From Carcharhinus amblyrhynchos (lineage: Eukaryota): a DNA stretch of 64,000 bases. The translations under genes and the position numbers were made by a program. The first letter of the stretch is position 1. The number at the start of each line of letters is the position of its first letter. Below the pieces are notes generated by a model, which saw only the letters and a program-made list of their open reading frames with translations, ran no database searches and was not told the DNA's origin. Where the stretch lies: positions 32,302,001 to 32,366,000 of the forward strand of contig OZ336885.1 in the NCBI GenBank assembly GCA_965287045.1, given 5' to 3'. Positions 1 to 64,000 of the stretch are shown here, one piece after another.

Positions 1-482
1 ATCTCTTAAAAAAAAAAGCACCTCTGGCCAACATACTGGTTCCCGCAGCTCCATCCCGCACCAGCTCATTTTTCCAAAGGAGGCATGTGGTACAGGCAGG
101 GCTACCCGTTCATAATTGGTGGATTTTCTAGTTAGCTTTCAGATTGCCATAGATGGCAGATGGCCTCCCATCAGCAGGTGGGGAAGTCAGGTCTCTAGCC
201 TGGCTTCGAGGCTTTCCGGCTGCCTTGTGGGGATGTTTCTTTCCCAGCCCTGCCCCACAACCACCAACACCATCCCCACCTCCCCTCCCCCGCCCCCGCC
301 CAGCCCTCAGTGGAGGCCTAGCTGCAAAGTCCAGCTTTTTTTTTTAAATTTTAAAAAGTGGCAAAGCTGGGACAAGAATTGAAATTTCCCCAGCACGTTT
401 GGAAAACTGCAAGTTTCTTCCTTTGTCACATGCCACCTGATCCCTCTCCCTCTCCCGGCAGATTGGCAGTAAAATTTCACCC
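1..482. mobile_element. Right part of a GC-rich non-autonomous DNA transposon (PIF/Harbinger-like MITE), truncated by the window start
   Basis: Ends in AAAATTTCACCC followed by TTA. This matches the GGGYGGAATTTT/AAAATTCCRCCC termini of the other MITEs in the window and the TWA target typical of PIF/Harbinger. Confidence 0.45.
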
Positions 483-1964
483 TTACAGATGCTTTGTTTG
501 ACTGAGTTAACTTCTAACAGTGGCAGCTTGCATGCACTGAGTGGGCGGGCGGGGAGGGGGGTGTGTCTAAGGATTTGTGCATAAATGCATCAGAAATAAA
601 AAGTTAATCATGTCAAAACTACAATTTTGAATCAAAAATGAAAATGTTAGAAATGAACAATGGGTCCAATTGCGCTACATTTTGAAGGGGTCCTCTTTCA
701 CGTAGTTTCTTCCGATGGGCTGAAGCCAAAGGGTGAACTGACCGACCTGTTCTCTCTCCATTTACATTGAGCTGGACCCTGCACAGGGAAATTTTGCTTC
801 TTTAAAACCATTGTGTCTTGGAACGTGGACCATCAGTTGGTTGGGTGACAACTGAGGATGATACTGAGAGAGCTAACAGGGTGTGCTGAGATGTTAGAGG
901 AATGGTGGGAAGGCAAGTCAATGAGCCAAAGTCTCGCAATTTTATTTTACACGTGAATTCTGTACTTAAGGATACATAATTGGAAGGGTGTGAGCAATCT
1001 CCACATCGATAGCAAGTCAGAGGATTATTTGCTTTTGAACACAATTAGGTAGACACATTCTTCAGTGCTATGCAATCAGAGAAAAACTGAAAATCAAAAA
1101 GAAAGGTTTTCTGTAATCACGGGTGAATAAAAAGAGGGGAAAAAACACCCAACGAACGAGAGCAAACAAAAGATTAAAGAACGTAACAAAAAAAAGGAAG
1201 ATGAAAATCGATTGGTCACTCAATGGTTACTAAATGATAGAATCGCAGGCTTAATATAATCAATAGGCTTCAAGTACATGACAGCACAAAAATCTTCAAG
1301 ATATGCTATAACCGTAACCAAGTCCATACAAAAAAGAAACACTTGACACTTCCTAGCAATGCGGTAGAGAATATAATGATTTTTATCTTTGCATTCAGGC
1401 AGAACATTTTTTTGGCACTTGTACAGAGCCTATCGGCTTTAATTAAATATTTTCTTAATAAAAAAGAATCCAATTTGAATTCTGTGCCCAGTTGTAGAGA
1501 GCACTTTTAAAACAGCTGGCACGTCACCGAAAATAACCCAACTGGCTCGCTGGCTCATAAAATTGTGACACATCTGCCATTCATCTCACTGCTGGAATCA
1601 ATACCATAGCCTCTGCTGACACCGGCTCAGTATCTGGAGCCATCTGTCAATTAGCACAACATGGACTTGAAAAGATTTAGCAAGTTATGTAGGCAGGTAA
1701 AAAAGAAAAGAAATCATCAAATCCCAAATGTCAGGATTAACCCCTCCTTTGGAAATTGAAAAAGATAAAATATTCATGAAATGTGAAAGACGTATCAGTT
1801 TTGTCAATTCCTTTTAGATTTTCACTGACCCTTTCTGTAAGTGTGTGTATTAAACTTTTCATGAGTACCCTAATGATACACTTCAAAGGCTTCCACCATA
1901 TGACTGTTGATTATCTGTTGCAGTAGGTTACAAGAAAGCATCTCACTGTCTTAAATAATAGAAG

Positions 1965-2490
1965 TTTTACTTTATTCATTCATGGAGTAAAGGAGTCACT
2001 GATAACCAACATATATTGCCCTTGAGAAAGCGGGGTCTGGTAGGGAGTTTTAGAATTTAGACCCAATGATAATGAACGAATGGGAATATTTTTCCAAGTC
2101 AGGAAGTTATGTGACTTGAAGTGAAACTTGCAATTGATGGTGTTCCTATACATCTGCTATACTTATTCTTTTAGATGGTAGATGCCAAGGCCAGAATTCT
2201 CCCCCCAACCACGGGAATTATAGGAGGCAGGAAGAGGGGGCAGACCATACAAAGGTCCACTGACTTCGAGCATGATTCTCTGGTTTTGAGGTGAGCGCAG
2301 AAGAATCCCACCCCAAATATTTGGAAGGTGCTGTCAATAAAGCTGTGACAAGTTGCTGCAGTGCATCTTGTGAATGGTACACACTGCTGCCATTATGTGA
2401 GGAGAGTTGCCAATCAAGTAGGCTGCTTTGTCCTTGAGTGCTGTTGGAACTGTATTCATTCAGGCAAATGCAGAGTATTCTACCTGTCAC
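1965..2490 (-). mobile_element. Decayed 3' end of a CR1-like LINE (family B), interrupted by a MITE
   Basis: Reverse complement resembles the 3' end at 8750-9210 (GCAGCAGTGTGTACCATTCACAAGATGCACTGCAGCAAC) and the shared ...ATGAATGAATAAA tail. Confidence 0.7.
2189..2314 (-). mobile_element. ~125-bp MITE copy 1
   Basis: Core CAGACCATACAAAGGTCCACTGAC is the reverse complement of the GTCAATGGACCTTTGCATGGTCTG core at 19439-19565; decayed terminal inverted repeats. Confidence 0.7.
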
Positions 2491-3029
2491 AATGATGTGA
2501 CTTATGCAGGATTGGTATTAATCTTTAATTTTTTTTCGACTGATCAAACATGCATTAAACTATTTAAAAAGGACTTCTAAAAAACAAGCAAATGCACAGA
2601 CTTGAGATGGCTGCTACAAGTTAACTGATACCTGCTATCACCAGTTAACCAGCTTTCTGGAAGTACAAATAAAGCATGTAGCAATATCCTCATAAAACTC
2701 CACACATGCTGATGTCAAGAAATATGTCAAAAGGTTTACTGAAGCTGTACTGGACCTCACATTTGTACTTATATAAATGGAGACAAAAAGTCTACAGAAC
2801 AATAGCTATATGGAAAGGTGCTCTTCATATCTCCCAAAGATGGGTAATGAATCATTCAGAAGATAACACGCAGGACATTACAGACTATGGGATATTAGCC
2901 ACAGTCTGTTTGGATTTTAGCTGAGCAAGTGCAACATGGGATGGGCAATAAATATTGGCTGAGTGACATTAACATCCTGTCAGTGTACTTAAAAAATTCC
3001 TTCTGAAATCATCTTGGGGAGAGAGGTTT

Positions 3030-3968
3030 GGGGAAATTTCCCCCCAAAATTTTGAAGTGTCATGACAGTGAGAAACATGGGGTGAACTGTAACAGTCTTT
3101 CAGGGTCGCTTCGTACTGCAATCTTTCGACACTCAGACTTTTTTTGCAGAGTTGGGAGCTTGGCACCAGTACGATGGGGGGGTGCCTAAACACGCCTGCT
3201 TCACAGCACTCAGTCCCACTATTTCGCAAGGATGCCTGATCTCATGGTGCACCAGGAGGCTCCCTCCTACCCTACACGGACATCGGACTTCCCCCCCGAT
3301 GTTACATCCCGACATGGGTTGCCCACACTGTGACATCAGGGCCCTCCTGATGGATCTCCTAGCTGACCCCTGATATGCTCCCCTCCCTGTCATGACTCTC
3401 ATTGTGATCCATCCCTGTAAGATCCTTCTGCATATCCTCCCTGCATAGCTCCGCCCACCTCACCCCCCCCCCCCCCATCATCACCCCAACCCAAGACCCA
3501 CCCACCTGGCATTGCCCAGTGGGGATTGATGTTGGCTGCTGAGATGCCTGGTGGGTACACTGCTGAGGTGTCTGGTGGGCACTGCCCAATGGGCATTGCC
3601 CAGCCATGCCCCTGACCACCTGGGGGCTTTGATGACCTCTCAGCCCCCCAGAGTAGCCAACTTACCACATCTGTGCTAGTGCAGACCAGTAGTGATTCAC
3701 GGGACATTTCGCTGGAGACGTGGGAAGTATCTGGGAAGGGGGAAGAAAGCGTACCGAACTCCCAAATGATAATGAACTCCAGTCAATCTTATGCTAATAC
3801 GTTTTTGCACCCTTTTTTGGGCGAGAAGTGACTTGTGTCACTCAAAAGAGGCTGGGGAGATAGCAAACTATTTTGCGCTGGGCGTGAATCAGATTTTTAG
3901 CTTCACACACTATATTCCCAGCTTGTTACACTGATCACCGGGCACAGCAAGATGGTAAATTCGTGCCC
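3030..3968. mobile_element. ~0.9-kb GC-rich non-autonomous Harbinger-like DNA transposon
   Basis: Imperfect TIRs GGGGAAATTTCCC ... GGTAAATTCGTGCCC; C-rich interior with TGCCCA/TGGGCA motifs resembling the element at ~40000-41112. Confidence 0.5.
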
Positions 3969-4719
3969 GTAATGTGACTGGAAAATGATTTTTAAAATTA
4001 GTATTCATACAGTATGCAAGCCATTAAGAAACCTACCAATGGGATTCAGTAGTATTCCTCTCCCTTTCTCTCTGAGGGACAGGACCTACATCTATACAGT
4101 TTAAAAATCCAGCACAGAGATCAAGAATTTCTATCAAAAGGAATCACAGTTGCACAAAAAAATCATCAACTTCAGGGGAAGACAGATTATATTTGAAAAA
4201 GAAATTGTCGCCAGTAAATGCAGTTATACTTTGGCTTCTACTACTGGAATTTCAAGATCAGTGGAGAAAAATCTGCCACAGATACCAGTGAAGCACTCAT
4301 AACAGTGTTTTTATCTTTTCACATTGAACTTTAATTTGGCTAAGAAAGGTACTTCCTACTAGAAATCTTGCAATTTTGGCATACTTGTATATGTGTGTGT
4401 ATTATGAGGGTTAGGCATGGGTTTACCTTTTAAAATACTTTTACATCCTTGCCTAGGTGGATTTTTCAAGAAAGCTCACCTGACTAGTTTCTTGGCAATC
4501 AGCATATGAATGGTTAAGCACCAACACTGAGTAAATACCTTCTTCCTACGCTCACAAAAAAATACCCTGTTATAGTCAGACTTGGAGTGGTAGGATGGGG
4601 CAGTCATTTTAATTGAATTGTGGGTTGTAAATGGTTTACAGGTTTCGGGGAATTAAGAGATGGGTCGTGCCATGCAGAATATCTAGCATGCGATTCTTGT
4701 ATTCTGCTCCAATTAGGCT

Positions 4720-5550
4720 TTGCATCAATGATGACTCCTAAGGATTTTGGATGGTGGTAGATTCAGCAATGGTAAGAGAGTTGAGTGTCAAGGGCACCTG
4801 GTTAGACTTCATCTTACTGAAGATGGTCAGTGTGACATGAGCTTTGCTTGCCAAGTCTGAACGTTATCCAGATCTTGTTGCATGCAGGCACAGAGTTTTC
4901 AGTGTTTGAGGAGATGTGAATGGAACTGAACACCATGAAATAATCAGCAAACATCTGTATTTCTGAATTCTGAAGGCTCTTGACAAAGCAGCTGTAAATG
5001 GTTAGGCTTCTGTCCTGAGGAAAGTTTGAGGCCATGATCTGAAACATCTGGAGTTGAAATGACTGGCCTCCAACAACCACAACCCATTTTGTTTGATACT
5101 GGGTTTGGCTTCAGTGGAGAGGAACCTCCCAGATTCCCATTGACTTCAATTCTACTCAGGTCTCTTGATGCCATACTTGGTCAGATGATGCCTTGATGTC
5201 AAGGGCAGTCACTTTGATATAATCTCACCTCTGAGACTCAGCTCTTTTGTCCAGGTTTGGACAAGGGCTTAACTGAGGTCTGGAGCCTATTCTTCCTGAC
5301 AGAGACCAAACTGAGTACCGGAGAGCAAGATATTGATGATGAACATTTGCCTCAATGCACTTGTCAATGATATCTTCCATCAATTTGTTTATGACTAAGA
5401 GGTGGTGACTGGTTGGACAAGATTTGGCCTGGACATGTCTGAGATGTTTTTCACTTTGTCAAGTGGATACCAGCGGTGCACAGTAAATGTCTAGGTTAAG
5501 GGATGCAGTCGGTTCAGGAGAAAATGTTTCCAGCACATTAGCTGGAATAT
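4720..5550 (-). mobile_element. Decayed CR1-like LINE (family B) reverse-transcriptase fragment
   Basis: Minus strand gives TALDIKASSDQVW and QMFADYFMVFSSIHISSNTENS, homologous to the RT at 6230-6370 and 8300-8480. Confidence 0.75.
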
Positions 5551-5989
5551 ACAATCATCACAAACACTTGTTTATAAAGTAAGCAGGTGACAATCATAAA
5601 ATATTACGGCACAAATGTCACTGTGCAGGAATAAAAACCGATCTTTAGAAGCTGTGGAACAAAATTTCCAGCTGGATATTAAGAAACACTTAAGCGCTAC
5701 TTTAATCAAGTTTTAAATGAGTTTTTCATGGGATGCAGGAAGATGATCAGGGATATTAATCTGACAATGTGAGTAATTGACATCCAAGCTCATTTCACCA
5801 ACAATGGCATGTTATCCATCACTTTATTCAGCATAATCACTTCTGTGATCATTCACATGTACTATATAAATTACAGTATGGATTTCAGTTTTTGTGGACG
5901 AAAAAGAACTTTTATCATCATTAATACATTGCATGGTATGCATATATGACTGCGGGAGAATATGAACTCAACACCATGGGCAACATTCC

Positions 5990-8900
5990 ACAGCACTGCT
6001 GAATGTGGAAAACTGTCCAGGCATATTCACCTCACAAAATGCAGGCCAAATCCAATCTGGCCAACATTCTACTCCTGATCATCAGCAAAGTAATGGAAAG
6101 AGTCATCAACGGTGATTTCAGGAGACATTTACACAGCAATAACCTGCTCACTGATACTCAGTTTGGGTGCTGCCAGGGCTAGTCAACTTCTAACTTCATT
6201 ACAGCCTTGGTTCAAACATGGACAAAAGAGCTGAACTCGAGAGGTGAGGTGAGTGTGATTGCCCTTGACATCAAGGCAGCATTTGACCGAGTGTGGTAAC
6301 AAGGGGCTCTAGAAAACAGAAGACAATGGGAATCAGAGGGAAAACTCTCCACTGGTTGGAGTTATACTTTGTAGAGTCATTGAGTTTTACAGCATGGAAG
6401 CGAGCCCTCTGGCCCAACTTGTCCACGTGGCCCCTTTGTTTAAAACCCCTAAGCTAATCCCAATTGACTGCATTTGGCCCAGATCCCTCAATACCCATCG
6501 TACCCATGTAACTATCAAAATGCTTTTTAAAAGACAAAATTGTATCTGCCTCTGCTACCACCTCTGGCAGCTTGTTCCAGACACTCACCACCCTCTGTAT
6601 GAAAAAATTGCTCCTCTGGACACTTTTGTATCTCTCCCCTCTCTCCTTAATCCTATGTCCTCCAGTTTTACACTCCCCTACATTTGGGAAAAGATATTGA
6701 CTATGTACCTTATCTATGCCCCTCATTATTTTATAGACCTCTATAAGGTCATCCCTCAGCCTCCTACACTCCAGAGAAAAAAGTCCCAGTCTATCCAGCC
6801 TCTCCTTATAACTCAATCCATCAAGTCCCGATAGCATCCTAATAAATCTTTTCTGCACTCTTTCTAGTTTAATAATATCCTTTCTATAACAGGGTGACCA
6901 GAACTGCACACAGTATTCCAAATGGCCTTACCAATGTCATTTACAACTTTAACAAGTTGTCCCAACTACTGTATTAATGTTCTGACCAATGAAATCAAGT
7001 ATGCTGAATGCCTTCCTCAACACTCTGTCCACCTGTGACTCCACTTTCAAGGGGCTATGAACATGTACCCCGAGATCTCTTTGTTCTTAACTCTCCCCAA
7101 CACCCTACCTTTAACTGAGTAAGTCCTCCCCTGGCTCAATCTACCAAAATACATCACCTTGCATTTGTCTAAATTAAACTCTATCTGCCATTCGTCAGCC
7201 CACTGGCCCAATTGATCAAGATCCCGCTGCAATTGGAGATAACTTTCTTCACTGTCCACTATGCCACCAATCTTGGTATCATCGGCAAACTTACTAACCA
7301 TGCCCCTATATTCTCATCCAAATCGTTAACATAAATGACAAATGACAGTGGACCCAGCACTGATCCCTGAGGCACACCGCTGGTCACAGGCCTCCAGTTT
7401 GAAAAACAACCATCTACAATCATCCTCTGGCTTCTGTCAAGAAGCCAATTTTGTATCCATTTAGATACTTCATCCTGGATTCCGAGAGATTTATCCTTAT
7501 GCAACTACCTACCATGTGGTAACTTGTCAAAGGCCTTGCTAAAATCCATGTACACAACATTAACTGCACTGTCCTCATCTACCTTCTTGGTTACCCCTTC
7601 AAAAAACTCAGCCAAATTTGCGAGACATGATTTCCAGTCACAATGCCAAGCTGACTGTCCCTAATCAGTCCTTGCATCTCTAAATGCCTGTCGCTCCGAT
7701 GTCTCAAAATATCTTCCAACAACGTACCCACCGCAGATGTGAGGCTCACTGACCTGTAGTTCCCAGGCTTTTCCCTGCAGCCCTTTTTAAACAAACGCAC
7801 AACATTTGCCACTCTCCAATCTTCAGGCACCTCACCCGTGACTATTGATGATTCAAATATCTCAGCTAGGGTATCTGCAATTTCCTCCCTAGCCTCCCAC
7901 AATGTTCTGGGCTACACTTCATTAGGTCCTCAGTTAAGCCCTTGATGCGCTTCAAGACTTCCAGCACCTCCTTCTCTGGAATACGCACACTCCTTAAGAC
8001 ATCACTATTTATTTCCCCAAGTTCCTTAACATCCATGCTTTGCTCAACAGTAAATACAGATGAGAAATATTCATTTAGGATCTCACCCATCTCTTGTGGA
8101 TTTTTAAGAGGCCCTACTCTCTCCCTTGTTATTCTTTTGTCCTTTATGTATTTTTAGAAGCTTTTTGGATTCTCCTTTGCCTTATCTGCCAAAACAATCT
8201 CATGTCCCCTTTTTGCCCTCCTGATTTCTCTCTTAAATCTACTCCTACTCCTACAATTGAAGATGGTTCCATTTCGGCCCCAGGACTTCCAGGTAGAGCC
8301 CTAGATCCAACTATCTTCAGCTGTTTCATCAATGACCTTCCTCCCACTGTATGGTCTGAAGTAGGAATGTTCACAGATGATTGCACAATGTTCGGCAGCA
8401 TTCGCAAATCCTCAGATACTGAAGCAGTCCCTGTCCATATGCAAAATCTAGACAAGATTCAGAATTGGGCTAATAAACAGCATTTAACATTTGCACCGCG
8501 CAAGTGCCAGACAATAACCATCTCCAACAAGAAAGAATCTATCCATCTCCCATTGTCATTCAATAGCATTACCATCACTGAATCCTCCACTATCAACATC
8601 CTGGGCCTTACAATTGATCAGAAACTGAACTGAACCAGTGTATAAATCTTGTCCCTACATTAGCAATCAGAGGTTGGGTTTTCTGTGGAGGGTAGACCAT
8701 TTCCCAACTCCGAAAGAATCTTCACCAACTATAAGGCACAAGTCAGTAGTGTGATGGAACACTCTGTCCTGGATGAGTGCAGCTCCAGCAATTCTCAAGG
8801 AGCTCCACACCATCCAAGACAAAGCAAACCTACTTGATTGGCACACCAACCAACTCTTTCAACATCCACTTTTTCCATCCCTGATGCACAGTGGAAACAG

Positions 8901-9210
8901 TGTGTACAATCTATAAGATGCATGGCAGCAACTCTGCAAGGCTTTTTCAAAACCTGTGGTCTATATACCATCTAGAAGGACAACAACAGCAGGTACATGG
9001 TAACACCACCACCTGAAAGCTCCCATCCAAGTCAGGCACCATCCTGACTTGGAAACCTATTGCTGTTGCTTCACTGTCACTGAATCAAATATTATCAGTG
9101 TTCCAGCACGATATGGACTTTAGCAGTTCAAGAAAGTGGTTCAGCACCACCTTCCCAAGGGCAATTAGGAAAGGGCAATGAACCCTGGCCGAGCCAGTAA
9201 TGCCCGTGAC
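5990..9210 (+). mobile_element. CR1-like LINE (family B), RT to 3' end, split by a younger CR1 at 6373-8250
   Basis: Left part encodes IALDIKAAFDRVW. Right part encodes PTIFSCFINDLPPTVWSEVGMFTDDCTMF (F(A/T)DD RT motif) and ends with the GGGCAATTAGG...GGGCAAT tail. Frameshifts and stops are present. Confidence 0.85.
6373..8250 (-). mobile_element. 5'-truncated HER1/CR1 LINE (RT pseudogene plus 3' UTR)
   Basis: ORF pieces [56 protein letters not shown] and EYCVQFWSPCYRKDIIKLERVQKRF, broken by several frameshifts; ends in the ATGACTCT tail. Confidence 0.95.
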
Positions 9211-10875
9211 TCTTTATTATATAAAGTTACAAATTCAGTTACAAACTTTACTATAGGAGAAAACAATTTAATACATTAAAATTCTAATTAGAGGACAGAT
9301 ATGCACACAAAAGCGTATTTACATAACCTTCAATTAAGAAGTAAACACTTCAATCAGTAAATGCAGATAAACCACAACCCACAACATTACCAGTTTTATT
9401 AAAGATAAATAAATTGAAGCAAAGAATGGAAAGAAATTTGAAGATAATTCACAAGCACTGCTATAATGTCAAAATGCACACTCCAACAGTATTCCTGCTC
9501 TTCCAGGTCTCACAAAATAATTCTGCAGTTAATTTGGTTAAGCATCTTTAGCCCCATCGCTCAGGGAGTAAATCACAGGATACATGGCACAGCCTCTAAT
9601 CAATTCCGTCCTGTGGTACTGACCTGCATGTCAGAATGGGCCCCAGTGTACAAGACCGGACACCTTCCAGACGGAAGGTCCCTTGTAAAATGTTGCTGAC
9701 CTTTTTATTAGAGTTCATGAAGTGATATAGCTGCTGATCCATTTTCAGTAAAAGAAATATCTGGGTTCGCATTAACAAACAACTGTGACTCACCTTCAAG
9801 AGTTCTAAACTGAATTAAACTTAGGGCATCTTAAAGTTGAACGAGAAATACAGAGTTTCTTTTGCATCTACGTCTGCAACGTCACATATTTCAATGAGAA
9901 AGAATATTAAATAATTAATGGTACCTGCAAACATCATTGTGCATCTTGGCCAATTTTTCATTCAAGCTTATTTGAACTGCAATAATCGTGCTGAAAATTA
10001 AGTTGCTAAATCGTTTAATTTAGTTGAAATACAGTGTGTGTGCTGGGTAAAATAAAATGAGCAAATGAATATGAAAGATTAACGAGTCTCGCAAACCGGA
10101 AAAGTAATTTACAAGCCTTTTGTTGATAAAGAATATTAAATAAGCATGAAATTAAAAGCAAAACTAAGATCCTAATAAGTCCACACAATGAGCACCATGG
10201 CAGAAGAAATGCTGGCTTTATAATTTTTGTTCTTCAAAATTCTAATTGCTAGTTCAAAGTTGGCTGATTATTAGCACTGTTTGAATGAAGCTCTATCAGG
10301 AACACGCACAGTACAATAATCATGTGTATATTTAAATGTTTGTAAATCCTATTAAACTCTACCAAGCCTCAACTAATTGATTGATTAGTGCTTGCATAGA
10401 AAAAAAATTAAATATTTAGACAAATTAAAGAAAATTTATGTGCCATTGAAAACCAATGTTGATACAGATAGAGAGCCTCTGTCCTAGCACAGGCAAGACA
10501 GTAGAAAGAATCCATTTGCTGGGCAGTGATTAGCTCAACTTTATCAATGGTCAAGGTCGCCCAATGAATTCTCATTCCTAAACTGCTTCACAAAACATTA
10601 CTCAAATATTGTGCTTCTAATTGCAAATACAACCCTTGGTTTACACTTTCTTCTTCCAAAGATAATTAATCCTTGTACTTCAACCAAGCAAAATAACCAT
10701 CAAAAATACACCTCGAGCTATAACTTGCCATAATATTTCAAAATGGAAAACAGACCTGCAGCAGTTTGGCCCAAGAAAGAAACAAGAGACAGCCTTGCTG
10801 ATTTTACATCAGGAGGGCAGGATGCCCCACTGATGTGCTGGCACGCGAGAAGGTAAATTTCATTATAGTCATTTA

Positions 10876-11860
10876 GTAGTAAAGAACTTCAGTATTACAA
10901 AAGAAGGATGTGTTGAAGCTTTTCACTTTGCAATCATAAGGGCACTACGCAACGATGCCAATGGGGAAACAACAATCCATACTGCATGAGAAGAGAATGC
11001 CGATTGGATGGCAAGCAGGACCCTGATTCGCAAAGGTGTTACCATGAAGGATGCTCTAGGGGGGTTCTCTATCATGATCTACTGCAAGTCTGCCTTCACT
11101 GGTCAATATATGCATTGGGATTCCTACAGTTCCACATTCTATAAGATGACCTTATCGGCAACTTTGTAAGTAGGGCCCAAAACGTTTGCTCACCATTCAT
11201 GCTTGATGCTGACATAAGGAGCATTAAAGACATCCTGCAGGATACTGGCTATCCTGATCAGATCATTTTGCATGGTATATAGCACAAACGCATAAATGAG
11301 TCACTTTTGGTCCTGAATAGTGCCCAGTCTACTTCGGGTTACCCTGCAAGGATAAGCCTACTTGTGACACTAATACATAAACTTTACTTAGCAACATGAA
11401 TGGTATTCACAATTAATAGGAACTGCCATCAAGCCATAAAGACATTCTGCCTTTCGCACAGATGAATAATGTATTATATGAATTTCAGTGCCAATATGAT
11501 GCTAAGTATATAGGTTGTACATTGCATAGTTTGGTGGATCATATCAATCAGTACGTCCCAGCCACTGTTTGCAAAGGGCAAGGTACGTTTGGTCCTGAAC
11601 AATACCTTGAACATCCAAGGTCAAAGCACCCGGTTCAAATTTCTAACAAGGCTTAGCAGTTATCTGCCAGTCACCATCAACTGTGCATTCTCCATGCAAT
11701 ACCTCTGTCAATCAGGAGTCACTTGCCAAACAATCAGCATTCTTTTCCCCTTCAGTATGGATTGTCGTTTTCCCTTTGTATTGGTTTCTTGTTTTTTGTC
11801 CTAATGAATGCAAGCTTTGACAGGTCACTTCTTTTTCAAGCAATAATAAATTCTATTGCA
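10876..11860 (+). mobile_element. Penelope-like retroelement remnant (RT thumb plus GIY-YIG endonuclease) with an inverted terminal repeat at the 5' side
   Basis: Translates as FTGQYMHWDSYSSTFYK..IKDILQDTGYPDQII and NNVLYEFQCQYDAKYIGCT..INQYVP (VxY...YIG GIY-YIG signature). 10876-11055 is an inverted copy of ~11685-11860. Confidence 0.85.
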
Positions 11861-11899
11861 GGGTGCAGGAGACCAAAAACAAATTTCATTACCATTTGA

Positions 11900-12778
11900 C
11901 TGATAGTTATCTCCAATTGCAACAGGATCTTGATCAATTGGACCAGTGGGCTGACGAATGGCAGATGGAGTTTAATTTAGACAAATGCAAGGTGATGCAT
12001 TTTGGTAGATTGAACCAGGGCAGACTTACTCAGTTAATGGTAGAGTGTTGGGGAGAGTTACAGAACAAAGAGATTTAGGGGTACATGTTCCTAGCTCCTT
12101 GAAAGTGGAGTCACAGGTGGACAGAGTGGTGAAGAACGCATTCGGCATGTTTGGTTTCATTGGTCAGAACATTGAATACAGGAGTTGGGATGTCTTGTTG
12201 AAGTTGTACAAGACATTGATAAGGCCACACTTGGAATACTGTGTGCAAATCTGGTCATCCTCTTATAGAAAGGATATTATTAAACTAGAAAGGGTGCAGA
12301 AAAGATTTACTAGGATGCTAATGGGACTTGATGGATTGAGTTATAAGGAGAGGTTGGATAGACTGGCATCTTTTTCTCTGGAGTGTAGGAAGCTGAGGGG
12401 TGACCTTATAGAGGTCTATAAAATAATGAGGAGCGTAGAAAAGGTAGATGGTCAATATCTTTTCCCAAAGGTAGGGGAGTCTAAAATTAGAGGGCATAGA
12501 TTTAAGGTGAGAGAGGAGGGATGCAAAAGTGTCCAGAGGGGCAACTTTTTCATACAGAGGGTGGTGGGTGGAACAAGCTGCCAGAGGTAGTAGTAGAGGC
12601 AGGAACAATTTTAGCTTTTAAAAAGCATTAGATAGTTACATGGGTACGATGAGCATAGAGTGAACTGGGCCAAATGCAGACAATTGGGATTAGCTTGGGG
12701 GTTTTAAACAAAAAAGGGTGGCGTGGACAAGTTGGGCCGAAGGGTCTGTTTCCATGCTGTAAACCTCTATGACTCTGA
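11900..12778 (+). mobile_element. 5'-truncated HER1/CR1 LINE, same subfamily as 6373-8250
   Basis: QQDLDQLDQWADEWQMEFNLDKCKVMHFG and RPHLEYCVQIWSSSYRKDIIKLERVQKRFTRML; 3' UTR ends CTCTATGACTCT. Confidence 0.95.
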
Positions 12779-13140
12779 GTACATGAGAACATGAGATAAA
12801 GTGATAAAAGTATACGTTAATAAGGTTAGATGAAAATGGATGGGAGTAGGTTTGTGTGGAACATTTTGTGGGCTTTTTTTAAACAGCTGGGGCAAAGTCT
12901 CAATAACATCATCTTTTACAGCCAGGAGGTTTCCTGACTCTCCTACCTCTGTGCTTCCGGCTTGGGAGCAAAAATCCAGGCCCAAGCTATCCAAAATATA
13001 TTTTTAAGAGAACCTCAATTTTAATTTCTTGAAAACTTCCCAGCAGCCAAGGTTGAAAGCAAGTTTCAATTCACCACTGCAAGGATGTAAGGCAAAAAAC
13101 ACCAAATAAATATTGGGAATTTTAAAAACAAAAAATAGTA

Positions 13141-13248
13141 AAGTAAAGCTTATGTATTAGTGTCACAAGTAGGCTTATCCTTGTAGGGTAATCTGAAGTA
13201 GACTGGGCACTGTTCAGGGCCAAAAGTGACTCATTCATGAGTTTGTGC
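13141..13248 (-). repeat. Inverted 108-bp duplicate of 11282-11389 (Penelope fragment plus SINE-tail chimera)
   Basis: Manual alignment shows 8 mismatches in 108 nt, no gaps, and the same Penelope/SINE-tail junction. Confidence 0.85.
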
Positions 13249-13945
13249 GACAATAGATCCTCATTGAATTAACCAAGGTAAATCATTGACACTTTGACTT
13301 ATTCATTGGTGTTACACCCATGTCAAATTGGAAAATATCTCCAGTGGACCTATCAGATTCTTTTACTGCTCTATGAACAATCTGTAGGCTCTAAGTATCC
13401 TATCTGCCCCAACATCCTCAAACGTTCATCTGAAATGGAAATCCGACGAGATATGAAATGCTTACACATTTGTGACATGTTCTTGGTGATCAATATTAAT
13501 GAGGCTACCACATCCAATACTGAATGAATGCATTTTAAAACAGCATTATCTTAACAGGGAGCTGTCCGGGAATGCCTGCACTGAAGTTGCATTAAGATGA
13601 TATCAGACTGCATTCCATGCTGCACAGTTGGAAAATGGTTGGCATTATCCATCTGAGGTAGCCTCTTCAGCTTGTGCACTACTTATCATAATTGCTTCCC
13701 ATTAAAATTAAGCCCAAGCCAAATGTAGCATATAAAACTCAAATGAACCAACCAATTACTCAACTAGAAACCAGAATGTTTACAAAACACTTACAAGTTA
13801 AAAGCTTGCATCATTGCAAAACCAGAGAAAAATAAAACTGTAGTCGTTCACTCTCAGTTGCATTAAGTTTTAAGCACCTTTTATTCACAATGTACTTTTC
13901 CGTTGAAGGGGAACAAATGCTTTATAGGTTTTGTACCTCATCCTG

Positions 13946-14003
13946 GTGGGTGGGGGCAGTAATTAGCCAACCGTTAGTTCAGCTAATTACAACCTCCACC
14001 CAC
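13946..14003. other. Inverted repeat / stem-loop with 22-bp arms in unique sequence
   Basis: GTGGGTGGGGGCAGTAATTAGC (13946-13967) pairs with GCTAATTACAACCTCCACCCAC (13982-14003); 20/22 pairs as RNA, counting one G-U. Confidence 0.8.
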
Positions 14004-14869
14004 ATAGAGCAGGTTCACAGTCTCCCTCCGCTTCACATTTACCAAAGGCGATTTCATCTTTTCAAATCACAATCACGTCGAACACGAAGCCTGTGGTCTC
14101 TCTCTCTCAATTTACATTTTTAAAATTATCCGTTATTAAAGTTTCAGCTTGCGTATCGCCGTGCGATGTGACATTTATGACAGCACTGGGAAATTACTAA
14201 CGCTCAACATTTAAAAAAAATCAACAAATTATTATGAGCAAGGAATATAAATAGGACAGCAAATTTTACTGAATTTTTTTTCTGTGTGGTGGAGAGAGAA
14301 GGGGGGTTTGAAAACATTAATTTTCTGTGAGGTCTGCGGTTGATCTTCATTTTAGTTAAATAAACAGACTTTTATGGCTTATGATGATATAAAGGGAAAC
14401 CACAGAGGACTGTACCCCACTGACAGCTAATGCGTCAATGAAGTTTGCTTGAAGTAGCTACCTGCATCTTAGCCTGCTGTTACTGCATACTCATGTCCAG
14501 AATCTTTATTTATCATAGGAGTTGCAAGAACCAGTTTAATCTGCCTGGGACTGTGCATCTTAAATCAATAATGTACAACAGCTCATAAGCACTGGTGGAT
14601 TCTGACCAGACTCTTTGGAATCACTACCTTCTTCAACATATGCTCGATCAGATTGAAATCTAATTTTGTGGGCGCACATTGATTGAAATGATTAAATAAC
14701 ACACAGCAGTTTTAGCACTGAATTCCTATTACTTCTTTCAAGCTACACTGGATTTTTAATAGACAATGGGGACACTTAACATCATTTTAAATCAGTTATT
14801 AATTCTACTTTATTTTAAACAAAAATATAGAGACCGAAATCTCAAAGCATAAGTTTTGAGTAATTCTAG

Positions 14870-16450
14870 AATCATAAAATGATAGAATAAATACAACACA
14901 TAAGAAGACCATTCATCCCACTGAGTCTACAAAAGCACCTTCAAAAAGCAATCCAGTTAGTCCTGTCCCTTTACCCCACATCATTCCAATGCACCTTCCA
15001 TCTTCAACCAATTCCCTTTAAAGGCTAAACCGGAAGTATTTCAACTACATTATCAAACAGTGCATTCCTAATGTTAACCATTTGTCCAAAATTGTTTTCT
15101 CTCATGTCACCTCTGTTTTTTTTCCCAAATCATCTTAAATCTGGTACATAACCTTGTAATGTGGAGATGCCGACGTTGGACTGGGGTAAACACAATAAGA
15201 AGTCCGACAACACCAGGTTTAAGTCGAACCGATTTATTTGATAGTAAACTCACCTCGAAAGCTTGTGAGTTTACTATCAAATAAATCGGTTGGACTTAAA
15301 CCTGGTGTTGTCTGACATAACCTTGTAACCATTGGAAACAGCTTATCTTCGTTTAGTTTACCTAAGCATTTCATTATTTTAACCACATCTAGTGTCTTAT
15401 GAACCTTGTCTTGACGTTAAATGCAAGGGTCCCAGAAGGGTAGCTTGGAACACCATTTCGCAGTGGTATCTGTGTTTTTTCTCACACCATGTGAAGAATG
15501 GTGTACAATCCAGTAAGGAAACAGTCCAGTCGTACAGTTGGGTTAAAATTAGATTTTTATATAGGTTCAGCATAATTTTCTGGCTTTTGTGCCCATATGC
15601 CTCAATCTATGATGCCTATGATCCCATTTGCCTTAAAAGCTTTGTTAAACTAGCTTCAATGATTTGTGCACTAAACATCCACAAGTCTCTCCCCTCCTGC
15701 ACTCTCTTTAAAACTGTCCACTGAACAAGATCTCCTGAGCTCATTATTCCTGCCTAGATATATCACTTCACATTTTCCTCCATTGATTTTATCTGCTGTC
15801 TGTCCACCCATCCAACAAGCCTATCTACGCCTTCTTGAAATCTATTCTTCACAGTTTATAACACTTCCAAATTTTGCTCCATCTGCAACTTTTGAAGTAG
15901 TGATCTGTACCCTCAGGTTCAAGTCATTAATGTTTATCAAAAACAGCAGTGGTGCTAGTACTGGTCCCTGGGGAACGCCACTTTACGCTTCGCTCCAGTT
16001 TGAAGAGCAGCCATTCATCGGGATTCTGTTAAATATCGCTCAGCCTATTTTGTAGCTATGATGCTGCTGTCCCTTTTATCCCATGAGCTGCAACTGTGGT
16101 ATTAAAACCTATTATGTGATATTTTATCAAGCGCTTTTTGAAGCAGCAACTGTACTGCCCTCATCCACCCTCTATGTTAAACCAATAAAAAACGCAATCA
16201 GGTTAGTCAAACACAATTTGCCCTGAACAAATCCATGCTGACTCCCTTTTATTAGTCCATACTTGTCCAAGTGATTTGTTAATTTTCTCCTAGATTATTG
16301 TTTCTAAAAGCTTTCCCATACTGATGTTAAGCTGACTGACCTGTAATTGCCAAGTTTATCCTTCTACTCTTCATTGAACAGGAGTGTAATAATAGCAATC
16401 CTCCAGCTCTTTGGCACCATCCTGGTATCGACATTGGAATATGGATTAAA
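14870..16450 (-). mobile_element. Old, heavily decayed CR1 LINE (RT to 3' end)
   Basis: Reverse complement contains GVPQGPVLAPLLFLININD-like and MVPKSWRIAIITLLF-like segments; TAGAATCA tail near 14870. Confidence 0.75.
15160..15314. mobile_element. Palindromic miniature Penelope-like insertion with a 14-bp target-site duplication
   Basis: Arms 15206-15253 and 15265-15312 are 47/48 complementary. Flanked by ACATAACCTTGTAA at 15146-15159 and 15315-15328. Starts with TGTGGAGATGCCGACGTTGGACTGGGGTAAACAC, which I recall as a shark Penelope-type terminus. Confidence 0.85.
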
Positions 16451-16759
16451 AGGATCATTTGCCAACCGAATAAAATTGCTCCAACTTGGTCTTTTAAAAT
16501 AGTTAAACACTTTGATCAATTTCAAATAGCATCTCTGGTTACTGTAATTAATGGTCAGCAAACAAAATAGCAAAACGAGTGAGGATTTAAGCACATCAAT
16601 AACTATAGGAGAGTGATGAGACAGCGCCTTTTGTTATGGAAGTTCTTTTGATTTTTATCCTTTTATCCTTTTATCTTTTATCAAGTGTAGAAGGTGAACA
16701 AAAATTCACAACCATATACGCCCTGCATTCAAACCATTTCCTTAACCTCTAGTATAGAA

Positions 16760-16880
16760 GCAAAGTACCATGGATGCTGGAAATCAGAAATAAAAAGGAA
16801 AAGGCTGGAAATATTCAGCAGGCCTGGCAGCATCTGTGGAGAAAGAAGCAGAGTTAACATTTCAGATGGATGATCTGAAA
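16760..16880. mobile_element. Short Penelope-type terminal-repeat fragment (complementary pieces at ~17375-17440 and ~59030-59130)
   Basis: GATGCTGGAAATC...CAGCAGGCCTGGCAGCATCTGTGGAGA; the reverse-complement motif CTCCACAGATGCT recurs at the two other sites. Confidence 0.55.
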
Positions 16881-17457
16881 CAATGGGCTAGATTATCATC
16901 CTCAATTTAGGTAAATGGCCAACTGCACTCGGGAAAGTACTAGGTTTGGCCCATTTGTCTTGGGAGAAACTGTGAGGAAAGATGGGATCTTCATTGTGGA
17001 GTGCAGGGTGTGGGTTTCAGTACCTATTACCCCTCATGGCACTCATGGCAAGCTATTGCATTTTCATGCACAACTACCAGCTGTATGGAATGAATGAACC
17101 CTATACCGAAAATAGGATGTGTAGAAAAAGCTTTAAAAAACTCACTGATAACTTTTCATCTTCTTAAAAAAATCATTTTACTTCAGGCCAAAAGAAGTGT
17201 CAATTCATCCAGATGTTTGAAAGTATCAATGGCTGAAACTGCAAGCACTGGACATCTCTTTATCTTGTGTAAATAAACACATTGACAGAAGAGGTCAAAA
17301 AGACAGAGCGCTCAATCAAGCAATGTTTTTCTAAGGGACTCAGGTCTTTCAATACTCTAACACAGGCATGGGCTTGGTTTCCTCCTCCACAGATGCTCAA
17401 GGACTTGGTGAATAGTTACAGCATTTTCGGTTTTGATTTCATGTTCTTCTTGGACGT

Positions 17458-17825
17458 TCTTTATTCATTCATGGGTCGCGGGCATTGCTGGCTGCCCATC
17501 CCTAGCCATCCTTGAACTAAGTGGCCTGCCAGACCATTTCAGATGGCAGCTGAAAGTCAACCACATTGCTGTGGCTCTGGAGTCACATGTAAGTATGTAG
17601 GCCAGACCAGGTAAGGACATCACATTTCCTTCCCTAAAGGACATTAGTGAACCAGATGGTTTTTCTTTCAACAATTAACATCAGTAGGCTACTAATTCCA
17701 TTTTTGTTTATTGAATTCAAATTCCACCGTCTGCTGTGGTGGGATTGGAACCCAGGCCTCCAGAACATTAACAGATGTTCTGGATTACTAGTCGAGCAAT
17801 AATACTACATGGCCATCACCTCCGC
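17458..17825 (-). mobile_element. tRNA-derived SINE with CR1-family-B tail
   Basis: Reverse complement aligns with 47080-47475 (CCATCTGGTTCACTAATGTCCTTTAGGGAAGGAAA; ACAGCAATGTGGTTGAC). Confidence 0.85.
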
Positions 17826-19438
17826 TTATTGGTTTCATATTCTGAGGTATGAACTGATTTGTGTAGTGCCACTTCTAACTTCAATGATTATTAAAGAATG
17901 CTGCACAGGCTGTACATGTGGCAGCCCTCACCGCTGCCTACTTCTAATAAATTGTGAGCCTGCGTACCACCACATCAATTACTATAACTCCCTCAGTATT
18001 TACACTGTGTTACAGATGTGATGACATTAACGACCATCAGTCCCTTTTTTTATCCCATCAAACGTTATTTTGATAGATCAATCAACATCATGCATAGTAA
18101 TGTGAGATGATTCACCCCCATTCATTCTGTATTATATTTTACAATGGGGATCAATTACCTCATTAAGAGTATAAAATCTTCTTTAAACATTTTGCATCCT
18201 TGCTTGTTTTAATTAAAACAAAGCATATTTTACAGAGGGAAGTTCTTATTCACATCTTTATTATTCTGCTAAGGATATGAACTTTATTTGAACGAGGCCA
18301 TATCTGCAGGATTCATTGTGTATGTCTAATTCAGCCAAACACTGATCTGTTAGATGAAAAAAAAACTTAATCCCATGATCATTTTAATGTTTGTCATTTG
18401 AGTGAAGAAAACTTCACAGCAAAAAACCACTGCAATCATTATTTGACCTACTAGTCAATCTTATTAGGAAAACTCGAATAAGTAATGCATTTCGCAGACT
18501 TTACAGATTTAATTCCATTTGAAGCACAGTTGAAAATGTTTGAAATAAGCTTTTAACTGTTTGAGAATTCAGAACAGTCTCTATCACTCTGGTCAGCTTG
18601 ATTTACTCCACAATTATTCAAGCATCTATACTATATTTATAACGTTAAAAATCTTGCAACTCAATGTACCTCCCGTTTGATACGAATGACCTTCTGCTGT
18701 CATATTTTGCAACTTTTATGTATCAACATTCCATTATGAATTCCTGATCCACAATTATACTCAAAAAATTCCGATCTCATCGTGACACAGTGACTGTGCA
18801 ATCTAGTGATGGGTTCCTGCAATTCTCTCAAACCTTACCCTTTCACTGTTATGCCTCTGCAGTTAATGTACAAATTAACGTTAATAAAAAATGCAAAACA
18901 ATTGCATTCTCCACAATAATATCATTAGCAATATTGAATATTTTAGCCCTGATTTTACGGCGGGCATTCCCCATTGGACTTGGGCACGATTTTACGAACC
19001 TCGGCCGGGCGTGCCAGTAAAATTCCAATCTTTGTTTTTTGCATTTCTTTCTTTTGATTACTTCATTTTTTAAAGTCAAGGTCAAAACCACTCTGAAAAG
19101 CTTTGGCTTAAGGTTGATGTTTATGCTTTGGACTGTGGTATTATGAGCTGAACATACATTCTGAGCACGTGCAGTATACTTAATTGCTCAGGGTACATGA
19201 GTTTCACGCAGTCAGATTCTACTAAACTTCCATTTTGCTTTATTCTAGTGGGAACTGATATCTTTCAGCTTGGCATTGTTTTCTGACTGGCCTCAACCAT
19301 AAGATCAGTGCATACTATTATTGACCTATTGAAAGTAATAATGCAAAGAATGCTTCAGAAGTGGGAGGGCACCATGGTCGGCATGGATCGGTTGGGCTGA
19401 AGGGCATGTTTCTGTGCTGTATTGCTCTATGATTCTAT

Positions 19439-19565
19439 GGGTGGGATTTTCCTGCCAAGCTCACCCCAAGGCCGGAAAATCTCATCTGAGGTCAATGGAC
19501 CTTTGCATGGTCTGTGTCCTGCATGCTACAGTTTCCATGACGGGCAGGATGGTAAAATTCCACCC
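19439..19565 (+). mobile_element. ~125-bp MITE copy 2
   Basis: TIRs GGGTGGGATTTT ... AAAATTCCACCC; core GTCAATGGACCTTTGCATGGTC. Confidence 0.8.
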
Positions 19566-19629
19566 TTTGACCTTAACTGGCTCCGTAACTCATTTTAGCC
19601 CCTTAAAAATAAAGATAGGTGGAAGAGCA

Positions 19630-19990
19630 ATGTGGATTTATACAGTGCCTTTAAATGCAGTAAATGCATCCTCAGGCACTTCACAGAAGCATTGCCAAAC
19701 AAAATGTAAGGAGGCAGCCAACTGATTGGCCATAGGAGTATCCTAAAGAAGCATATTAAAGCACGAGAGAGAGATCAATTAGTGGAGAAATTTAAGAAGG
19801 GAATGCTAGAGCTTAGTGCGTAGGCGTTGAAGATAAGGCCACCAATGGTGAGGCACGGGAGATCTGGAATGCTCGAGAGGCCATAATTGGAAGAATGCAA
19901 AGTGCTTGGAGGACTCGCAATAGAAAGGGGTCAAGACCTGGAAGGATTTTGAACAAAACAGTGAAAATTGTAAATTCCATTTGTTCCAAT
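19630..19990 (-). mobile_element. L2-like LINE 3' fragment
   Basis: ATTTATACAGTGCCTTTAA (reverse of the TAAAGGCGCTATATAAAT L2-type tail) and AGGGAATGCTAGAGCTTAG...CACCAATGGTG segments. Confidence 0.55.
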
Positions 19991-20144
19991 TAACAAGACC
20001 ATAGGAGATTCACTGCTGAATTGAATTATACTGAATCAACTTAGTTAAGTTAAAAGTCCGTTTTTTGACTATAATTCCCTAGGATTAGAACTGTGTTGCA
20101 ATAAACACACAGCATGTCTTGGAATGTTTAACATTAATTATAAA

Positions 20145-23100
20145 AATACAAGAACACAATAAATAGGAGCAGAAAACATGGCCCACCAAGATTGGTCTGT
20201 CATTCAATATGATCACGACTGAGCTTGAGTTGCAACTCTGCTTTTCTGTCCACTCCCCATTTCCCTCAATTTCTGATGGAATCCCTCTGGATCTTAAATG
20301 TTTCAAAGAAATTGTCACTCATGCTTCTAAACTCCAATGGATACAGGTTTAACTTGTCCAACATTCCCTCATAGGTTAACCCCCTCATTTTAGGGATCAG
20401 CCAAGTAAACCTTCTTTGAATTGCTTCTAATGAAATGATCTCCTTTCTTAAATAAGGAGATCAAATCTGTATGCAGTGCTCCAAATGTAGTCTCACCAAT
20501 ACCCTGTATATCCGTGGCAATCCATCCCTACTTTTATACTCCATCCTGCCTACAATCAAGGACAATATTCCATTTGCCGAATGAATCACTTGCTGTATCT
20601 ACAATGTGATTCATAAAAATCTCTTCCTGCTTAAATAATATGCTTTTTTTTATTCTTCCTGCCAAAAAGGACAAGTTCACATTTTTCCACATGATATACC
20701 ATCTGTCAAATTTTTGTTCATTCACTTAAACTATCAATATCCCTTTGCAAATGTCCTCTTCACAACTTATTTCCTTAAATATCAATGTCTTATTAGCAAA
20801 TTTAGCAACAATACATTCAATCACACCATCCAATGCATTGATATAGCTTTTAAATAGTTGATGCCCCAGTTCCTGTGGAACTTCACTCAGTCCATCTTGC
20901 CAACCTGAAAATGATTCATTTGTGCCCACTCTCTTATTTCCTATTAAGTCATCAAACCTCTCTTCATGATAATGTTCTCTCTAGCATCATGAGTTCTTAT
21001 TTAATGTAGTAACCTTTGATGTGACACCTGAGCAAATACCTTTTGGAAATCCATGTACATCACAGTCACAGATTCCCCTTTACCCATGGTGTTTGTTACT
21101 TCCTCAAAGAACACTAATGAATTAGCCAAACATCCTTTCACAAAACCATGTTGACTCTGCCTGATTGCATTGAGATTTTCTAGATGTTCCACTATAACAT
21201 CCTTAATAATAGATTCCAGCATTTTTGTTAGACTGCCCCCCACCCCCTCCAGCCAGGGGAACCATCATCCCTGCATCCTGTCTGTCCAGCCATGCCTGAA
21301 TTTTAAACATTTCAATTACAAAATAAAGGCATTATATTCACTACTTTTCAATCTGGAGGGACCTTTTCAACATCGATGGAATTTTGGAAAACAAACACAA
21401 AGCATCTACTATCTCAACAGTCGTTTCCTTTCAGATCCTAGGATGAAGTCCATCAGGACCCGGGGACTTGTAAGCTTTTAGTTTTAATAATTCTCTCAGT
21501 AACTTTTCCATGATGATTAATTTTGTTTTAAATTCATCCCCCCATTTCACCTCTTATGCTAATTTTGGGATATCATCTATATCCCTACAGTGAAGATAGA
21601 TGCAAAGTATCTGTTCAATTCATCTGCTATTTCCTTATTTTCCACTATTAACTTTCCAGCCTACTCTGTAGAAAATCAACACTCACTTTTTTTTATTTTC
21701 CATTTTAAATAGCTGTGGAAACTCTTACCATCTGTCCTTATATTTCTGCCATCTTTCTCTCATACTCTAATTTCTCCTTTTTTTTAGAAGACCACAAGAC
21801 CATAAGACATAGAAGCAGAATTAGGCCACTCAGCCCATCGAGTCTGCTCCACCATTCAATCATGGCTGATATTTTTCTCATCCCCATTCTCCTGCCTTTT
21901 CCCCATAACCCCTGATCCCCTTATTAGTCAACAACCTATCTATCTCTACCTTAAAGACACTTAATGACCTGGCCTCCACAACTTTCTGCAGCAAAGTTCC
22001 ACAGACTCACCACTCTCTGGTTGAAGAAATTCCACCTCACCTCTGTTTTGAAGGATCGTCCCTTTTGCCTGAGATTGTGTCCTCTGGTTCTAGTTTTCCC
22101 ACGAGTGGAAACATCCTCTCCATGTCCACTCTATCCAGGCCTCGCAGTATTCTGTAAGTTTCAATAAGATCCCCCCTCATCCTTCCAAACTCCAACAAGT
22201 ACAGACCCAGTGTCCTCAACTGTTCCTCATACGACAAACAATTAATTCCAGGGATCATTGATGCAACCTCCTCTAGACTCTTTACAAGGCCAACACATCC
22301 TTCCTTAGATAAGGGGCCAAAGCTGCTCACGATACTCCAAACGGGGTCTGACCAGAACATTATACAGTCTCAGAAGTACATCCCCGCTCTTATATTCTAC
22401 CCTCTTAACATGAATGCTAACAATTCCATGTTTTTTACATTTTGTCCAACCTTCTAACTTGCCACGAATCTTTGCGAAATTATATGATTTTTCTTTCAAT
22501 TTGTTGCTATCTTTAACTTTCTTAATTAGCCATGGATGGTACATTCTTCCCCTAGAGGTTTTTGTCTCTCAGTGGGATTGTATCTTTGGTGAGTGCTACA
22601 TGTATGCCATTAAATCTCTACTGGCTTATCCCTTAACCTAATTTCCCAGTTCACTTTCATGAGCTCTGTCTTTATGCCCACATGATTTACTATCAGAGCT
22701 TTGTCATTCTGTCCGTCACCTGAAATATTGTGTAACCTGGAATATTAATTTTCAACCTTAATCAGCTTGTAACCATGTTTCTGTAATGTTGATTAGATCT
22801 AAATCATTTCCCTCTATTTGTGCCACAAGTTCATCCATCACTTGCAGATGCTTCATGCATTCAGATAATGAATCTTTAATTTCATTTTTACTCCGGTTCC
22901 CTGTAATGACCTTCTTCATGGATGTGCAATTTTTGCTAAACTCTCTATCCCCACCTGTCCCCATTCCTTTTCCTTGACCCACATTGCAAGACTGCTTCAC
23001 TATTCTGATGCCTCGACCTTTCTCTTTGGATGTTAAAATCTTCCTTCACTCAAGCCCTCTCCTCAGCCCCTTTGTTGGTTTGAAGTGATGTTCACAGGTT

Positions 23101-23930
23101 GAGTTATGAGTGGCCAGGACACTGGTCCCAGCCGGCTTTAAGTAAGCCAATCCCAACAGATTAACTCACTCTTCCCTGAGTACACGAATCAAAATTACAC
23201 TTAAAATTCTCTCATCAGCTTGATTCTATGCTGACTGTTAAGTGGCTCAGGTGACAATTCTCTTTGATGCTTTGTGTTTTATGTTAGCCCCAACTCCTCA
23301 AATTCCCTGAGCAGGACATCATTCCTGGTTCGATTAATGTTGTTGGTTCCCACCTGGACGAAGAACACTGGATCCTGCCTCTCCCACTGCAAGTTTCCCT
23401 CCAGTCATATGAAGATGGTCTCAACTCTAGTAACCTTTAGAGCTCCCCGTCAAGCTAGGAGAGAACAGTAATCAATCCTCCTGACTATAATGTCTCCAAA
23501 TACTATCACATTCTTCTGAACACCCCACACATGAATAGCATCCTCCACCATGTTTCCATGTTCAATGCACTCATCCATCTTGCAGTCTTTGTCTTCATCC
23601 ATACAGACCTCTTCCATCTGGTTGACCAAGTCAGGTGCTGAGGCTCCCCCAACACTATTTGCTGATTTCCTATATTTTCCTGACTTGCAGTCACACCCTC
23701 CTGTCCCTGACAATGGACTGACTCCAAAGTTCAGTCCAGCCTAAAGGTGTGGTGGAATAAAGCCTCCTGGAATAAAATATCCAGGTAACTCTCCCCCGTC
23801 CTGCTGTGTCGCAGTGTCTGCAGCTCAGCTTCCACCTCAGTGATTGTAAGGTGACGTCCCTTAAGCCACAGACACCATATTTACCTTGGATCACATCTGT
23901 GATCACACCTAAATTATCATATCGAAATTT
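20145..23930 (-). mobile_element. Long decayed CR1 LINE (ORF1 esterase-like region, APE start, RT, 3' UTR)
   Basis: Minus-strand pieces NVIVFGDIIVRRID (ORF1 GDS-type), DLDLINITETWL (APE), QSQHGFVKG..YMDFQKVFAQVSH and VAKFANKT (RT). Confidence 0.85.
21786..22415 (-). mobile_element. Younger CR1 3' fragment nested in the older CR1
   Basis: VEYKSGDVLLRLYNVLVRPRLEY and LSYEEQLRTLGLYLLEFGRMRGDLIETYRIL; ACCATAAG tail repeats at ~21790. Confidence 0.85.
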
Positions 23931-23950
23931 GACTATAAAATGCTATAATC

Positions 23951-24276
23951 GGTGGCACAGTGGTTAGCACTGCTGCCTCACGGTGCTAGGAACTCGGGTT
24001 CAAGACCCAGGTGCAAATCCTGGCTTAGGTCACTGTCTGTGTGGAGTTTGCACATTCTCCCCGTATCTGTGTGGGTTTCCTCTGTGTGCTTCCGTTTCCT
24101 CCCACAGTCCAAAGACATGCGGGTTAGGTGAAATGGCCATGCTAAGTTGCCCCTTAATGTCAGGGGGGATAACTAGGGTAAATGCATGGTGTTATAGGGA
24201 AAGGGTCCAGGTGGGATTGTGGCCGGTGCAGACTTGATGGGCCGAATGGCCTCCTTCTGCACTGCAGGATTCTACA
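23951..24276 (+). mobile_element. HE1-type V-SINE (tRNA-derived head, V domain, HER1/CR1 tail)
   Basis: A-box TGGCACAGTGG, B-box-like GGTGCAAATCC, V-domain GTGGGTTTCCTC..GTTTCCTCCCACAGTCCAAAGA, tail GATGGGCCGAATGGCCTCCTTCTGCACTG. Confidence 0.9.
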
Positions 24277-25667
24277 ACAGCAATGTGACATAGCACAATC
24301 CAATGAAAACTAAAATCTTAAAAACCTACATGTTTTTTAAATAAGATTTATTTGTAATCTTTTCCCGCATCCAATTAACAATTCTAACACCTCAACTGAT
24401 ATATTGCACTGAAAATGCTTATTTGTCACATTTTTATACTATTTATACATCTGGACCATTTTGCATCACAAAGCATATTCCCTCAGCTTTTTGTTAATCT
24501 GTTTATACTCTGTAGCTGGTTGTTGTGCAGATTCTGTTTTAAAAAAGAAATGCTCAGATCAGAGAAAATGCAGTTCCTGGAGGGACTCAGCAGCAGGACT
24601 TGCATAATTGGACCTGCATTGATTAAACTACTTCACATGTTACTCAGGAGCTAATTTTTCCCCACAGGGTAGAAAGCTTTTGGGAAAGTCAATTGTAGAT
24701 GATGCAAAATGCGGGTGGGGGAGGGAGGGGCGGAGGCGGCAGTTGGTGGTGAGGGGAGACAAACTCTATTGTCTGGAATACAGAAATCTCTCTCTCCAAA
24801 CATATTAATTCCAGCTTTCTTTTACAGGTTTGGAAAAAATGGATCAAAGCTGGTAAAAATCTAACAATTTTGTTACTTTTATTCAATAATGCTGAATAAA
24901 AATCCTGGCACCTCTCAAAAACAGTTTTGCCATACGTTGTAATATATCTTTCATTCCAATTGGTGTCAAAAGAAAATTGAACCATACATTCAAAGCCTTT
25001 AAAACCTCTTAATCCTGTCAGGATGATTGTTGCTTTCACTGAAGAGAAATAAACACAAGCTTACAATTTATTCACATACTGAGTATGTACAAAGACTGCA
25101 GAAACGCTCCGTGTGCTTTCAGCAATTATACAATCTGACAAAATTTTTCTTTTCTTCTCTCACTCTTTTCTGCTCTGCTTTTTTGGGGTATTACTCCATG
25201 AGCAAGGGATTCCTACAGGAAGCAACATCACAATTAAGCCAAATTATCTTCACATTGAAGGTCCAAGTTGCCAACTTCCAACAGCATTCCCTGGGTAGTG
25301 ATCAGCGGCCACAATGCTGAATGATGCTGCACGTTCTGATCTAACAGCTCTGTAATAATAACTGTAATACTGCCATTCCAATGAGAGTAACTGGGTTAGT
25401 ACAACTTGTGACTTTTCTGACCTGGATGGCACAACTATTCACTGTGCAAATTTGCTGAACTGCAGGAGAGTCCAATGTAATCGTTAGTCAAACTCAACAA
25501 ATTTTTTGGCAATGTAAGAAAAGAGTATGCATTTTTCCAGTTAACACAACCCCCTCACTCCCGACAACCACCACCTGCCTTCTCATGACAAAACTGCACC
25601 TAATTTGTGCTGGATTCACTGTCACTGAATTTGTCTTGTTAAAAGTGCAACATGAATTTAGCCACAG

Positions 25668-26930
25668 TACACCTGGATAACAGTCATTTGCGTCAGATTC
25701 CTATTTAATCGACTATAGTTCAGTCTTCAACACCACAATTCCAACAAAGCTCATCTCCAAATTCTGTAGCCTAGGGCTCAGCTTCTCTCTCTGCAACTGA
25801 ATGCTAGACTTCCTAACCCACAGACCACAATCAGTAAGCATAGGCAACAACACCTTCTCCACGGTTATCCTCAACACCGGTGCCCCACAAGGCTATGCCC
25901 TCAGCCCTTTACTATATTCTTTACACACATGACTGCGTGGTCAAATTCCCCTCCCAGCTCGATTTTCAAATTTGCTGATGGCACTACTGTAGTGGTTCGG
26001 ATCTCAAACAACGAGATGGAGTACAGGAAGGAGAATTTGACAGTACTCTCTCCCTCAATGTCAGTAAAATGAAGGAGCTAGTCACTGACTTCAGAAAATG
26101 AAGCGGAGGACATGTCCCTGTCTACCTCAACTGTGCTGAAGTGAAGATGTTCGAGAACTTCAAGTTTCCAAGTATCTAGAACACCAACAATGCTAAGAAT
26201 GTTAAGAATGCTTATCGACATCTCTACTTTCTCGCAGGCTAAGGAAATTCAGCATGTCTATTACAACTCTTACCAATTTTTACAGAAGCATTACAAAGAG
26301 CTGTGGATGTAGCCCAGTCCACCATGCAAACCAGTCGTCAATCCACTGATACTGTTCACACTTGGGAAAGCAGCCAGCATAATCATGGACCCCAAGCACC
26401 GGACATATACTCTCTTCCACCTTCTTCCGTTGGCAAAATGATACAAAAATCTGAAAACGCGTACTGACAGTACTGCCCGTTGAAGTGGTGGAGGCTGCCT
26501 CGCTAAATATTTTTAAGACGCGGGTTGATGGGTTTTTGATAGGAGAGGGGATTAAGGGTTATGGGGAGAGGGCGGGAAAGTGGAACTGAGCAGCGACAGA
26601 TCAGCCATGATCTTATTGAATGGCGGGGCAGGCTCGAAGGGCTGGATGGCCTAGTCCTGCTCCTATTTCTTATGTTCTTATTATGTTCTTATGACAGATT
26701 CAAGAACAGCTTCTTTCCTGCTTTCATCAGACTTTTGAATGGTCCTATCATATATTAAGCTGATCTTTCTTTTCACTCTACCTTTAGCTACAACACTACA
26801 TTCTGCAACTTATCCTTTCCCCTATGTACTCAAAGAACAGTATGTTTTGCCTGCATAGCACGCAATTAACAATACCTCTCACAGTATCCTCCTATGTGAT
26901 AATAATATATCAAATTAAATCAAAAAAAAG
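25668..26930 (+). mobile_element. Rex1/Babar-type non-LTR retrotransposon RT remnant
   Basis: Translates (with frameshifts) IDYSSVFNTTIPTKLISK..LDFLTHRPQSVSIGNNTFSTVILNTGAPQGYALSPLLYSL..KFADGTTVV; 3' RFKNSFFPAFIRLLN; AATAAATC-like tail near 26910. Confidence 0.9.
26471..26691 (+). mobile_element. CR1 3'-UTR fragment inserted into Rex1 with a TGACAG target duplication
   Basis: GATCAGCCATGATCTTATTGAATGGCGG and TTATGTTC tail; TGACAG at 26465-26470 and 26692-26697. Confidence 0.85.
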
Positions 26931-29900
26931 ACTGTACATATGTACTTGCTTGAAAGTCACAAAATGCATGGCTGGCCTGTGCACTGATGGCTATAATCAA
27001 ATTGTGGCTCAATACTACGGCCCGAGGTATGAGGTCTAATGCACATGCTCACAAATATCTGTACTTAGGTTGCTCAAATTAATTTCACAAAAGAACACAC
27101 TGACAATCAAAGACATCTATCTCACATGCCTATCTTGGATTTGATCCTGGTTATGGAGGACAAGTTGTTAACCATGCTGTTATTCTGTTCTTCCCACTTA
27201 CATGTCGATTTTAATTCTGCATTACAATTATTTTTGCCGCACAGCACTGATGGCGGGAATAAGAGAGGAACACAATTCTTCCACTATCAAGTTGCACAAC
27301 AGGGTAATTTTTTATGTTCTCTCCTTGGGCAGTAAACTGACGAAGCAAGTCGCCCAGTCAGAGCCAGATCAATTATTATTTTAATGCAAGTAAAACTCAG
27401 CAAGTTATATAACGAATGGGCCAACCAACACCCAATTTACCATCCATATGAAAGGCAAAATTACCCACTCCCATTAAGGGATGGGTTTTTGTTGAGTTGC
27501 ATAGTTCCACAGGCCTTTCCAAATGGTGGGCGAGACCTCCATGTGGAAATCCCAACTCCAATTCTGACAGATCTAATTCTTTTGCCAGTAGGAGTTAAAA
27601 GGCCAGTTGGTGAATCACACAGACGGGAAGCTTGAAATCATTAGGACCATTTGAACTCAGAGCTAAGTGCAAAAAGTCTGCACTTTAGCTGGTGCAAAGA
27701 CCTTAACCTTGAGTGTAGAAGTTACAAATTCATGGAGTAGATGTAAGCATTCTTAATGGTGAATAAGGCCTGTATAACTGTCATTGTCTGATTTTTTTTA
27801 AATGCTCCACTCTTTGAACTTTGAAAGAAAAACAGACCACAACTGTCAGTGGATTTAAAATAATTCTGCTGGACTACTTTGCTTTCCGAGCAGGATTAGG
27901 TTACTTCTACAGAAAAATAAATAGCAACAGGTTGTGCTGTTTCTGCTTGTTGACATTTCCACAAGACCTGAATTTCAAAATTACAATTATCTCAGCAGGG
28001 GATTTTGATATCACATTTTGACTGACAGGTGAAAAAGGTGATTAAAGTAACAACTTCCTTAATGTGGGGTCTGAATAGAAGTCTTTTTTTAATTAGATGC
28101 TGACTACTTCTGGAAATTTAAAAGCTTTGAATGGATTTGAGGATTTGGTGCTTTTTTCACAATCTAATATGTTAGAGTGAGAGCTATGTTAGATTATTAG
28201 AAGTTTTTTTCCCATCTTCACAGGGCTTGGAGTGTATGATGGGCAACGGAGCATGGGTAGAGTTGTGTGGCAAGAGGACTAGAGAGCCCATTGGGAAAGT
28301 CCCAGAAAACTGAGGCGGGCCATCAAATCACTTCACCTTGGCACTTGACACCCACCTAGCTGTTTACATTCTGCTTTCAGGGTCAGAGGGTCACCTGCAC
28401 TCCCAGAGCAAAAACATGCACTTCAGCATGCTCTGTACCAAGGCAGGTCTGGTGAGTTGGGTACTTTTCCAACCATGCTATCTCCCCCGGTAACAAAAAT
28501 CCACACCTAAGGGTCACAACGTGCTTTGCAAAGATTATAAACACTTTCAAATTAAAGTCTATCCAAAAGATAATTATTTCACAATCAAAACGGTTTGTTT
28601 CTTCACAACTTATGTGACATTATAAACCATAAGGCTCTGCCTAAATGGGCCATACATGATGCTACCTTTAAAAGACTTGAAAAGTGCTTTTTTTTCCCTC
28701 CTTATCAACACTGTCACAGATTTTATAATCAAATCATCTTAACATGTAATCACAGGGAAGAAGAGAAATCCATTTTCTAAAACAAATGAAACAGTCTGCT
28801 ACTGCTTGCTCTCTCCCTTCACATCTGTCAAGAAAGGCAACAAGTGTGACACCTTCGATTAACCAGAAAGACAGTGATGTTTCTCGAAAGTGACGGCAAC
28901 AAGGGAATGTCTGGCTTTGGAGATTGTAAACTCAAGGACTGAGAAATAAGTGTGTCAGTCTACAAAGAAAAGGGCAAGTACATTTTCTTACAGACTAGAT
29001 ACTGCTCCTGACCACAATGCCAGCCTCAGGTACACAGCACACGTTTAGATCCAGCTGAGAGGGGGGAAAATTGCACTCTCCTTGAAAAAATAACTGATTG
29101 AGTTGCATGATAAGTTTTGAAATTTTCAGCTCCATTCTAACAGCTAAGCATCCGTGTGACAAATTTTGACTTGCACTGACATTGGCCTAGGATTGATAAT
29201 AAAAGGCTTTGAAATATTTCACCTTGACACAGCTGTAGGAAGCTTGAGAAAGAAAGCCTTGGCGTTTGTGTAGTACAGACAATCGCAATTCTCAATGTCA
29301 GATACACAATGCTGGTGCAGAATGGATGGTGGTGAATTTGTCATCCTTTATATACACCCTTTTCATTTTCATTGAGTTCAACAGAAAGGCAGCTCGGCTG
29401 GGATATATAATGCATAGGCAGTCTGACACCACTTACTTAGTTGGCCCCACTGCCGTGGTTAAATTTTATATGCGCAGAATTACTTTGAAATGCAATGACT
29501 GTTCTGCAGACAAATAGGTCTGATATTTTGGCTTCGGCAGGATTCCAAAAGCTGCAATGACAATTTAGTCAGATTTTGATGATACGGATGACATATGGTC
29601 TTCAATGTCTATCTGAATCATCAGATCAAAGCGAGAAAGGCTATCGTTCAAATACGTGAATGTGTGCATATTTGCAATAGAAATGTAAATTACGTGCACA
29701 GCAGCTGGAAGGGGAAGGGAACCAATAATATTCAAACTTTGGTAACATTCGTATCAAACAAGTAATGCCAATAATTAAAATTGTGACTTGTTCATATTAT
29801 GTTTATTTTAAGGGCACCAGGGAAAAGTTTGAATATACAGAGTGAAAAGAAATCTAACACTAATGTCTGCAATGCTAAGTAAAGCCAAATTGTTTAGCTT

Positions 29901-31187
29901 CCTGGAGAACCGGTTTCACAAGCTCATAAGGATCATGAACACACATTGACTCCAGGATTAAGAATGGTTGGTCTATATTGGTTGGACCATCATGTATATT
30001 GCAACCCTTGGAAGAACGCATCCCAGAAGTTTCTAATAGTCCACGTCCATCATTGGAATGAGTCTCGGCAACTCAATACCACCATCATGTTTGAACATGG
30101 AATGGTCAGATTCCCAAAGGGGCTTTGGATTAATCTTGAAGTCCTTTCCTAAGCATAAATATTCAGCTCTGGGGAAGAGAATGTTTCTTTAGTGAGAATA
30201 GTTTGAAAAATGAAAAAATGCAAATTAGAGCTCTATTTTCATAACAATGAAATTATTATTGCAGAGCTCGATACCGGTGGGCCTGACTTCACATTGTCAT
30301 GGTGATAGAAAACAAAATAAAATTCAAGCTGGGAGAACTCATGCTGCTAAAACAAAACTGCCAAGGTCAAATGGAGTTATAGGTTTGCTATTGAATCGTA
30401 AGGAGAAAATTATTTGACTCACTCATCACACACTGGAGAAATTAGCACCACTCTGGTTTCAAGGATGATTGCGACAACATGTCCAAAACATGCATTTGAA
30501 ACAGGAGTCCCAAGGAAACCTCAAAGATGACTTCCCAACTCAGCTGAAAAACCTGTGTAAGTTGCCTGCACCCATCACACCTCATGCAGTGGTCATGGTC
30601 TTTTGGAATGGAGGAGAGGCAGAGGGATGGGAGCTGATTATAGCTGGGAGGAATGCTGTGGATTCTCAAGGGTCAGTCCTGTTCCTTCTGGCTCTCAGCA
30701 TGAATTTTGTCTTCAAGATCACATCCAGACAAGGTTAAACTGAATGGAAACAGCTCCACTCCACGCATGTCAACACAAGGTGCTCAAGACAGACAATAAG
30801 AGTCTGGTTCTCCAACCTTGCCTGCAACTGGGATTTTCTCATCCCACTGCAGTGAACGGAGATTTGTCTAAGCGCCAAATTCCCCAACTTTGCCGCAGCG
30901 TGAATGGCTAGTAAGATCATGCCCAATGTCTTTCACTTACATACATAAGGTGCCCAACATTTGATTTGGATCACCACCAGGGATGTCAAAAAATCATCCA
31001 ACCCAATTTTGGGGTGATCAATTTCATCTCTCCTTGGGTCACAGGGCATTCATTCCTGACTTTGGGCTTTATTGTACCTGTTTTATACCCTTAGGACAAA
31101 ATCCATTTTCTCCCTCCATGTGGCCTGCATAAACCATCCAAAAAAATTTTTTTCACATAAACATATCAAGTTGGACATTTTCCATTT

Positions 31188-31535
31188 AGCATAGTGGTTA
31201 TGTTAAAGGGCTAGTATTTCAGAGCGATGAATTAAAACCCCACCACAGCAGCAGAAAAATTAAAATTCAATAATAATGTAAATCTGGAATAATTAATAAA
31301 AAACAAATTGTCATAAAAACCCATTTCGTTAACAAATGTCTTTTAGGCTTGGAAATCTGTTGTTCCCACTGAGTCTGGCCTATATTTGACCCAAGTAATG
31401 CAATTGATTGTTAGCTGCCTCTGAAAAGGTTTTCATGCCAAACAGCTGTCATGAAGGGAGCTCACCACCACCTCCTCAAAAGCAATTATGGCTGGAAAAT
31501 AAATGCCGCCTTTGCTAGCAGTGCCTACATCCATG
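31188..31535 (+). mobile_element. Decayed tRNA-derived SINE with CR1-family-B tail
   Basis: Aligns loosely with 47080-47475 and 63020-63280. Confidence 0.7.
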
Positions 31536-33187
31536 TTTACAAAGGGTTATGTGATTCCCACAGACCAAGCAAATCGCTTAAAGGTGACACAGTTCCAGAG
31601 TCAATGGGACAATTATGTAGAGAGAGGTGACCCGAACTTAAACGTTTTAACAGTCTAGACAATGAGTAAGTAATAGTATGGATCAGGGAAATAGGCTGGG
31701 AAGATAGTTTGGGCACAGTTCCAAAAAACAGGACTCATGGGATGAAAAAGAGCAAACTGTGCTTAGAAAAACAATAATCGAAAGGAAAAGATAATTGTCT
31801 TGCCTCCAGCAAGATGCCAAAATGTGAACACTAAAGAAGTGAGGAAGTTAGATTTTTTGATTAGACAGGGTTCACATGAACCATGTGTATTAGAGTGATA
31901 AAGGTGGAACAAGATTAAAAGGTTTTCATTCAGTGAAAAAGAAATAATTCACAAATATCAAAGTGCAATATATATTATATATACACACTCACAAACGCAC
32001 TATAAACATTGTTACATTACCATTGCTCAGGGGAGGGCATTATATTAATCCTTTCTAAATGTCATCTGTTCACTTTATTAACCTGAGTGCGATACCTTGA
32101 GGATTTTCTGTTTAGGATTAATATAGATGTAAATTAGAGCACAGCCTGGTGTGAAGAAATTTGGGATATCTATTTGACAGATGAAGCTAACTGAAATGGA
32201 AGGGAAGACAAGGCCAATTGACATTATTTTTAGGAGTGCAATTGCAATTCTAAAGGCCAGTTGGAGCAGCAACATAAAACAATCTTCACTCACGACATTT
32301 TATGAGACCTTCATTGCAATGCAGCACACACTTGTTAACGGGCGCCTAGTGAATAGGACAATTTATTAAGGGGAACATTCACTCTGTATAATCTTTAGTG
32401 AAAAATCAACCCAGGAACTATTTAGATTAGGTTGCTTCTATCCAGCACAATTCTGAGCCAACACTTCACATATGCTGAATTAGCTGTTTTAAACAAGAAA
32501 ATAGCTGAAGGATTATATTTACATGCATATTGCAATGAATATGGCATAATAGTGGTTTTATGTTAAGGACCTCAGTGGGATTTAACTCGCATCCATAATG
32601 AATGAATAAGACAGCACGCATAAAATAATTGGCTCACCTAAAAAATAGAGAATGTGCGTGTTGCATTTTTTTTTGACTTTCCCACCTAGGAAGAGCGACC
32701 TTAGTGCATCACCTCACCGTTTCATTTATGGTTGGTTGTTGATGATTCTGGGCTCCACTGCAGAATTGCTGAATCAGTGAAAATGCAAGGGGCCAGCCAG
32801 CTTCCTGCATTTGCTTTCATAAAACAGCCTCTCTCTTATCTGACAACACATTTATAGAAGAGTATTTGTGTGGATCTGCAATGCGGACAATACTCTCGAG
32901 TGTGGAGCCAGTTACATTGTGGACAACAGCCAACAGGGGAGATCAGTATGTCTCCCATCAGCTGCACTCCTAAAGCTAAGAACATTACCTGGGTATGAAC
33001 AAGTCAGGACCACGACAAAATATATCTTATTATAAAAAGGCAACTTTTAAAGGATGAGTGATGAATTAAAATTGAAAGATATTATGGAAAGATATTTCAG
33101 TTCAGGAAAAATAAACTAAATATTAATTATGCAGCATAGGTACATATGGATAAAAAATGAATATAAAACAGACAAGGAGTCTTCTTG

Positions 33188-33523
33188 GGGTGGCATATTG
33201 GCACAGTGGTTAGTACTGCAGCCTCACAGCACCAGGACCCAGGTTCAATTCCTGCCTTCGGTCACTATCTGTACAGAGTCTGCAAGTTCCCCCATCACCA
33301 ACCCCTCCCCGCCCCATTCCCCAGTGTCCCCGTGGGTTTCCTCCAGGTGCTCCAGTTTCCTCCCACAAATTGAAAGACATGCAGGTTAGGTGCATTAGTC
33401 ATGCTAAATTCTCCCTCAGTGTACCTGAAGAGGCACTGGAGCGTGGCGACTAGGGGATTTTCACGTAACTTCATTGCACTGTTAAAGTGAGCCTACTTGT
33501 GACACTAATAAATAAACTTTAAA
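33188..33523 (+). mobile_element. V-SINE with an alternative (non-HER1) 3' tail
   Basis: Same head and V domain as HE1, but tail TAAATTCTCCCTCAGTGTACC...AACTTCATTGC...GCCTACTTGTGACACTAATAAATAAACTTTA. Confidence 0.9.
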
Positions 33524-33819
33524 CGGATCAAAATGGCAATTATAAAATGAATGGAACCTAAAAACAAATTAATATAGAGAATAGAAAATAGTAAGTATTC
33601 AGGCAGTAGTGTCTAGGAATTTGCTAAAAGAGGTTAAAAGCAACGTGAAAAGAACTGAAGATAACTAAATATGCTGAACTAGATAAGTATTAAAAACTTT
33701 GCAACTTAAAAGTATCAGTGAAATTAAAGGTAAAAATGTCACAGCTCATGCAAAGAAACAATTGCAGGGAGTGAGAAAGGATGCACAAATTCACAAAAAT
33801 GAGAGATCACATGAAACAC

Positions 33820-34020
33820 TGTTCAACATGCTGCTAATTGTAAATTAACTGTGTTTAATTGCATGTATGTGGCAGGCATTAATTAGGGATCTACTTATAC
33901 AGTGATTAATAGAAATTGACTGAAATTAGGGTTACTGGGTTAAGGGATATATGTTTTATAATGTGCGTCTCTAAATAAAATCACGTACAATTGGCTCCAA
34001 TTCGATCCTTTGTCACTGGT
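33820..34020 (+). mobile_element. Probable 5' LTR of the Copia element, interrupted near its 3' end
   Basis: Starts TGTT, contains AATAAA, and aligns with 61784-61985 (TGTTTAATTGCATGT..GGCATTAA..TGGGTTA..TGGCTCYAATTC.ATCCTT). The missing terminal segment appears to resume at ~34733 (CTGGGCTCTCTGGAAT). Confidence 0.6.
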
Positions 34021-34204
34021 GGTAGCAAAAATTTATTATCTGACAATAAGTTATACAGATTTGACCAAATCCACAACAATTAAACACAAACTTTCATAAT
34101 AATCTTCAACAGAGCAAGCGTCGTGTTTCAGTCTTTAGCTGCAGCTATTGGGTCGATCCTCACCGTCGGTTGCTCTTGCCAATGAGATGAAGTGAGGGCA
34201 ACAC

Positions 34205-34501
34205 TTATGGACGATGCTCATCATTGTCAATGGGGTGGTCTGGAGAAGTGCACTTGTTTACCTTCGTCAGTGTTTCCTTTTGAATCCCAATATCTTCCAG
34301 TCTCTTTCTCAATTGCTGGTGGTGCGAAGATTCATGAAAATCATCCATTTCCAGTTTACACTCCTTCATGTTTCTGATCTTCCTAATACCATGAGCACAT
34401 TCAATCCACTCCATCTCAAATACATGGCACACCCACTGGGTTGTACAAAACCATTTATCAATATTGATATCTGTCTTTTCCTGGAGATCAGTCAATGGCA
34501 T
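34205..34501 (-). pseudogene. NDUFS5: Intronless retrocopy of NADH:ubiquinone oxidoreductase subunit S5 (complex I 15-kDa subunit), open 98-aa ORF
   Basis: MPLTDLQEKTDINIDKW..CHVFEMEWIECAHGIRKIRNMKECKLEMDDFHES..KCTSPDHPIDNDEHRP* aligns end to end with recalled vertebrate NDUFS5 (MPFLDIQ..NIDRW..CHAFEKEWIECAHGIG..KECKIEYDDFVEC..KYTPPPHH..EPRP*). Net 8-aa deletion, 4th CX9C Cys changed to Ser, no intron; AATAAA at 34032-34037 on the minus strand. Confidence 0.9.
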
Positions 34502-34539
34502 GGTTCCCAAGCGTTTTCTGTCCTTGGCCAGCTCTCAGA

Positions 34540-34732
34540 GAGTATTGTGACCCTTTCGGTCAATTGGGCTGGAACACATGAATCCTGGAGCTGAGCACAG
34601 GTTTTCCTTGCCAGTTAGGAGTCGGGAATCATGGAGTTACAATAGCCTTTATATCACTCTCTCGGACATAACTACTTACCTTAATAAACCGTTCATTCGT
34701 TAATCACTTGCTGGTCATTGCAAGATACTATA
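34540..34732 (+). mobile_element. Probable Gypsy-type LTR fragment adjoining the 5' end of the NDUFS5 retrocopy
   Basis: Shares ATTGT..CCCTTT..TCAAT, CACATGA and AGCACAGG in the same order as the LTR at 59568-59779; AATAAACC lies about 45 nt before a TACTATA end. Confidence 0.45.
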
Positions 34733-34835
34733 GCTGGGCTCTCTGGAATAGAGTAGGTTTGGGGAAACTAAAAAAGAGAATTTCAGGCAGAAAACTAAAA
34801 TCCTACTGCTGAAAATGGGGAACTGCAGGTGTAAA

Positions 34836-36135
34836 TTGTCAGGATATATTTATCCTCCATGTCCACAGTTTAAACTATTTAACCAGTGGAAGAATGAAGT
34901 GGATATCTGGGCATGAGTTGCAATCCTGCTAAAGAGAAAACAAGGTGTGCCCTTGGCATTGTCACCTCAAGAAGCAAAATAAAAAGTGAAGTATTTTATA
35001 AGATGGATGCTCATCCATTGGAGCGTGAAGGTTTGAAACTTCCATTACATTTTCTAGATGAAATCTACAAGAAAGATGACCTATTAAATACCGACACGGC
35101 ATGATCAGGAGATGATAGATTTTGGAAAACTGATGCTCGTTCCATGGATTTTACTAGGTTGTGTAAAAGATTGACAGCATTCAATATGGAGATGTTTTGA
35201 GTGGTCCTTCTATTTTAAATATTGGTATCGGTAAGGAGACTCACATGGGCAGGGAACTGGATCTAATTAGTGTTCTGTCCTCAGGGAAGGAAACTCTGCC
35301 AAGTCTGATGCCTGCCGCCTTAGAGATTCCTGGAGAAACAATCATTTTCTTCAGCCCTCATGTAACAAATGAACCATTTTGTGGGTGACACCAAGAATAG
35401 AAGACTTAATGATTGCCAGATTTCTAAATAATCCAGAAACCAGACAGAAGCATCATGCAGTAGAAGGAATAAAGACAGGCTGAATGAGGGTGAAAGCACC
35501 TTTAGCAGATGTGGCTATTATAGACAGAATTGGAACAATTATAATAGGCACATGAATCCCTGGAATATCCAAGGAATAGTTAATTGCTGCTTTAGGTGTT
35601 ACTATCAGTATGCGATGAACCACCCAAAGCAAAGAGGCAAGGTCCTCAAAATGACACATGAAGAAGAAAATTCTGAGGAAGAGAATGGAGATAACAATTA
35701 ATGCAAACAAATTATAGTTGTTTTAGTCCTGTGATGCGCAGACTAAGTAGTGCTTGCACTTGAACAGTATGTTGGACAGACTGGTTAAAATGTAATCTTG
35801 ATTCGTTAAGTACTGAGGATCAATACAAGGTTAGGAATATAAGAACACCGCTTGGTTTAGGACTGGTGATGACAACATATGTGTTCACTAAAGGAAAGGG
35901 TAATTCTATTTAAAATAGCTGGAGTGAGCAACTTTGTTTTATTATATATTATCGTAGTATTTAATGAGATACCCAAGCTGTCGAGTGAACCTACTCTGAA
36001 AAAGGCACAAATAAAACTTGACATGGAGCATGATAAGGCAATTATTTTTGGAAAGTTAGTTGAACTGCAGTTTACTTGTCAGGATATTATTGCATCCTCT
36101 TAAAAAAACCTGATGTTTCTCATCAGATTGTTAGT
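34836..36135 (+). mobile_element. Ty1/Copia (GalEa-like) gag, zinc knuckle and protease pseudogene
   Basis: SGYIYPP..FNQWKNEVDIWA*V..KRKQGVPLALS..RSKIKSEVF..FLDEIYKKDDL (gag); MNPWNIQGIVNCCFRC (decayed CCHC); LSSACT*TVCWTDWLKCNLDSL (decayed LDSAC protease motif); EIPKLSSEPTLKKAQIKLDMEHDKAIIFGKLVELQFT. Confidence 0.8.
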
Positions 36136-36169
36136 TAAACACATATCACTGCCTGGCTACCTGCAATGG

Positions 36170-38090
36170 AACACATGCTGTGTAGAACTGGGGGCCTTTA
36201 ACTATCTGAATATAGATCAGGATAGTAGCAGTGAGGAGCAGGATATCTTGGAATTCAGGAATCTTTTCCACTGCAGTATGTTTCCAGTCCAGTGAAAAGG
36301 GAGGCACTGATAGACCTCCATGCAGCAGGTGGTTAGGATCTTGGGAATGAAGTGGGCCAAATTGGTGGCCAAAGTGTGCCAAGCATCATTAACAGTACAC
36401 ATAGGAGACAGTGATTATTGTGTCATAAGATTGTCAATGGAAAAGGACAAGGAACAATCCAGAGTGAAAATAATTCAATGGAGGAAAACCAACTTTCATT
36501 GATAAGAATGGGTCTGACTCGGATTAATTGGAATCAAAAGTTGGCGGGCAAGACTATAACTGACCAATGAGCTGTCTTAAAAGAATAAGTAGTTTGAGTA
36601 CAGTCAAAGTATACTTCTATAAAGGGAAAAGGAAGGAAAAAAATCAGGGCTCCTTAATATGATTAAAATGAAGAAAACATATGCTTATAATGGATGTCAT
36701 GTGGACAATCCAATGGAGAACCAGGCTGAATATAGAAGGTTCTAAGGGGAATTAGAGAAGCAAATAAGAGAAGAGAGAGTACAAAGGGAGAATGATAGTT
36801 ATAAAAGAAAATTCAAAAGTCTTCTACAAGCATATGAATGGGAAAAGAGTGGCAAAAGGAGGATTGAGGCTGATTAGGGACCGAAAAAGGGGATTCCAAC
36901 ATGGGTATGGCTGAGGTATTAAATAAATACTTTACACCTGTCTTTACCAAGGAAGGAAATGCTGCCCATGGTGAAAGGGGTGGTTCAGAGATCTGAAGAA
37001 TTTAAGATTGATGAGGAGGAGTTTTGGATAGACTGTAGTTAAAGTTAATAAGGTACCAGGACCGGATGAGATGTATCTAATGCAAAACTTGGAGACAGAG
37101 GCCCGATAAATTGCAAGTGTTACACCTTTGATCAAAAAAGGGTATAAAGATAAGCCAAGCAGCAATCAGTTTAACTTTGGTGGTGGGGAACCTTCTGGAA
37201 ATGATAATTACTGACCAAATCACTTGGGCAAATGGGGGTTAATTAAGGAAAGCTAGCATGAATGTGTTACGGTCAAATTGTGCTGAAATAACTTACTTGA
37301 GCTTTTGACAAGATAACAGAGAGGATTGATGAGGGTAATGTTGTTGATGCGGTATACATGTGCTTCTGGAAGGCATTTGATAAAGTGCCACACTGAGAAT
37401 TATGTTCAAAGGTAGAGTTCATGGAATAAAAGGGGCTGTAGCAACAGGGATATTTTTCAAACTGGAGGAAGGTTTATAATGAAGTTCCCCAGGGATCAGG
37501 GTTTAGAACATATAGAATCCTCAGCTTTAGGACAAGCATAGAGCACAAAAGCAAGAAGGTTATGTTAAACATGTATAAAACTGGAGGATTACACCCAATT
37601 CTGGATGTGAAGGCATTAGAGAGAGTGCAGACAAGAGTTATGAGAATGGTCCCAGGATGAGGAATTCAGTTACATAGGTTGGAAAAGTTGTGATTGCTCT
37701 TTTTGGAGAACAGAAGATTGAGGGGAGCTTTGAGAGGTGAATATTCAAAATTGTGAATAATCTGGACAGAGTAAATACCTGTTTCTATTGGTGGAAGGAC
37801 CAAGAACTAGACAGCACAGATTGAAGATAACTGGCAAAAGAAACAATGATGACATGAGGAAAAGCTTTTGCACGCAGCAGTTGGTTAGGATCTGGAATGT
37901 GCTGCCAGAGAGTGTGGTAGAAACTACTTCAATTCAAGAGGGATTTGGATAATTATCTGCAATCGAAGAATTTACAAGGCTGTGAGGAGAAGGTGAGGAA
38001 ATGGCAAGAGGCGAATTGTTCTTTCAGAGAGCCAGCTCAGATACAACGGGCTAAATGGCCTCCTTCTGTACTATCATCATTTCATGATTC
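36170..38090 (+). mobile_element. Decayed CR1 LINE (APE end, RT, 3' UTR) inserted into the Copia pol
   Basis: LGAFNYLNID, IGDSDYCVIRLSMEKD, VDAVYMCFWKAFDKVPH; ends GGGCTAAATGGCCTCCTTCTG..ATGATTCT. Confidence 0.85.
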
Positions 38091-38092
38091 TG

Positions 38093-38430
38093 GGATTAAT
38101 GACATCAGGTGATCAAAATCAGAGAAAGTAAGAACAATTGTCTGTAAGTTGCATAAACCATTTATTTGGCCTACATTATCAAAGGTTAAATGCCCTCCTA
38201 AAAGATACAGTTGATGAAAGACATATGATGCTAGTATTAGAGATGGGTGAGAATCGTGAAATCCGTCTTAAAAGAATAGTATTGAAGGATGTCACCATAT
38301 CCATTAGAAGCCTTATATTGGCCCATGACCTCAACAAGGCAATTGGTATGGAACAAAGACAGAAATATTTTTATCCCATATTTCATTGTAGCAGCCAAAT
38401 TTAGTCTTTCTAATATTAAATCTAATGAGT
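38093..38430 (+). mobile_element. Continuation of the Copia pol: integrase N-terminal region remnant
   Basis: KLHKPF../YQRLNALLKDT..SLILAHDLNKAI/VWNKDRNIFIPYFIVAAKFSLSNIKS. Integrase directly follows protease, which is the Copia domain order. Confidence 0.75.
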
Positions 38431-39999
38431 TAGAGAGGCAGAGACCAGTCCAGACTCTGAACCCTTATTGGCCAGGTTGCAGATATTTTAGTGCGGAGGG
38501 ACACAAAAGAAGACATTTACATGGTGCTCCATGTCATCAGGACAGGAATTTATCATGTAAAAAGTGTCAAATACCTGATGTGGGAAATCATAGGATCATT
38601 TGCCACTAACAGATAAAATAATGAGATTAGCTCTGAAAGAGAAACTGCAGCAGATTCTGCATACAAAAACTTACAAACTTACAAAATAGAAGGAGGACTA
38701 GACCATTCAGGCTATCTAGCCTGCTCTGCCATTCAATGACTGATCTGTTTATGTTTTGAATTCTATATTCCCATCTATAACCTGATAACCTTTCATTCCT
38801 TTGCCCAAAAAGAATCTATCTAACACCGCCTCAATCAATGGCACCACTCCCACTTCTGAGGCAGAGTTTGCACAATCCTCAGAAACAAATTCTCATTGTG
38901 AACATACATAAAATGTGGTCGGAGTGATCCCAAACAATGACTAATATCTTAGGCATGTCTAGCCCTTCAGGAAGACAACTAACACATTGGTATTGATAAA
39001 GTGCAGCAGGTTGCGAGGGGGTACTTCTGTCCTGTTGAGGAAAAGTGGATGTTTTACATGATGTAGAGAGTTCAGTGAAGTTAGCTGGTATACATCTGTT
39101 CTTTTCATCATTTGTAATAGTACATGGACAGCCAATGAAAATGGGAAGCTTCTAAGGGCAACTGAGGAGAAAGCTTAAGACTGCAAGGCATGGAGAAATG
39201 AACAGAGGATTTGCCCTTAGGCAGATTACCACAACTACATGAACAGATGTACACTCATTACATCAAGGGTCTCATATTCAAAGGGCTGGAGCTTCATCTG
39301 GTGATGGAGACAGGAAAGGGATTGGGAAATACAAAACATTGAATTTTTGCAAAAATTCAGAAGTTGTAGTTTCTTCCCAACCCTGCAATGTTTTTTCTTG
39401 GCCTGTTCTCAGGTCAGAAATGCCAAGCTTTGTGACCCTGCACATACCTCTCCTGAAATCATTGTCATTGATAGCTGAAGAGCAAATTTGCACTTTGTGT
39501 GCCCCATGCCCTTCCTCTTGCAATTTTCATGTGTCAGTGTAGATATTAGAAGCCCTAGAAATTGAATTGAAGAATTTGTAGCCACTGGAGAAGGCCAGTT
39601 CAAGAGTCAGGAACATTCTAACAGTTCAGTGTCAAATGTTTTGACTAATTCAAATACCATTATTAGGTGTTGTTTTGCAATGTAGTTGTGTTTTCATTAA
39701 AATGAATCATCCTAGGGCTCTGCCTGAAAAGGTAGATTGACCATTATTCTAAACAGCATTGTTTAAGTGTTGAAATGCATTTGAGTACTTTACCCATTGG
39801 GAAGAGTGCCATAAGACATTAAGCCTGTAGAAAAATATGCTCGGAAAACTCCTGTCATGCTTTGAACTATGTTTTAAATGTCAGAGATGTGTAACTTTAG
39901 AGAGAAATGCGCTGCTATTGAAAATCAAAGAATAATCTAACCAAAATCTCTACCCCATTGCCATTTCAAAGCTGATTGTCTGTCAATGATTAAAACACA

Positions 40000-41112
40000 A
40001 TCTGGACCTAGTCCAGTAGCAGAGTGTGTGGGAAATGTCAGCAGCAGGCCAAAAATAGGAATCACGACCAGTGTCTAGCCAGTTGCGATATCACGAGTGC
40101 ATTTTTTTTTCAACATAATGATTACAATATGCAAATCCTGATTTGCATTTTTTCAGTGAGCCCAGGACCATATCGTCCAGGCACAGTAATGTTTCCGATC
40201 CCACTGGTGGAGTCCACATCACTAGTGAAACATTATGATAACTGCAGAAGTTCCTCAGGGATCACGTATGGTTCCCAGCAACGGGAACAAGGCGTGATGG
40301 CCTGAAAGGTGGAACCAGAGACCACTGAGACCCCTGGGAGGTTGAGGGTATAGGGGGTACCCTTGGGCAGTGCCGATCTGGTACTACCAGCTTGGTGCAC
40401 TGGCAATGTCCACTGGAAACCCTGGCACTGCCAGCCTGGCACACTGGCAGTGCCCTGCTGGCATCTGTGCCATCAGAGTGTGGGGCTAGATAGGGATGGG
40501 GCCATACCAGTAGGAGGTAGCAGGGGAGGGAAGAGGGGTACTCTGCTTGGAAGGGGTGGGGTCTGGTGTTGGGACCAGTATTTGGAGACTGGGGCCAGCC
40601 ATAGTGAGGCCAGCCAGTGGGGAGGTGGTGGTGGTGGTGGGGGGGTGGTGGGGGGGGTGGTGATGGAGGGAGTCCTGGGTGGGGGCCGCAATGCCCAGTC
40701 GGGTGGGGGGATGGGGCCAGCAATGCCTGAGGGGTAAAACCCCATCATCAACATCCTGGATATTACCATTGACCAGAAGCTGAACCGGACTAGCGATATA
40801 AATACCATGGCAACAAGTATCTAACCATGAGTTGGTGCCTGGGTGAGGTACTGCAGATGATGATGTCCAGAGGAAAGATCAGGGAGGACAATCAGGAGAC
40901 TGGCGAGGGGGAGGGGGCATGTATGTTGGGAGACTGGCGCATGTACAGTGGCCTCTCAGCAGTCTGATGCCGGCCTCTTAAGTGGGGTTAGGCCCCGTGA
41001 CTCCCTACTGGCATAAATGTCCTGATGGCCTCTACATTGCACAGAGTGCCGTAAGTTCATTTTACTATGCTCACCCAAGAAACGGGCAGCAAAACTTTCC
41101 ATTTTCCTGCCC
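40000..41112. mobile_element. GC-rich Harbinger-like non-autonomous element with (GGT)n tract and a small embedded CR1-B fragment (~40738-40815)
   Basis: TGGCAC/TGCC repeats like those at 3030-3968; terminus ATTTTCCTGCCC; the embedded piece CCATCATCAACATCCTGG..TTGACCAGAAGCTGAAC matches 8585-8640. Confidence 0.45.
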
Positions 41113-41299
41113 ATTGGGTACTTAATTTTTTTATGGGGAAAATCAGTTTGTGAACTACAATGGTTTGCTTTGATAACTGTGATAATTATGAATGCTTGAA
41201 TATGCATTAAAACCTACAAAATCACCTCTTAGCAAGGGCTGTGTTTGTATGCTGATTGACAGTTTTAGACTTGTTGCTATGGTATTTATGTGGCGAGTC

Positions 41300-41655
41300 C
41301 AGTTTAGCTTCTAGTTGATGGTAATACCCAGGATGTTAATGGTGGATATTCAGTAATGACAATGTCATTGAATGTCAAGGAGTTGGATTTTCTCTTTGTG
41401 GAGATGGTCATTGCCTGGCACTTGTGTGGCACAAGTGTTACTTGCCATTTATCAGCCCAAGCCTGGTTGTTGTCCATGTCTTGCTGCATATGGACATGGG
41501 TTGCTTTAGTAGCTGAGGAGCTGCAAATGATGCTGAGCATTACGCAATCGCCAGCGAACACCCTCACTCCTGACCTAGTGATGATGGGAAGGTGATTGAT
41601 AACATAGTTGGAGATGGTTGGGTTTCGGACAATTCCCTGAGGAACTCCTGCAATG
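41300..41655 (-). mobile_element. CR1-like (family B) RT fragment
   Basis: GVPQG..RVFAGDCVMLS..MQQDMDNNQAWADKWQVTLVPHKCQAMTIS. Confidence 0.85.
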
Positions 41656-42774
41656 ATTATTTAAGGGAATGATGACAACCCTGAAACTGAACAGATATCA
41701 GCTGCAGACTCAAATCCATAACAATGCAGTGGGATACAAGCCTACAGAAATTATGCTTAAGTTTTACAAGATGCTATTCAGATAACACTTAAGCTGCAGT
41801 TAAACATTAGTTATCATAATGATTCACAGCTGGTAATACCTTACTTACATTACTTGGCCAATAATCTCTGCAGCTAGCTGAGAGTTCTGCACATATATGT
41901 TAACACAAATGAACAGGCAAACCAGATGTAATCTGTTTTCACCCTGTGCTTTCTAAAAACACTGACATAAGCTCTGCTTGTCTGTGAAAGAAGTCCTGGA
42001 GTCCACTAAACCCTCTGAGAAATTATTCAATCGAACTTGACACTGTAGCATTGTCAGCCATGGCTCCTGGAGTCCCAGGTTCGAGTAACGAAGGCCCAAT
42101 CAGAGGCTCTGCACCGAAGTCCAGTCAGGAGAAGTTAGCGCTGCCATGACAGGCAGGCCCTGATGTGACCTCAAAGCTGACACTTCTGCAGCATGGCGGA
42201 AAATTTTAAATCACACGTGACCACAGCTGTCAGGTCATCGATGTGGAGGGGAGCTCCTGGAAGGATGGCTTGCAGACGCTCTTGTGGTTGTCACATCGCA
42301 GCAGATGCGGGATGAAAAGGAGGCATTGCTGGCATCCCCTAGCCTGCCACCAGGAGGCATGTCTAGTTGAATTGCAGGCTCCTACTTCACCACCATTGGC
42401 AAATTTCAGGCAGTGCTATTGCCTTTCCCCCAACTGGCCCATTAATGAATCTAACTGTCTATTCACCACTGCTGGGCAGAGAGCTTTTGCCCCATTTCTG
42501 GCAAAATTTCTCAGAGGCAGCACACATCAGGCAGCTAAGTCAACAGCTACATGCTGACTTTGTCCCTGTCTTGACCCCTAACCCACATCTATGGGATTGG
42601 GAGAATTAAGCCCACAGTGTTTGTTCTATACGTCTGAATACAAAGGAATTTGCTGTGGCATCACAAGATGGTTCAATATCTATCGACCTGCGCTCCAAAA
42701 GTGGACTGTAATCTTTTGCCCCTGATCATTCACTTGAACATCCAATACAGTTTTATTTCTGGTTTCTGTACTTT

Positions 42775-43075
42775 TTAAAGTTTATTTATTAGTGTTACTA
42801 ATTAGTTATTTATTAACACTGCACTAATGCAATTAAGTTACTGTGAAAATCACCTAGTCGCCACACTTCGGCACTTATTCGGGTACACTGAGGCAGAATT
42901 TAGTATGGCCAATGCACTTAACCAGCACGTCTTTTGGACCGTGGGAGGAAACAGAAGCACCTGGAGGAAACCTATGCAGACATTTGGCAAATGTGCAGAC
43001 TCCGCACAGACAGTGACCCAAGTCAGGAATCGAACTGGGTGCCTGGTGCTGTGAGGCAGTAGTGCTAACCATGTT
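42775..43075 (-). mobile_element. V-SINE with alternative tail
   Basis: Reverse complement aligns with 33188-33523. Confidence 0.9.
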
Positions 43076-44059
43076 GAAACAATGGTTGCAGCAATGTAAG
43101 CTCCATGCGTATAAATGTGAAAGGGTTTTGCACAATAGACTTTCCTGGGAAGCAACGGGTGCTGGTCAAAAGCGGTCAAGAACTGTGCACAGTAATTACA
43201 GTTGTGTCACATATTAGCCTGTAATAGAAAATATTTTTTGATGGGGCGAATGGGGGAAGCCTAAAATACAAAATATTTTGAATATATTCATCACAGAAGA
43301 GAAAAAAGATAATCCTGGGGTGCTATTTTAAAAAAAAGTGAAAAAAATGTAATGACATAAAAAAGGGGAGAAAATGTTTTGTCCTTTTTCTTTTTAGTAT
43401 GGCTATAGTACGGCTATTATTTAATAATGGACATCATCATGTAACCACAGATTAAATCTAAGCAGAAAATCTAGATGAAAATGTTCGACATAGCATCTTT
43501 AAGCTAGTTGCAATAAATTTACAAATCTACTAAAAATTTCTTTTGAAGTCAATTAAGATCTTGTAGATCGATTTGTGTCCATCCAGAGAATTTATCTTTC
43601 ACATCCTGTTTAAGTACCATTTGTTCTGTTCATAATAAGTCAAGGATTTATTTTGGTCTCTTTGGAAAACTTCAGTCACAGTCAAGAATGCAAAACCTTT
43701 TGTGCAACAGAGCAGTTAACCTTAAAAGGTGTGCGCCTTGACAAAGTAACACTTGTCAAGAATATGGTACCAAAAGGACCCTAGAAAATCTGAAGAAAGT
43801 GTGTGGAGGGTGGATGTATGGAGCAAAGGAAAATCTCTGCAATTGCTGGAGTCCTACTTGATGGAAAGGAGAAAGTTCACAACCGTCAAATACCACTCAT
43901 CACCTCTCCAGAGAATTACTACAGGAATTCCTCAGAGACATACCCTCTGACCAACCATCTTCAGCTGCTTCCTTTCAGTCATATTTTTAAGAGGGATTTG
44001 TTCACTGATCTTTCCATATCTTAATTTCCATTATCTCCATTCCAAACTCCTCTAGTACA

Positions 44060-46010
44060 TTTTATTCATTTATGAGATGTGGGTGTCACTGCATAGGCCA
44101 GCATTTGTTGCCCATTCTTAATTGCCTTTGAGAAGGTGGTTGTGAGTTGCCTTCTTGACCACCTACAGACTGTATGGTTGTAGATTTGAAAGGTGCTGTC
44201 CGAGGAGCCTTGGTGAGTTCCTACAGTGCATTTTATACATGGTACACACTGCTGCCACGGTTATCTGATGGTGGAGGGTGTGAATGTTTGTGGAACGGGT
44301 GTCAATCAAATGGGCTGCTTTGGCCTGGATGGTGTCAAGCTTCCTCAGGTTTTTTAGAACATAGAACATTACAGCACAGTACAGGCCCTTTAGTCCTCGA
44401 TGTTGCGCTGACCAGTGGAACCAATCTAACGACCCTCTAACCTAAGCTATTCCAATATTATCCATTTGTCTATCCAATGACCATTTGAATGCCCTTAAAG
44501 TTGGTGAGTCCATTACTGCTGCAGGCAGGGCATTCCACGCCCTTACTACCCTCTGAGTAAAGAACCTACCTCTGACATCCGTCCTATATTTATCTCCCCT
44601 CAATTTAAAGCTATGTCCCCTCGTGTTAGCCATCACCATCTGAGGAAAAAGGCTCTCACTGTCCACCCTACCTAATCCTCTGATCATCTTGTATGCCTCA
44701 ATTAAGTCACCTCTTAACCTTCTTCTCTCTAATGAAAACAACCTCAAGTCCCTCAGCCTTTCCTCATACGACTTTCCCACCAAACCAGGCAACATCCTGG
44801 TAAATCTCCTCTGCACGCTTTCCAATGCTTCCACATCTTTCTTATAATGCGGCGACTAGAACTACACGCGGTACTCCAAGTGCGGCCGCACCAGAATTTT
44901 ATACAGCTGCAACATGATCTCACGGCTCCGAAATTCAATCCCTCTACCAATAAAAGCTAACACACCGTGCGCCTTCTTAACAACTCTACCAACCTGGGTG
45001 CCAACTTTCAGGGATCTATGCACATGTACACAGAGATCTCTCTGCTCATCCACACTACCAAGAGTCCTTCCATTAGCCCAATACTCTGTATTCCTGTTAC
45101 TCCTTCCAAAGTGAATCACTTCACACTTTTCCACATTAAACTCCATTTGTCACCTCTCAGCCCAGCTCTGCAGCTTACCTATGTCCCTCTGCAAACTGTA
45201 ACATCCATCCGCACTGTCTACAACTCCTCCGACTTTAGTGTCACCTGCAAATTTACTAACCCATCCTTCTACACCCTCATCTAGGTCATTTATAAAAATG
45301 ACAAACAGCAGTGACCCCAAAACAGATCCCTGAGGTACACCACTAGTAACTGAACTCCAGGTTGAAAATTTCCCATCAACCACCACCCTCTGTCTTCTTT
45401 CAGCTAGCCAATTCCGCAGTAGCTTACCATGGGGAACCTTATCAAACGCTTTACTGAAATCCATATACACCACATCAACTGCTTTACCCTCATCCACCTC
45501 TTTGGTCACCTTCTCAAATAACTCAATAAGGTTTGTGAAGCACGACCTACCCTTCACAAAACCGTGTTGACTATCCCGAATCAAATGATTTCTCTCTAGA
45601 TGATTGAAAATCCTATCTCTTATAATCCTTTCCAAAACTTTGCCCACAACAGAAGTGAGGCTCACCAGTCTATGATTTCCGGGGTGGTGTCTACTCCCCT
45701 TCTTGGAGCTGCACTCATCCACGCTATTGCAGAGTATGCCATCAAACTCTCAATTTGTGCTTTGAAGATGGTGGGCAGACTTTGGGGGAGTCAGGAGATG
45801 AATTACATGCCACCGGATTTGTAGCCTCTGATGGCTCTTGTAGCCACAATATTTCTATGGCTAGTCCAGTTAGCTTCTGGTCAATGATAATTCGCAGGAA
45901 GTTGATAGTGAAGGATTCAATGATGGTAATGGCATTGAATGTCAAGGGGTGATAGTTAAATTCTCTCTTGTTGGAGCTATTAGTAAGGAGGACTTTGCAG
46001 AATCGATAGT
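44060..46010 (-). mobile_element. CR1-like (family B) 3' region split by a HER1-type insertion
   Basis: 44060-44352 (KLDTIQAKAAHLIDT..) and 45704-46010 (HPLTFNAITIIESFTINFLRIIIDQKL) are contiguous parts of the sequence seen at 8520-9200. Confidence 0.8.
44355..45703 (-). mobile_element. Relatively young 5'-truncated HER1/CR1 LINE
   Basis: [57 protein letters not shown] (catalytic Asp changed to Gly); only isolated stops; (TGTTCTA)n tail at ~44355. Confidence 0.95.
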
Positions 46011-46054
46011 TAAATTGTCTTTTCCAATGTCTAGGTTGATGACAGATAGTGTGT

Positions 46055-46385
46055 CCGGACTCATTCATTTCTATTGATTTGGTAGCTGTTTGATACAACT
46101 GAGTAGCTTGCTAGGCCATTTCGTGGACTTTAAGAGTCACTACATTGCCATGGATCCGAAGTCATTTGTAGATCAGACCTGGGTTTTTATGGTGGATTTT
46201 TTATGACAATTGACAATGGTTTTATCATCATCATTAGACTTTTAATTCCAGATTTTTTAAAAATAGAGTTCAAATTTAATTTAAATTCCACCACCTGCCA
46301 TGGATTTGAACCCAGTCCCCAGATATTTCCCTGGGTCTCTGGATTACCAGACCAGTTTGAAAACCATTACCCCACTGTCTCCCTT
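46055..46385 (-). mobile_element. tRNA-derived SINE (same family as 47080-47475)
   Basis: Reverse complement has TAATCCAGAGACCCAGGG and AATCTGGAATTAAAAGTCTAATGATG. Confidence 0.75.
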
Positions 46386-47079
46386 CAATTGTATATTAGC
46401 TATGTCTTAATGAAACAGAACATGGATAATATACAGATTCGAATGACAACTAACAGATAACATTCACTCATGTAATGATTATCATGGACAAGAGCAATTC
46501 ATTGGCTGTGAAGCAACTTGCATATCCCAAGATCAGTGGAAGTATTACATGAAGATACATTATTTCTTCTTTCTTTACTTTGTGCTGATTTGTTCCCCTC
46601 TTGAACCTCTCAAAGCCTTTGCAGCTTCTGTAAGTCTCATGTGAGGTGTGAGATGTATAATTCACCACTTGCTTGGATGTGTGGATGGGCAATAATGCTG
46701 AAGGAGGCAAAGACCATCTAGGGCAGGGGATTTTGCTTAACTGATATCCCTACCATCTCAACATTCATCCCCTTCACCACTAGCTCCCTGCGGTTACAGC
46801 ATACAGTATTTGTGGGATGCACTGAAGCAATTCAGCAAGGTTAATTCGATAGCATTTTTTTCAATCCGTATCCTCAAGAAGAAGAAGAACAATCATTTCC
46901 AGAACATATATAATCCTCTCATTGTTGCATATTCATTACCATTAAGTCAAATTCCTCAATTCCCATACCCAACATCAATGTGAGAGAATCTTTACTACAA
47001 GAACTTCAGTGGCGATAGGAGAATACTCACCATCAAAGTTACGCACATTCTAAGAAAGCAATCAAAAAGTCCTCCTGAC

Positions 47080-47475
47080 AGGGACATGACGGAGTAGTGG
47101 TAATGCTACTGCACTGTTAATCCAGAGCTTCAGGCTAACACTCTGGAGAGACAGGTTCAAATCCCACCACAGTAGCTAGTGGAATGTGACATAATAATCT
47201 GCAATGGAAAGCTGGCCTCAATAATGGTGACCATGAAACTACCATCGATTATCCTAAAAACCCACCTGGTCACTATGCCCTTTAGGGAAAGAAACCTGCC
47301 TCCCTTACCTGGTCTGGTTCATATGTGAATGCAGACCCACTGCAATGTGGTTGACTCTTAACCGCTCTCTGAAGTGTCCCAGCAAACCACCCAGTTCAAG
47401 AACAATTAGGGATGGGAACAAACATCGGCCTTGCCAGAGACCCTTACATCCCATATAAGAATAAAGAAAAAAAAA
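47080..47475 (+). mobile_element. Full-length tRNA-derived SINE with CR1-family-B tail
   Basis: A-box GGAGTAGTGG, B-box GGTTCAAATCC; tail CAATTAGGGATGGG...CCCATATAAGAATAAAGAAAAAAAAA shared with the CR1-B 3' end. Confidence 0.9.
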
Positions 47476-48061
47476 TCAGGAATACACGTAGTTCATCACA
47501 TAAAACCACTCGATTTCTTTTGACTCAATACTCATAGACCAATACAATACATTAATTATACATTTCCCACTGTACAAATATGCTGCACTGTGACAAATTG
47601 AAATTTCAAAGTTGGTGTGAGAGCTGGTATTAGCATCACTGTCTCTCACAAATAGGAAGAGACTACACTATAAATTCGTTCCACAGCAAATGGCATTGAT
47701 GTAAATCTTATTATCACTCAATAAATTAGGATTTCTTTGTAGTCTGGACTGATAAATAAATGTATGCAATCACCATACACAATGGAAATCACAGGCTACC
47801 TATGGGTCTCCAAGACATTTATTATTCATATGTATCAATCTGCCAGTATCAGTCAAGATTTCACCTTTGATTCCAAGTATCGGCCATTTAGCCATTATTT
47901 GTGTAATTACCCAATTTAACAGTATTGAAGTTGAATTGAATTTTAATGTGATATGGTTATTTTATTTTTTAACATGAATAATTAAATTCACTTCATAGCC
48001 ACCATCTGCAGCCATTTCACAGCTCTTATCTGCTGTATGCTCAACTCTTTTTTTTCCCCAG

Positions 48062-48480
48062 GTACCGTCAGCTGTGACTCCGTTGATAGCTTGCTTGCCT
48101 CTGAATCATGAGATCCTGGGTTCAGATTTCCAGGATTTGAGCACAAAAATCAAGGCTGACACTCCAGTGCAGTACTGAGGGAGCGCTGAACTGTCAGAGG
48201 TGCCGTTTTGCAGACGAAACATTAAACTGAGATACTATACGTAAGAAACACCCCGTGGCACTACTTTGAAGAACAGCAGGGGAGCTATCCACAATGTTCT
48301 GGCCAATACTTATCCCTCAGTCAGCACCACAAACAACAGATTATTGTGTACATTAATGTCTGTGGCAGGTTGCTGAATGCAGATTAGCTGCCAGATTTCC
48401 TGCATGATAACAGTAACTGCACTAAGTACTTCATTAGCTAGAAAGTATTGTGGAAAAACACCAAATAAATGCACATTTGT
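48062..48480 (+). mobile_element. Deu-domain SINE (SacSINE1/AmnSINE-like)
   Basis: CTGACACTCCAGTGCAGTACTGAGGGAGCGCTG..TGTCAGAGGTGCCG and GTTCTGGCCAATACTTATCCCTC; further copies at 52450-52850, 53280-53420 (minus) and 61330-61565. Confidence 0.8.
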
Positions 48481-49739
48481 TTGCTTTTTTACTACTTGTG
48501 CTGAGCTGTAACTGGGACATGGACACTGGCAGCACAGCTCAGAAATATCCATTTCCTATTCATGCGCCAACAGTTCAATCCACTTTACTCAGTAACTGAA
48601 AAACGGCAGTAGGATTCTAAGATTCTGCTGAATGAAATGCAGCAAAGGCCGAGCTATAGCTAGGATGTCTGTAGTCATGAGGTGCTTAAAGAGAATTGGA
48701 GGATCACCTGGTCAAACGCTAGTGGAAGATACCTAAGTGAGAGCCCTGAGAAATCTCATATCTCAAGAGAATGGCAGGAAAAACAGAGAGAATAAAAGTG
48801 AAAAAGTAAACCTGGAGTGACTCTTTTTTTGGGTTTAAATAATAAGGGTTAATGAAATATAGGCAAGATTCCCAAATTCACAAACCCGACTAAAGGGAAA
48901 ACACCCCAGATGGTCACATTTTCATTCCAGAACGGGCAACTGTTAATGGGAGTAGGGTCTGCCACCTCCAGAAGCAGCACAAAGGCTACCAGATGTGGAA
49001 GACTGTCAGAAAGGCCAAACTAAGTACATTTTGTCCCAGCTGGAAAAATCCAAAGAAACAAAAAACAATTTCGCCCACACCCCCTGCATATTCTCCAGGC
49101 CCCCTCTCATAACCCATGCTTCCTCATGCCCCCATCCACCATCCTTTGCCTTTCACCCACCCCATGCCAATTCACTCAGTATCCACTACGTGCAGATCTC
49201 AGGAGCCATGCTGAGGTGAAATAAAGTCCTAACATCTACTGCAGACTTCACTATAAAAAAAATCTCAATATTAAAAACCCACGCACTACATTTAACTTCC
49301 TTCAAATACACAATTTCTTATAAAATCAAACATTTGTGTTCATAGCCCTAAATCAAAGACTTTATAAGCACTTGGCGCTCTTAACTGAAATGTGAATTGA
49401 CAGATCCCCCATTGTGATAATGATAGGTTGTACAATCAATCATGCAATACGTATCCTAGAATGGTATCTCTCAGGCTTATATCAATAAACAGAATGAATT
49501 ATCAAGCACTGATTTAAATTTAAAAAAATTATAGTTTAAATTTAAAAGCCAGGAGTTTTAAATGTTATCAGCCAGACAGTTGCAAGGGGATTTAAATGCC
49601 TTGAACAGCTCAGCTGTTCCAATAAGTTTATGAATTATACTGCAAATTCATTCTACTTTTAGAAATCCCAGAAGATACTTTTCTGCTCCCAAGGCTGTCC
49701 CTGAATCAATTTAAAACGTAGTCAAATTGTCGAAGAATT

Positions 49740-50030
49740 GTCAATTCTGAATGTCTAAAAAGCCATTCAGAATTGAGGTGAGGAAGAACTTCCTCACTCA
49801 GAATTGTGAACCTGTGGGATTCTCTACCACAGAAAGCTGTTGGGGCTGGTTCATTAGATACGTGCAAGAGGGAGCTGGACCTGGTCCTTGTGGCTAAAGG
49901 GATCAAAGGGTATGGAGAGAAGGTGGGAATGGGATACTGAAAGTGCATGATCAGCCATGATCATATTGAATGGTGGGGCAGGCCTGAAGGGCTGAATGGC
50001 CTACTCCTGCACCTATTTTCTATGTTTATA
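49740..50030 (+). mobile_element. CR1 3'-end fragment
   Basis: GAGGAAGAACTTCCTCACTCAGAATTGTGAACCTGTGG...GATCAGCCATGATCATATTGAATGG...CCTACTCCTGC. Confidence 0.85.
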
Positions 50031-50369
50031 TGTACCTTACCTCCAATAAAATTTAGGATTAATTTTAAGAAGTGTAAAACCCACAATTCATATTTTTGAC
50101 ATCTCATTAACGAAAATTGGATATGTTTGAAGATCAAGAAGTGAGGTCCAGGAACAAGGCTGGCAGTAAGGGAAGAGACGTTGAAGACAAAAGCAGAAGA
50201 ACTGGACACAACATTTTGTGAGCAGGCAGGCCATTGAACAGGAAGGCTATGGCAAATGGCATTAAACTGAAACTGGCTTAAATCTAGCATAGAAAATATG
50301 GACAGAATGGCTACCCCCTGGACTGTAAATTTTAAGTTTCCATGGGCATTGTGCTCTAGACTCCAAAAT

Positions 50370-50770
50370 ATTAACTTCATTCCTCCGACTGGCAACAGCC
50401 TGAGATTAAACCCACCCATTCACAACCTTGGTTTCACCTTTGGTGAACTTTGACGAGCTAAGGTGAGCTACCTGCCTCATATTCCTGTCAGCATTGAAAC
50501 CATCCATTTCCACTTTTGTAAGAGGGCCCAGTTTTGTCCCTGTCTCAGCTTACCTGCCGTTGAAACTCATTTGTGCCTTCGATACCTCAAAACTTGACTA
50601 TGTACTCCCACATTCTGCCCTCCGTGTCTTAACTGGAAGCAGATCCTATTCCCCATCTACCTTGGGGTTGCTGACAGACACTGGCTCCTGGTCAGCCAAG
50701 GTCTGGATTTTAAAATTCTCATATTATTTTCAAATTCCTCCATGACATGGCCCCTTCAAACCTCAGTCAT
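50370..50770 (+). mobile_element. Decayed L2-like RT C-terminal fragment
   Basis: ETLICAFDTSKLDY-like and DFKIL-like segments typical of the L2 ORF2 end. Confidence 0.6.
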
Positions 50771-51902
50771 TTCCTCTTGGTCCCACTCATCATTTATAAA
50801 GATAATGAAAATCCAACCTACTGTTTGCAGATCGGTGAAGACTTTAACTCCAGGTCATTTTAATGCAACATAATTCTAAGACATGCAGAATTAACATACT
50901 ATCCCATGCAGCACATTAGGTTACTCAGACTTTTCTTGGGAGAAATCATCTGCCAGTTCTACTTTGCTCTGTGGGATATCTCCAATGACATATTGTTTTA
51001 AGACAATGGTGGATCATTGTCTCTTCAAAGCTCTCCATGTGTAGGACATACTAAATCAAACTAATGATCTGTACAGTGTACTACCCAACCTAATCTAATG
51101 CAGTGCTTTAAATGAAAAAAAATGTCTATTAGATAAAAAGGATTCATCTCCAGGATGAGAAGGTGCTTCCTGAGGAACAATTTCCAATGATCTTTTAAAC
51201 AAAACATGTGCTTCTCTTCTCAATAAAGAAAATTAACATTGAAAGAAAAATATTCGATTTGACATTTCATGCGAGGTTAAAATTGTAGAGAATTGAGGCT
51301 GGGTTAAAAATCGGAAGAAGAGAGCTGAACTGTCTAGTGCTGATGAAATCTGCATTGTTTAAAAAGGTCAGCATTTGCACATAATCACAAAAAATATTAA
51401 AAACATTCAGAGAAATGTGTTAACACTCGCACATCTCATAGGCAATCATGACTATCACATAAAAATGACGGCCATTTCATCTCATTTTTTTCATCTTGCG
51501 AGAGCGAACCAACACAAAGTTAATGTCAAATTCATTTTATTCAGAACTTTTGTGTCTGCTAATGCCTTGATTTTAACAGACATTGTATAAGAAAAGGTCA
51601 CTGCCTGCACATACTGTGTATTGTGGTTGAATGCTTTATATTGTGTGGCACAATGCATTATACTCTTCAGCAAGGTCATTGCAATTTAAATATTTGGGTG
51701 GGCTCAGGCATTAACACCTCCCTAATGGGGAACCTACCCTTTAGAATAAAGAAAATGGTGTAATGTCCCAGAGCTTAAATGCCCGCCACAGCTTAAAGGG
51801 CTAGGCACGACCACTGAACTCATGTTGAGAAGTAGATTACAAATCTTTTCAAAAGGAGAAAATAAAATGGCTGTTGGGGTAAATATAACAGATCTTAGTT
51901 CT

Positions 51903-52207
51903 AAGTTTATTTATTAGTGTCACAAGTAGACATACATTAACAATGCAATGAAGTTGCTGTGAAAATCCCCTGGTCGCCACACTTCGATGCCTGTTTGGTT
52001 ACACTGAGGGAGAATTTTCACACGGCCAATGCACTTAACCAGTACGTCTTTCAGACTGTGGGAGGAAACTGGAGCACCCAGAGGAAACCCATGCAGACAT
52101 GGGGAGAACATGCAGGCTTGGCACAGACAGCGACCAAAGCCGGGACTCGAACCCAGTTCCCTGGTACTGTAAGGCAACAGTGCTAAATGTGCCAACATGC
52201 TGCCCCA
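51903..52207 (-). mobile_element. V-SINE with alternative tail
   Basis: Reverse complement aligns with 33188-33523. Confidence 0.9.
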
Positions 52208-52271
52208 TGCCTTTGGATTAGATTGAATAGAGTGGCCAGTTAAAAATGCTGCAAGGGCATAGTGAAACGAT

Positions 52272-52407
52272 GGGCAGGATTCTCCGACCACGTGTGCCCC
52301 AGGACCGGAATTTCCCAGCTGAGCTCAGCAGACCTTTAAATGGCCTGCTGGATTTTCTGTCTTGCTCACTACAATTCCTATGTTGGGTGAGATAGGAGAA
52401 ATTTAGC
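52272..52407 (+). mobile_element. ~125-bp MITE copy 3 (diverged)
   Basis: GGGCAGGATTCTCC start, GACCTTTAAATGG core, CTACAATTCCT..GGAGAAATT end. Confidence 0.6.
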
Positions 52408-52449
52408 TGATATGTCCAGGGTATTTAGTACATCTCTTTTGCCAGTGGA

Positions 52450-52850
52450 TGTGTGAGCCTTGGTTCAGCTGGTAGCAAGCTCATCTCTCAATGAGAAAGG
52501 TGTTCACTCGAGTCCTTTCCCAGGTCTTCAGCACAACAATCTAGTTTGATATTTCAGTATAGTACTGAAGTGCCAGCCTTTCAGATGAGAAATTATGCCC
52601 TGCCCACGTCTGCCCCCTCAGGTCAATGTTAAAAATCCCTCTCATTGTACTATTTTGGGAAGTATCTCCAGTACCCTGGCCAATACTTATCCCTCATCTA
52701 ATATCACTGAAACAGATTATCTGGTCTTTATTACATTGCTGTTTGTGGAAGCTTACTGTCTGCACATTAGCTGCCACATTTCCTATATTACAACAATGAC
52801 TACTATACTTCATTGCCTTGAAAAGCTCCATAAAAATGCAAGTTTTTCTC
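52450..52850 (+). mobile_element. Deu-domain SINE
   Basis: CCCTGGCCAATACTTATCCCTC..CAGATTATCTGGTC..ACATTGCTGTTTGTGG; aligns with 48062-48480. Confidence 0.8.
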
Positions 52851-52927
52851 TCTTATTTCTAATAGGGCAAATTGGTGCTGCAGAATGTTTAATGCCCTTA
52901 CCAGGGTAGGGCAACAGAAGAGGAACC

Positions 52928-53129
52928 TGATATGTATGATGGGGCATAGCCCCTTTAAGGGAATGGGTCAGGTGACTTGGTGTGTTGGGTGTGCTGGTTG
53001 GTAACCACGCTGTGTAGGCAGTCAACACTTGGACTGTGGAGCAAGTAGACCAAATAAAGATCTGTGTTCCCTGACCCCTGAATGTGGAGTAGTTCTTGAG
53101 GAGGCACCTCAGTACTCTGAGATTTAACA
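52928..53129 (+). mobile_element. Solo LTR (~200 bp)
   Basis: TG...AACA termini, CCCCTTTAAGGG box, AATAAA; flanks GAACC/GAATC form a 4/5-matching 5-bp TSD. Confidence 0.65.
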
Positions 53130-56100
53130 GAATCAGCCACCTCACCCATTTGCATCACTCAGATAATTATCAGATTATCTGTTTTCCAGTAGCTACTCAG
53201 GCTTTTCTTTGGAGAAATCATCTGCCAGCTCTACTTTGCTCTGATTGAAGGAAAAATATTGGTTGTTACTGAGGGAAGCTCCTCTTTTAAAGGAAAACAC
53301 ATAGTGCCATGTTATCTTTTCAGTCTACCCAAGAGTATAGAGGGGCCTCAGTTAAATGTTTCAGCAGAAAGATGGTTCTTCCATCAGCATTGGATTGCAC
53401 TGTCAGCTGAGGTTTTATACATAGGTTTCTAGATTTCGACTTGAGTATGCGACCTTCTAACTTTCCTGACTGCATTTTTCTCACAATCATGCTATTGTTC
53501 ATCCCCTATACAACACTGATATACATTTGAAGACAATAGGGACTAAATTCCTTGGAGATTTTACGTAAGTCTTGTATAAAAGATTTGGTCTTCCGAAATC
53601 CATTTTGCCAGATCTTAACAATTTTGGAGAGTGCCCAGGGTTTAATAAGGAATAGAACCCCAATCCCTGGAAATTATTAAACAAAGCATTCCCCCATGTT
53701 TGAGGGGAATGCAGCTCGTCCCATTCCTTGGAAACTACATTGGTCGTAAAAGGAATAGATGGGCAACTCAATCCCAAAATCCATGCCATGACTCTCAATT
53801 TATATCATGATCACGGGCAGGAAACAGTGGAGAATATAGGTGCATTCTTCATAATTGATCAAGAATCCTAGCAATAGCTATAATTAATGAACAAGGTATT
53901 ACACATTTTCTTTGAAGTGGTAAATAAGATGTATTAAATCTACTAACAAGGATTCTAACATTTTAAAGCAATTATTTTTACACTGGATTGTACCTAATTG
54001 GTTCAAATACAATCAGTCTCAGGCGTTGCAACACAGAAAATTTGCAAAGTTCTGGATTTTTCGAAGTTGTAGTGTCCTGCTATTGAAAAAATTAGGAATT
54101 TATGGGATCAAGCTACTTAAAGGCCATTAAAAATAATTGGTTGTCCGGTTACATCAATGTTATGCTGGATGATTGGGAACATAGCTATTTCAATTTAGTC
54201 AATGGGATGTATAAAGCATGTAGCCCAGGCAGCAGAAAGGAAAAGTCTCTCTTCTCCAAGCAGAGCTATGGATGTGAAATGGAGCTCTGTCCAGCATCAA
54301 GCCAGGTCCCAATGAATGGAAAGAGGCAGCTTTCGTGAATGTGGCACTGGCAATCTGTCGAATGCTGCTCATGGGGCTATGGTAAGAAACAAAAATGTCA
54401 CAATGAAGAGGCAAGCAAGCATTACTTTGATTTTGTGGACAAGGCATAGTGCTGAGACAGATTACAATGTGCTGTAAAATGTTCAAATTCGCTCCTTTTA
54501 TCTGTCCCATTGACTAAACTGCTCTGATCACAAGGCAGACAGGAAAGCTTCAAAAAGCAATACACAAGCACTACAGTTGGAAGTACCCAAGTCAAATTAG
54601 TCATTTTTTTTCAAATAATCAAAACCAGCAATTATTGCAAAATTAAACAAATTGCTCAAATAGTTTATCCACATTATTTTTATCCATCATTTACCTCTTC
54701 ACCTAGGTTATATAAACAACTGAAATTAGCACAATACAGAATTCTGGAAAACCTTTAAACTAAATTGAAACAGATCAATTAACATTAAAAATGTTGTCTG
54801 CATTGGTCTGTTTATGTGCAGAAATATATGGCTTACATCACAAACTATCTGCGCCTTGGGTGTTATGGATTTTTTTGCAGTTATATAGATAGATAAACAT
54901 AAATGTATTATATAGATATATACCTGCACTATAAATTTATGATATATTTATAAATATGTTGTACTCAATCTAAGCTATGAGCTTTCTCCAATTAGAATCC
55001 TAGTCAAGTGACACTCTCACATTATCATGTGGGCAGTACTATCTCTCCTGTCCTACACATTACTTTTTTCAGCCCTGAACACCTTAATACATCACTCCTC
55101 AAGTCTTTGTCCAAATATATTTTACATTTACATATTACCTCCTTCTCTCTCCAAGAATCTGACTTCATCAGTCTGGAGGACAGTGCCTGATAGTGCCCTT
55201 ATGAGGCTTAAAAGTTTGGTCATCTCCTCTTGGACTTATATGAGTTGACTTGGTTGGTCTTCATTGCAGTATCTGGTGCACTGTTTGTTTGACTTTTATG
55301 CTAAGAAAAGGTAAGAGCAAGGGTTCCAACGTTGACCCCTTGGGGACTCCACTACAAACATTCCTCCAATCTGAAAACGGACTACTTATCACTACAGAGC
55401 TTACATTTATTTTTCACACTGACTTCATTGCAGTGTTAATGTAAGCCTGCTTGTGAACTAATAATTATAAACTTAAACTTACCCTTGGTTTCCAAACACT
55501 CAGATAATTTCTCATCCAAGTACCTCCTTTATCCTTTATTCCATGAGCTAAAATTTTACTCAGGAACAAAAGTTGTACTCAAAGTTCCCTCTAAAATGTT
55601 GTGTGTGGTCAACTTTCTTTCAGTAAACGTTACCTTTTTACGCCACGGCTCATGCCCAGCATTTCACAGCCAGTGTGCTATCTTACAGGCTACTGTGCAG
55701 TTGGGCACACACACCCAGCTGAGTGGTGACATTGGTTGTACCACATGTCACCGATGTACTATATTTCTTCCTTAAATTAATGGTCTTGCAATGAATCCAA
55801 ACTATTGTTGTCGGATCCACAAGGTAGAATATTGTGAGTCCTAAAGTGTCCCAAAGCAACACAAGAAATTTTCTAATTGTCTCAGTTATTTCAACTGTGC
55901 AATTAGCAGCGCAGATTAAAGCCTAAACCAGTCAGACATCAATACCACTGTCTGAAAGCATATCATGGAAGTGGAAGCTTAAATTTTTCATACCAACAAT
56001 ACTACATCAAATATTGTTTATTTTTAACCCAGACCCTGGCGATAAGTTTTTAAATTGTATTCACTGTGCGTCAGTGAATTAACCAGTGCTGAGGCGACTA

Positions 56101-56548
56101 TACTGATTACGCACATCAATATCTTTCAGCACCTTAATATGTGAACACCAAACAGTGATTTATGCACACAGACAGTACAAAGACAGTTTGATTTCACTCT
56201 GTCAGCAATCTGAGCCCTTGCTGATGGAGACCGAATGCAGGCTGTGAGATCAGTTACGTTGATTCTCATGCCAAATTCTCAGCATACCACACGTGGTGAT
56301 CTGGGAGACCGAACGAAGCTGCAGGCATGCTTGGGCCCCATTTACAGAGAAAAAAATTAGTACCTTACTGGCAAGTTAGAGTTCCTATTATTGGTTGAAG
56401 TAATTATTTTATAAATTAGCAAATTTGATATTGCATTTTGCTCACGCGTTATCTGGAGCCCAAATTGCCTCCTTGTTGTGATGAGGAAGGGTAGGCTCCA
56501 ATTATTGTTCATGGTAGCACTATCCAATGCCCACAGTTTTTAGATATA

Positions 56549-56882
56549 GGTTGGAATTTTCCAACTGTCCCCCCAGTAGGATATCCTGGCCCCGCCAACA
56601 GTGAATCTGACCATGGGTTCTCTGGCGGCAGAGAGTGCACAAACAAACAGGAAATCCTGTTGACAGTGGCACGATTAGGAGATCCTGCTGCTAGCCAATG
56701 GCAAGCCACCTCTGCTGCCGTAAAACACTTTGCAGAGTTGGGGGCGGTAGTGGGGGGGGAGAGAGTTTCTGGCTGCACTCGCTCCAAGGCCTGAAATCCT
56801 GCCCGAGATCAACGGACCTTTGCATGGTCAATGTCCTGCCCGCTACAATTCCTGTGGCAGGTGGGATGGAAAAATTCTGCCC
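56549..56882 (+). mobile_element. Composite of Harbinger-like MITEs; ~56753-56882 is ~125-bp MITE copy 4
   Basis: GGTTGGAATTTTCC start; core GATCAACGGACCTTTGCATGGTC; AAAATTCTGCCC end. Confidence 0.7.
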
Positions 56883-57017
56883 TCAGTGTTCAACACTGAA
56901 GGAAATAATTGCAATGGTACTGGCACAATGCAGCATTGCACTGGCAGGTTTAAAGTAAACATTTAATGCTTAATTTTGGAAAAAGCACCAAGCACAATAT
57001 GAAAATAGTGGTATAGA

Positions 57018-57490
57018 CACATGGAACATAGGAGCCATTTGGCTCTTCAAACCTGCTCCGCCATTCATTACGATCATGGCTGATCATCCAACTCAATAAC
57101 CTAATCCTGATTTCTCCCCATAACCTTTGATCCCATTCACCCCAACTGCTATATCCAGCCGCCTCTTAGGCTACATTCAATGCTTTGGCATCAACTACTT
57201 CCTGTGCTAATGAATTCCACAAGCTCACCATTCTTTGGGTGAAGAAATGTTTCTTCACCTCCATCCTAAGTGGTCTACCCTGAATCCTCAGACTGTGACT
57301 CCTAGTTCTGGATTCCCCCACCATCGGGAATATCCTCCCTGCATCTACCCTGTCTAGGGCTGTTTGAATTTTATCAGTGTCTATGAGATTCCCCCACGCT
57401 CATCTGAATCCAGCGAAAGCAATCTTAACCTAGTCAATCTCTCCTCATACATCGGTCCTGCCATGCCCAGAATCAGCCTGGTAAATCTTC
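57018..57490 (-). mobile_element. CR1 3' fragment
   Basis: GAACATAGGAG..CCTGCTCCGCCATTCA..GATCATGGCTGATC..GGGTGAAGAAATG..CTACCCTGTCTAG. Confidence 0.85.
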
Positions 57491-58542
57491 TGTATGAAGT
57501 TATTAACTTTAACTCAACCAACTGCTAGTCAAAAGTACCAATAATTACTTGATCACTTCAACAGTTCAGTTGGCTAAATGGCTAGTGTGCAGAATAAAGT
57601 CAGTGGTATGGGTTTAATCTCCATACTGGCTATGGTAGTTCATGAAGGTATGCCTCCTTGCCTTCTCCAATACATGATGCAGAGTGATGCCCCTCAGGCT
57701 ATGTAACCACTTATCTCTCGAACAATGAATGATGCTTATGATCCCTCATGGGCCAAGGCTAATTACCTATTAAGCATTACCTAAACGTAGCTGATGTATG
57801 AAAACTTCAAGTCTGGGAAAATGATCCTTCTAATCTGAAATAGTTAACAGCAAATTATTACACAAACAAAAACATTACCAGCATTTCTAAGCATTTTTCT
57901 CATCAGTTTATTGACACTTACAATATATGCCTAAAAGTCAATTGTAGAATTTCAAGAATTGAATTGGTGTAGAATCTAATGGAAGTAGCAGTATTTGATG
58001 ACAATTTCTGACACAAAATGCAAGAGATAGCCTGCAGCTTTCAGGAACACATTTTGAACAGAAATCAAGACACATAGGCTAGACCTCCTTTGGTTCTCTT
58101 CACACACAGAAAAGATACAGCAAACTACTTCAGGTCAGCGTAACTGCTGTAAATAATTCATGAGCTTTCTGCCTGGATTTCCTTAGGAATGTAGTGCGAA
58201 GCCTTGATGTACTCTCCTTTTTCTCTTCGATTCAGTTTGATTTGGCTAAAGCCTTTCATCACTAATTCTTCCTGCACCATGCAGAGTCAGGTTTCATAGA
58301 ATTTTACTTTAAGATGTTGCATAATTAAACCAGCACTTGCACAACTTCAGATATTTAATCCTGCCTGCCAAATGACTGCAAAAATCAAAGTTGGTTGGTG
58401 ATGAGAATCTTGCTTTTATTTACTTTAAAAACAAGTATTTGGTCTGTGTTAATACTTTCTGGACCAAAACAAGTTGCATTCAGCATTCGTTTAACAAAGA
58501 GTTAGACATCAAATGATGCAGCAACGGGCAGTAATTAATTAC

Positions 58543-58870
58543 ATAGAATCCCTACAGTGCAGAAGGAGGCCATTGGCCCATCAAGTCTGCACCAACCTTC
58601 TGAAGAGCATCTCACTCAATCCAAACTCCTAACCCATCCCCAGAATCCAGTGCATCCACCATAGCTAATCCACATAACCTACACACTAGGGAAAATTTAG
58701 CATGACCAATCCACCTAGCCTGCACATCATTGGAGTGTGGGAGTTACTGGAGGAAATCCACGCAGATATGGCGAGAACGTGCAAACTACACACATTCACT
58801 CGAGGCCGGAATTGAACCCAGGTCCCTGGTGCTGTGAGGCAGCAGTGCTAACCACTGTGTTGCCATGCCC
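58543..58870 (-). mobile_element. HE1-type V-SINE
   Basis: ATAGAATCCCTACAGTGCAGAAGGAGGCCATT tail and GCTGTGAGGCAGCAGTGCTAACCACTGTG head, both in reverse complement. Confidence 0.9.
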
Positions 58871-59567
58871 CCCCACATTTCACACACTGGGAGAGGTTTG
58901 ATCATTTCCCCCTGCTGAGGGGCAATAATACTCAGGACATTCCAAAATACATTACACCAATAAAGAAGTAAGCCCAGCTACAACGTAAACAAAAATTCAA
59001 ATTGTTAGTGGGTTGAATGGAGAGAGTGAATGTTTCAGTGGGTTTCTCTCTCCACAGATGCTACCCCACTTGCTGACTGCCTTTCAGCATGAACTCTTTT
59101 TATTTTGGAGTTCCAGCATCCACAGTACTTTAAAATTTTGTTTCATTGTGTTGAACATGCCCAATTTAAACTGCCCACTGAATTCTGGTTGATTGGCAGG
59201 AGAAGCTGGAGTGGGGAGTAGATCAGAAGGAGCAGAATGTGAAAGTTTCCAAGCTGAAATGTCATCAATCAGTCAGATAAACTCGTTTGGGACAAGACTC
59301 GCATTCATTCTAAATCTCATGTCAACTCCATGCTGGGAGTGCAAATTGAGCAGTTTAACACATGCCCATGCAAAGAAATAATTTGTAAAACTGATATTAT
59401 AGATTAGTTTATGCTTTGGTGAGATAAATTTTAAGAAGAACAGAATGAAAATTTAGATCTTTGCAATCTCAGCATCTTATTCCAGCTTGAACTGAGGTAC
59501 CCACCCAATATCACATTCACTACAAAGACTTGCTTACATTCACCACCATAACATTCTGCCTGTCTCC

Positions 59568-61260
59568 TGTTCACCAGTTAGGTAAGTAACAACTGTAATA
59601 TTTATTTACATCTAACTGTATTACAGAGGCTTGCAGCCTCATGACTGCCTGTCAGCTTCGGAGTAGGTTCTGGAACTAAAACATGAGCTCATCAGAATGA
59701 TCCTCCATCCTGTGCTTTGGTTCCCTAGGTCATGTGACCTTTACTCTGCAGATTGATCCATAAAGGGACAATCACCACACCCCTCCCCCTTCAATCCTTT
59801 TTTGCAAATGTTAATACTCACTTTACACAATCCAAGATAATCGAATGTTTAATACATGAATTTAGTCAATTATAAATTAAGTCTTTTAGTGGCTTTGCAA
59901 ATCTTTGTGGACCATCTTAACTCCTCCATCTGGGGCACTTCCACAGGATGGCTATTAGCTGAAACCACAACGAGAGATGTCTTTTCAGGACAGGCAGTTC
60001 AGTTTCCATGGTTGGTTGTGCCTTCCACAAGGTACTTTAGTGCTTGGATAGTCAATAACATTGCCAAATGGAAATATAGCTTCAGATGGCAGTACTGGCC
60101 ACTGGGGCAACTCTCACTCTCTCAGATGACCTATGTATTTCCAGATGATCCTTCCTTCTACATTCACTTGATAAGACATGGGTCCAGTTTTGGATACAGT
60201 GACTTCAGGGACCCAACTGGATCCACCTCCAAAATTCCTCACATACATGGTCTCAACCACTGCAAACAGCCATGTTGACTGATATGAATCATGTTTTGTC
60301 TCTGACTGGCCTCCACCCTCCCTGGCAAATTTGGAAACATGAGGCTCAGTGTCATTCTGGAGAGGATAGTTCTTGCATGTGGAGTGGTCCTATAGTCCAG
60401 AAGGAATCATGAGATTCTGGTCTCTAGGGTTCCTCCTGATTTCTTCTTCTGGACAGACTTAAAGGTGTGGATGGTTCATTCAGCTAGTCCATTGGAAGCT
60501 GGGTGATAAAGCACAGTCCTACTCTGCTTGATACCATTGAGGGCAGTGAAGTTCTGAAACTCAGCACTGTTTCATTATCAGACACTATGGATGGCATTTT
60601 CCCATCCCACCCACCACAGGAATCGGAGCGGACAGGTGAGTGGACCATGCAAATGTCCATTGAGTTTAGGCAGAATTTTATGATCCTGGGGCTAGGGTAG
60701 CCAGAGAATTCCACGCTGACTTCACATCAGTGGAAAAACAATGGCATAATTTCTCAGCTGCAGCGTGCGGTATTGGTGACTTTCCCTCAAACACTTCCAT
60801 CCACTTTAAATGTGCATCGACAAGGAGCAAAACATTGTGCCCATGAATGAACCAACATAATAAATATGGACCCATAGCCACGGCTGTCTTCTCACTCTAT
60901 TCATGAATGCATTTGCCTCCCATTTTAAAATTCCATCTCCATTTTTGGTGCCACTGTCGATTGCAACTTCTCATTCTAATAAACTTTGAAAACCCTGTGC
61001 ACTCTTCTCAGTGCTCTCCATCATCAGCACCATCTCTGGTACCTTTATAAAATTTATCTCTGCACTGCTAATAGCTTCCTTTGGATGGCTTCATTACTGT
61101 CTCCACAGCCCAAACAGTCCTGCAGCATATCATTGAGTGTGGCTCTGAAGTCTCAGAGCTCTGAGATCTGTCTTTATTTGGTAAATCAAGTTTTCCCAGG
61201 AGCTCTCTCACTTGAGTTAAACTTAAATCACTGCAATATTACTGATGGTTTCAGGTAGAA
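59568..61260 (-). mobile_element. Internally deleted Ty3/Gypsy element: gag fragment, integrase fragment, PPT and 3' LTR
   Basis: gag DFRATLNDMLQDCLGCGDSNEAIQRKLLA (~61030-61250); integrase LLVDAHLKWMEVFE..EKLCHCFST / IVSDNETV (~60300-60900); PPT AAGGGGGAGGGG (59780-59791) abutting an LTR TGTGGTGA...AACA (~59568-59779). Confidence 0.8.
60589..60716 (-). mobile_element. ~125-bp MITE copy 5, inserted into the Gypsy integrase
   Basis: GACCATGCAAATGTCCATTGA core (reverse orientation); separates the FST and IVSDN integrase segments. Confidence 0.75.
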
Positions 61261-61783
61261 GTGTGTTTGCACTATGTCAGTGAATGACCTGGAGTTGGGC
61301 ATGCTTGGGGATGTCAGGCCCCTTCTATCTCTCATGTGGACATAAAAACATGTCAAATAAAAATAGGAGAGTTATCCTTGATGTCCTGGCCCATATATTC
61401 TCTCCAGTAATAAGATAAAAAAGATTTTGCTAATCATTGTTACCCCTACTGTTTATGGGAGTTGGCTGTGCATAAACTGATTGTCATTTTTCTCAAACAG
61501 GAACAAAGCACTTTGGGACATCCAGTGAACTTGGAAGGTGAAACATAAATGCAAGCCTGTCTTTTTAACAGCAATATGTACCTGATCTATAATATTTTTT
61601 AACTTGTGATGAATACATTCAACAGTCATCACAACTACTTCTAACTGGTTACAGTACATCAGCTTCATTTGTTGGTGATAGAAGTTAGATTCTGCGCTGG
61701 AGCGCAATCCATTAAAATAATACCTTCTTAGGCACGTTCTACAGTTCCCATTCAAAGTTTCTGGGCAAAGTCAATTTGTTATT

Positions 61784-61985
61784 TGTTAACAATATATTTA
61801 TAATGTTTAATTGCATGTGAATGGTGGGCATTAACTGGAGATTCACTTGCGCTCCTTTAAATAGGAACAGATTGAAAATGTTTGGTTGGGTTAGGAGGTG
61901 TATGTTTGTGATGTGCACCCCTGCACATTGTATAAAGACTGGCTCTAATTCTATCCTTCACCACCTGGCTTTGTGGAGTGTAGCA
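61784..61985 (+). mobile_element. Probable solo LTR related to the Copia LTR at 33820-34020
   Basis: TGTT...GCA termini and collinear similarity to 33850-34020; no clear TSD. Confidence 0.55.
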
Positions 61986-62159
61986 ATACTCTCCTGTGCA
62001 CGTAATTTAATAAGTAATAAAAAGGGGAAGATTGTCATCCCCTACACCCATGGTATATGCATGGACTATAAGTTGGAAAATGGCACACCGCCTGTATTTG
62101 CTTAAACATCTTTATATGCAGAAACTCATAGATTGCTCATGTGCAATTTTCTGAAATTA

Positions 62160-62490
62160 ACTGCATGAAGGCCTTGAAGTAACTTTGCTCGTTTGTAGAT
62201 GAAACAAAGATATGTACAAAAGGATGAATCCTGGATTAAAAGAAAATAAATTGCAGGTACAGCTGGATGTCACAAGGGAATGTATGTCTGCAAGATGTCT
62301 GTTATTATAGACAAAAGAAGTATGAAGCACTCGGGTAGATGCAACTCCAAGCATGAATGCTGAGCAGGAAGAGGACTAGAGATCATTGTGCACCAGTCTT
62401 TGAAGGTTCTTGATCAGTGCCATGAGGCTATTGTAAAGGAAAAACAGTATCTGGATGTATTGTGAATTAAACATAAAGCAAGAACCACTT
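62160..62490 (+). mobile_element. Very old CR1-type RT fragment
   Basis: Residual FVDETKI and GLEIIVHQSLKVLDQCHEAIVK motifs. Confidence 0.5.
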
Positions 62491-63019
62491 CAGTCAGATG
62501 ATCTCCAGAATGCAGACACTGGGACAGTTCAGCAAATAAATCTTTTGCAGTAAAATCTATTTGACAGACATCCACGGTCATGCATTGCGTTTAAAAATGG
62601 AATCGTTATGCAGTGATGCATCTTTAAATTTTTACTTTAAGATATAAAAATCTTCTTTATTCATTATCAATGACACGGAAAATACTGTTCCTGACAGCTC
62701 CTGCTTCCAACATTCGCTTTTTTCACACATAAATCAAAGGTTTTAGATAAAATTAATACTTGAAGCTACTTCACTGCATTCTGGTCTTCACCCTGGTTAC
62801 AGAGAGAGAAATCACAAGCAAAGATCATCACTGTGAAATCTAAAACTAATCCCCGTTCATTACAAGAAGTCAAATCTCACAACAGACAGTTCAGGATTTA
62901 CAAATGCTTCATTTTCCCCTTCTCTCCTGATGCCTTGCACTCACTCATATTAGGCTATGGCTCTGCAGGTGACAGGAGAAACAAATTATAATCTGATATT
63001 CACCATGCTTTATTCTTTA

Positions 63020-63565
63020 AGGGGAAGCAATGGCAATGTCATTGGACTAGTGTAATCCAGAGGCCCTACTAATGCTCTGGAGACAGTTTCAAATCCCATC
63101 ACTGCAGCTAATGAATTTAAATTCAACTAATAAATCTGGAAATCTAGTCCCAGAAATGGTCTTGTCAATTGTTGTAAAAACCTATTCTGTTCACTAAGAA
63201 TCTTTCAGGGAGTAAACACTATGTCCTTATCTAGAGATGTGACTCCAGACCTGCAGTAATGTTGCTGACTCTTAACCGCATTTATAAGATTAAGGAGCAA
63301 AATTAGGCTATTCAGTCCATTGAGACCAAGCGCCATTCAATCATGGCTCGATGATATGCTCCTCATCCCCATTTTCCTGTCTTCTCCCCATAATCCTCCA
63401 ACTCATTACCAATTAAAAAATCTGTCTAACTCCTCCTTAAGTTTACTCATTGCCCTAGTATCCAATGCACTTTGGGGTAGTGAATTCCATAGATTCAAAG
63501 CCCTTTGGCAGAAGGGTTTCTCCTCAACTCTGTTTCAAATTTTCTACCCCATATCTGAAGACTAT
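63020..63565. mobile_element. SINE (63020-63280, plus strand) abutting a CR1 3' fragment (63285-63565, minus strand)
   Basis: TAATCCAGAGGCCC..GTGACTCCAGACC; CGCCATTCAATCATGGCT..GTAGTGAATTCCATAGATTC. Confidence 0.75.
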
Positions 63566-63659
63566 ATATAGTTTGCTTGATCATTTAGCCAAAAATAACC
63601 CACGCAGACCACCTGGTTTTGACTGAGAATCAGTAACAGCGCACCCAACCCTGTAAATC

Positions 63660-64000
63660 CCGTAGAATCCTTCTTGCTAACTGCAAGGAGCTGGTGCAAA
63701 AATTGAGACAGCTCTCACACATAGCAATAGCCTGACCTAGTCATACTCATCAAATCATTCCTTGCATAGTCCTCCATCACCATCCCTGGGAAAGTCCTGA
63801 CCAACCGGCAGCACGGACCCTCAAGAGGTGTCAGACAGCACAGTGATACAGACTCAGGAGGGAGTTACTCTGGGAGTTCATAACATTAACTCTAGGCTCC
63901 AAGAAGTCTCATGGCATCAAGTTGAACATGGACAAAGCAACCTCCTGCTGAGTACCATCTATCTGTTCAATTGTGCATGTAGGGGTGACCACCACACAGC
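63660..64000 (+). mobile_element. CR1-like (family B) AP-endonuclease N-terminal remnant
   Basis: PDLVILIKSFL..SITIPGKVLTNRQ..QEGVTLGVHNINSRLQEVSWHQVEHGQSNLLLSTI. Confidence 0.75.

Follow-up and report, generated by a model that had tools for sequence, protein, structure and literature searches.

The 64-kb stretch of shark DNA analysed here (the window) carries an intronless copy of NDUFS5, the gene for a 15-kDa subunit of mitochondrial complex I, with a reading frame that is open from end to end, raising the question of whether it is a working retrogene or a dead copy that has kept its frame by chance. The frame lies on the reverse strand (34501-34205, 98 codons plus a TAA, with its ATG at 34501), contains no stop codon, has an A at position -3 relative to the ATG, and is followed 168 nt past the TAA by an AATAAA signal (34037-34032, reverse strand). 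The 98-residue product matches the Pfam family Ndufs5 (PF10200) with an E-value of 2.4e-23 and a score of 82.6 bits (cut-off 21.2), as well as 13 solved NDUFS5 sequences. A protein database search gave three candidates, among which the only NDUFS5 proteins were two from sharks, 62% and 58% identical to the product, and returned no record of the product itself; a literature search across titles and the beginnings of abstracts found no paper whose title concerns cysteine mutants of NDUFS5 or a retrocopy of it in sharks. The first CX9C motif is intact (C25-X9-C35) and the second is broken (C48-X9-S58), such that the product lacks the full set of four cysteines that characterises a twin CX9C protein. 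Alignment to the parent gene places codon 58 (TCT, serine; 34328..34330, reverse strand) at parent Cys66 (TGT), the fourth twin CX9C cysteine. A first-pass annotation, made from the letters alone, had reported the ORF, the A at -3, the AATAAA, the intronless state, the intact first motif and the C-X9-S second, all of which were borne out. On the opposite strand, 132 codons are stop-free (34196-34594, forward strand; 126 residues from an ATG), running through the retrocopy into the adjoining long terminal repeat (LTR); this frame has no Pfam match, and we regard it as a by-product of the coding strand opposite.

Searching the window's own genome yielded both the parent gene and a set of sister copies. 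The parent, on contig C24, is intact, with three exons (exon 1 non-coding, the other two coding) separated by introns of 2126 and 640 nt, and encodes 106 residues with C33/C43/C56/C66. Its presence rules out the window copy as a sole or replacement NDUFS5 gene; the pseudogene reading of the first-pass annotation had been tied to this not being the only NDUFS5 in the genome, which is indeed the case. When aligned to the spliced parent, the window copy crosses without a gap both the exon 1/exon 2 junction (34504/34503, where the 2126-nt intron is missing) and the exon 2/exon 3 junction (34309..34310, where the parent's 640-nt GT-AG intron is missing). Upstream it includes the final ~22 nt of non-coding exon 1 (34504..34525), and downstream 3' UTR from parent exon 3 (34030..34204, all on the reverse strand) to just beyond the AATAAA, without a poly(A) tail. 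As both junctions are crossed unbroken and these untranslated stretches are included, the copy therefore derives from spliced mRNA. No A-run follows the AATAAA of the window copy, and the best flank repeat in a search for a target-site duplication is a 7-8-mer lying 30-40 nt away from the junctions; poly(A) tails and target-site duplications are marks that decay with age. The copy differs from the parent by about 21%, and its 3' UTR by 24% (43/176). In the coding part the differences at codon positions 1, 2 and 3 number 10, 21 and 22 of 91, the low count at position 1 being a point against neutrality, and changes are numerous in the C-terminal part of the product.

The window copy is one of at least five NDUFS5 retrocopies in the genome, a lower bound that counts four others on contigs C2, C6, C13 and C16. 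An earlier argument that retrocopies should be uncommon in CR1-dominated genomes is therefore weak here, given at least five from NDUFS5 alone. The C6 copy (G000:C6:98127614 onward, L004:1501-1809, forward strand) contains a complete 102-residue ORF with a 12-nt in-frame deletion; its motif is broken despite the ORF (C56Y, alongside W40R) and its dN/dS ratio (omega) is 1.7. It retains about 35 nt of exon 1. The C2 copy (L002, G000:C2:100.05 Mb) lacks its start region and contains a stop, and both the C13 copy (L005, G000:C13:48.05 Mb) and the second C16 copy (L006, G000:C16:9.77 Mb) are 5'-truncated; on C2 and C13, remnants of an A-rich tail follow the AATAAA. Several states common to the retrocopies differ from the present-day parent, suggesting the copies likely record an older form of NDUFS5.

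Relative to the parent, the window copy has lost a net 24 nt, as had been noted before; the accompanying claim that the frame was preserved does not hold, since two frameshifting deletions of 14 and 10 nt cancel. We scored the 21-nt interval separating Trp17 from Cys25 against the parent and the C2 and C6 copies. A 14-nt plus a 10-nt deletion scores +10.8 bits, compared with -12.3 for the best split into triplets and -26.1 for a single 24-nt gap, and one in-frame 24-nt deletion is rejected on this score. In shuffled sequence +10.8 bits was reached 19 times in 2000, while an unweighted match count does not make the deletion model significant, being reached in 72/200 shuffles against the parent and 57/200 against the C6 copy. 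Two deletions of lengths not divisible by three best account for the net loss, with the frame lost and then regained. Alignment and scoring place the 14-nt deletion near 34450-34448 and the 10-nt deletion immediately ahead of the codon for Cys25, leaving an out-of-frame 18-nt piece between them (34430..34447, reverse strand). Jointly the deletions remove parent residues 18-32 from the product, which is 8 residues shorter than the 106-residue parent, and about six residues within 18-24 (FCTTQWV), including an extra cysteine, Cys19, are out-of-frame sequence. Two separate deletions would imply an interval during which the frame was broken; it is also possible that both came from one complex event.

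Selection on the copy was assessed with a maximum-likelihood codon model fitted to a star tree of four sequences, namely the parent, the window copy and the C2 and C6 copies, masking parent codons 18-32 for the window copy and, for C2, the stop along with the first six codons; the C13 and second C16 copies were left out because they are partial. Omega is 0.216 for the parent, 0.88 for the window copy, 0.57 for C2 and 1.67 for C6. On this short sequence, for which power is limited, the value for the window copy does not differ from 1 (p=0.78) and does differ from the parent's 0.216 (p=0.0009), with a likelihood range of about 0.4-2.3; only the parent, the positive control, rejects an omega of 1 (p=0.001). 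The dN/dS comparison proposed at the outset thus gives a value near 1, and the purifying selection that marks a functional retrogene is not detected in the copy, although from the likelihood range there may have been mild or early constraint. Polarised counts are 9 synonymous to 24 non-synonymous changes in the copy (90 codons) and 13 to 11 in the parent (104 codons), and own-branch distances at codon positions 1+2 versus 3 are 0.134 versus 0.141 in the copy and 0.051 versus 0.160 in the parent. The own branch of the adjacent LTR is about 0.105.

The strongest point against pure chance is the low neutral survival of an ORF. We simulated neutral decay of the parent mRNA, counting as success an ATG and the native stop in frame and taking the indel rate from the five copies (13 indels, 4 triplet). 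With this rate, the ORF survives in 3.6-6.8% of cases at distances of 0.10-0.15 (3.6-5.3% at 0.12-0.15); given exactly two coding indels the figure is about 3-4%, and without indels 13-25%. These odds are tempered because the copy was chosen for its ORF, because the C6 frame was kept unconstrained, and because the VGP Phase I preprint finds coding potential retained in about 10-50% of retrocopies, with significant selection in only about 15-35% of these, making an open yet unconstrained frame common (PMC13320880). Low neutral odds would also fit a retrogene on which selection acted for a short time once it had inserted and was later relaxed, the first to die being that in organism A, one of the four other organisms compared below; the C6 copy too has kept its ORF, and omega down to about 0.4 is not rejected. 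We nevertheless consider this very unlikely. Distances at positions 1+2 and 3 are equal over the whole branch, the window copy was ascertained by its ORF, so that only one of the two other near-full-length copies counts as an independent survivor, and the cysteine had been lost and both deletions had occurred before the organisms compared diverged.

That last point comes from the orthologous locus, which the first-pass annotation had suggested checking in related sharks. We drew on six public runs from four coded organisms (A-D), containing 21-39% of sampled words, with contigs that extend into the flanks; the orthologue is disrupted in one of the four, open in two and open where covered in the remaining one. 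In organism A a single 1074-nt contig at a depth of 6.3 covers the whole stretch, and the ORF is broken by a TGG to TGA change at codon 32 (Trp32 to stop) and a 1-nt insertion after codon 39 (+1 frameshift). The ORF is open throughout in organism D and open in organism C, where it is pieced from two samples at depths of 3.6-9.6, and in organism B it is open across the 266/297 nt covered, with a contig gap at 34308-34338. The Ser58 codon is identical in the spanning contigs of A, C and D and lies outside B's own pieces, and the deletion sites show no indel in organisms A, B, C (run X4) or D. As no contig differs at Ser58 or carries an indel at the deletions, these lesions are older than the split. 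Over the five organisms 16/297 coding sites are variable (0.054), compared with 21/359 non-coding sites (0.058; Fisher p=0.87), and we found no extra conservation of the orthologues over the coding part versus the flanks. Synonymous changes make up 5/15 of the orthologue substitutions in sense codons (about 25% expected, p=0.31), or 5/11 without the A-only changes (about 25% expected, p=0.11), and the chance of zero nonsense changes in 15 substitutions is 53%, so with this small a number of changes open frames are to be expected. Organism A (run X1) has five coding changes of its own, including the stop and the insertion, which fall within 33 nt (34374-34406) in one contig only, and this cluster matches no aligned paralogue.

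Taken together, an omega near 1, two frameshift deletions, the C66S change and the broken locus in organism A argue that the copy is very probably a non-functional processed pseudogene of NDUFS5 with a reading frame open by chance, a reading that comes from sequence comparison. The main inference of the first-pass annotation, a pseudogene whose short ORF survived by chance, is supported by the neutral dN/dS and the disrupted orthologue. The copy has what is expected of a processed pseudogene, namely absent introns, an intact parent elsewhere, a neutral coding part and disabling lesions. In common with the processed pseudogenes described in the VGP preprint (PMC13320880), it crosses exon junctions ungapped, is distant from its parent and has a neutral dN/dS; it differs from them in that its frame has been restored by compensating deletions, in its position in the start of a solo LTR, and in being without a poly(A) tail or clear target-site duplication.

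The site of insertion bears on how the copy arose. Head to head with it, beginning 24 nt upstream of its ATG, is the main part of a high-copy LTR-like repeat of ~230 nt (34526..34732, forward strand), which is solo and, by alignment of copies, missing its first ~23 nt. A first look gave 270 candidates for this repeat, of which 40 were scored and matched, and 14 copies were aligned. A purine tract precedes 4/14 copies and a common primer-site-like stretch follows 3/14, both characteristic of LTR elements, and an integrase (rve) fragment adjoins one copy (E-value 1.9e-5, below the curated cut-off); these features suggest a putative LTR, solo at this locus. The copies are about 0.30 apart, and the family is old and abundant. 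Beyond the retrocopy's 3' end, a 7-nt motif (34019..34025, forward strand) likely represents the first bases of the same LTR, being identical to the LTR start in 3/14 copies and having one mismatch in 4 more (chance ~3e-4, a rough post hoc estimate), while at the 5' join exon 1 and the LTR share a short microhomology, seen by eye. A LINE reverse transcriptase likely pasted in a spliced NDUFS5 message: an older solo LTR would have been nicked within its first ~25 nt, and reverse transcription, primed at the poly(A), would have begun there; the 5' end of the cDNA would then have joined via the short microhomology with exon 1, and the poly(A) tail and a few LTR bases would have been lost later.

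Because the copy abuts an LTR, the mRNA might instead have been captured by an LTR retrotransposon through a template switch, a difference of origin only, with the copy dead either way. LTR-mediated retrocopies lie in sense orientation between two LTRs of one element. Here there is a single LTR, to which the copy runs antisense and at whose very start it sits, the LTR-start bases seem to sit on the far side of the copy, there is only one copy of the LTR in the window, and the four sister-copy loci have no match to this repeat, leaving such a capture exceedingly improbable.

The same LTR could be of consequence for expression. Reverse-strand promoter activity from so close to the ATG might today drive a divergent retrogene or a regulatory RNA, giving either an NDUFS5-like protein with a single disulfide or an RNA with an effect on the parent, as would be in keeping with the retained ATG with its A at -3, native stop and AATAAA and with the frame being open in C and D. 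However, the LTR is directed away from the copy, omega is near 1, the organism A orthologue is broken, the 3' UTR has drifted 24% from the parent and the orthologues show no added conservation, and we think it very unlikely that the copy is expressed in this way. No CpG island is present upstream (GC 0.41, CpG o/e 0.28), and no promoter would have been brought along with the copy. In a more specific version, the LTR-driven copy would make a shorter form of NDUFS5 that has a single native disulfide as well as the frameshift-born Cys19. This product would serve, in certain tissues, as a decoy in MIA40 import or the assembly of complex I, or as a modifier of either, and while some lineages of sharks would have it, others would have lost it; we hold this to be highly improbable.

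In the rest of the window, 68 of the 77 stop-free frames of at least 90 residues were scanned, of which 3 match RVT_1 and 65 match nothing; no host gene was found among those scanned, though short exons would escape such a scan. None of the RVT_1 matches exceeds 199 residues, a spot-check consistent with the earlier description of the surrounding transposons as broken. Two LINE 3' fragments (6373-7247 and 11902-12776) are inverted relative to one another, 88.5% identical over 881 nt and about 4.6 kb apart, and an imperfect palindrome of ~115 nt (15202-15316, 88% self-complementary) is possibly a miniature inverted-repeat element.

What a product of this copy could do, were one made, can be judged against NDUFS5 itself, a twin-CX9C substrate of MIA40/CHCHD4. 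A review covering the protein describes CX9C disulfides that stabilise a helix-turn-helix, import via the MIA pathway, and an N-terminal coil that contacts ND2, ND4L, ND6, NDUFC2, NDUFB5 and NDUFA3; in the related subunit NDUFB10, a Cys-to-Ser change blocks import (PMC8762328). The copy shares with functional NDUFS5 homology over its whole length, the inner Cys35/Cys48 pair and Cys25, and differs in the loss of the fourth cysteine, in having 8 residues fewer and in about six out-of-frame N-terminal residues. The compensating deletions would scramble and shorten the N-terminal coil, and any product would form the inner disulfide at most, with MIA40/CHCHD4 import or complex I assembly likely to fail. 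By analogy, a product missing both Cys66 and residues 18-32 of the parent would be unlikely to function as NDUFS5.

As a dead copy the locus would matter little beyond being a neutral marker common to at least five organisms. It illustrates that 98 open codons behind a favourable start context cannot be taken as evidence for a gene, since here two frameshifts cancel, and because its product passes the Pfam cut-off, automatic annotation may be misled by it. That one small gene has left five retrocopies shows that mRNA retroposition has been no rarity in the history of this genome, and if the window copy were after all expressed and translated, it would bear on complex I subunit variants.
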